Of a DNA stretch of 64,000 bases, positions 1 to 64,000 are shown one piece after another. Origin of the DNA: Eledone cirrhosa. Taxonomy: Eukaryota. The stretch lies in the NCBI GenBank assembly GCA_964016885.1, contig OZ024743.1, positions 14,198,001 to 14,262,000 of the forward strand, given 5' to 3'. The position numbers and the translations under genes were made by a program. The notes below the pieces were generated by a model that ran no database searches, had not been told where the DNA came from, and was given only the letters and a program-made list of their open reading frames with translations. Position 1 is the first letter of the stretch; the number at the start of each line of letters is the position of its first letter.

Positions 1-969
1 ATACATTAATACATTAAGTACGTGTACATGGCGGCTACAAAACGATTTAAAAGCCCAAACATCTAATTGCTTTATAGATTCCCTGTGTTCCCTTTTATCT
101 TTTTTCCTATTGTTTATGTGCTTACTTTACCTCCAGTGAGTCTTGCACACATTGTTTTCTTTTTTTTTACTTTCAACATCAATGTGACCACCAAGAGCAC
201 CGGGAACACGTAGATAAGAACTGGGACGAGGTAACGAACAGGATTGTCACCCCTAGCTAGAAATAGGCCGTCGAGGAAGCTTTTCGAATGTTAGTGCAAA
301 TGTCTCGGACGCATACATCACATCCGTCATCTATACCATCCTGGTCGTCTTGACTTGCACTAATTCGCTCATCACGAACCTGGAGCACCTGCGGTTTCAC
401 TTATTCTGGAAAGGAAAATTACAACTGGTCAGAAGTCCCATCTGCTGCCAACAATCATACATAGAGGACTTAGGATTCAGTGGCTATAGAGGCGCCAACG
501 TACATTGAGGCAACATCAACTGCAAATATTCCTGAATAGTGAACAGATGCGATCGCTCTTTGCCAGATACGTCTTTTCACATTACGCTTCTTTGGATATG
601 TATGGCAATCAAATAGTGAGACTAATCCCTTGTTGTTACGCAGTGCCAGCATAATACCAATCGAGCAATGCGGTTAGTCGAAATTCCACGTTAGCATTCT
701 CTACTTGACTATTGCTGTACAGGTGGGACGACGTTCTCGGCGAACCTCTCGACAAGAACAAACTAACCAGTCTGTTCACTGATTTAAAAATGACAGACGG
801 TTGAATGAAAATATTTTATTGACATGGTGGTTAGTCATTTCCTCAAATCTACTGGTATTCCCATAAGTTTATTTAGATCAAATGAACTCTGCGATAGATT
901 CTATCTAGATCGAAAATATTAGGCTCTATTCTCAACACACACACACACGCACACACATACATAGACACA

Positions 970-1026
<57 letters not shown>

Positions 1027-1049
1027 GTGTGTGTGTGTGTATATATGGA

Positions 1050-1350
1050 GGTGTATGCATGGATATACCCTCTCCGAATTGAGAGATCACAGCTCCGTTA
1101 CTATATATGGTTATAATATCTCATGATAGAAACGCTGGACAGATATTTCAGGCGAAACCAACAGGTAGTAAATCTAGAGCTAGACCGCAAGCAGGATCGT
1201 TGGACAGCATCAATGAACTTGGTTGGTCATGCTTGGGGATCTGGCCGGATCGGTTGGAGATGGTTGATTCTGACAGGACCTGCTGGAAGGAGTGTTTGAG
1301 GACCCCACCCCCGACTCTCTCAGGAATAAGTGGGCGAAGAAAACAAGAAA
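1050..1350 (+). mobile_element. Degenerate 3' end of an RTE-clade LINE
   Basis: Translates to remnants such as RIERSQLRY...HDRNAGQIFQAKPTGSKSRARP, resembling the RTE C-terminus (cf. RRLRWYGHV...GNRGVGRP in the 31-33 kb element). Confidence 0.6.
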
Positions 1351-2913
1351 TATTTGTATAAACCAACTTATGTCCTTCAAGTTACGTTCCACTCTTCTAG
1401 AAATGGAGGGAATGTTTTGGGCAATGCTGTTCTCGATATACAAATAAGACTGGTTTGTTGGTTACAATAGTTATACCATTTAAAGTAAGTTAAGATCACA
1501 TCCATGCCACAGTGTTGATGGTACAACACGTATTTACATTCAATGTGGTATTATGTAATCAACGACATGAACAGTTCCGTTTGTCATTGCATATTCAGCA
1601 ATTTCTTTAACGGAATCACCGTATTTTGCAGTGTCGGTTGCAGGTTACATTGTGCTTCTTATTTCCGTCTACATTAACACTTCTCCTGTAAACATATCAT
1701 TCTTTCTTAACTACATTATTAATGCTTTATACCTTTTCGCAATTCAATGTCCAGGAACTATTTAGAATGTTCATTATAACTCTTGTCTCCTCTTAGCATA
1801 CAAATTTATTCTATTTTGTACAATGAATTTCTGTCGATTGGCACACTAGATTGTAAAGTTATTAGTTTACCTCGTTTTATAATTAATTATAATTTGATAG
1901 CATAAGGAGGTGGAAGTATACTCAAAGCATTCCAAGTCAGTGAACCACACTCTTGCTTAGTTTGTAGCCATTCCTTTTAAGGTCAGTACATAATAGCAGC
2001 GAGAACCGCTTGAACATTATTCAGTTTTATTTTTCCTTATCAGCACATAGCAAAAACGTTTGAAGATGAAATGATTTTAGTAATAATACGTATATTCGTT
2101 TATTATATATGGAACAACTTTACGCAAGAATGTACTCTTACCCTCCACGTGTTTATACATCATATATCTATAAATACGTAAGAGAAATGATATTGCACAC
2201 ATAATAGAATGTATTGTGCGATGGTATTTATATATCAAAAACATTGTAACATCTTGTTCCGAATATTTGGAATAAACAAAGACCTTTTATGACGTCTGAA
2301 ACTGATAAGAGAGGCGTTAAATTTATTGTTATATATCCTGCTATGAACATTATGGAAGAAATGAAGAGAGTATGATAGTATAATGCATAGAGTCATAATT
2401 TGTTTTTACAGTGTTCTACAATGTTTCACTTTGATCTGATAAAGACTGAAGTGACTCAACTTGCTGTTTGCCATAATAGAGTATATATAGAAAATCGCTG
2501 CATCACAGGGAAGAAAAATACACAGACATTGGCACAAATATATGTATACACTCGCACAAAAACATATTCACTCGTAAGCTGGCACACACGCATACGCACA
2601 TACATAATATGTGGAAGAGAAAGAAAATCTATATAACTATGGCTCTCGTGTATAAGTGAGACATATTGTCCACAGAATTCTCTTGTGGCATTTTAATCAT
2701 TTTATCTTTCTCTTTCTCTCTGTTTCTTTTATTTAATGCAATTATTGTTTGGCAAGTCACCATAACTGTTGATGAACCCGGCCAAAGGAATATAGGAAAC
2801 AGTGCTTTAATACATCGAAAATACCTCATTGAATCGTTAATTTGAAATAGTAATTTGGGACGTATAAGTATATATATATCTTCCTCTCACAACCAATGTA
2901 TAAATTCATATAT

Positions 2914-2991
<78 letters not shown>

Positions 2992-3124
2992 GTGAGTTTT
3001 TTTTACAAAATAAAAAATAACCGAGGTGTACTACACGAGTGAAAGTATAAAGAAAAAGAGATGAAATCGAAAATCCAACTGGAGTCTTATTTAAAAAAAT
3101 ATAAATATATATAGTTATTTGGTT

Positions 3125-3162
3125 CCTTTACCGGTTTCGCAGTTCTTCTGCTTTTCAAAAGG
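3125..3162 (-). ncRNA. Minimal type I hammerhead ribozyme, U3-A8 variant
   Basis: Reverse complement of 3222-3259. Confidence 0.7.
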
Positions 3163-3221
3163 TGAGTTGAGATGGAGGGTCTGTGGTTTTTCTCACATCT
3201 GTGACCCTCCATCTCAACTCA

Positions 3222-3259
3222 CCTTTTGAAAAGCAGAAGAACTGCGAAACCGGTAAAGG
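3222..3259 (+). ncRNA. Minimal type I hammerhead ribozyme, U3-A8 variant
   Basis: CCTT-TTGAAAA-GCAG(aagaa)CTGC-GAA-ACCGGT-A-AAGG: stems I, II and a palindromic stem III all pair. Confidence 0.72.
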
Positions 3260-3337
3260 AACCAAATAACTATATATATTTATATTTTTTTAAATAAGAC
3301 TCCAGTTGCATTTTCGATTTCATCTCTTTTTCTATAT

Positions 3338-3474
<137 letters not shown>

Positions 3475-3823
3475 TATATTAGTAGTAAAGAATACATTTT
3501 AAGCGAACATTTTCTGCTTTCTCCATAAACGTTTAGGGGTTTAGGGTATAAGCATAAATGGTGATAAAGATATTAATCCTATTCTAATTGTGTATTTATC
3601 TTCGATAACCTTACGACTTGCGAATGCAGGTAGGCATATCCTGACTGTAAAATATATGGTGCATCCGAAAACGTAACGACCCAAGATATTCTTCGTTATT
3701 ATTGTAATAAAATATGACAGCATACTCCTAGCCTTTATCTATAAATTATTCAAGGTTCTCCGTCAAATAATTAGACTGCTGTCCCCCTATTACAACCACA
3801 GCTTCGATGTGTTCCTCGAAATA

Positions 3824-3848
<25 letters not shown>

Positions 3849-3854
<6 letters not shown>

Positions 3855-4230
3855 GAAAATAGAATAGCTTTCACCGTATTTTTGACTAAAGAAATTTTAG
3901 CCTGATAATGGGGTTTAGAACCCTCAGATAAATGGAAAAGGATGAGTATTCACGTACATGGCAGTCGAACCCACATCTTTGGTTATCCAGACCACTGTGC
4001 TACCATTACACCTACACATCGCGTGTTGGTGTAATGGTAGCACAGTGGTCTGGATAACCGAAGATGTGATTTCGACTCCCATGTACGTCAATACTCATCC
4101 TTTCCCATTTATCTGAGGGTTCTAAACCCCATTATGAGGCTAAAATTTCTTTAGTCAAAAATACGGTGAAAGCTATTCTATTTTCTAATTTCAAACCTGC
4201 TCACTGTTTCAAAACATACTTACTTGTCAT
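3849..4230. mobile_element. Head-to-head fold-back of a ~210-nt tRNA-headed element in (TA)n
   Basis: Arms 3849-4019 and 4021-4191, tail 4192-4230; the centre coincides with the tRNA-like 5' end. Confidence 0.8.
4020..4090 (+). pseudogene. tRNA-derived head (pseudo-tRNA; inverted copy at ~3950-4020)
   Basis: A box TGGTGTAATGGT; B box GGTTCGACT (intact in the left arm); D stem GTGT/GCAC; T stem GTGGG/CCCAT in the two-arm consensus; imperfect anticodon stem with loop CTGGATA. Confidence 0.75.
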
Positions 4231-4501
4231 ATATTTATATATATTTTCCTAAGATTTAGGAAAATCTGCTTCGTAGAATCAAGACGTACGTGAGCACATT
4301 GCGATTTTCAGAGCCAGGTTCGATCATCACATCGATCGTGCCTCAAGCTGGTCGCCAGAGAAACGATTGTAATATGTCCAATAAATTCCATTCGTTGCAA
4401 CATTGATTCTCTTTTTTTTCTGTGATATCATACTCTGCTCTATGAGAGCATCGAGTGCTCGAACAGCCTACCACATACGGACGCTTTAAGCATCCAACAC
4501 C

Positions 4502-4551
<50 letters not shown>

Positions 4552-4554
<3 letters not shown>

Positions 4555-4649
4555 AAAAAGTATGTCCCCGACGGCAGACTTCAACTACCCTAAATATTGA
4601 GTACTCTGGTGCGTTATGGTCCATCTGGTTCTTTACCACAATTCCTTTG

Positions 4650-4650
<1 letters not shown>
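4552..4650. mobile_element. Micro fold-back of PLE family B 3' end
   Basis: Short inverted stub (ggaaaaagtatgtccccgacggcaga) joined to a tail matching 6513-6580 and 17558-17630; (TA)n flanks. Confidence 0.75.
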
Positions 4651-4716
<66 letters not shown>

Positions 4717-4792
4717 TATGTATATATATATATATATATATAAATGATATATATATATACATATATAATAATATATATATATACATATACAC

Positions 4793-6580
4793 AATGCCGA
4801 GGTGGCAACACCTATCGGGAAAATCCTCTTTAGGCTCCTCGAAAAACACTTCCCACTACCACACCGCTACCACAACATAATCAACAAAAACACCATCAAA
4901 CTACCCTACAGCACCACACCTAACTTCGCACAAAACATCGTCTCCTCAAACAACAAAAAACTCAACCCCTATGGAAGAAATAACCTAGATATTAGTGGAG
5001 AGCCGACTAGGAGTTGTACCTGCCCTGATAGATATATGTGCCCCCTCAACAACAGATGCCGAGTACGTAACGTGATCTACCACTGCAACGTGAGGACGGA
5101 CACCTCCAACAAAGCTTATATAGGATTAACCGCTTGTGGCTTCAAGACCCGGCTCTACCAACATAAACATACTTTCCGAAACCCGGTCCGGCGACATGCC
5201 ACTATACTTTCGGGCCACATCTGGGACCTCAAAGATAATAATATAACCTACAAACTCACTTGGCGCTTACTGTTCAGAGCTAACTCTTACACGGGAGGAC
5301 ACCGTCCGCGTAACCTATGCCCGGAGGAAATATTACAAATGGTGTTTTCGAAGGAACAACTCCTAAAAACAAGAACTGGTAACCGCATGCAAACACAGAT
5401 TGCGTAGGACTTACCTCGCCCTCAAACCCCATAACGACCCAGGTGGGTAGACAAGGGCTGATACCCCCAGTTGCTTAATAAACAAGGGGAAACCCCAGCT
5501 TATATAGATAGACGTACCTCTTTTCTTTTCCTCTATGTTTTCTTCTTCCCCCGTCTCATCCTATCACTTCCTTCCTCCCCCGATCTTCTTCCTCGTCTGT
5601 TTTTCCCCTTTCGCCTACCCCGATGAAGCCCATCAGTCCTCTGTAGCCTAAGTACCCCCACCCCTGTAATTTTAAGATAGAGCTGGCCGATTACGCTTTA
5701 CTAACTATTTATAGCAGATGTGTTAGACCCCTGTAATTTTGTATCTATTTTGTTACTACTCCAATTCTTATTTCAATATTTCTTATTTAGTATTTTTCTA
5801 TTCTCATCTTATTAATCTGTAATTGAAAGATAACGTTGGCGGATTACGCTTTACTGACTTTTTTATAACAGCTGTGTTAGACCCCTGAAAAGTTTGCATT
5901 ATATTTTTCACTACCCACTTCTACAATTTCTTATTTAGTATTTTCCATTCTCAACTTATTAAACTTTTCTATAGCTTTGCCGTACAAGCAACACCTACTA
6001 ATTATAGCAGCTGTTTCTAGACTCTACTGTTTTTTTTTATTTGTTTTTGTATTCATTTCTCACTATCTAATTTTATATATATATATATATTTTTCATTGT
6101 CTCCTACTTTGACTTACCTATTCTTTGACCTACCTATTTGGCTTACCTATTCTTTAAACTCCCCTCCTCCTTTTTTCCCAGAACAATTGTTCGACTTTTC
6201 ATACACTATCTTTAGAATCTGCTGTATAGATTTCATTTTCAACGCCTGACTGGCTTTACTCACTGCCTCATTGTTCTACAGGCAAGTTCAGCCACCCCTA
6301 CTTCCCACCAAATGCCATGATAGATTTATTTGTGTTTACAACAAATTTTGACCAATCCTCTTGACAACTACAATCTTCCCATATAAGGAAGTACCCCTTG
6401 ACAAGTTCGGCTATTTATTTACCAGGCTAAACATTCTAATTTAGTCCAGAAATAACCGTTAAACGGCTTGAGCTCTGCCGTCGGGGTCATACCTTTTCCT
6501 ATTACCCACTCTACTACCCTAAGTATTGAGTACTCTGTGCGTTATGGTCCATCTGGTTCCTTACCACAAGGCCTTCGTTA
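4793..6580 (+). mobile_element. 5'-truncated PLE (family B): GIY-YIG remnant plus 3' UTR
   Basis: ORF 4802-5407 has CTC..CPLNNRC, VIY and YIGLT..FKTRLYQH, homologous to the C-terminus of ORF 22359-24647; (TA)n flanks. Confidence 0.9.
6393..6487 (+). ncRNA. Hammerhead ribozyme, U3-A8 variant (GAAA damaged in this copy)
   Basis: ACCCC-TTGACAA-stem II (cggctattt/aaataaccg)-[T]AAA-CGGC..GCCG-TC-GGGGT; intact GAAA 3' half at 17706-17746. Confidence 0.6.
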
Positions 6581-6754
6581 CATATATATATATATATATA
6601 TATTGGCTGTGCGGATGATCTGTTTAACCATCATCTCAGTGTGTTTGGCCCTTAACGTATGTTGTAGCTCTGATTCACACGAATCATCGAGCGCTTGCCA
6701 CACATATCGGACTTTTCGTTAATTCCTGAGCTGAAATACGATTCTTGCTAATTT

Positions 6755-7195
<441 letters not shown>

Positions 7196-7399
7196 GCTAT
7201 TTATCTTACTGGTAATACGGTAGTAATAAATTACTGACCTTTCCTGTTTATAGTTGTATATAGTGTATATATAACTATAAATAATATTATTATTATTACT
7301 TATATATATATATATGTGTGGGGGGGGGGGGGTATCGACATGTTCCGCTGCAGCTATAAAATGCTCCGGGAGAAAGCGGCTTGGTGTGGTTTGATTAAA

Positions 7400-8740
7400 T
7401 CAAGAAATCAAAGATGCCGTCTGTGAAAAGAACGAGGTCTACAAAGCTTGGCTTCTAAATACGTCCTCTGTTTTGCCCGTACGGTACAAGTAGTTGCGAA
7501 CAGTCACACCACAGACTCTAAATACAGACACATTTAAGGCATTGAAGAACTTTGTTGTTACACCAGAATGCAACTTTAGATCAGCAAATAAAGTGTTCTG
7601 ACAGACAATCAGTCGATATAGAAATATAAAGAACTCCTCCACAGCCACCAACAGGGACGATTCTGGTGTCCTTCTCTCTGCGGAGAGTTGTGACCCTGAA
7701 TAATAAGCCCCTAACATTGATCACGATACTATCGTATGATGTACATGAGGTGCTCCTGGGAACGATGGGTAATTTCTGAGAGGCTGAGTCACAAGAGCAG
7801 TTAAAAGCTCAATTCACTGAAAAAGCGACAAGAGAGATTGCTTTAGTTATAGAAATAATATTTTGATCAGTCTCCCAAGTAGGGTTTAAACTAAGTGTCT
7901 AGTAAACAAATGTAGGGAGTTTGTCGAGTCCGAGCTAGCTTAGTAACAGTGTGGGTTTGACACAGATTCATGTTTTGGGTAATCGTTGGAATGCTGTCAG
8001 GTGGTGAATTCGTGCTTCGAAGAACTCGAAGAAACATAAGTTCCCACGGGATATTGTGTGGAATGTTCTGCAGGTTTAAGGTATCAATGGACAGCTTCTT
8101 TTTACCCTGATATCTCAATACGAATGTCCTTGTATTTGTGTATGGATAAAGGGTGCTAAATCGAAACCATTCAATTGGGGAGTCGGACTCTACCATGGGT
8201 GTGTACTTTCTGCACTTCTTTTCATAAGCCCCATGGACTGGGATGACAGGCGCAAGGATAATTTGAAGTGGTATCACGACGTGCAGATGTAGGATCTGTA
8301 TGGTGAGATTTGTAGGTGACGTGGTATTAATTAACTCATCTTAAGTTGATCTCAGGCATATCCTTGATAGGAATGATGCTAAGCGCTGCATGGGTGGAAT
8401 GGAAATAACTTCTGAAAAGGGTGACACATTCGTCCTCATTAGGAAGCGTGCGCAGTGTAATGAATGTGTTAGTAGATTTCCATAGAAAAAGGTAGATTAA
8501 CTCAAATACCATGGGTCTGTGTTCGCGCATAAATGAAGTTGGAAGACTGAATTAAGTGCAAGAAATATAGGATGTGTTGCACTGATGCACCAGCTTCAGA
8601 ATTCGGTAATCAGACGAAGGGTGATGGATATGAAAGACAAATATGCAAATATATAGGTCAAAATGTATTTTATCGATATTATCATAAGATAAAAAGCTCA
8701 GTGAAAATAAGGTTAAACAAAACTTATTTCGGAGCATACT
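7400..8740 (+). mobile_element. Old degenerate RTE-clade LINE RT region
   Basis: Broken frames give VPRDIVWNVL..GINGQLL and KSKPFNWGVGLYHGCVLSALLF (cf. VGVHQGSVLSPLLF). Confidence 0.7.
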
Positions 8741-10734
8741 TTACACAATATTATTAAGGCTAAATAATACTTATATTTAGCAAATATAAGCGTAGTAATA
8801 ATTGGAAACAACAATACATTGCAAACGTATGTTAGGGCCACCTTTTGCAATTTGGATATCTTTTCCTTTTATATTATGGGGATTATAGTCTCGTGGTTCA
8901 CAGCAGTATCTGCACCATAAACTGGTGTAAACGTGCAAGGGCAACTCAACTCTAAGTTGCGAACGGTAGAGGAATACAGTACATACGAAGAGCGATGCTT
9001 GGCCAATGTCTAGAAATTGTTATCATGCATATACCTATAAGTCTAGAAATGTGTATATTTACAAGTCTTGGAGTATTATTATGTCAATGTTAAGCGTATC
9101 CTGATTTGGAGAAGGTACGGAAATAATGTATGTGTAAAGAATTTGGTATGCTGCCTCAATAGTATTCTAATACTGACAAATTCATTTTCCAGATTGTAAG
9201 CCGTGTTTGTTAGTTGTATCTTCAAATTACTTTCGATTGGCAGTATTTATGTGATACATTAAACCATTGGAAATCGTTATTAAACGATATGGTTATTATA
9301 TTTAGAGAATACCTCTTCCCAGGTACGGTGAAGCTAACATATCTGTTCGTTTAAGCGTGTATTTAGTGTTATTGTTTAATAGCCTTCCTCATAGAACTAA
9401 ATAAATATATATTATAAGAATGTCCTTCTCATTTAGTTAGTGTCGACCAAGTTGTAAAAATCCATAGAATCTAAATGGAAAAACAATGGTATAGACCAAC
9501 ATGTCAGATGCAGTCTTATTTGATAAAGATCTGTATCAGTGGAGAGAAATGAGTTAAGTAAACTAAAAAAATACATTATATGAGATGGATATGCAAATTC
9601 TCCAAACGATGAAATCGACTGGTTAAAATGAAATTATTGTTTACATCTAATGGCTGTATTTAGATCACAACCAATTTTCTTTTATTGAGATTGTAATGTC
9701 GAAATCATATTAATGAAATTATTATAAATATATTATAGAAAACCATACAATATTCTGATAAATAACGTTCAATAATAAGTTTAATATAGAATACACAATG
9801 AAGACAATTACTCAAAATGCTGACAAGAAAAGCAGTCTCTTAACGTTCAGAAACTACCTCGGTAGATCAAATTGAATTTCCATTATAAATCGAAACCTTC
9901 TGGAAAATTTTAAATTTAGTACGAAATAATCTGAAGGAAACATACAATATTAGTTCAATACTTTGTTGAATTAATTAATATATTTCTTCAAAGGAATCGC
10001 CTACACGACTACATGAATAGGTATCTCTATTTAGTGCTTTATCTGAGATTTCATTATTTCAAGTGTTAGTATTATACGACGGCATATATAAGATCATCTC
10101 AGCATAATACGTGTATTTCTTCCTGAAGCTTCTTTATTGTCGAGATAATTAGACATTTAATTAGACACGATGGTACTTACATGCTTATCTGCGTAATGCC
10201 ATTCACACTCAATACATAATAAGTATCTTCAGAGAAATAATTGGATTCAAGTTCTCATTATAATAAACGCCTTGTACGTTAACGATATCGCTCTATAGTA
10301 TAAAGCAATATTGTTCATTAAATGTTTTCAGGATCCTAATATGGTTACTCTGAGAGTTGTGTTCCTTCAAATTTCAAGATAAAGAGCTCCCCGTTCTTAG
10401 CAGCTGTAAGTGAATTTAATCTATTATCAAATACACGACTTATACATAATATATAACATATATATATATGTTAAAATAAAACTGGAATTAAACATTATTA
10501 ATATAATTCAATTAGGGAAGAATTTAGAACAATAAAAATATTACTGTACTTTAATTGGCTTTTACGTACATTCAAGTTTACTGCTGTTGAAGATAATTTC
10601 GATTTTCGTTGAGGTTTTCATGCGAGTCTCTACATGTATCGCAAGGGCATTTACATCTTTAGGAGAGCTGTGCAATATTGTTTGTGTTACATTTTTTATG
10701 GGTGATTATAGACCACAGTTAGTGGACTGAATAA

Positions 10735-10849
10735 AATTTCATTTGGCTATATGTTTTGGCTTCTGTGTTTTCTGTTATTTTATAGTTTGAATACAATTTC
10801 ATTTGGCTATGGGTTTTCGCTTCCTGTGTTTTCTGTTATTTTATAGTTT
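10735..10849. repeat. ~60-bp tandem duplication
   Basis: aatttcatttggctat...tgtgttttctgttattttatagttt occurs twice. Confidence 0.8.
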
Positions 10850-13800
10850 ATTCTATGTTGATACTTTATTTGGTAGTGTACATGTTTTGTATGTGCTGTG
10901 TAATTAAGGTTATGTGTCTCACTGGCCATGTGAGTTATGTGGCCTTGAATTATATTAATGTTATACCACTTCAATGTGATTGTTGTGCGATTTATTCAAT
11001 ATCTGGTATCGGTTATATAAATTCAGATGGTGCGTTAATTTATTGACCAATAATCTTGTAGTGTTTACGTTGTATTGGCTACTAACAGTATAGGATCTAT
11101 AGATATAGTTTCATGGGTGCAAGTGAATATATAATGTCTTGCGCAGAACGTGAGCAGATATTACAAGAGCTATAGTTGTAAAAGTACAATGTTACATGTG
11201 TTTATTCATTTTTTTTTTTTCTTGTGAGGTTCCTTTCGTTTGGGAAATAGTTTGCTCAAAGGTAGCTGTGATGGTTATTAGTGAGCATATATTGGTTCCA
11301 TTCCTTGACACTTTCGTCTGGATATATTGATTGATCGTTTGGGCATGTCTAAGATTATTGTAATAAGGATGTACTCATATACATGGTTTGGCACACGATT
11401 GTAGTACATTCACGTTGAGATATTGACATTACACAACTTTTAAACTGTTCATTTATAGAGACTTTGTAACGATTAGGCGCTGTTCTCATTATTCAGTTTT
11501 TCTTTTTGTCATGTGCAGTTAGAACAAACAACCATCTACAATTCTATTCTTCTTCAGAGGCTGATAGGAAATTGATGTCTGTACATTTTAGCGGACCTCT
11601 ACTCTTTTGATCACGGGATACATTGGTTGTGAAGAATGTTTGTCTCTGCTTCTTACCTATATCTTTTCATTCCATCATTATGTTTTGCATTTTAATATTT
11701 GTCAGCATTTTTCTGAATGTTTCTAAACATTTTCGAATCTATTGCTGACATTAAGCACAAAATGACAACAAGTTGACCTCTGACGAACTACAGAGGACGC
11801 ATACAATCTGATCCTCAGCTAATTATTATAACATCATGATTTGTTATAGTGCCATGATTTAAAAATATACAGTTCTTGACCAAGCACTTTAGCCATGACA
11901 GTGTGTGTTTTAGGTTGCTCTCTTTCTCTATATATATGCATGTGTGTACTTACACACTTTTGTTGCATAAATCTAATTTTCTAATATCGTTGCTACAAAA
12001 TCCATTCCTTTCGCTTTCACCCAGGTATTTAAATTTACAAGGATTTGACTATATTCACAGTTATGTGTTATTAAGCATAATGTAGTCGCTCTAGCTCAGA
12101 TATTTCAGTCGTTTGAATAGAGCCTTGTAGAACATCGTTTTTTTTTAACATCTCGTATCAAAGCCGAATAGTGTACGTCATTATTCAGTTCAATTAGCAT
12201 TTCATTGAAATTTCTCTTGACGGAATAGTTCTGGAATAATATAACATATATTTCTGGAAATATATTAACATTTGTTACATCTCGTCAAAACATGTAAGAA
12301 TACGTTTCAGATTTTATTTCACCGTTTATCACACATATAAACTAAAATATAAGCTATTTGATGCCCTCGAATGCTATGTTAAACAGATTAATTAACATAT
12401 TTTATAACGAAATTTTAATAAAAGGAAAGATTACTGTGCATAAGAAATAAAATTTATGAAAACAGTTTTCACATCTCGTCACAAGGCAATAAAATGAATA
12501 CACCTATTCAACAATAGCAGGATAGGTGTGCATGTATTAAAGCGCTGCCCTGAATGCATTTTCAATATTCTTAGCTCAAATCAGTACTATGGATGGTGGA
12601 GATTTGTATGTAGACAATGATGAAGTGAAGAACGCTATTAATATGGCTACAGCGTTTACAAATGTTAGTAGCAAATTGAAAACAGCTGAATGATTTGATG
12701 AATTATCCTGGATAATCTAACTATAAGTGAATGCGACCAAATTAAGAATTAGTAAAGGAGCTATAAGCCAGGAGTAAAATATTCTTGATATAACATTTAC
12801 ATTGATATTTTCGTGATATTTCAACTAAAATATGTAGAGTTAATCTATTTAGACTAAACGTAATAGTTGAAAGGAATATGCATTGCTTTATATACCAAAT
12901 GCTTGTATATACCCCGGAGAGAAAAGAAATCTATATGTATATGATTGTCCAATATATTGTAGTGCAATCATAAGTATATTGCATCATAAAACATATACAG
13001 AAAAATAAGAATGTGTTTTGATACAACATTGTGAATGCCAAATGATTCAAACGCTTTTAAGTATCGTGTGAAATATCAAGAAAACGTGATTTAGGACGAT
13101 ACCGTGTATGTAGTATTATATTATTCCATAAATTGGGTCGGCTTAAATGTGTTAATAAATCTCTTAAGGTTTAATGAATGTTGCATATTACCGTACAGTG
13201 TTTGCAGAATGAAAGCGCTTAGAGTGAAGAATATTTAGTTATCTTTTTATATTTAAATTTTGAATTAGCCAGAGATGTGACGTGTGCACTAACTTTTCAT
13301 TAAACACGGTGTTTGAAAACGCGAAAACGGGCTGTGGCTAGAGTGTTTACATTATTAGCATAGTCAATAGACTTGTTAGTTTCTTGTATACATTAAATGT
13401 TTATGATGTTCTTTAAGATCTCGTCAATACACATCAATCGATCCTGCAATTTAAGGTTTTCTAGACTTAAAAGGGAACATGATGAGAAAATGCTTTGAAA
13501 GAAATTTGCCCTTGAAATGGGTTCCAGAGAAATAGGTTTTTTCCGGGTACCTTCATAAACATAGGAAAGGCGAAGCGAAACGCAAAAATCAGAAATGATA
13601 CTGGCAAAGTGCTCAATAGTTAAAAACCAGAGCTAAACAATGTGTTAAGAAGCCATACAAAACTGAAAAGGTGGTCAAGAAGGCATTAACCACCCAAGCC
13701 AAAAACCAAATCAAGCTAAACAGGTCAAAACAAAATAAATGATAAACGTAAATGATAACCAGACCTGGACTCCCGGAATTGATGTTACAATCCGACGTAG

Positions 13801-14103
13801 AGTTTCTGTGACACCTAAATCTAAATACAGTCTGCTTAAAAATATAAACTTTGGGTATAATGATCGAACAAGGAATATCACGTTATCAACAGGTATTTCG
13901 CTCAGTACCAAATAAGTGAATTACACGGTGGTAAGTTAAACCACGTGTGGAAATCACAAGGGGAATAACCCCAGATTTTGGCAAAGTAATTTAGTAGGTG
14001 TATATCATGCAAAAAATAGCATAAATAGCACAAATCGAATAAGTTCTCAACCGGGTGGTTTTAACCGGGTGGTATATATATAGAGAGATTGGTTACTCTT
14101 GAA

Positions 14104-14161
<58 letters not shown>

Positions 14162-14183
14162 GTGAGTGTATGTGTGTATATAC

Positions 14184-14227
<44 letters not shown>

Positions 14228-14351
14228 ATGTATATATAATGTATTTTGCAGTACACTTTATGCTTAATTAAAAGCATTTTGAAGACCGTATGCTATTGTT
14301 TTAGAGTAGTGACAAATTCACTTTCTTTAATCTCAGCAAACAGGGGAGATA

Positions 14352-14396
14352 AGCCGACAAGGCCTTGTTTCGCTTTTGTTGAAGCTTATCAAGGCT
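14352..14396 (-). ncRNA. Type I hammerhead ribozyme, U3-A8 variant, GUC site
   Basis: Reverse complement: AGCC-TTGATAA-GCTT(caacaa)AAGC-GAA-ACAAGGCCTTGT-C-GGCT. Confidence 0.8.
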
Positions 14397-14724
14397 AACT
14401 ACCCCCCCCCCCCCCTGTCTACTGAGATTACTGATGTTATATTCTTATAGAATTCTAGTAATGTTTGCTGAGATTAAAGAAAGTGAATTTGTCACTTCTC
14501 TAAAACAATAGCATACGGTCTTCAAAATGCTTTTAATTAAGCATAAAGTGTATTGCAAAATACATTATATATACATCCATATATATATTGCTATTTCAGA
14601 GCTCCAATTCTAATTTTTAATTTCTGCCTGACCAACAATCGCTCTGTATAATCAGTTCCTGATTATTTACTAGAATTCTATAAGAATATAACATCAGTAA
14701 TCTCAGTAGACAGGAGGGGTAGTT

Positions 14725-14769
14725 AGTCTTGATAAGCTTCAACAAAAGCGAATCAAGGCCTTGTCGGCT
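14725..14769 (+). ncRNA. Same hammerhead with a GAAA>GAAT mutation
   Basis: AGTC-TTGATAA-GCTT..AAGC-GAAT-CAAGGCCTTGT-C-GGCT. Confidence 0.6.
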
Positions 14770-14924
14770 TATCTCCCCAGTTTGCTGAGATTAAAGTTGG
14801 TGAATTTGTCACTACTCTAAAACAATATCATACGGTCTTCAAAATGCTTTTAATTAAGGATAAAGTGTATTGCAAAATACATTATATATACATCCATATA
14901 TATATTGCTATTTCAGAGCTCCAA

Positions 14925-14964
<40 letters not shown>

Positions 14965-15208
14965 TTTTGCGAGGTTTTTTGTTATGAAATTCGTGTGTCG
15001 AAATAAATATTGTTATACTTGGGGAGGGTCATATTTGTGTAATATTGCAAGAATAAATAACAGAACACACTCACTGTTTGGTTCGTTTTCGCTTTTCGTT
15101 TCTGTGTCTATTATATCGGTAATCTAATTTATTCGGTCCTCAATGTTGCCATTGACTGACCAACGGTCAAAATTAATACAGATACAATATAGACACAAAC
15201 ACATATAT

Positions 15209-15262
15209 ATAGTTTATCATAAATCTTTCGTTGCACATCTGCAACATCGTCAGTGGTGCTAT
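15209..15262 (-). ncRNA. Minimal hammerhead-like motif (inverted copy)
   Basis: Reverse complement: CTGACGA-T-GTTGCA..TGCAAC-GAAAGATTTA; stem I weak. Confidence 0.55.
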
Positions 15263-17306
15263 TGTTTCCTCCCGTTACATAGTATTTTCTACGCCATCTT
15301 TATTTAAGTCTGTTTATATATTTATTTATTTGTTTATTTTATTTTGTCTTCTTTGCGCATGCGTTTGCGTGTGTGTATAGTGTTTTGGTTGATGTGTGTT
15401 CGTAGTTGGGTGACTGTGTATTGGTTAATGTATTCTATCTTTACTAGTGTGTGTTTATATGTGTTTGTTGTTATTGTGCTTGTGTATGTATTTATTTATT
15501 TATTTATTTATCTATTTATTTATTTATTTATACTTCTCTTAGGTCAGTGTTGTTTGTTCGGGTGTTGTTGTTATTCCATTCATTCTTTCTGTTTAGCCTT
15601 GGCCTTCTAAGTTCTATTTCACTGGCCTCTCTGATTTGCCTATCTGCTGGGTCATTTCTATGTTTAGATATTATTCTAATTTCTATGTTGTCTATGTTAC
15701 CGTCGTGTTGTTGTCTGGCATGTTCGTATAGTACTGACCCGTTTTTTCGTCCTTTTAGTTCCCCCCAGTGTTGGTCTATCCTTTCGCCTTTGCTACGAGC
15801 TGTCTCGCCTATGTATGTTGATGTCATGTTTCTGCAAGTACCCTCTGTACATCTTATGCTATAGTCTACGTTTCTAGTTTTACAGTTTATCCGGGGGTTT
15901 ACCTTACATATGATACATTTCCTATTAGTACAGTGGGTTTTCTTAAAAGGGTAGGTTTTGCTGATCAGGGATTTTATGGTGGTTTTTGGCTTTTCTACTA
16001 CCTTAATCTTTAAGTGGGTCTTTCTCAGTAGTCTATTGTTAGGGTGTCTGGAAGGGTACCTGTATTAGACACGGAACTCTGGATTAACACTATAGACGAG
16101 AGAGCCCAAATTCTCCACTCACACTATGCTATACCCTTGGCCTCCAAATACCTGATACTCAAAAACTCAGCAATGTCCAGTAGTGCTAAGTTTAATATTC
16201 TGATCGCAGATTTGGTACGAGTGATGAAGAATGGGTCCCGCATGTTCGACCCAACAGAAATGGAAAGACACATCCAACACTTCATCAACCGCATGCAGTT
16301 TCTCTGGCTACAACCAAAGAGACAGAGTCAGAGTATACGAAGGAGCCATGGAGAAGTATAAGACCCTCATAGAACTGGACATGAAAGAAATTTGCCCATT
16401 ATACAGGAGCAAAACATGGAATAGCTTAGATAGAGCTAGACATAAGATAGGGAAAGCCACCTCATGGTACGACAACCAGAGATACCATAGTCATGTTTGT
16501 GGACGCTACCCCTGGAGGAAAATTAACTAACCAGTGTAGAAAGGCCCTGAGAAAGACCCTCTTAAATATTAAGGTGGTAGAAAAGCCAGGTACCATAATA
16601 AAATCCCTGATCAGCAAAACCTACCCTTTTAAGAAAACCCACTGTACTAATACGAAATGTATCATATGTAAGGTAAACCCCCGGATAAACTGTAAAACTA
16701 GAAACGTAGTCTATAGCATAAGATGTACAGAGGGTACTTGCAGAAACATGACAACACCATACATAGGCGAGACAGCTCGTAGCATAGGTGAAAGGATAGA
16801 CCAACACTGGGGGGACTAAAAGGACGAAAAAACGGGTCAGTACTATACGAACATGCCAGACAACAACACGACGGTAACATAGACAACATAGAAATTAGAA
16901 TAATATCTAAACATAGAAATGACCCAGCAGATAGGCAAATCAGAGAGGCCAGTGAAATAGAACTTAGAAGGCCAAGGCTAAACAGAAAGAATGAATGGAA
17001 TAACAACAACACCCAAACAAACAACACTGACCTAAGAGAAGTATAAATAAATAAATAAATAGATAAATACATAAATAAATACATACAGAAGCACAATAAC
17101 AACAAACACATATAAACACACACTAGTAAAGATAGAATACATTAACCAATACACAGTCACCCAACCACGAACACACATCAAACAAAACACTATACACACA
17201 CGCAAACGCATGCGCAAAGAAGACAAAATAAAATAAACAAATAAATAAATAGATAAACAGACTAAATAAAGATGCCGTAGAAAATACAATGTAACGGGAG
17301 GAAACA

Positions 17307-17360
17307 ATAGCACCACTGACGAAGTTGCAGATGTGCAACGAAAGATTTATGATAAACTAT
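17307..17360 (+). ncRNA. Minimal hammerhead-like motif
   Basis: CTGACGA-A-GTTGCA(gatg)TGCAAC-GAA-AGATTT-A; stem I interrupted. Confidence 0.55.
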
Positions 17361-17557
17361 ATATATATGTTTGTGTCTATAGTGTATCTGTATTATTTTT
17401 GACCGTTGGTCAGTCAATGACAACATTGAGGACGGAATAAATTAGATTACCGATATAAAAGACACAGAAGCGAAAAGCGAAAACCAACCAAACAGTGAGT
17501 GTGTTCTGTTATTTATTCTGGCAATATTACAATATAAATATATATATATATATATAT

Positions 17558-17760
17558 AACAAAGGAATTGTGGTAAGGAACCAGATGGACCATAACGCAC
17601 CAGAGTACTAAATACTTAGGGTAGTAGAGTGGGAAATTGTAAAAAGTATGACCCCGACGGCAGAGCTCAAGCGGTCTCGATGGCTATTTCTAGCCGGCTA
17701 TGTCCAGAAATAGCCGTCGAAACGGCTTGAGCTCTGCCGTCGGGGTCATACTTTTTCCTA
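17558..17760. mobile_element. Fold-back of PLE family B 3' end
   Basis: Inverted arms ~17641-17691 and ~17706-17756; tail on the left arm; (TA)n flanks. Confidence 0.8.
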
Positions 17761-17798
17761 TATATATATATACGTGTGTGTGTGTGAGAGAGAGAGAA

Positions 17799-17848
<50 letters not shown>

Positions 17849-19142
17849 AATGACCAGTGAATATACATCACAGACACCCACATATCTATCTATACACACA
17901 CAAATACATATATATATATATATATATACACACACATTTATATACATAAAACACGTATATATATATGGGCCTTTCAGTTTCATTTCAGATGATATACCTG
18001 TCTGTGTATATTTTAATTATTTAGAAATGATATTTAACTGAGCATGATTTTAAAAACATTTTGCAGTGAATGTGACCCAATGGGTCACGGGTGGTCTAGT
18101 CATATATCAGATTCCCGTATTATTGCTATTTGGTGTGCCTTCCTCATTTTATGGTTCATGTCTATGTTCTGACTTATCTAATAGGGGGTTGTGCTTTTAT
18201 TCACTTAATGTTTGAGTTACTTTTTCCTGAAATCTTTATGTTTACAGGCTTGATTAGAAACATTAATGATGTCACTCATAGATTTTATATTCTACTTCAT
18301 TTTGTGGTGATCTATGTTTAGGCGAGTTTCGGAAAATCTCATCGATCTTATTCTATATGCATGTATTATTCTCTAAGATGGGATTAAATGTTGATGGTGT
18401 TATAGTGAATTAGCAAAAGTATGAAGAAAAGAATTAGCTTTTATTCCTCTACTGATATTTTGAGTGAAACAACAACATACACACCGGGACTAATATTAAC
18501 CTGGTCAACTACAGGTTTACTAAAAATACCTAATAGTGAAGAAAGCGTGTGTTGACTAGAGCAATCTGTTTAATATTTCGCTAGATATGATTATACTTTC
18601 CTTCTGACCTGATTGGTGATTTTGAAAATGTATATCTTAAGTATATTATTAAATGTTTACGTGAAACATTTAAATCGGACTTGGCAGATATAAGATAATT
18701 ACATTTAGATTAAATATCTCGATGTAATTTGCAATGTTCCTTATAATATCTGAAGATGGATTTCCTTGAATTAAGATCTAATAATAGTAACTTTATATGG
18801 AATTAAATTTAATTATATTATACATGACAAGCATCCACAATGTGAAAGGAAATGTATCATGATTTATCTCACAGAAGGTATATAGACATAAAGTTTAATA
18901 ATTATTGTAGAATGTAATTAGGAAATATACTTACAGTTTCACGCGTGTCCCTATAATTATATTTACGATAATCTTAACCATAATGCAGAAACTCTGAGAA
19001 AAAATAATTTATGACGTACATACTGCATGAATATTTATACAGACTTCTACCGTCTCCCAGCCCCATAAGCATACAAACACATTCATATATATATATATAT
19101 ATATATATATCAATATATATTAATAATAATACAAATACGAGT

Positions 19143-19280
19143 TGTTAAGCCTTCATTACGTTTATTGATTGTTGACGCGCGTCAATCTATTGATCAGCTG
19201 AAGGTTCGATCTCTTTATATCTGGCATGACTCTGGAATACAAATCCCGTCGGCATCAATAAACGTAATGAAGGCTTAACA
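19143..19280. repeat. 27-bp perfect inverted repeat at the start of a SINE-like repeat
   Basis: tgttaagccttcattacgtttattgat (19143-19169) and its reverse complement (19254-19280). Confidence 0.75.
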
Positions 19281-19531
19281 GCAGATCGTCCTGTTTAGCT
19301 CTACACATGGCCACTAAAATGACCGTAAGTATTGAGTGATCACCTGGCTGAGCCTACAGCAACCTCACCTTACATTCCTTGATTAAAGTAAATAAAAAAA
19401 TACGATAAAAATAAAAAATATATATATATTTATTAAAATATTTGCTCTAGGGTTCTTATATATTTGATATATATTTATCCTGATCGAGCCCTCTTTGGAT
19501 TTTAGTCTTCACATTTATTATTATTACTATA

Positions 19532-20226
19532 TATATATTATAATAGAATGTAAAAGAAAAACGAACACAGATATATACATATATGTTTTCAAATTGTAAG
19601 GGGCCAGATTCGCTAAGGTGAAAAGAATACTAACTATAGACAATTGGGTTTGCTTGTCTCAATTTAAGAAAAAATCAAGAAAATAAATACAAACCGGAAT
19701 TGTGGTAACTACCAATCACCCAGACAACTTGGTGTTGTTTCGCAATGTTAATTGTGAATAGAATTACCAATTCAAGCTCATCAGTCGCTGATGAATTAGT
19801 ATCCTAGACACTTCTAAGTATATGAAGAAATAGTGCGCTATTATATATAGCACACTATTCAGTTTCTTAATATACTTAGAAGTGTCTAGGATACTAATTC
19901 ATTACCCACTGATGAGCTTGAATTGGTAATTCTATTCACAATTAACATTGCGAAACAACACCAAGTTGTCTGGGTGATTGGTAGTTATCACAATTCCGGT
20001 TTGTATTTATTTTCTTGATTTTTTCTTAAATTGAGACAATCAAACCCAATTGTCTATAGTTAGTATTCTTTTCACCTTAGCGAATCTGGTCCCTTACGAT
20101 TTGAACACATATATGTATATATCTGTGTTCGTTTTTGTTTTACATTCTATTATAATATACGGCTCGGAAATATCTCTTTCTTAGAGCTATGTTGTTGTAA
20201 GAGACTATTGTGAGTTCCTAACTCAA
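19532..20226. mobile_element. Fold-back HHR-bearing element in (TA)n
   Basis: ~310-bp inverted arms centred at ~19848; extra tail ~20159-20226. Confidence 0.85.
19901..19978 (+). ncRNA. Canonical type I hammerhead ribozyme, GUC site (inverted copy 19715-19792)
   Basis: ATTACCCA-CTGATGA-GC..GC-GAA-ACAAC(accaa)GTTGT-C-TGGGTGAT. Confidence 0.82.
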
Positions 20227-20248
20227 TATATACCTTTGATATATATAT

Positions 20249-20419
<171 letters not shown>

Positions 20420-21329
20420 TAGATAGATAGATATAGATATATATATACATATACAATAGCTAATAAATAGGGATATGTTTAAATTACAGTCAGAAGATTT
20501 GAAAGGGGGATCAATATTACAGATATATTGTCCATATATATTGAAAGATAGTACCGTATATTAGAACGGAGGGTAAATTACAGTATGAAACGTAGTAATT
20601 AGGCAAATAACTAGTTAATATCTTCTTCTATCACATGACTCAAAACAAAAAATACGTACATGCAAAATGAGAGAGGTGACATATATGAGAAGAAAAAAAC
20701 TGTATGGAAATGAGGGCATAAGTGGTTAAAATGCTTGTTAATTTTGTCCATGTAAAGTGCATATAACATTTCGTAATCGGATGAAGGGAGGGGGCTTCCA
20801 TTCAATGCCTTTGTGAAAATGCAATTTGCTGCAGGAAAATAAGAGGTTTAACGTTGTTTTATTTCCGCTTATTTACCTGGTTGAAATTTAGTTTATAATT
20901 TTTTGTCCGTCCAGTAGTAGGGATTTCCAGTGTGTTTAAATAGTCCCCATGGTAGAAGGAATCTCCGGGTGTAGCTGATGGCTGGTTCCTCCACTTCTTC
21001 ACTATATCGGTTGCACCCTAGAGCACTCAACATTTTGGAGCTAAATACTTAAGATAAACATTGATGCAATTCAATTCAAGCACGCAACGTACTTTTTCCA
21101 CATAGGAGTAACGGAGTATATTTAGAATAAGAAAATACGAAGTAGTTTCATATGTTAAAGTCCTTTAATGATAATGTTGTGATACATATTTCAATGACGA
21201 CAGTGGCCACACGCTTCGATGTACCCAGTGCCGTGACATCATCAGACAGCTTCTTACACAATAAGATATGTTCCGAGGCAACCCAAATTGAATTGACAAA
21301 GAAACGGACCAGGCGGGTGTACTTGAATC

Positions 21330-22011
21330 CGCGCGTGTGTGTGTGAGTGTACGAATATGTGTGAGTATGTGAATGTGTGTATACATTTATTTCATATTTA
21401 TGTGTCTATACGCATTTTATCTGTGGATTATAAACTTACAGAGACATTAGCCTTGAATTTTTGTATTTGCATACATCTTTTTGGCATGTGTATGCATGTG
21501 AGCATATATCTTTATATAAATATGTGTACGAAGTTAATTACATGTATATACACACACCAAACTGCATAAAATTTTTTGTATTTTCATTGGTCAATTTGAA
21601 CTCCGTTCCCAAACGGACCTGAAATTTTGAATTGTTGTTATTATCAATAAATATATTTCATTATTTCTGAAGACGGCATATATGTGTGTTTGGTATGTAT
21701 ATTTAATCTTGATAGTTTGTATAATTTTGTATAATTTTGTACATAGATCTGTTGAATATGCATGCCAATTCTAACACATATATATCCTAGAAACGATCGT
21801 TAAATAATGAACTTTTTTTGTTTAATATAAGGAACTGTTTCATTGTTTTATTCATTATTCTTTTAATATTTTATCTTGACTCTGTATTCCGTTTATCTTT
21901 CACCGAAAGTGATTTTTCATTGCATCTCTTCTTTCCATGATATCCGGACTACATTGAGTTCTTCATACGGATTGGACACTACCGTAATCTCTTGGTAGAT
22001 TTATCTACATA
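21330..22011 (+). repeat. 5' pseudo-LTR
   Basis: Matches 28932-29613 (offset 7602); only one mismatch seen by eye. Confidence 0.95.
21657..21811 (+). ncRNA. Type I hammerhead ribozyme with long stem II
   Basis: TTCATTATTT-CTGAAGA-~115 nt hairpin-GAA-ACGATCGT-T-AAATAATGAA; 10-bp stem I, palindromic stem III. Confidence 0.8.
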
Positions 22012-22213
22012 ATTTTGCTCCTATTTTCACGGAAATATTCGTATTTTTGTACTGTATGTGTGTATTAATTTTATATTTATGTATATACATATAAAAATAC
22101 GTATTTAAGCATTGTGAAATGTGTAAAAATACGTATATACATATATATGTATGATTTCGTAAACCCATATACATTTAGTTGAGCTCTTTCAATTGTCCAT
22201 CATCCATATCACA

Positions 22214-24647
22214 ATGGAAAAACAATATTTGGGAACCTCTTTAAAGAACATACCAATACCTTCTAAGGATGACTTCTTACTCCTTATGATTCAAAAAACT
22301 AATAATTTTATCAGAAGGGTTAGATGGAGGGCCTACCACTTCGATAAAAAATCTAAACATGCAGATCGGAAATATATGTATGATTTCAATACTTACAAGA
22401 ATCCACCACACAACTCTTTACTTGAAGACTTTGAGAAAGACCTTTGAGAAAGACCTTTTTAATTTAATTAAACACCTCAAATTTAAAAAGTATATATCCG
22501 TCTTTCAAAAGGACCTAAAAAAGTCTAAAAAAATCCATGTCCACTCGGACAAAACTGGTAACTTGTATCACATGGATATTGAACATTATAAGGAGTTCAT
22601 ATATAAAGAACTCAGGAAAAATTATAAAAAATCTAATAATGCGTCACTCACCAACATCAACAACAAAACACACAACATAGTAAAAAAACTAAACATTGAA
22701 GATAGAACTGAACCTTTGGCATTGAAAAGACCACACTTCAACCTGAAGGATCATAAATCAAACTTTAACTTAAATCCTTCTATAAGACTTATATGTCCCT
22801 CCAAATCAGATATTGGAATAATTAGCAAAAAAATTTTGGATAGAGTCATCCCACAAATAAGAAAACACGTTATTTTACCACTCTGGGAAAACACCTCCCA
22901 GGTAATTAACTGGTTTAAAAATATTAGATGTAAATCTTCTGCTTCATTTCTACAATTTGATATAGATAATTACTATTCTTCTATATCACCTATACTCCTG
23001 AACAAAGCATTGATATTTGCTAAAAATAGATCTAACTTAACTTTGGATGACATTAATATTATTACACATGCTAGACTAACACTTATTGAATTTCAGAATG
23101 AATACTGGACCAGAAACACATATAGTAATCTATTTGATATTACTATGGGTTCAAGCGATTCCGCCCAAATTACTGATCTTGTGGGCCTCTTTCTCCTTTT
23201 CAACATAAATGCCTCCTTTCCCCACCTTAAAGGTGGTTTATATCGTGATGACTGTCTTCTTCTTTCCAACAACCTTAGCCTTTCAGAAATAGAAAAAAAC
23301 AAAAAGCATATTAGAACTTTCCTTAAAGACTATTATAATCTTCATATTACTTTTGAAAAAACAAGTAAAGTAGTAAATTTCCTAGATATAACTTTAGATT
23401 TAGCTACGGGTATCTACCAACCTTACCATAAACCAAACCAAAACTTACATTACATACACTCACAATCTAATCACCCTAAATCTATCCTTAAAAACCTTGC
23501 ATATAATATATCACTTAGAATTTCTAACCTTTCTTCTAACCAAGATGTATTTGATAAAAATGCGACCTTCTATAACGAAGCTCTAGATAGAAGTGGCCAC
23601 AAAAATAGATTAGAATATATACCTTCTACTAAAAATACTAAAAACATACAACCTAATATTAGCAACAAACACCAAATGAAAAGTACACACCTAAATGCCA
23701 CCCACACTATACCCCAAAATACCAAATCTTCTAATATAAAATATAGTAACTCTCAAAAAACTACTCATCATACAACTCTAATAAATATTAATAATAAAAC
23801 TCCTAATAAAAAAGATAAAACACCTAAATCTACAAATATAACTAAAAATGGTTGTGGTGAGATCATTAACATTAATCCTCCTAGTAAACATCACGATACA
23901 ACCTATAAAAATAATAAAAATAATAAACAACATAGAAACCGTAATAGACGGGTTACTTGGTATAATGCTCCATTTAATTTACAAATTAAGGATAATATTG
24001 CTAAAAAAATTTTTTATATCCTAGAGAAAAACTTCCCGCCAAACCACAAATACCATCAAATCTTAAATAGGTCTACAGTTAAATTCTCATACTCAACAAC
24101 AAATAACATAAAACAAAATATAAGTGCCTATAATGCATATAAATGTAAGAAAACCATAAGTATACCACCAATACATCAAACTAACCATAATATCTCCTCA
24201 AATACAGAATTAACGAAAGGTTGTAACTGTAGAAACAAAGCAAACTGCCCATTAAAAGGGAATTGTCTTGTTAACAACATAGTCTATAAATGTAATGTTA
24301 AAACTAAAGATTCTATTTGCTCATATATAGGAGCTACTTCTAACAATTTTAAGACAAGGTTTAATACCCACAAGCATAGTTTTAAAAATGCTGCACTGGC
24401 TAATACAACATCTCTAGCAGAAAAAATCAATAGTTATAAAAATAAGAATATAGAATATGATTTGACCTGGAGTGTGCTCAAAAGAGCCACCCCTTATCAA
24501 AATAATAGAAATGAATGTAGATTATGTTCCCAAGAACTATTTGAAATAATGAAATCTAAGGATATCCTATTAAATAAACGACAGGAATTAATTATATCGT
24601 GTAATCATAAATTAAAAAAAACATTTAAATATTATAAACCTAATTAA
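22214..24647 (+). pseudogene. PLE reverse transcriptase + GIY-YIG endonuclease ORF (~806 aa when repaired), one frameshift
   Basis: SDKTGN, FDIDNYYSSI, MGS, LYRDD, VNFLDITL, IVY..YIGAT..FKTRFNTH, CRLC; 13-bp duplication at 22429-22454 shifts the frame. Confidence 0.93.
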
Positions 24648-24706
24648 TAACATTATTTTAGAAATTAATGTTATTAATTAGGTTTATAATATTTAAATGT
24701 TTTTTA

Positions 24707-24892
24707 TGGGTGGTGGATTGGCAGTATCGGTAGAGGGTCGGACGTCATGCTTTCCAGCATAGTTACGTCCCTTTACGATCTGAGTTCAAATCCCGCCGAG
24801 GTTGACTTTGCCTTTCATCCTTACGGGGTCGATAAAATAAAGTACCAGTAATGCACTGGGTAATTGCTGGCCTTGTGCCTAAAGTAGAAACA
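24707..24892 (+). mobile_element. tRNA-derived SINE inserted just after the PLE stop codon
   Basis: B box GAGTTCAAATCC, body gactttgcctttcatcc..ggggtcgataaaat; 18-bp TSD attattttagaaattaat at 24652-24669 and 24893-24910. Confidence 0.85.
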
Positions 24893-25974
24893 ATTATTTT
24901 AGAAATTAATATATAATTTAATTTAAATGTTAGTTAACCTATAAATTTAATTTAATTAAAATTCTACTACAGATGAGAATATAAAATATTGTGTAATCAT
25001 AAATTGTGAAAAACCTTTAAATATTACTAATATATACTTAGTAATTTAATTTATAGATTAATTTTAATTTATTTAACCCTTTATTAAAATTCCTTTACAG
25101 ATAAAATATAACAAAATATCGTATATTCAAGGACAGAGAAATAATTTTTAGTATTATAGACCTAATTAATATACATTTTAGAAATATATTTATAATTTGG
25201 TTTTAAATTTAGTCAACCTAAAAATTTAATTTATTGGCTTAAAATTAGTATCCTAATACAGACGGATTGCAGAGTGTCATGTAATCATAGAATGGGATGT
25301 GTTTTGGATGTATACCTAATTAATATATTCTTTGCAATTTTTGAAAAAATATGTATATGTATGTATATATATGTATGTGTATGTATGTATATATATATGT
25401 GTATATATTTATATGTATGTATATGTATATATATATATGTATTAATTTTGATTTCTGTTTACATATAATTATATTCTGCTATTGATAAAATACAATATCT
25501 GTTTTATTTATTATATACCTAATTAACATATACTATAGAAATTAATATATAACTTTTAATTTAGTTAACCTATAATTTATATTCTACTACTGATGTAATA
25601 CTTTATTTGTTTTTTCCCTATTACTAAATTCATTTCCTAATATTGATACCATAACGTTAATAATTTTAATTTAGTTATACTATAATTAATACTCTACTAC
25701 TATTTAACTTCAAAATTCTGCTTCAAATATTATAAACCTAAGTAATTTACACCTTAGAAATCAATATGTTAACTATCTTTAGTTTAGTTAACCTATAATT
25801 AATGGTATACTTATATTGAAATGCATAATTTTGCATTTCCTAATACTGAAACTTTGTAAACACATATTTAGATCCAAATACAGATTAATATTCTATGTTT
25901 CTTGAAACATATATTTACTATAATCCCCTTCTCCCCCCCCCTTCCCCCCTACTATTATTATCTGTATTTGTAAG

Positions 25975-26120
25975 CGTGTATGTATGAATATATATGTAGG
26001 TAGGTGTATATATGTTTGGGTGTTTATATCTAAGTATAAAAATACATATATGCGCATGCAAGTAAGGATGTATGATTGTGTCTATATATATATATATATA
26101 TATATGCATGTATATATATA

Positions 26121-26153
<33 letters not shown>

Positions 26154-27070
26154 ATGTGTGTGTGCGTGTATGTATGTGTATATATATGTGTGTATGTATG
26201 TGTGTATATATATGTGTATGTATATGTATGTCTCTCTATATATATGTGTATCTTCGTATCTATGTGGGTATATGTGCGTATGTACATGTATGCACATGTA
26301 TATGTGTATGTGTATATGTGTGTATGTGTATATGTGTACGTATGCGCGCATATATATGTGAGTGTGTGTGTGTGTGTGTATATATATGTATGTCTATGTA
26401 TGTATATATTTGTATATGTATATATATATATTATTTATTATTATAATATAATTTATGTGTATATGTATATATGTGGAAATGTGTATATATATATATATAT
26501 ATATATAAATATATATGTGTATGTGTGTCTTTGTGTGTGTGTATATATATGTATATATGTGTGTATGTATGTGTTTGTATGTGTGTTTATGGTTGTATGT
26601 GTGTGTGGGTATATATATATATGTATGTATATATATGTATATGTGTATATGTATCTCTATTTATGTGTGTATATATGTATATGTATATACCTTTTTCTTT
26701 GTATGTCTGAGTTGTGTGAGAGTGTAGTGGTGTTTGTATGTATATACGCATATATGGATGCGTATGTATTTGTATATATGCGTATATGTAAGTGCGTATA
26801 TGTGTGTGAATATATATCTATGTCTATGTATGAGTATGTATGTGTGTGTATGTATGTGTGTGTGTATGTATGTATGTGTGTATGTGTGTATATATTTGTG
26901 TATATGTATATATGTATGTGTATGTATGTATGTATATATGTATGTATATGTATATATATATGTATATATATATATATATATTTATTATATATGTATGTGT
27001 AGGTGTGTGTGCGTGTGACTATATATGTATGTGTGTATGTGTGTATGTATGTATATGTATGTGTGTGTAC

Positions 27071-27138
<68 letters not shown>

Positions 27139-27631
27139 GTGTATATATATCTCTATTTATATGTGTATGTGTGTTTATGTATATACCTTTTTCTTTGTAT
27201 GTCTGAGTTGTGTGAGAGTGTAGTGGTGTTTGTATGTATATACGCATATATGGATGCGTATGTATTTGTATATATGCGTATGTGTAAGTGCGTATGTGTG
27301 TGTGAATATATATCTATGTCTATGTATGAGTATGTATGTGTGTGTATGTATGTGTGTGTGTATGTATGTATGTGTGTATGTGTGTATGTATATGTGTGTG
27401 TATATATATGTATGTATGTGTATGTATGTATGTATATATGTATGTATATGTATATATATGTATATATATATATATATATATATTTATTATATATGTGTGT
27501 GTGTGTATGTGTGTGTGTATATATATCTTTATATATGTGTATGTGTATGTATGTGTAGGTGTGTGTGTGTGTGAATATATATGTATGTGTGTATATGTGT
27601 ATGTATGTGTATGTATGTGTATGTGTGTATG

Positions 27632-27720
<89 letters not shown>

Positions 27721-27896
27721 GTATGTATGTGTGTGTGTGTGTGTGTATGTGTATATATATTTATGTATATATATATATTTATATGTGGGTATATATGTGT
27801 ATGTGTGTATATATATGAGTGTATTTTTTTATATATATATATATATGTATGTAGATGTGACTGTATATATATGTGTATATGTATATATATATGTAT

Positions 27897-27930
<34 letters not shown>

Positions 27931-28032
27931 GTATGTATATGTATATGTGTGTATATGTATGAGTGTGTGTATATATATACGAGTGTTGTGAGTGTATATA
28001 TATATATATGCGTGTGTATATGTATGTGTGTG

Positions 28033-28065
<33 letters not shown>

Positions 28066-28066
28066 A

Positions 28067-28114
<48 letters not shown>

Positions 28115-28136
28115 CATGTATGTGTATATGTGTGTA

Positions 28137-28175
<39 letters not shown>

Positions 28176-28589
28176 TATGTGTTTATGTATGTATGTGTCT
28201 ATATATTTATATGTGTATATGTATGTGTCTCTATATGTATGCGGCTGTGTATGTGTATGTGTATTTATATGGTATGTGTATGTATATGTATGTATATGTA
28301 TGTGTTTATATATATGTGTATGTATATGTATGTATATGTATGTGTGTGTATGCGTGTGTATTTATTTATATGTCTATATGTATGTATATCGATGTATACT
28401 TTATATTTTGCTTGTTTGTATATATATATATTTGTGTGTATGTATATGTGCGTGTATATATATATATGTGTGTGTATATATGTGTGTGTATATATGTGTA
28501 TATATGTGTGTATATATATATGTATGTGTGTATATATGTGTATATATATATGTATATGTTTATATATGTGTGTGTGTGTTGTATGTATA

Positions 28590-28655
<66 letters not shown>
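25975..28655. repeat. Compound (TA/TG/TATG) microsatellite with an internal 496-bp duplication
   Basis: Unique island ctttttctttgtatgtctgagttgtgtgagagtgtagtgg occurs at ~26690 and ~27186. Confidence 0.9.
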
Positions 28656-28931
28656 CTTGATATATTTCTTTTTTCTTTTTTCTTTTTCTTTTCTTTTTAT
28701 TTCTAAGTTTATAGATACATCTATAAATAAGCAGTCTGCCAAAACCGTTGAATACTGACCTCTCCCCCCCTCCCACCTAATTTCTGTATCTTGTTCTAAA
28801 TGTGTGTGGCAGTGTTTGTGTGCGTACATTAGTGTCCATATGCTTATGATAGTACTATATGCACATATATATGTGTGTGGGGGTGTGTGTGTGTATGTAT
28901 GTTCGTAATTATGTGTATGTTTATGCATATA

Positions 28932-29613
28932 CGCGCGTGTGTGTGTGAGTGTACGAATATGTGTGAGTATGTGAATGTGTGTATACATTTATTTCATATT
29001 TATGTGTCTATACGCATTTTATCTGTGGATTATAAACTTACAGAGACATTAGCCTTGAATTTTTGTATTTGCATACATCTTTTTGGCATGTGTATGCATG
29101 TGAGCATATATCTTTATATAAATATGTGTACGAAGTTAATTACATGTATATACACACACCAAACTGCATAAAATTTTTTGTATTTTCATTGGTCAATTTG
29201 AACTCCGTTCCCAAACGGACCTGAAATTTTGAATTGTTGTTATTATCAATAAATATATTTCATTATTTCTGAAGACGGCATATATGTGTGTTTGGTATGT
29301 ATATTTAATCTTGATAGTTTGTATAATTTTGTATAATTTTGTACATAGATCTGTTGAATATGCATGCCAATTCTAACACATATATATCCTAGAAACGATC
29401 GTTAAATAATGAACTTTTTTTGTTTAATATAAGGAACTGTTTCATTGTTTTATTCATTATTCTTTTAATATTTTATCTTGACTCTGTATTCCGTTTATCT
29501 TTCACCGAAAGTGATTTTTCATTGCATCTCTTCTTTCCATGATATCCGGACTACATTGAGTTCTTCATACGGATTGGACACTACCGTAAACTCTTGGTAG
29601 ATTTATCTACATA
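28932..29613 (+). repeat. 3' pseudo-LTR
   Basis: Direct repeat of 21330-22011. Confidence 0.95.
29259..29413 (+). ncRNA. Type I hammerhead ribozyme (second pLTR copy)
   Basis: Same sequence as 21657-21811. Confidence 0.8.
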
Positions 29614-29629
29614 TATATATATATATATT

Positions 29630-29868
29630 TATTTATTAAAATAACAGATTAAAGTTTAAGCAAAGAATCGCTGCTTTCACCCTTAACGGGATCTTGTGAA
29701 ACTTAACGGGATCTTCAGAAGATCCCGTTAAGGGTGAAACACCGATTCTTTGCTTAAACTTTAATCTGTTATTTTAATAAAGATTTGCTCTACGGTTCTT
29801 ATATATTTGTTATATATTTTCTTTATCGAGCCCTCTTTGGATTTTAGTCTTCAATTTTATTATTACTA
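29630..29868. mobile_element. Small fold-back 3'-end insertion
   Basis: Arms ~29634-29716 and ~29718-29781; tail similar to 19440-19530; (TA)n flanks. Confidence 0.75.
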
Positions 29869-29877
29869 TATATATAT

Positions 29878-29968
<91 letters not shown>

Positions 29969-30786
29969 AGTAATATAAATTAATGTATGATAAACACATA
30001 AGTGTTTGTATTGTAAATGACTAAGTTAGTTAGAATGAAATAAACTAATTCAAATAAATATAGTTTGCCTGTCTCGATTTAAAATAATAAATCAATAAAA
30101 ACAAACCCTTATTGGTAATAACCGTGATACCTAGACAATTTTAAATCTCAAAAACCAAACCTGTTCCGCAGACAAATTTTAATTTCAAAACCCAAATAAG
30201 TTTCACAACGATAGTATAAAAAAGTGAAAGATTCCATTTTCTGTGTTCATCAACAGGTATCCAGAAAATTAGGATGTTTCACCTCGAAATATTTTTGGAG
30301 GTCTGGTGTACAAGCGCAAACGCACGTGGTTTTCCAGCTCACTGGCCATCCCCATATTCATGGTGCTAGAAATAACAGCCGTTTATACGGGATTAAAATT
30401 TAGCTCAACAAAGGGAGCCGTAATGTTATATTATATTTAGAGTTATAAACTGAAGCAGTCCTTTACAATTAATTAGCTCAAAGAAAGAATCATTTCTGAG
30501 CCGTGAAATGAACGATAGTACCGTACCGTAGAGCGAAGGGTAAATTACACTATGACACGTAGTAATTAGGCAAATCATTAGTTAATAACTTCTTCTATCA
30601 CATAAATCAAAACAAAAAAATAACATAGATGCAAAATAAGAGAGTAGACATATACGATATGAAAAGGAATCTGTATGGAAATGAGGATATAAGTGGTTAA
30701 CATGCTTGTCAATTTTGTCCATATAAAAATTCGTTATCTTATGAAGTGAGGTAAAACCTCTGTTTATACTCATTATATATATATAT

Positions 30787-33429
30787 CATCATCATCATCA
30801 TCATCATCACCGTTTTACGTCCGTTCTTCCACGCTAGCATGGGTTAGACGGGTTGTCCTGTTGTGGGCAGTGTCTGGTCGGCTGACCATGCCTTGCTCAT
30901 ACAGGAACTGATCTGGCTTGATTTCTACAGCTGGATGCCCTTCCTAACACCAACCTCATTTACAGTGAGTGCTGGGTGCTTTTTCGTGGCGCCTACACGT
31001 CCACTTTACAGTGTGGGCTGGGTGCTTTTTTGCCGTGGCACCTCCACGACCACCTTGCGGTGGGGGGGGGGGGGCATATTGTTTATATGCTTCAGCATGT
31101 ACCCATGGGAGGTCGGGTACCCTGTATTACTGCGTGACGCCAGAAGTCACGGTCGTGTGTCATTGACTTTGAGAGGTGTAGTTGGGTAAGGTCGGCTTTT
31201 ATCACCTCATCCCAAGTCATCTTGGGTCTCCCCACTCCGCGGTTTCCATCAACTTCTAGTGCTCTGCACCTTTTTATGCAGCTGTCATCCTTCATACGCA
31301 TCACATGTCCATACCAGCGTAACCGCCTCTCCTGCACGCAGCATTTGATTCCTCTTATGCTCAGTCTCTCTCTCAATTCATTTATGCTTTGTCGTTCACG
31401 TATATTACTGTTACACATCCATCGGAGCATGCAGGCTTCGTTTCTCTCTAATCTACGTAAGTCTTCCACCTTCAGCGCCCAGGTCTCACTACCATGCAAC
31501 ATCGCTGTTCGGATACACGCATCATACAGTCTGCCTTTCATTCTGAGGGAGAAGCCTTTTGCAGCTAGCAGTGGTAGTAGTTCCCTAAACTTCTTCCATC
31601 CCGTTCTTACCCTAGTTATTGTACTTTCTGAGCACCCACCTCCGTTGCTAATTCGGTCACCTAGGTAGCAGAAGCTGTCTACTGTTTCTACAGGGCCCTC
31701 CCAGAGATTGGTGGTACTTGTTTCCTGTGGCTGTTTGCTTGCTGTTTCAGCACAGCTGCTGCATGTGAATCCTACATTCTTAATTAAGCTTCCTGAGATC
31801 CCGCTACATCTCTTGTGTACCCATTGTTTGCATTTGGGGCAAAGAATGGAGTTCCTACCTACACCTTTCCTACATACTGAGCAAGGCCATTTCCCTGAGG
31901 GGATCTGGGTTCTGTTTTCTCGTCTACTTATAAGGACCTTAGTCTTTGTCATGTTGACTTTGAGGCCCTTTCTCTCTAGTCCCTGCTTCCAGGTTTGGAA
32001 TTTATTCTCTAGTTCTACCATAGATTCAGCTATGAGTGCGAGGTCATCAGCATACAGGAGTTCCCATGGGCATCCGGTCTTAAACTCCTCCGTTATTGCC
32101 TGCAGGACTATGATGAACAGGAGAGGGCTAAGAACAGAGCCCTGGTGGACCCCAACCTGTACGCTAAATTCCTCGCTATACTCATTGCCAATCCTAACTT
32201 TGCTGACTGCTCCCCTATACATGGCTTGTACCGCTTTCACAAGCCATTCATCTACTCCTAGTTTTCTAAGAGCCCACCAGATTACTGCACGTGGAACTCT
32301 GTCAAAGGCTTTCTCAAGGTCGACAAATGCCAAGTAGAGTGGCTTACTTTTAGCTAGGTACTTTTCCTGTAATTGCCTCACAAGGAAGAGCGCATCAGTG
32401 GTGCCTTTCCCTGGAACAAACCCAAATTGCATCTCGTCTATATTCACCCGGTCCCTAATCAGCTGTGCTATAACTCTTTCTGTTACTTTCATGACCTGGT
32501 CCATCAACTTTATACCTCTATAGTTTCCTCTATCTAGTGCATCGCCTTTACCTTTGTAGCAGTTGACAATGATGCTACTGCACCAATCTTTTGGTATGGC
32601 CCCCTCTAGTATTACCTGGTTAACGATACGTGTGGTTATAGTGTGACCTACAGACCCAGATGCCTTCAGCATCTCGGCAGCTATACCCGATGGACCGGTT
32701 GCCTTCCCTATCTTCATATCTCTGATTGCCTTACTTACTACGCTGCCGCTGACTTGTACTGCTGGTCCCTCTATAGGGTCTACGTGGGGTAGGGTCTCTT
32801 CTTCCCATGCATTCTCCTCATTTAGTAATCTATCATAATGACTCTTCCATGCATCTTTCTTCTCAGCACTTGTGAGGGCAAGCTCACCTTTATCATTCCG
32901 GATACACTTCTCTCCAATGACATCACAACTATCTCTGACACACTGCCTCGCAATCTTGAATACCTCCTGTTTCTGGTCCTCACGTTGTAAAACATGCTTG
33001 AATTTTCTATCCTCTGCTTCCCTCCTAGCTAAGTATACTTGTCGCCTAGCTTCCCTCTTGGTCTCTATGTAATGTACCCTGCTCCCCCCGTTCTCCCATT
33101 CTTTCCATGCCTGTCTCTTGGCCTTGACTGCTTCATCTACCTTATTGTTCCACCACCAAGTCACTCTCCTCCTGCTTGAGGTCTTACTCCAGCCACAAAC
33201 CTCATCCGTCGCCTCTAGTAAGTTATTTTTTAGGAACTCCCAGTTCTCTTCTACGTTAAATGTCTCTATCTGTTCTTCTTTACTGTCGTAGGCGTTGAGT
33301 AAAATATCTTTAAATCTGTTACTGGTTGAGGGGACTTTCAGCTTCCAGATCTTTCTTCTCCAGGTTGGCCTCTGTTTCAGGGCTCGTCTAGTTCTGACCG
33401 TGAGGTCGCTGACAACTAAGCTATGTTGG

Positions 33430-33432
<3 letters not shown>
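30787..33432 (-). mobile_element. 5'-truncated RTE-clade LINE with (TGA)n tail
   Basis: (CAT)n at 30787-30810 on the + strand; RT ORF; truncated at the end of the APE domain (SQHSLVVSD); (TA)n on both sides. Confidence 0.93.
31092..33164 (-). CDS. RTE reverse transcriptase (N-truncated) with a PHD-like zinc finger
   Basis: NYRGIKL, QFGF, FVDLEKAFD, GVHQGSVLSPLLF, YADD, CSVC..CPKC..VHKRC..CSSC; uninterrupted 690 aa. Confidence 0.92.
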   Translation of the reverse strand: MTWWWNNKVDEAVKAKRQAWKEWENGGSRVHYIETKREARRQVYLARREAEDRKFKHVLQREDQKQEVFKIARQCVRDSCDVIGEKCIRNDKGELALTSAEKKDAWKSHYDRLLNEENAWEEETLPHVDPIEGPAVQVSGSVVSKAIRDMKIGKATGPSGIAAEMLKASGSVGHTITTRIVNQVILEGAIPKDWCSSIIVNCYKGKGDALDRGNYRGIKLMDQVMKVTERVIAQLIRDRVNIDEMQFGFVPGKGTTDALFLVRQLQEKYLAKSKPLYLAFVDLEKAFDRVPRAVIWWALRKLGVDEWLVKAVQAMYRGAVSKVRIGNEYSEEFSVQVGVHQGSVLSPLLFIIVLQAITEEFKTGCPWELLYADDLALIAESMVELENKFQTWKQGLERKGLKVNMTKTKVLISRRENRTQIPSGKWPCSVCRKGVGRNSILCPKCKQWVHKRCSGISGSLIKNVGFTCSSCAETASKQPQETSTTNLWEGPVETVDSFCYLGDRISNGGGCSESTITRVRTGWKKFRELLPLLAAKGFSLRMKGRLYDACIRTAMLHGSETWALKVEDLRRLERNEACMLRWMCNSNIRERQSINELRERLSIRGIKCCVQERRLRWYGHVMRMKDDSCIKRCRALEVDGNRGVGRPKMTWDEVIKADLTQLHLSKSMTHDRDFWRHAVIQGTRPPMGTC

Positions 33433-33525
<93 letters not shown>

Positions 33526-35069
33526 TTTTACCTACCATATAGCAGGAACAATTCGAGTTGTTTGAGGCAATCACAAAGCACCCAATGTATCAAGAAATAT
33601 ATACATTATCGTCTGGAGTAAACACAAAATTAAAATGGGTTAGACGAAGAAAACTGACCGATTGCAATATCGATACATATATCACAACGATGATGAATGC
33701 AGAATGGCTGAAAACTAACCTGGACCTTCTTGTGTTGATTAGAATCTATATTATCGATAAGAATTTTCGATAGGTTTCTGGGACCACTGGAAGTTACATA
33801 ACAATTTGCATAATTCTCATGCAATAAATGTGTGGACCTCCATGATGGAACTTTAGTTCACGTCATCGGCAGGTTTTGCCGCTTATCTAAATTTCCGTCT
33901 GATAACAGAGGCACACCTATAGTAGTGATTTAGGCTGCGACGTCACCTGACCTTTCTCAAAAGAGGAAGGTTAGGTTGGCCTAAGTTTTGACTTTTATTT
34001 GGGAGGTTGAGAAAAAATGAAATTCAGACTCAAGACAAAAGTTCTCCACTAGTGTTTGTAAACAAACAATAGTTAAACTATCATCGAACGAAAGAGAATA
34101 AATATATAGGGTATAGATCGAATCTGTAGCTGCTGTATAGATGGTACTGTTCATTTTTTTTTAAAGATTCTTTATTTGAAAACATATGTTGAAATAGAAA
34201 CTCTTATGCGATAGGGTTGTCATGCTGCCAATAAAAACACACGCACCCGTTGGGCATCACTTCAATGTATTTTTATAATTTCCCAGTCGGATAATATAAT
34301 TATCGGTGGATAAATGTTTAGTTGAGGATTTGAAAGCTCTTTTGTCACATATTGTGTGAGCTCTACGGTGACACCTCTTGTTATTTTGTGTCTCTCTTTT
34401 GATAAGATTTACGCCATCTGGTTTTTGTGAGTTGCGCCTGCGTTTCATTCATGTGTAAGAACACTGGTGAGAACTGAAAATCGACAGATAATCTCATCAC
34501 TACTCCACAAACATGCCAGAATCGAACATGATGTCTCAGCAACTATAGACAAATTCTGACCAAAATTAAATAGAAAGTAAGAATGGAATAGTAACATAGT
34601 AGCTCAGAACAAAATAAATATATATAAAGAGACACAAGAAGAAAATTAATAAGTGAAATAGAAACCACTACTACACATATGCACAGACACACAGAGATAG
34701 AACAAGTAAACAACTGGTGACAAGTAGGAAAAATAAAAAATAAAAATAATTATAAAACAAATACATAATCATAAATTAATTAAAAATAGATAGAAAAACA
34801 CACACTCATACGGATGTTACGCATGCGTAATCCACATCTACGCTGGTTCTTTCAGGGGTATGCTTTTGTCCAAATATGTATATATACACCTACCGTTGTC
34901 TGCTAAATTTGTCATAATTTGTATCCGTAAAAGGTATGTCAAGTGCTAGAGAGGTCATTCATGCTCCTGCAGTTCCAAAGCTGTGTCTCTCCAAGCAATT
35001 CAAAAATACAAAGCACATAAAAGAACCGAATTCACCCTGACAGTTGTCCCGCTTTGTCTCCCTTCTAAT

Positions 35070-35960
35070 CTACAGGTGTATACTAATGACTGACCTATTC
35101 ACTCTGGTTATGCTCGCCATCCCACCCATCTTTCATCAAACTGGATTTTCGAAACGTAGAGAACTAATGAGTCTTTCACATAAGAGGAAAGTGCTTGTCT
35201 TCATACATTTCAAATTCGTTCACCACATCATATTTTGCCATGGTCACCCGGCAAATAGAAATTCCGTCTTTCCCATCTGAAAACGACGTCGGCGTGATCT
35301 TCACAGGGATTTCAGATGATAGTCGTATTCCTCCGACTTGTGGACGCAAATATTCGACATAAATCCATAAGTCAGCAATAGTCGAACACACAAGGAGTGC
35401 GTGCAGGACGGTTCCGGCTTATTGAGCGTGAATTAAACATGCTTGTCTGACAAAACAATCATACCTGTATATATTATTCAGAAATGATAATACTCCTCGA
35501 TCGCACTGACAGACCAGAGTTTTCTGAATGTTTCCAATAGGCAATGGACGGAAAAAATGCGGCTAGATGATTTTCGTCAACGCACAGAATCTCACAAAGA
35601 ACTGTGTCACTTTTACTCGCAAATAAAGCTTTTTAGAACGGCAATATGTAGCTTCCACCGATTGTACTGCCCGATGAGCGCAAGGAGACATACCACCCTC
35701 CAAAAGCCTCTCCCCTCCACAAGAAGTGAAATAGTAAGCGATCCATGACAAGGCACGATGCTTAGGCGTTAGTAGATGACAGACGCAATGTAATCATTCG
35801 CCACCACTGCCGAACCTTTTAATGACAGCTTCCTCACGTCCCTATTTATTTGAGAGAGAGCCCATCACGATGTCCATTTCAAATCTGACCCTGAGTAATT
35901 TAAATGGCCTGTCCGTCCAGTGACACTCTCCAGGTGACAAGCTGCTTTTGTTGGTGAGGC
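35070..35960 (-). mobile_element. Degenerate Tx1/L1-like LINE 3' part
   Basis: Remnants WTDRPFKLLRV, RKLSLKGSAVVANDYIASVIY and TVLHALLVC (CCHC remnant). Confidence 0.65.
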
Positions 35961-37099
35961 CGGTGGTGATGTTGGTGCTGGAGAAAGTAGTGAGAATTTC
36001 AAAGAGTGTAAATATATTTTGGTTGTTGTAGTTGTAATTGATGCTATTGCCCTTGTTTTTGTTGTATCTCGTAATCCCTTTATTGCATTTGTAGTTGGTA
36101 CAGTTACTACTAGCTTTCTCTCCTGCAACAATATTTGCTAAGTTATTCTGTAATGATTCCATCTTTCGACAGTTTCTGAATATGTTTTGATTCAGAAGTA
36201 CTGACCACATTTGAATGTTTGGCAAAATGGTTATAAAATACTGATCGTAATCAGTTAATGAAATCGGAGAAGTAACAGGGGTCTCTGTATATAAAGCCTG
36301 CAGCATCAACACTAATCAGCTAGATATCACCGTAAAAATGTAAACTGATAATGCATATTAACAGAAATATGCGTAACCTGAAAATATATAGATTTTAAAA
36401 TAGACATAACCAGCGTGTAGCATCTCAAACTGTATAAAGTAACTCTAGTGATTGGTAAGTCGAGCATGATCTAAAAGAGAAGTGACAAGGATCTGTCCAA
36501 AACAACACGCAATCCGAACCTATTTGATATTCATTAAAATATATTTAACAGGAGACAATATTCCCGGTAAGCATTGACAATTTAATTGAATATATTTAAA
36601 AACGGGAAGATAATGCAGAGGTATCATAGCAATTGTTAACTTGAAATTCCAGACCTCGTTCACAATTAATCATATATTACAACCCAGTTACAGCGGGTAT
36701 CCACACTTTATCCTGCATGAGCATCCATGTTCCTTTTCAGGTTTATTTCTAATATTAGTTGCCCATTTTGTATCTTTACATTAAAATTGCAAAAACTAGG
36801 AAAATAGCTATTTTTAATATATCCCAATGGTAATCGAATTGCAGACCCATTTAATAAATCTTCACCATAAGTATTGCTGTATCATGCATCATCCAAGTAC
36901 AATCACTCTTACATTGAAATGATTAAGAAATATAATTTAAATAATACATCATGATTTTGTATCGTACAAATATGAAACCTCTTGCAAATTGACTCTACTA
37001 TTATGTTTTAAACCCCAATTAATCTTAAACGAACACACCTCTAGACAAAGATGACAAAATTAGGACCATCCTCTTCTAATTGTTTTCACAGGTAATTAA

Positions 37100-38320
37100 A
37101 TAAGATGCATATTTTACTTGATTATTTTCATTTCTATGACAGGTTCAAAACCTATATTGTGGTGCCTACTATGCTCTTGCAAAATAGCTATTTCACTGAA
37201 TTATCGAGTAACTTGTACTCACTTATTGATATAAGGGCCTAGGAAGCGTAAAGTACAAACAGTTCAGTTTAAACAGTATGAGGCCTGCTTATCTCCATAA
37301 AGAGAATAATTAAAATACTTCCAACTATCTATAGAAAGATCACAAGTGAAAGCAAATGTATCACATATGAAACATAATCAGGCAAAATGATTTACACAAT
37401 GGGTCACATATCCGGATTTCTCACATGCGAACTATTGAATAGAGCATGTAGCTACTTGGATGTGTTTTCAAACCAACAACACAAAAATATGCTGCCGATT
37501 TCATCAATTATTTACAAAATTTGAATCAGCGTGGTAGAGAGCATATTATCACCCATACACTCGTTTAAAATATGCCATAGGGAAAAAAGACTTCAATTTA
37601 CTGATAGCGTATCGATCCTAAAACATTTCCGTCAAGAAGAAAGAGATCTGGTTTGAGATATTGAATGTTTTGAAAAAATAGATAAATCTATCCGAAAGTA
37701 TCATGATAAAACAGTAACAATGATTCGGATTCCAGGCGATAGAGACATTAGGGAAATCCGATGAATTAGCAAAGGTTTGTGCCAAAGGGAACCTTTAGAT
37801 ATAGATAACATTCCTAATCTATCACAAATTAAATCAATCAACCACATATAATATGTACAAGGTGGGGAAATTTAGGGGTGGTATCTACAGATAAGCTCTC
37901 GACTTTCAATCCATTTACGTCTCAGATGGATGTGTGTACGTGTAAATCTCGTTTTGGCTTCGAATATGCTACTTACACGTAAGCGGCGTTTTATCAGGAA
38001 CATTTATAGAATCACTACTGTGTTCTTGTGGAGTCTATTTAAAAAAATTAGGGAACTAATGTTTCCAATGTAAAATCAAACAGTCACCGATAGAGGATTT
38101 CTTATAGCTGGTATTTAAAACACTACTAACATAGGACGTACAATATATTGTCAAATATATACCAAACATAAAGACGATCATCTAATGGCTACGAACAGAT
38201 TAAAAAACAGAACGAATTAAGGCTACGAGAAGATTAAAAGAATTTAGTATATCAAATAAACCAAAAATAAAATATAGAAACAAGGCCCTTGCTTGTAAGG
38301 ATAAGGGTTCTTCTAAACAC
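37100..38320 (+). mobile_element. Very degenerate LINE 3' region with RNase H remnant
   Basis: ~37720-37780 reads like IPG.RDIR..DELAK (RNase H WIPGH..GNE.AD.LAK). Confidence 0.45.
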
Positions 38321-38329
38321 AATATAACC

Positions 38330-39310
38330 CTCTGTGTTCAGAGAACATGGGGCCTCCTGTGAGACGTGGGACCGGCTGGGACTCAGCCCAGTAGACGTCC
38401 CACCTCATTCTCCCCCTGTTGACGTCAATTCTCCCCAAAGCACTTGGGATGCCATCAAGTGCAGCCTGGCCTCAGACAGGCTCACGCGCCAGCTCGACCA
38501 GCACCGCCTTGCCTGCTTTCGTGCGGCCTCCAAACCACACAGTGTTGCCTGGCTCCATGCCCTGCCCTCCTTCTCCACTGGCATGCAGCTAGAAAATAAC
38601 AGCCTGCGCATTGGTTGTTCCATGAGGCTTGGCCTCCGGATCTGCGAGCCACACAAATGTCGCTGCGGTTCCACCGTGAACTCTTTCGGCCTCCACCCGC
38701 TTTCCTGACGCCTTCAACGCCATGCTGCCCTCAAGGAGGTCATAAAGCATGGATTGGACGCTGCAAGACTCCCTTCCCAACTCCAGCCGGATGGGACTGG
38801 ACCGAGGGGACGGCAAAAGGGCAGATGGCATGACCAACTTCCCGTTCCGTGGTGGCAAACCCCTCGTCTCGGATGCCACTTGCACTTACACTTTCTGCAG
38901 CCGCAACCTGGTGCAGTCTGCGTTTAACCCGGGTTCTGCTGAACGTCCGGCTGGGGAGGCTAAACTCCTCAAACACCGGTTGCTCTCCGACAGGTTTGAG
39001 GTTGTACCCCTGGTAGTGGAGACTTCTGGTGTCCTCGGCCCTAGGCCTACCTCCCTACTCACCCCATAGGCGCTGAGCTGGCCAGCCGCAGGTGTAACCC
39101 CCTGAGTTGGAGTGGCTATTCCAGCGCGTCTCTCTTGCCGTCCTCCGGGGAAACGCCTTCTCCATTCTGACCGCCGGGGCTGTGTGTGTGGGGTGGGGCA
39201 TCACGTCTTATTCCATATTTAATTATCTCTCGGTATGGGTATGTTTATATATATTACTTTTATTTTCATTCAGCATCATATCATTCTTCATTGCTTTTCT
39301 CTAATATAAA
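38330..39310 (+). mobile_element. 5'-truncated CRE-like non-LTR retrotransposon (restriction-like endonuclease end)
   Basis: AWLHALP, CRCG..GLH, RH..L, KRADG..SDAT, PLVVETSGVLG, QRVSLAVLRGNA; frameshifted; GC-rich. Confidence 0.8.
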
Positions 39311-39334
39311 CAGTCTCTTGTTGTTATTGTTGTT

Positions 39335-39485
39335 GTTAGTCGTTGGCAGATATCAGTAGAGCGTTGGACATCTTGCTTCACAGTATATATTTATAGTGTC
39401 TTCTCAATATATTGTTTGTACCAGTGTCTTGTCAATATGTTCTGAGTTCAAATCCCGCCAAGGTTAACTTTTCCTTTCATCCTTA
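39335..39485 (+). mobile_element. Partial SINE, same family as 24707-24892
   Basis: tctgagttcaaatcccgcc..cctttcatcc. Confidence 0.7.
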
Positions 39486-41174
39486 CAAGCAAGGGTCTTG
39501 TTTCTATATTTTATTTTTGGTTCATTTGATATAATAAATTCTTTTTAAGTTTAAAAAGAAAAAAAAAGTAGATTAAAAAACATACCAATTTAACTGCTTT
39601 CTGATTGTATTCCTTTTCACTATACTTTCGTATTCATTGCGCCCATTTTCTCGCTTTCTCTCTTTCTCTCAAACTCTCTATCTCCAACATCTCTTGTAGT
39701 CTATTTTAATTATAAGTTGTATTTGGTAGCCCTCCCAGTCTTTCATGGGATACCGGTTATATATGGACGATTAATTTGAAGAAATTATGAGATAAATAAT
39801 TATATACACATATGACCATATGTTCATTCATAATAATATGACTATATTCTATAATGAGTTAAACGTTTTTGAAAGAGAGTAGGTTAAGAGTTGATAAAGT
39901 TGCTCTCTGTCTTGATCTGATTATTAATAATATTGTTTGTGTTTTTGTGAATAATTATAAGTTTCCTGTTGATAAGGTACCTCAATATTTTGATTAGCGT
40001 CACGTTCAATAATCAAAACAATCGGAAAAGCATATTGTGTTTGATCACTTTAGCATCATTAAATTAAAAAGGAAACAGTCTTATTTTGTGTTAAATTTAA
40101 TCACGCAGAGGATAACAAAAATCAAGATTGATATCTCTAAACTATTATGTACAGACTCTCGAGAAAAGAAACATGAGCACATTCATTTTGCATTTGACGT
40201 TATTGATGACAGATTTTGCCACTCATCTGCGTAACTATCTCATAATAGTAACATTTTAACTAATTCATAACAATGAGTTTGATATATTATATTTAGTTTG
40301 AAAACTGTTTACCTCTATCCTTACCCCGTTTAGTTATAACTGCTATGTAATAACCGTATTAATATAGATTTGTAACTATTGAGATAGGAATAAACTCACA
40401 ACAGAAATCGGTGCAATGAAATTGATTAAATGGTATGATTTATATGATAAAACCTAGTTTACCTTTCATTCATGAAATACATATGTATTTCGATTATATA
40501 TATTCTCTAATTTGATCTGTCTCTAACGGTTAGATATACCCGAAAATAACTACCCAGTTGACTATAACTACTCTGCTTTTGATTACTATGTAATATAAAG
40601 GATTAATACATAAAAAGAAATTTGTTTCTGTTAAATGTTACTTTGAATATGGTATATTTAAAACCGGACTAATGGCAAGTGCATTCTTCTGTGAAAAATA
40701 AACATGTGTATACTAATGGTTATGCCACGTACTATGTTTTTCATTATATATTTTCTATTTTCCCAAGCCATAACTAATATTGCTAACGAATGTGGTTTAA
40801 GATGTATGTACCATAGTTGCAAGTTGACTTATGAAAAGAGAATAACTGGATGAGGTGATGATGAGGCTGTTTATGATAAAAATAATAATGATAATGTTAA
40901 AAACATAGTAAACCTAAATATATATGATGATAATGTATACTAATTACTCAGTACACATTTTTAAGAGCACCTGATAAATTGGTGCTCTTACTGATATTTT
41001 ATATGTATGTGAAATGCAGACTGGTCCCTGAAGGAATTAGTGTTCAAAAGCTCTAGATGAGCTGGTATTCAATCATATCCGAAAATTGCAATGTAATGAG
41101 GGATGTTATTCAATATAGTTTTAATGACGTATATTCACCAGTATCATTCACGATTTACATTTTACGGCATTAAT

Positions 41175-41585
41175 ATTGATTTCTAATTTAGGCACAAACC
41201 GGTAAATGTTGGGAAAGGAAAGTATTGGTTAAATCAACCACAGTATCTACGGGTACTTAATCCATAAAACCTTTCATTCATGAAAGGCAATGTTGACTTC
41301 AGCAGGATGTGTACTCTATATGTAAAGAGGCAAACAAACCACAATATTGCATTTTATCGCATATTCTATCAAATTTGCCAATCCACCAAACATTTCACGA
41401 CCTTAATAATGGTTTCTGATTCAGGTACAAGGGCAACAATTTGCGGGGAGAGGGATGTCGATTAAATCGACTGGCATGTTATTTATCGACCTCGGCAAGA
41501 TTTGAACTAAGATTGTAAAAGTGTGTAACCCAATGCGATAAAGCAGATTGTCCGAAGCTCTTCTGATTCGGCCATTCCACCGCAC
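41175..41585 (-). mobile_element. Two degenerate SINE copies
   Basis: atgaaaggcaatgttgac and tcgacctcggcaagatttgaact are reverse complements of the SINE body. Confidence 0.6.
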
Positions 41586-42004
41586 TTTTCCAGGCATTAA
41601 TATTTTCACCTGTATTATTGATTGATGCGTCATTGTAATTAGTCATGTATCATAAAGCCATCAGTAAATATCAATGATATAAATATAGTGCAATTAAATC
41701 AAAACTAACCGTTCTTTTGTAAATATTTCTCGTTTGTCGAGCCAAATGATATCCAAGTTATTATTAGTTATAGATGAATTCCGTAATGATAATAGATATA
41801 TTGTCATTTATAGTAAGGGCTGGTTATTTCGGTTGTTATCGGGGTTCCGGTGGCATACGCTGTGTTTGTTGTGTTGGAAAGACCTAAAATCATTAATTCG
41901 AATATGGATACGGCGCATTTGAAATAGAGTTATGGAATCCAATCTATATTTTTACCTGAAAAAAAATATTTTGGAAAAGTAATGAATGAGTCATTATGTG
42001 GTGT

Positions 42005-42880
42005 TTGCTTCGAAGTTATTCAAACTGATGATTTTGCAATCCTGGGTCAAGCAAAGACCGATGATTATATCAGAACAATAACGGGTAACCTTTCCATGAA
42101 TCCCTAGTCTCCAGTTCTGTTAGAATTGTTTTCCCGGTTTAACATGTGCTTTCAACTAATCCGACCTTCAAAAGCGATTGTTCCTCTTGCAAAGAGAGGG
42201 ATGATTCTCGGTGTTTCCCACCCACGGACTTATCTTTCGTAGATTGCTTTTTTCTTTGTCAGGTTATTTCATATCATTTCACCGAATCCTATTTAGGAAT
42301 CACGAGAAAGCGATTGATTTTTTCCTAAAACGGAGAGATTTGTCTTCTATTTCTAGCATGTCGAGCTTAACCTAACCCTAAGCCTATGTCTAGCCCTAAC
42401 CCTTTCTTTTACCCTAAACCTAACACTAACCAAAACTCTAAACCTAACCCAAACCATAAAACAAATATTAAATCTAACTCTGAACTTAACCGTAACCCTA
42501 AATATAAACGTAACCCTATCACCCACACCAAAAACATTTTCTGGGAAATAGGTCACCAAAAACATGTGCTGGGAAATAGGTCATTTTTGCACTTTTGAAT
42601 ACCTATTAGTTGCAACCACGTGAACAACTAGGGGGAATTTCTCTAACAGAAATGGAGACTGGCGTATTTTTGAAAGAGATCTGCTTCGTGATATTAATAG
42701 CAGTTAAATATTTCCGTTTTCAGGAAAATGAGTCGTTTCTACTTGATTTCGAAGTGAGATACTTTGAAAGAACACGGAATAACCTATAAAAGATAAAAAA
42801 TAACATCCGCCGAAAGAAATCTCCATGTGTGGGGAATTCCGAGGAATCTCAATCCAACCACAATTTGAATACTACGAAAA
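42005..42880. mobile_element. Old inverted-repeat (MITE/fold-back-like) element with a degenerate (CCCTAA)n core
   Basis: agtctccagttctgttaga (42106) vs tctaacagaaatggagact (42642-42660), other IR pairs, and a telomere-like tract at 42368-42520. Confidence 0.5.
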
Positions 42881-45118
42881 AACAGGTGGAGGTTTTTTTT
42901 TTCGAACAGAACTTGGGATGGGTGTTTTAAATTTACCCAATAATGAATGGAAATATGCAGATGCATTTGAAATCTGAATAACACAGATTTCATCAACAAT
43001 GAAACATAACTTACAATAAATGCCAGTAAACTTTCAGTCAGTAAAAAGAAATGAGTTGATTTTCTGAACCTTCTATATCACAGGTTATCAACACATTTCG
43101 GCCAAACGCCCCCTTTTGCCCCACAAAATCACGAAACGCCCCTACCCTATTCAATCATATAGAATTTATATGCTTGAATTTTGTGGTTCGATCTTCTACA
43201 ACATGATTTCATATTCCCGACACTTGATTTACCTAACGTAGTCATGAACAAAATACTAACATTTTCGAAGTACAACCACGCAAACAATAGAAATATGATT
43301 GGAAAAGGAAACACAATACAAAAATTGGCGCAAGTTAGTGATGAGAAATACTTCTATTTTCTTCGAAAAATGCCGTTCTCTGGTTTTGTGAACTAAGATA
43401 CTCACAATAACGTTGAACTACTATTAATCCCGTTAACCTTAAATGATATAACCACTTCTACACCCATTGAATAGAAAATCAATCAAAATAATTGTATCGT
43501 TATTAATGATTAAAAATATATATAATTTTGCCGGTGAATAGAATTTCCTTGAATTGTCGAACAGGATATATGTCCAATCTATCTCAATATAGCATTGGGT
43601 AATACAACAATACTATCTTAAAACAAAATTGAATATCTGCATATAAGGAGTTCATCAAGAGACACTCAGATAATTCTAAATATCCATAGTGTGAATATAA
43701 ACGGGTATATTTTATCAATATGATAGCAAATTAATCTTTCGGGGCTGCGTCTGTTTATTTAATTGTTGCTTACTAATATTAATTTCTTCTAAGCGCTTTA
43801 ATAGAAAATTCTGTTTATATGCTGTAAATATTGATAGGTCCGAATCCTTCGACAATGATAATTATGGGTACAGTACTGGTCGACTGTTTGAACTGTCGAT
43901 CCATTTACCAATTGTCAAATAATGCTTCTTCTTTTGATCAGAGACTATTCCTCACATGAATCATAATTAATACAAGATATAATGAACGTTTAGTCATACG
44001 CAATATAGAATGACATGGAAAGAAATGTATTCACGACACAAGATAAACTTTGTGTAAAAGAAATAGTTTCTATCTGCCTGCACGAAAATATTTCCATGTT
44101 TGCTTTTGCATAATCCAGATCCCCCTATCACTATGGTTAACATTCTTAAGCAGCAGAATAAATGATATATCACACAGATGCAGGCTTTCTGGAGTGCCAA
44201 TCAAATGCCTTCTATGCTCTTTATATGTAAGATTGATGTTCAGTTATCAACAATGCACAAATACGTTTAACGTATTAACATTAGAATCGCCATACCATAG
44301 TGTGCGAATATTTCTTTGAAGCGAGGGCAAAAACTGTTGAAAACAATAATAATTCTATAACTATATAATGAAAAAGAGATGAAATGTATTCATCTAATAC
44401 GTGTGCATAAGCATATATATTTATATCTCATATAAAGGCTTGCTTTGAAATGAAATGTAATCTTTATTTCTTTTCACCAATGATGGCCCTTTTCCGATTC
44501 ATGGTAATCACAGCTCCGGTTCAATGCGAATTTTGGCTTGATGCTAATGAGTCAGGATTTTGATTTTTATACTTTCAGCATGCTACCAATGTCCTGAGGT
44601 ATATTTCCAGTGTTTGTTCAAAGGCAATTTTATATATATTTCAAGGAGACCAAATGTAGTCATATCCTAAATATCTTTACATATCCTACACACAAAATGC
44701 TCCTATATATGTTTTTCAAACATAAAGGGGAATAAAATAGAAAACCATAGACAAGCTATTCACAAAAGATTGCGATTAATTTGACTGTGCCCATACAAAC
44801 ATGAGCAGAGGCAGACACACCATAGGCACTCCCCCATTGATCCAGGGGAAGATCCAGAATTTGAGAGCTTCAAGGAAAGATGAATGTAAAATCACGGAGC
44901 AGATAGGTTCATACTTGGCCTTGAAATGTTTAAAAGCAAATTGGAACTCGGTGGCAGTTGAAATCTTAACCATGAGATATGTAAGAGCTTCAAAAGTTCT
45001 CACAATTCCACACATTAAATATATATATATGAGTATATATATCTATATACCTTGGTGTGTGGGTTTGTGTGTATGTGTCTCTCTTTATATGTATGTACAG
45101 ACACACATGTATATACAT

Positions 45119-45216
<98 letters not shown>

Positions 45217-46349
45217 GTGAGTTACAAATAGAGAGTGCCAGAGGGAAAGGGAACATGTGTGTTCCAGGAGAACTTATGGAGTGATAAAATAACAAATCCG
45301 TGTAAAAGACCTAATAAAATGCCAGGGAAAAAATAGACGTTTTATTTACTGCGTTATTGGATTCAGCAACGGTGTAGTTGAAAAATATACAAAACTGTTT
45401 AATAGAAATCAAAATTAGACATGTGTATTGCAGTTCTACCGCATGGACCAATTTAATTTCCTTTTAGAATTTAGGTGCATGATTGCATAACAGATGTTCA
45501 AATAAACGTTGGAACATTATGCTAGATATACATATATACATTTGGAATTTCTATTGCTTATATATTTTGCAGAAAATATATGATTAAATATACAATAAAA
45601 ACGTATACACATACACACTTACACACACACTCATATATATGCTATTATACGTATACACACACAAACACACACAAAAACACACACACACACACACACACAA
45701 CCCCCCCCCCCCCCCCACACACACAAATATATATATAAACGTATAATATTACCATATTAAAAGCAAGACAAAGTTAATTATAGCACGAGGTAAAAAAAAG
45801 AGTAACAACATGTAAGCAAATGCTTTTAGAGTGTTTATTCAGCTTTTGAAACGCGTAAACATAATTGATTGAAACATATTGAATTATCTAATCTCTCTCT
45901 CTGATCAAATCAAAACGTTTATGATTTCTAACAACGATATAGTAAAAGGCTAATAAAAACGAAACATTCATTTTCATTCTAACTTTTCTTGTTCCTGTAT
46001 TTTGTTTCGTTTGCATATGTGTTTATTTTCATTTTGTTTTTTGCCATTGCACAGTTTACACGTGAACATAAGTGCTGCTACCCATCTATAATGCCTTGTA
46101 TTAAATCTGCCGCTACTCTACATATGATGTTCTTCCTACTCGAATAGTAGGGCTAATAACTACGAGCTACTGAATTATGTTGGAGCCACTATATTGGCTC
46201 TCAATCTACTGAAATCATCATTTGATCCACCCACCACAGAAAGTATTGGGTAACTCTTTAAAAAGACAACAAATATTGTAGTACGCCTTCCAAGATCCAC
46301 ATTTCTCGCCTGTAGAAAGGGGAAGCTGACCCCGGAGATCACCCGCAGA

Positions 46350-46900
46350 TGAGGTACCACTGTTCTATCTCTAAGAAGAGGGAGCCCCGTATCTACAACG
46401 CGTCAACCCTCTCCATTATTCTCTATAGAGCAGAAACGTCGTCCCCCACAAAGAGGATCGACGGCTTTGATAGCAGAGCCCTGAGAACAATCAAGAACAT
46501 CAGATGATGCAAGCACACTACCTTTCCTACAAAGTGATGCATGCGCGCACACATCAGCCCGTAGCGTTCCACCTCATAGCCATCCGCCACAAGCTCTCGT
46601 ACTGCCATGCCCTCCGCCAACCACCAGATCGTCTTGCAAAAGTCCTTCTCTCATTCGGCGGAGCAACTACAGGCTGGAAGAGGCCCTGCAGCCAGCTACG
46701 CACCATGTGGCTGTATGTCATCATGGAAGATCTCCAGAGACTCGACATCTTGTAGTATGAAGTGGGGTTGGCACGAGACCACCGGCGATAGATAGGACTA
46801 GTGGTTCTAGCCAATTCTATGCATGGTGATGCCTCTTGGATCGCTGATTGAAGGCCTAGTCTCAAAGAGCCACAAGACGAAGAAGAAGATGGGATAGTCA
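46350..46900 (+). mobile_element. Degenerate RTE LINE 3' fragment
   Basis: RIYNASTLSIILYRAET..RIDGFDSRALRTI; gaagaaga tail. Confidence 0.7.
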
Positions 46901-47463
46901 AGATTTTATTTAGTTGAGCCCAGGAGAATGAACATTAAGAAATGTATATCGGATATTTTATTCTTGTCCTTACCACTATTCTGCTAATTTCCACCTCATA
47001 CCTAAAGTTGGTAAAGGTACAGACATTGTGAACTAGTGATATGCTAGTTTATGTGATGTTAGAGCTACCGATCTATTACATCACCTTCCATAGGAAGACA
47101 GTATCAACGGCAAGAGAATTTGAGCTGCAGATATTGATACTACAAACATATGTCAATTCGTTTCTATTAACTCATGCGAAGCTACGCCATATTTCTGATC
47201 TAGGCAAAAGTAAGTATACAATAACTATGTTAGATTTTATTTTTATTTCCGTTTACTTCCTCATTCTACTCCTTTAAATCCCTTAGATTGTCATCAACTA
47301 AATCCTCTCACTCAATTATTGAGAGCTTACTGTATAAAGGAAACTATATATCTACTCTCTAAAAGTAATGAATGCATTCACAGCATTGAATATTTGCACT
47401 AAAACAAGCACAGCGTCCATTAATTACTGATTGGGCAGTTTTCTATGGGCTCTCTCGTGTAAG

Positions 47464-47510
<47 letters not shown>

Positions 47511-50500
47511 ACGCGCGCGTGTGTGTGTGTACGCGCGCGCGCGTGTGTGTGTGTGTGTGTGTGTGAGTGTGTGTGTGTGTGTGTGTGTGCGTCTGTGTGT
47601 GTGTGCTTGTGTGTGTTTACTTTTCCCGAGTAGGCAAATTATAATTAGTGTTACACTTTCTTGGAATATACGTGGTTATGATATTTCGTATCAATATGAA
47701 GTAATCGATTGTTTAATAATCCAGATTTCATCAACAACCTCAACATCAACATCAACAACTACATCTAAGTTTGCATTTGTCTCACCTATGTCAGCTACAT
47801 TCAGGTTTGTTTTGATTTATTGTATTATGATAAATATATGGATTTCTTTTCAACCAGAGTGTATTCAAGTCTTCTTTAGCATGGGAGTTTTTATATAGTT
47901 GTATTTGATTTTAATTAATTCCGGAAAATCCGGTAAAGGCGTCGTAACAAACTTGTTCTACGATTCAAGAAGATAATATTATGCAGTCATTCACGTAGGT
48001 GAATGTATATTATTAATAATATTTAACACAGACTACATGAAAACAAAATAATCCGAAACAAAACAGTGATTGTGATGGTAACGCCATTTGATAACATGTA
48101 TATATAGTTTTCTTTTCAAAGCATTTGTCTGATCATTCATTGTTAGGTAAACAATATATTTGATGTATCGAAGGAGTAAAGAATATTGAACTAAACCAAT
48201 AGCAACTAAAAAGATAACATACAATATTAATCGGAAAGAAACAATTTGAATGCAAGAAACAAATTGTATAAATGATAAAACAAATATCGACTATATATGA
48301 CTGATTAAGAAGCACGTGTATAAACTGAAATGCTATCGAAAAAATAGGATCGGAAAGGCAATTTTTGTTTTATATTATATCATTTCATCTTTATTCGATT
48401 CCATGACAAATCATACGATATATATATATATGAGAACGAAAAATCTTATAATCGTTTTGATTATTTGTACTATCTAATAGCTTATTATAATAACAAGTTA
48501 CATAGCAATTGAAAAAGCATAATCGATAATATGAAACCATTCCTATAGACCTCAGAAAAAAAATTAGTGGAATTTGTGATTTCAACTTAAAATTTAAAGT
48601 AACTTCAAAAGTATTCCCACATGGGCTGGTATATTTGATGATTTGGTCATGGACTGGTATATTTGATGATGAAACAAACATGGTAATTTGAGAATAACCT
48701 ATATCAAAATCAAGTATTTATAACGAAATGGGGCTATTGAATCTTTGTATTATGAAAGCTACGACAATTACATACATACGAGGCAATGCATCCATCATAT
48801 GTCTATGTTACGAAAGCTATGTGCGGACGATGTGATATTGTAGCATTGTTTTATTGAGTGTATGAAAGCTAAGTAGGATATTTTAGCTCTATATTATGGA
48901 GTCTATTAAAGGGAGGTACATACGAGGTTATAATGGGTATATCATACCATTGTACTTACGGAGGCTATTATATTTAGGTACATAATATATAACGCGGGGA
49001 TTGTCTCTCTGTATTATGGAGGCTATAAAAGCTAGGTACATACGATATAATAGGGCTAATGTTGCCCAGTATTGGCGAATTTTCATGAATGTAATTAGCG
49101 TTATATATTTGATTCGCTGAAGCAAAAATACCATAATATTCAAGATGCAGTTTTATCACAGAATAATCAATTCTGCTTCCCATGCTACAACATATCATAT
49201 CCACATTCACACACATGTACAGACACGAACATAAAAAAAATATTTTCTATATATATATCGATCCACCAATATATGTATATATATTTTGTATTCTCTTGTA
49301 ATCTATCCCTCCCCCCCTCTCTCTCTTGCCTCTCGCTCTCTATATATAGCGATGGAAATTGAAATGGGAAAAGTTAGATACGTACGTAGACAGATAACAT
49401 TTGGGAAAGCGATACATACATTGATAATTATAAGTAGATCGATATATAGATACGTAGAATTACAGATAATATACTTATATATTACAAACAAGTACAAACC
49501 TGTACATTCAATCTTACATATATATTTTCTATATATGTTATATTTCTTTATTTTCATAGAGATGTGCAAAATGTAATCTTTTAATCTAATAAAGTAAAAT
49601 TCAAAGTAATGTCTGATGCGATTGCATATATAAAATATATAACGAGAAGCTTCCAAGTTAACTTTGGGAATACAGATCCAATTATTTCATATAAATCCCC
49701 GGTAAGAAGTAAACTAAATAATGGGGTAGATAATTACTTTCTGTCTTGATGAAATATTCATTCAACATCCTTGTTTGGTAACCGTTTGTTTCTCTAACGC
49801 TGAGAGAAGATGCACCCTTGGAATGTTTTTCATTTTTCATTATGTATTTTGTGGGAACAAAAATGAGTTACGATAAATGGGCAGGGTTGATAGAGCTGTC
49901 GGTGGTTTTCTTATCTTCTCTTATATAGTTGTTCTACAATAATGCCATAAAAAGTATGGGAAGGGGAATGAAGAGAAGGAATGTGATAAAAAATGTCACG
50001 ATTTATTGCCATTTTTACTTCTTAGAAAGCTCAGTGTATTTATTCATCTTGTGATGTTTACAGGTGAAAACGCATTTCTGAACACGTGTCATTTGCTCAG
50101 AGCATATTTAACTCGACAATAATTTGGTATACAATTGTACTACAGGTTTAATACTCCATGTTTCGATGAGCCCTTTACATATATGATTACCTATACAGTT
50201 GTTCTTTATATGTTTTATTCAATTTAACTTACCCCGATTAATCTTTATAAATCACAATTGCTCAGAAAGATGATGTTTGCGTTTAGGTAGAAACACACTT
50301 CTCCACTACTCAACTACTCCCCTCTCACATTTACATTTAAGCAAAAGGGAAGTCAATTATTTCTGTCTCGAAATCAGCGTTCTCCGTTCCTATAAATTCA
50401 TAAGCTTGATAGATGTATCAGAATTCATCTCAAAACTTCCAATTTAAACTTTGTCTATGACATCAATGTACACAAGTCCTACGTCTCATATACCGGCTGC

Positions 50501-51869
50501 ATTTTCACTCTTAACATAGACGCTCTATTGTATCAACTTGAACTGGCAGCATAAGTGCGCATCAACGCTTAACGCTAAATATAATCACCAGCAAAACTGT
50601 AATTCATGCCTTGTTGAATAAATATATCAGTTTAACTCGTGATATAATAGGAAAAGAGTGTGAATGTTTCGGACTCTAGTCCTTCATTAAATGATATATT
50701 GAGAAATTAAGGATGAAATAGTAAGATATAGGAGGTAACGGAAAAACATTGAGAGAAAATACACATTTGTGCATTCCTTCGGCCACTATAGAGAGATGTT
50801 GATCATTGTGTATATCAGGTGTTAGAGAATTTTAAGAAGATTGGTATTCATTGTTTATTTGGTGTGGACATGTGTATGCGTGTCTGTGCAGAGGTTTGAA
50901 GAAAGGGCATTGAATGGTGACAGGCTGCGTGATGTGAGAGTGTGGAGGTGTGAGAGAGCGTGCGCGCGTGATCTGACCAACGTAGTGAAATATACAAATA
51001 TATATATGATGTTTTGCGTATACACACACGCACACACATACACAGGCATGCACACACACACACGCGCGCATGTGCACACACACACAAACATAGTAGCAGC
51101 TAAAGGCATAGAAAATGAGGAGGTAGTACATATGATTGCTGCTTTTATATTTAATTTCGTGACTTGTTCATAAGAAAAAGATGCTCTTCTGCCAGTACGG
51201 CGATATGTTAGTACAACTGCAAACATCTAAACTACGAATTGTGAAGTAACTACGCGCAGATCCTGTGAAACAACCCTCTCCAACTGATTCGGCTAAATCC
51301 CCAAGTGAGACCCACCAAGCCCATGGAAGTTGTCCAACTATCCTTCTCTGTGACTAGCCCTGAATCCCTTGCCGATTGGTTTTGTCCGTCAAATCTGTCC
51401 AAATATTCTTTCCTGGGACAAACTAAACGCACGCCCAGATTATCGTAGCTGTGTTTTCTCAATTCGGAGAAGTGACTTCTCTCTCTAGAGTCACTATCTG
51501 ATATCCAAGCTACACACTGTAAAGTTACTCCAATAATCATTAGGAGAAAAACACATATCGCTCGCTTTTATCAATTGATACTGAGATGAATATACACGAG
51601 AGTCTATATAAATTTTGCGTTATGAACATTTGTTGGAGATATTTTGTATATAGCAAATAGAAATAGCAACTTGAAATTCAATGCGAATTCGACTGTCTTT
51701 AATTTGCTAACAATCCCTGTTATGCATAAGAGGGCCTTATGCATGATGGGGATGTATATGAAAATATATCCTAGGGAAATACATCGGTTTCGACGATGAG
51801 TGTTTCATATCGGATGTTCAACAAAAGATTTGTTTACACGAAAGAGACACGCAAGTCGGTGGTAAACAT

Positions 51870-52040
51870 TCCACAGACACGTGGAATGTGACAAATTTAG
51901 TCCTTCAAATTACAGGTAACACTCATTTTTCCCATGTTAGTTAACGTGAAGTGAGTGAAATAAAATGCCTTGCTCAAGAATACAACACGCCATCGGCAAT
52001 TGAACTCATGACCTTACGGTCATGTGCCAAATACATTTCA
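51870..52040 (-). mobile_element. Degenerate SINE
   Basis: aaatgccttgctcaagaatacaacacgc..attgaactcatgacc (reverse complement contains a B-box-like GAGTTCAAT). Confidence 0.5.
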
Positions 52041-53410
52041 TCACAGGAAAGCATATACTATATGTTTATATTCAACAAGCATATGAGAGACACGCTATCA
52101 AATAAGAAAATATTTGTTTGGATGAATATGTCTGTGAGAAAATATTTCTGGTAATTTTCAATCTTCTCATCATTATACTTAACATTTATTAGAAATAAAC
52201 GATGGCGAAAGGTACACGGTGTTTAATGTTGGGAATAAAATTATGTAAAGCGGTAGCCGGTGCCAGATATCGAAAATACTGTCTAATTTAACTAAGTCAT
52301 CTGACGTTGTTTAGAATAAAACTCGTTGGTACCTAATATGTATGTAATTGCTTCTATCAATCAATTCCAAGATGCTACACTGACAGTGTAGTTTCAATGT
52401 TTCCTTAAATAAAGTGACATTTTATCCACTCCAATATATTTACAATATAGCAATATACTTCTCAGCAGCTCCTCATTATTTTCGATTTGTTAATTGTCCA
52501 TGTGGCTTTGTGTAAATGTATGTGTATGTGTGCGTATGTGTGTGAGTGTGCTAGTTTGATAGCGGGTGGAAGAGATACTATTATGATGAACATATAGTAA
52601 AAACATAATATATTGGGTCATGAATATTTAGCTGCAAGCAAGACGCTAGTACAATCCAACCGAATATTCAATATTAATTTCAGGAAGAATATACAAAGAA
52701 ATCAAAATAGAACAATGTGACAGAAATGTTAACAAGATTTGTTTTTCAATGATACTGCAATCTAAATCGATCTGAATATAAACAATATTGGAATATATGA
52801 TATATCGGAAAATAGCCAAGAGTTAAAGACAAGCAAACATATTCAATGTTTTATGCAAATACATAGTCATATATACAGAATATTACTACTAATTCATAGC
52901 TGGAGCAAACACCTCAGCATGTTACTGAATATATTCTCTTTCTTTCTCACCACACCCCTATCTATCTACCTATCCATCTCTCTTTCTCTCTCTATCTATA
53001 TGTCTCCTTCTCTCTCTGTTTGTTTTTTTTCCTTGTTTCTTTTTCCCAGTTGTCTCTGTACGACAGTTTATTCAAAAGCTGACAATACAACGCCCGCCAT
53101 CTAACCTCCTCTACTCTTCTTTATCTATGCTTCTATTATTATGCCCCACACTCACGCTTCCTCACGTCTCTACCTTACTTGTCTTTGTCTTCGTAGGATT
53201 GCACTCCAGAGTATTTTTTTTCTGTATTTTACTTTTCTATTTTTAACTTGTTTACCAACACCAATGTGCACTGCAATTGCATATCTTCTTTTTCAATTCG
53301 AGTACATCGGTTTGTAATTTATTACACTGTTTTGTACTCTTATTAGACTGTTTTGTAATCTTAAAATCTCATGCACACTAGAATAACATATCTCATGTCT
53401 AATGCACCCA

Positions 53411-53500
<90 letters not shown>

Positions 53501-53511
53501 AAATATATATA

Positions 53512-53621
<110 letters not shown>

Positions 53622-53691
53622 AATATATATATATGTATATATATACATATATATATATTTATATATGCATATATATATATATGTGTGTAAA

Positions 53692-54066
53692 CGAAACAAT
53701 GAAACGAAATTTCATTTCTCACTCTTAGTACAGCTCTTAATTAAATATAAGTATGTATACGTACATACATATATGTATACAGACGTACAGTAGTATGTAT
53801 ATATATATACATACTGACGATAGCTAATAAGCTTGAAACTAGTAGAGCATTCCTTTGTCAGTGTTGAACAAATGAGCAACGATGGTTGCTAGACACTGTA
53901 CGGCTAAATTCGGGATGTTTGTTTACAAACACACCGAGCATTATAATAAATGTTCGGTGAATCCATACGTACATATATATATATATGTGTGTGCATGTAT
54001 GTATATATATATACATATTACTGTACGTCTGTATACATATATGTATGTACGTATACATACTTATAT
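53692..54066. mobile_element. Fold-back 3'-end insertion with a truncated hammerhead
   Basis: IR ~53745-53814 and ~53997-54066; CTGACGA-TAGC..GCTT-GAA-ACTAGT-A at 53814-53844 lacks its 5' stem I strand. Confidence 0.7.
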
Positions 54067-54083
54067 ATGTATATATGTATATA

Positions 54084-54128
<45 letters not shown>

Positions 54129-54449
54129 ATATATATATATATCAGGCATCAAGTCCTTAGAATTATTAGATAAAACATATACCATTTCATTTCCCAATTA
54201 GCATAATTAACCATATAAAAAATCAATTAGACAAGGCTATAAGAATAAAGGCTCCTATGAAGAAATTTCCGACAAATAACCGAAAGCGACCTCTTCGCGG
54301 TGGCCCCAATAGAGTATTTATCCAAAATTTCAACAGCATGTAGAAACTGATTAAATATCCCGTCAACCATACACAATTAGGTGAAAATTCAAACTTAGAA
54401 GAAATGTGTACATACCGTAATTATATCTCTACCATGGTTTCGTCCGTAT

Positions 54450-55597
<1,148 letters not shown>

Positions 55598-55623
55598 TAT
55601 ATACATATGTTTATATATATATG

Positions 55624-55658
<35 letters not shown>

Positions 55659-55820
55659 TGTTATACTTTGGGAGGGTCATGTTGCCAATAAGAAACACAC
55701 ACACCAGTTGCTTTCACTTCAATTTATTATATATTTATAAATTTATAAATCTACAAATCTACAAATTTATAAATTTCTGGTTGGTTGGTTGGTTCCACAA
55801 CTAGATAGTTGTTTATATAT

Positions 55821-55865
55821 AGTCATAGTCCTTTCGTCACACACTCTGTGACCTCTTCAGTGACT
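55821..55865 (-). ncRNA. Minimal type I hammerhead ribozyme (inverted copy)
   Basis: Reverse complement of 56921-56965. Confidence 0.78.
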
Positions 55866-56920
55866 GGGGATTCCTTTCTTTGTTTCTGTGCCTTACCTTT
55901 CTTCTGTGCTACGCCATTTTGTTTCTGGGTGTGTGTTGTGTGCTCAGTTTGCGCATGCGCCACATCCGGGTGTCTGTGTTCATTTATCTAATTGTTTATT
56001 TATTTACATGTTATTGGTTGGTTGTTTGTTCTATGTGTGTGCGTGTTTTCATTTTGTCCTTAATTTTAAGTTGTGATGTTGCTGTTCCACTCATATTTTC
56101 TATTTAATTTTGGTTGTAATTCTTTTATGTTTATTGCCTCTGTAATTTGTCTAAACATTGCATCTTTTCTGTGTGTAGATTCTATTTCTATTTCTATGTT
56201 CTCTAATTTACCCTTGTGTTATATCTTAGCATGTTGGTAGAGTACATTGCTAGTAACTACAGACTGTAACATTGCTAGTAACTACAGACTGTCCTACTTC
56301 CTCTCCCTGATCATACGCCCCATCATTGAGATGTCCCCAGATGTATGTGACAGCACGGAGGACCTCCTCAGCAGAATCGGCGTGAGTAACCGATCTGGGG
56401 ACCTAACAAACTGCATAATAGGCAGTATGGATGTTGTGTCCCTGTATCCATCTATTGTGCGACAGCTCGTAGTATAGGGGAACGGATAAATGAACACTGG
56501 CGAGACCTTCAAGATAATAAAGAATCATCTGTACTCTACCAACATGCTAAGATAGAACACAGGGGTAAATTAGAGAACATAGAAATAAAAATAGAATCTA
56601 CACACAGAAAAGATGCAATGTTTAGACAAATTACAGAGGCAATAAACATAAAAGAATTACAACCAAAATTAAATAGAAAATATGAGTGGAACAGCAACAT
56701 CACAACTTAAAATTAAGGACAAAATGAAAACACGCACTCACATAGAACAAACAACCAACCAATAACATGTAAATAAATAAACAATTAGATAAATGAACAC
56801 AAACACACACAGACACCCGGATGTGGCGCATGCGGAAACTGAGCACACAACACACACACAGAAACAAAATGGCGTAGGACAGAAGAAAGGAAAGGCACAG
56901 AAACAAAGAAAGGAATCCCC

Positions 56921-56965
56921 AGTCACTGAAGAGGTCACAGAGTGTGTGACGAAAGGACTATGACT
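56921..56965 (+). ncRNA. Minimal type I hammerhead ribozyme
   Basis: AGTCA-CTGAAGA-G-GTCACA(gagtg)TGTGAC-GAA-AGGACT-A-TGACT. Confidence 0.8.
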
Positions 56966-57187
56966 ATATATAAACAACTATCTGGTTGTGGAACCAACCA
57001 ACCAACCAGAAATTTATAAATTTGTAGATTTGTAGATTTATAAATTTATAAATATATAATAAATTGAAGTGAAAGCAACTGGTGCGTGTGTTTCTTATTG
57101 GCAACATGACCCTCCCAAAGTATAACAATATCGGTTTCAACACACGATTTCAGATAAAGAATCTTTCTAAACAAATTCAGAAACGAA

Positions 57188-57388
<201 letters not shown>

Positions 57389-57404
57389 CATATATATCTA
57401 TATC

Positions 57405-57495
<91 letters not shown>

Positions 57496-57497
<2 letters not shown>

Positions 57498-59100
57498 GAT
57501 GTGGGTTTGTATGTTGTTATGTTTGGGCTGAGATTTGGGTATGTTGATGTATTGTTGTGATGTGTTCTGACGTGTATGTGGTTGCGATGTTGTTATATGT
57601 ATGTGTTTGGTATTTTGTGTTATGGTGCTTGTTTGCAGGCTATTTCTATTAGAGATTATTTTATAGTAAATGTTATGTCTGTGTGACTTTCTTTTGCTTG
57701 CAGTAGAATAAAATAGTTTGATAGTATTTATATTAAATATGTTTTTCTATTTGTGAAGTTTAGGGAAGTTTTTGTCACCTACGTTAAAGAATACATAACA
57801 ATATAACAACATAGAAAACCACATCGTTGAACCGGCACATAGGAAGGCCCCAAAATATAACTGTCACTTACCGGGTTAGTGCCTAATACAAAATAGATGC
57901 CTTTAATCAAATATAGTGTACCTACGTACTATAATTTCAGGCACCTTAGTGTGGCACTACATAGGTTCTACGGCGGAGGAGTTAAAAAAAGATGGCACGT
58001 CCACAGACACTCTATAAAGAACCGCAAACTAATGAATGCAACAACGCTCGCCAATAAAATTTGGCAGCTTAAAGATACAAACCAAGAATACAGGATTAGC
58101 TGGTCTAAATAGCCAGGGGCAATGACCTACAAAATTGGTATGTTCCACTATAGACATTGCAATATGGAATTATTCCATAATTTAAAATATGACAAAACCT
58201 GCTTAACAGCAAAATTGAACGGTCAATTTTCTGTAGACATAAAGCAGCAAATAAATTTGATAATCTTAAACCAACTTGATTCGACCCAACAATTCCATAA
58301 TTCAAATTAAACCACCTGAGTCTATTATATTAACCCATTATCATCATTGTTATTATTATTGTTATTAACTGCCAACATCATAACCTATTATATTCTTTCT
58401 CTTTCATTTTCTATCTTTCAATTTCTTTCCCTAAATATATTTCATCTCTTACATTATAACCTACCGTATTATCTTAACTTCTAATATAACTTAACATTTA
58501 TTAATTTATTAATTTAACTAATACATATATGAATATATTTAATATTTTCATGTTTATACCATTATATCTTTATATTTGAACCGCCAACACCACAACTATT
58601 TTCAATAGTCATATTATGTTCATTTTCTTCGCACACACATTAGTATAGTTTTTCTTTTCATCATCTTCGCTATAACCTATTTATTATTATTCATTTATTA
58701 TCATTACTTTTATTTGTTCTATCTATTTTTTATTTTTCTTTCTGTATTACTGATGTTGTAATTTGAATTTGTAAACGCTATGAATAATTTTATTCAGTTT
58801 TTCTGATGACATCGTATATAAAATTGAGTGACACAACTTCAAGTGGTTAACAATTTTAAGACAACTTAATCAACGAAACAATTGTTAATGCTGTAAATAA
58901 TACCTTTCTTGTACTGTTGACTATGTTATTATTCCCTCTTTCACTATTATTACTCCAAAATTAGATTACATAGGAATTCCCGAGAACTCATAAACTCGCT
59001 ACCCAAGGAAAGCTCTTGTTGAGTCAAACAACACCGTACGGTAAAACTATCCACAATATGCAGTATTCACAACCTCTAACTGGATTACCTATATCGATAA
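57496..59100 (+). mobile_element. Degenerate truncated PLE with an inverted 5' segment
   Basis: Minus strand of ~57690-57780 gives [24 protein letters not shown]; plus strand gives YIGST..KKRWHVH..ATTLANKIWQLK. Confidence 0.75.
58790..58900 (+). ncRNA. Probable degenerate hammerhead
   Basis: CTGATGA (58803)...GAA-ACAATTGT-T with palindromic stem III; stems I and II imperfect. Confidence 0.5.
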
Positions 59101-61828
59101 CATACGATATTAACAAATGGAAACTATATTTATAAAACCATATTTATTTTATTATACATATTTCAAGTATACCATGTTAAATTATGGTATGCCTTCATCA
59201 GACAAAATACAATATATACCAGTTTTATAAATAAACATTGACGTACCCTTTCAAAATGCAACCGTTAGTTTTGGAAGACATAAGGATAGTGGATTTGTTT
59301 ATTTTAGTAAGTCGTTGTGTTAAGGATAAGGAAAAAGACGGAGAGAGAGAAAAACCGAGAGAGAGAAAAGTACTATAGTGAACTATGTACAAGAACAAAT
59401 TTCAAGAATTTCATCTAATAAGAATATATTTGATGAAAAAGCCCATTATTACAACGAAGCATTAGGTAGAGCTGGGTATAGAAATAAAATTAAATACATC
59501 GATAATAATAATAATATAAAAACTAACCAAAATAATAACAATTTTAACTATGGTAACAATTTTAACAACTATAATAGAAAACATTACAATAATTCCGAAA
59601 GCCGAAAAAGAAATAGAACTAGGAAGACAATATGGGTCACTCCTCCTTTCTCACTAAATATTAAAACCCCTATTGCTAAACTATTCTTTAAAGCTCTTGA
59701 CAAAGGCTTCCCTAGAACACAGAGATATTACTCAATTTTTAATAGACATACTATAAAATTAACTTACTCTTCCACCAAACATTTAGCGCAAAATATTAAT
59801 AGAATTAATAATAGAAATTTAAAACCTAACTAAAATACCAATAATAACCCAAGCAATATTCAATCGAATAATTGTAACTGTAGAAATAAACCCAACTGTC
59901 CGTTAAATAACAACTGCTTAGCTAAAAATGTAGCTTATAATTGTAATGTTAAAACTAATTTAAATTCATTTAATTATGTCGGTTCTACCTCCTCAGAGTT
60001 TAAATCCCGCTTCAATAATCATAAAAATTATTTTACAGATCCAAACAAAAAATCTTCAACTTCGCTATCTAGCCTATTATGGGACTTAAAACGAGATAAT
60101 GTTGAATATTCGCTGATTTGGAATATTATTTCAAAAGCGACTCCTTTTAATTCCTCTTCAGAAAATTGCGATCTTTGTATCGAGGAAATATTCTTTTATA
60201 TTAAAGACCAAAAATTCCCTTAAGTTAAGGAACAATTTATTCAGTTGCTGCAGACATAGATTGAACTCAACGTTTAAATATAAATATGAATTTAAAATGT
60301 AGTATAATTGATTAAGTAATTTGGTTAATATATGAAACCTGTCGATAAATCATTTGATTCCTTCACCTTCTTCATTTTCTTTGGTTAAGTACTCAAGTAT
60401 GAATAAATTTTCTTCCTAAATATAAATATAAATATAATAAACTATTCTAGAAAAGTTAATCCTTTCAATATCTTGAGTAAAATATACGTAAGATAAATTT
60501 ATATACTAAATATATTAAACATATTATTTTAACTTAAAATATTCTATAATATTTTAAAATATTTTAATGTTTTGATATTTGTAGAATTCTTTTGTTTTTA
60601 AGTTATATTGATATAATTATATTTCTAAAATATAATCCTTTTGTATTTTATGTACTCAATTGTACTATGTAATATATTGATGTATACTTATCTCTATATG
60701 TATGTGTGTGTATAAACATACATATACATGTGTTATATGCATTTTTATGAATATATGTCTGTCTGTATATATGCATGAGTGACGCGTGTCTACCAATTGG
60801 GTGAAGATGCACACACATGTTTATATATGTATATGTAAGAATTGTGTGTGTACATGTGCATGTGTACCCATGCAATTTGATTGCAGATATGCATAATTTA
60901 ACAGCCATAAATGCATGAAAGTTAATCCTATATATGTATATATATATACTAAAAATGTTTATTTAATAACACAAGGGATGTATGACATTAATAAAAAAAA
61001 TCATTTATGCTTTGTATGTATATATTATATGCGGGAGTAGATATAATATGTATTTTCTGAGTGTGTGTGTATATATAAATTTATGTATTTTTGCGTATAT
61101 GTACGTGCTACATGATAGGTAATTTCTCTAGCAATATATATATTTCGTAATGTTTAATTTCCAATTTTTAATATATTGATATCAATTTTTAAACTAAATA
61201 TCTAATCATAGTTAAACAATGATTAATTTCTCATATTATATATGTATATTCCATTCATGAATATTAATATTTCTAATTTTATTTATTCATTTCATCTCAA
61301 TTGTTAACTAACTTAATATGACATAACTTAAGGTTCTCGTTCTCTCCCCCTCTCTCTATCTCTATATTTCTCTCTCTTGATTTTTTCTCTCTGTCTGGTG
61401 GTTTGATATCTCTGTTGTTTTTCTCTGTTTTCCTTTTTTCTTTTTCCTTTCTTCTTTTTCTTTATTTATCTCTCCCTTCTTTCTCCACTTTTATCTCTCT
61501 CCGTCTTTTTCCTTATCCTTAACACAACGACTTACTAAAATAAACAAATCCATTATCCTGATGTCTTCCAAAAGTAATGGTTGCATTTTGAAAGGGTACG
61601 TCAATGTTTATTTATAAAACTGGTATATATTGTATTTTGTCTGATGAAGGCATACCATAATTTAACATGGTATTCTTGAAATATGTATAATAAAATAAAT
61701 ATGGTTTTATAAATATAGTTTCCATTTGTTAATATCGTATATTTACTCCAAATACTTGTCGAGTGCTTTATATCAGTTATAAAAATATTTGGTTGTTGTA
61801 TCCCAACAATGTAAATAGAACTTTTGCA
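59101..61828 (+). mobile_element. 5'-truncated PLE with an inverted 3'-end copy
   Basis: ORF remnant 59390-60295 (CNCRNKPNCPLNNNC, YVGST..FKSRFNNH, CDLC; interrupted at ~59831); IR ~59103-59347 and ~61497-61740. Confidence 0.9.
61633..61697 (+). ncRNA. Type I hammerhead ribozyme (inverted copy 59145-59209)
   Basis: TATTTTGT-CTGATGA-AGGCATACCAT..ATGGTATTCTT-GAA-ATATGTAT-A-ATAAAATA. Confidence 0.75.
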
Positions 61829-61846
61829 TATATGTATATATATATA

Positions 61847-61982
<136 letters not shown>

Positions 61983-62519
61983 CTACATGCACACGTACAT
62001 ATATTTATATACATATATATGCATACATTTACCTATGTATATAGCGTTTTTTGGTAAGGAGAAAATTTTGTCTCCAGATTTTATTATCTAGGGAGATTAA
62101 ATACAACAGCTCTGGCTGAAAGCTGACCAGGTTCTCAGTCTCATCAAACACCAACGCCGGCCTTTGTGTATATTTATGTGTATGTATGTATGTATGTGTG
62201 TATGTATGTATGTATGTATGTATGTATGCATGCGTGTGTATGATTGTATGTATGTATATGTATACACCCACACCTTTCATCACCATTGCTTCTTTTTCTT
62301 ATCGTTTCTGTTGTTCTTGTAACTGTTGTAAGAGTTGAAGTTGTCCTTATTTTCATTTTTTTTATTACTTTGGTGTTTCTTTTATCTCCCTAGGGAATTC
62401 GTTGACTAATTGATTTAATTTATTTTCTTCGTTTTCTTCATTAAAATGCATTCACACTGGCTGTCTATGAGACGTACAAATATCGCTTATAAAACTTACC
62501 TAAGTAAATACCCTTCCAG

Positions 62520-62618
62520 TGCCCCCCTAGCGCCCCTCAAAGTTTCAAACGCCCCTTGCTCCAAAATCTCCACCACCCTGGAGATCCGAAACGCCCCCCG
62601 CTGAGAACCTTTGCTCTA
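62520..62618 (-). mobile_element. Possible hAT-type MITE terminus
   Basis: Reverse complement tagagcaaaggttctcagcgggggg resembles CAGTGGTTCTCAA ends. Confidence 0.4.
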
Positions 62619-62666
62619 AAGGTATGTGTGGGTGTGTGTGTGTGTGTGTGTATGTGTGTGTGTGTG

Positions 62667-62735
<69 letters not shown>

Positions 62736-63337
62736 TTGTGTTGAGAATGTTGAGAAATGACATATGACTTGATATATATTAGGAAAATGAGAAAACAGTA
62801 GATAATGCTAATGGGATTTTCTCCTAGAATAACATCAAAACATTTATTTATAATAAAAGGCCAATTAATCGAACGGGTTTCAGCCAAAAGTTGTTTAGGC
62901 GTCTTCAGGCTATAGGAAATGTGAGTAAAAATTGTATAATAAAATTAAGGTGTATATTCATAAGAAAAGATAGCTTAAATACATTTAAAAGAGCCTCACA
63001 TTTTCGTTTATCTCTTTCCCTCTCCTCCTTGTTTTGTTACTTATTATTCTCTGACTATTTGTTTACTACAATTACAGTGGTAGTTAACAGCCAATCAGGC
63101 AGTAACAAGGAAGAAACCAAGAAGGTCACACAGAGAGAAAAAGAAAAACGAAAATGTGAACTGTTTTAAATGTATGTAAATTATGTTTTCTTATTAATAT
63201 GCACCTTAATGTTATTATACAATTTTTACTCATATATCCTGTAGCATGACGAAGCCTAAACAACCTTAGGCTTATGAGAATATCCCATTAGCATTTTCAA
63301 CTGTTTTGTTTTATTTTCCTAATATATATATATATAT

Positions 63338-63513
63338 ATTAGAAAGTGAAGTTCTTTTACAAAATGTTTTTTCTCAGATGTGAGAAAAACCACAGACCCT
63401 CCATCGCAACTCTACTTTTGAAGAGCATAACTGCGAAACCGATAAAGGAACGAAATAAATATATATATTTAAAAAGAAAAGACTCCAGTTGCATTTTCGA
63501 TTTCATATTTTTT

Positions 63514-63520
<7 letters not shown>
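63338..63520. mobile_element. Older family A 3'-end insertion
   Basis: Inverted terminal stub plus a diverged copy with a decayed HHR (63415-63448). Confidence 0.75.
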
Positions 63521-63549
<29 letters not shown>

Positions 63550-63959
63550 TCAGACGTATAATATATATATATATATTATAAGTGTGAGTTTTATGCTTAT
63601 ATAATCTGTAAAATAAGCCTCTAGCAAATAGCACCCCGTTTGAAATATTTAACATAATTCTCCAAGTGTTCAGTGCATACGAGTTTGCAAACATTAAAAG
63701 GTCTGCTTAACACATATTCCATTTGTAATATATAAATAATGGATTCTGCTATTTAATTCTTTTGAAAATATCGCAAAAATATATAATGTTTACCGTATTC
63801 CGCTAGAGGGATTCGAATAAAAAGAAAGGTAAATAATGGAAGACTGAATGTAGATTGGGGTTGTGGTGGACTGGGACTAACGTAAACAAATTGAATAAGG
63901 ATAAACAGAAGAGCTTTTAATATTTGAATATATAGCACATGTGTATATAACGATGCCAC

Positions 63960-64000
<41 letters not shown>

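Follow-up and report, generated by a model that had tools for sequence, protein, structure and literature searches.

A tRNA-headed short repeat of Eledone cirrhosa that lacks a hammerhead core and shows Penelope-type integration

The window analysed here is a stretch of 64,000 nucleotides from Eledone cirrhosa (G000:C4:14198001-14262000, in an assembly of 3.0 Gb and 1,796 contigs), in which (TA)n and Penelope-like ORFs are abundant and the repeat landscape seems octopod-like. Positions 3849-4230 hold a single insertion of a young repeat family. A first-pass annotation of this insertion, made from the DNA letters, had described a tRNA-like cloverleaf and a body duplicated head to head, with TA-rich flanks, a tail on one arm only and neither poly(A) nor a clear target site duplication (TSD), and each of these features was confirmed. 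The inverted repeat occupies 3849-4017 and 4023-4191, with arms of 169 nt that are 95% complementary and have 5 nt between them. The right arm is around 39 nt longer than the left, reaching 4230, and (TA)n lies on either side of the element (left target flank at 3823-3848, TA-rich right flank at 4229-4243). Poly(A) is absent, and a TSD is unreadable within the (TA)n.

Comparison with the family places the short arm (3849-4020, minus strand) at positions 1 to ~172 of the repeat unit, ending at the first of two 3' sites (~170; the family 3' ends cluster here at 152-176 with a mode of 170), and the long arm (4023-4230, plus strand) at unit 4 to ~211. At the junction (4018-4023) the short arm runs to tRNA +1 and the long arm begins at about +4, with 2 nt between them. 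The tRNA-like heads, each comprising a cloverleaf with A and B boxes, lie at 3950-4020 (minus strand; also aligned with host tRNA-Gln) and 4020-4090 (plus strand; two private changes in the B box, as seen by arm comparison), and score 29.3 and 27.7 bits respectively with the Rfam tRNA model (RF00005, gathering score 29). ARAGORN called no tRNA in the window, but it does call tRNAs in less decayed copies of the family, which reach 43-51 bits in Rfam. On the plus strand, unit 61-70 (4080-4089) covers the 3' side of the T arm and the acceptor stem; arm-end counts make this the family's main stop site, which was passed here. It is followed by a tRNA-gene-like trailer (4091-4110) with a T5 at unit 81-85, the first T of which is a C in both arms of this copy, by a body with two hairpins and no hammerhead core (4111-4189), and by a tail of ~40 nt present in one arm only (4190-4230). 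The tail lies between the two 3' sites, which is how a tail is defined in the available text of PMC11167929.

A DNA search of the genome gave 1,592 first-look candidates, with full-length matches 92-97% identical among the 40 that were scored. The T-arm motif had 1,224 exact matches and the 22-nt tail motif 3,682, and reversed controls gave none. The element is therefore a multi-copy family rather than a single-copy sequence, for which two subfamily consensuses could be built, and copies diverge from their subfamily consensus by a median of 2.1% (64 copies). The unit is 260 nt long in subfamily A and 268 nt in subfamily B, with a head (1-71), a trailer carrying the T5 (81-85), a body to ~208 and a 52-nt spacer that is present in tandem copies only. 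Hence the head of ~70 nt and body of ~140 nt first described are retained, but the complete unit is a 260-nt tandem monomer that also includes the spacer. The trailer is complementary to, and can pair with, the final 18 nt of the spacer, which in tandem copies directly precede the head. Like a SINE, the repeat is short, non-coding, dispersed and multi-copy. At G000:C1 ~131.459-131.466 Mb (L077, L101-L102) the element forms a decayed array of tandem copies that extends over several kb and resembles a satellite expansion; it has an inverted part at its start and the far 3' site in TA at its end. Two further head-to-head junctions, at G000:C1:294309970 and C1:402226041, have different leader and acceptor sequences, hinting at another subfamily or a sister family with the same D arm.

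Between the two subfamilies, 1 of the 71 positions of the head differs, as do 21 of the 117 in the body, and all 20 trailer positions are identical (Fisher p 3e-4 for head versus body). Template switching between subfamilies was considered as the source of head conservation and rejected, since neither the 68 inverted pairs nor the 29 tandem pairs that were typed included an A/B chimera; the lack of chimeras makes selection the likelier cause.

The A and B boxes are intact in the family consensus, and alignment of the head with host tRNA-Gln genes gives 50 identities and a score of 60 compared with 26+/-5 for shuffled sequence, which upholds the tRNA-Gln likeness first noticed in the D arm. Within a comparison set of Gln, Ala and Asp genes only, the Ala and Asp genes fit less well than Gln. 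The anticodon stem contains a G.A mismatch, a T follows the anticodon, and positions 32-33 of the anticodon loop vary within subfamily A. Given that the loop varies within one subfamily, the head is, as judged from its sequence, not a working tRNA. Subfamilies A and B both have the T5 at unit 81-85 unchanged, and a run of five or more Ts is kept there in 113 of 134 copies. It occupies the position of the first T run in host tRNA genes, 19 of 50 of which have only a T4 there, and it looks like a working Pol III terminator that has to be read through. With a T5 at this position Pol III should mostly stop before the reverse transcription start sites; most Pol III transcripts would then end near position 85, so that only read-through RNAs could be copied. 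Some host tRNA-Gln genes (L269, L270) have a similar trailer, which suggests that an entire tRNA gene was captured. Separately, tRNA-Gln-derived gene copies with a CTA anticodon, probably pseudogenes, were seen within a tandem tRNA cluster (L216-L218).

The first-pass annotation had also proposed a decayed hammerhead ribozyme (HHR) around a ggctaaa/tttagtc hairpin. The hairpin is present, but the presumed core 'ttatga' results from a C>G change confined to the right arm; ttatca stands in the left arm and in the family consensus. A CUGANGA core is absent from both strands of the subfamily A dimer, and Rfam searches of four loci returned no ribozyme family among 73 matches at E values up to 10. 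A hammerhead descriptor search was blank for both subfamilies and is given no weight, as its positive control did not fire. The hammerhead was rejected on the core scan, the Rfam result and the arm comparison, and neither an intact copy per unit, as in retrozymes and Sm-alpha, nor a decayed one was recovered by these scans. These results bear directly on the idea that the repeat is a retrozyme-like element with a self-cleaving ribozyme, be it a decayed hammerhead or an unrecognised one. Its 260-nt tandem units are within the retrozyme size range, retrozymes have themselves been proposed to depend on Penelope-like elements (PLEs), and the antisense strand has a faint hammerhead-like order of hairpins; however, with no core, no Rfam ribozyme and a candidate motif created by a mutation in one arm, we regard this explanation as very unlikely. 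Elsewhere in the window, another family of short inverted elements flanked by TA, whose hammerhead-like motif is degenerate (3046-3338, 54455-55371, 63372-63580), is probably a PLE end or a non-autonomous PLE, and a small TA-flanked palindromic family (4539-4677, 6444-6603, 17532-17772) is often found beside the studied element in fetched loci.

Integration was scored on the first 70 loci on contig C1 that carry the T-arm motif. Nine were dropped (seven second matches on the same insertion, one duplicated region and one decayed array), leaving 61 insertions. A complementary tail-anchored sample, for which the head was not required, comprised 90 loci and 130 arms; both samples come from the first part of this contig and required an exact motif match. 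The arms were head to head with their 3' ends outward in 46 of the 61 T-arm-anchored insertions, so the fold-back form is common in the sampled copies. The 3' ends fell at unit 152-176 (51 ends, mode 170) or at 198-217 (47 ends) in 98 of 107 cases, which defines two sites ~38 nt apart; ends called at 216 reflect alignment run-on into TA. Among the 46 inverted pairs, 32 had one end at each site, five used the near site twice, none used the far site twice and nine were irregular. TATATA or ATATAT occurred within 20 nt of 93 of the 107 ends as against 13% of 2,097 background 20-mers, extending the TA-rich flanks of the window copy to the family.

A conventional tRNA-SINE in the same fetched DNA served as a control. 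Only two of its 62 copies were inverted, its copies share a common 3' end, and several have TSD-like repeats. In the window this abundant type of SINE is represented at 24705-24910, inside the 3' region of an 830-aa PLE and with a target duplication. An ordinary LINE-mobilised SINE that frequently underwent twin-priming inversion in a TA-rich genome would account for the tRNA head, and (TA)n is indeed very common in this genome. Such a SINE would not account for arms that point 3' outward and overlap in sequence, for two fixed internal 3' ends or for the missing A-rich tail, and the control behaves differently in the very same loci. LINE-type tails or TSDs at non-TA sites, which had been named as evidence against the original proposal, were not seen in the sampled copies, most 3' ends being set into (TA)n. 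We consider the LINE-based explanation largely refuted and its residual probability minimal.

The repeat instead has the features of a non-autonomous PLE: a tail of 30-40 bp on one end, an inverted 5' copy, partial tandems (260 nt) and an AT-rich or microsatellite target. The LINE-type 3' end, single 3' terminus and TSD of classical LINE-dependent SINEs are lacking. A 30-40 bp tail on one end is given as a PLE signature in the accessible part of PMC8557442. In PMC11167929, a purified PLE acts on AT-rich DNA by extending both strands and begins reverse transcription at two internal sites, the stretch between them becoming the tail. Integration is Penelope-type, and mobilisation in trans by a PLE is very likely.

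An intact GIY-YIG PLE family encoding 830 aa provided a positive control, as it has two fixed 3' ends, 137 nt apart, that are set into TA. This family (window 22290-24647; L143-L172, L208-L212) is very young, with 150 scored copies 98-100% identical, and has a 6.6-kb tandem unit, a long tail of 137 nt and many head-to-head pairs. The window also contains a head-to-head GIY-YIG PLE at 14961-17531, whose ends are unequal and lie in TA and whose 3' region has a hammerhead-like CUGACGA-stem-GAAA stretch, and, at 31092-33527, an 811-aa ORF for a LINE-type RT in which a PHD finger follows the RT domain. Pfam missed three of four PLE ORFs, which were identified by motif and tblastn. The 3' similarity to an autonomous PLE that had been anticipated was not found among the PLEs sampled. 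Searches against 30 loci and one full unit of the 830-aa family gave a best E value of 1.7, and of 0.015 over 51 nt on the opposite strand; 23 PLE 3' regions showed no similarity, one strong match (L067) being a neighbouring copy of the element itself; and 50 GIY-YIG loci showed no partner similarity (best E 0.22). This search covered sampled PLEs with no Naiad query, in a genome that holds many more PLE families.

We then considered where the arms end on their 5' side, leaving out of the stop-rate count arms with a 3' end outside the two sites and keeping L117, a near duplicate of L116. The commonest end lies in the T arm. It accounts for 51 of the 89 arms that reach position 70 (~57% of arms at risk), which end at 61-70, as against a pooled rate of 31/650 per 10-nt bin over 71-130; p-values from such counts overstate certainty, since arms of one insertion are not independent. 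Eighteen arms stop exactly at 61, the first T-stem G-C pair met from the 3' side, and none of 130 stops at 57-60. The T-arm stop is also seen in asymmetric joins and in single arms that abut TA directly, and short palindromes alone are therefore insufficient to explain it. RT stalling on the folded tRNA elbow appears the likeliest cause. A block at m1A58 is disfavoured because it predicts ends at 57-60, where there are none, although it is possible given 3' trimming before joining.

A spacer-less palindromic junction at the T-arm site recurs at 670 loci. As a hairpin cannot form without a loop, we read this junction as two cDNA ends annealed via a 4-nt palindrome. A single cDNA folding back, as first proposed, is disfavoured: junctions that are palindromic and lack a spacer, and 5' ends that are unequal, are better explained by two cDNAs primed separately and then joined end to end. 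The recurrence of one junction, along with the inverted arms and TA flanks, would also be expected of a TA-targeting MITE or fold-back DNA element, or of palindromic master copies amplified as such. Nevertheless, the arms have unequal fixed ends, the centre differs from copy to copy, single arms and tandems exist, and in the sampled loci one junction recurs in different subfamilies, all of which render a DNA element of this kind highly improbable.

A second stop lies just upstream of the head, where 52 of 125 arms (a set that includes the 30 best-match loci) end at -9 to +8 and none at -10 to -17. Both arms stop there, and are joined within 25 nt of that point, at 95 loci genome-wide. A hand count among 50 listed double-stop junctions gave 16 arms at -6, nine at -5 and one beyond. 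This sharp edge supports the earlier suggestion that copying reached an RNA 5' end close to the tRNA. The joining at the tRNA 5' end seen in the window copy is nevertheless a minority junction class, as most arms in the family stop at the T arm or run further upstream. RNase P was rejected as the maker of the edge: it cuts at +1, yet leaders of 4-9 nt are common. The 5' end placed indirectly, by the junctions, at -6 is an A located 13 nt before the A box (T8), and Pol III starts 10-15 nt before the A box (PMC8969392); the edge thus likely fits a Pol III start, and for at least the monomer class we hold such a start to be probable. Contigs from two sequencing runs of unrecorded type, aligned with the element, were uninformative about starts and ends.

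Other arms do not stop at the head but extend into the unit upstream of it; these make up 24 of 31 arms when sampling is anchored on the tail and 31 of 67 in the T-arm sample. Exact read-through junctions number 509 compared with 95 double-stop loci. Long multimeric RNAs must therefore exist and could be Pol II products, since continuation into the upstream unit needs either repeated read-through or Pol II. Rare variants are common to both arms of one insertion in 27 of 251 cases as against 16 of 2,941 between loci, implying that both arms derive from one source locus, whereas tandem units share them in only 3 of 93 cases.

These observations are central to weighing a further explanation, in which the repeat is a non-autonomous PLE and its captured tRNA gene serves as a passenger or a structural module. 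Pol II read-through of tandems would then be what transposes, Pol III would yield only a dead-end RNA of ~90 nt, and the -6 edge would be a stall or processing site. The T5 conserved at terminator distance and the frequent multimeric arms agree with this, the RT could stall on entering the 18-bp leader/trailer helix, and tandem units sharing fewer rare variants than inverted arms fit long array transcripts. The edge at -6 is nonetheless sharp and is hit by both arms in 95 loci, with zero arms ending between -10 and -17; arms that enter the helix by way of the trailer stop at a rate of just 7-8% per 10 nt; and an RNase P cut at +1 cannot leave leaders of 4-6 nt. We regard this explanation, with the tRNA gene as passenger or module, as unlikely.

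The reading we favour, and consider moderately probable, is that of a non-coding repeat headed by a tRNA gene, in which Pol III makes the RNA and a Penelope-like RT/GIY-YIG protein copies it in trans. Here Pol III would begin on a tandem copy, ~6 nt before the tRNA-like head, and some of its transcripts would pass the T5 that follows the head. A PLE protein would nick both strands of a (TA)n site, and two cDNAs would be primed internally on the RNA, at unit ~170 and ~208, as the end pattern suggests. Each cDNA would head for the RNA 5' end; the ~57% that stop at the T arm would be those stalled on the way, and the remainder would stop at the RNA start or enter the upstream unit. Short microhomologies may then join the two cDNA ends, and the product would be a head-to-head copy in which one arm has the tail. 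To act as a source, a copy would need the whole unit and the spacer. The stronger form of this proposal is evenly balanced in our estimate: a true ribozyme-free Pol III SINE depending on PLE rather than LINE machinery, with a whole captured tRNA gene (leader and terminator), in which the folded tRNA elbow blocks the PLE RT so reliably that thousands of junctions would record the RNA start and structure at nucleotide resolution.

Several known systems share parts of this arrangement. As in the Schistosoma Sm-alpha and Sj-alpha repeats, there are a Pol III promoter, tandems and multimeric transcripts, with single copies as dead ends; Sm-alpha has an active hammerhead that the element lacks, and the PLE-type integration seen here is not shown for Sm-alpha in the available part of that source (PMC6765202). 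Metazoan non-LTR retrozymes likewise have short tandem non-coding units and a proposed use of PLEs, yet they are defined by a type I hammerhead and described without promoters in the accessible text (PMC7229834, PMC7761336, bioRxiv 10.64898/2026.07.22.740005), in contrast to the tRNA promoter and missing hammerhead of the element. The lack of a hammerhead sets the element apart from both the retrozyme and the Sm-alpha type. Non-autonomous Chlamys elements (MRC1) and Naiad PLEs have partial tandems, an inverted 5' copy and microsatellite targets, and MRC1-type and Naiad PLEs also share the 30-40 bp tail on one end and no canonical hammerhead. However, the 3' end of the Chlamys elements is generally like that of the partner and no tRNA head is described in the part of PMC8557442 at hand, whereas the element has no similarity to a partner among the sampled PLEs. 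Poseidon PAc of Anolis has two internal RT starts, an AT-rich target and extension of both strands, and a need for RNA beyond the RT start sites would be shared as well; it is autonomous and has a hammerhead in the available text (PMC11167929), and the element is neither autonomous nor so equipped.

Conventional tRNA-SINEs, such as that at window 24720, also have a tRNA-derived head with A and B boxes, and the A box of the element, ~13 nt from the proposed 5' end, is within the 10-15 nt given for them (PMC8969392). The element differs in that its arms are head to head and end at two internal 3' sites, a TSD and a LINE-type 3' end are missing, a terminator-like T5 is retained and the cloverleaf is nearly intact. 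Among cephalopod repeats, the octopus OK, OR1 and OR2 are conventional tRNA-SINEs. In its structural features the element works like a non-autonomous PLE, with no similarity to the PLE partners sampled. Non-autonomous PLE dependants (MRC1, retrozymes) and the combination of a Pol III promoter with a hammerhead in tandem repeats (Sm-alpha) are already known from the accessible portions of the sources above. The initial remark that no PLE-dependent SINE is well described therefore holds for a tRNA-headed, ribozyme-free case, but Sm-alpha and retrozymes are partial precedents. Our literature search, which lay outside Repbase, Dfam, subscription journals and supplements, where the family may carry another label, found no tRNA-headed, ribozyme-free PLE-mobilised SINE, and no such element is mentioned in the available parts of cephalopod repeat papers and a butterfly paper.

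A curation guide defines SINEs as Pol III elements relying on LINEs and asks for TSDs as confirmation (PMC8969392), and elements of the present type would therefore be missed or filed as tRNA, MITE or unknown. The PLE reaction has so far been reconstituted for one element only, and the repeat offers a trans substrate of 260 nt for it. Its thousands of natural junctions back two-strand, two-site priming in vivo, for which a hammerhead is not needed, and the stop in the T arm would represent an in-genome footprint of RNA structure on a telomerase-related RT.
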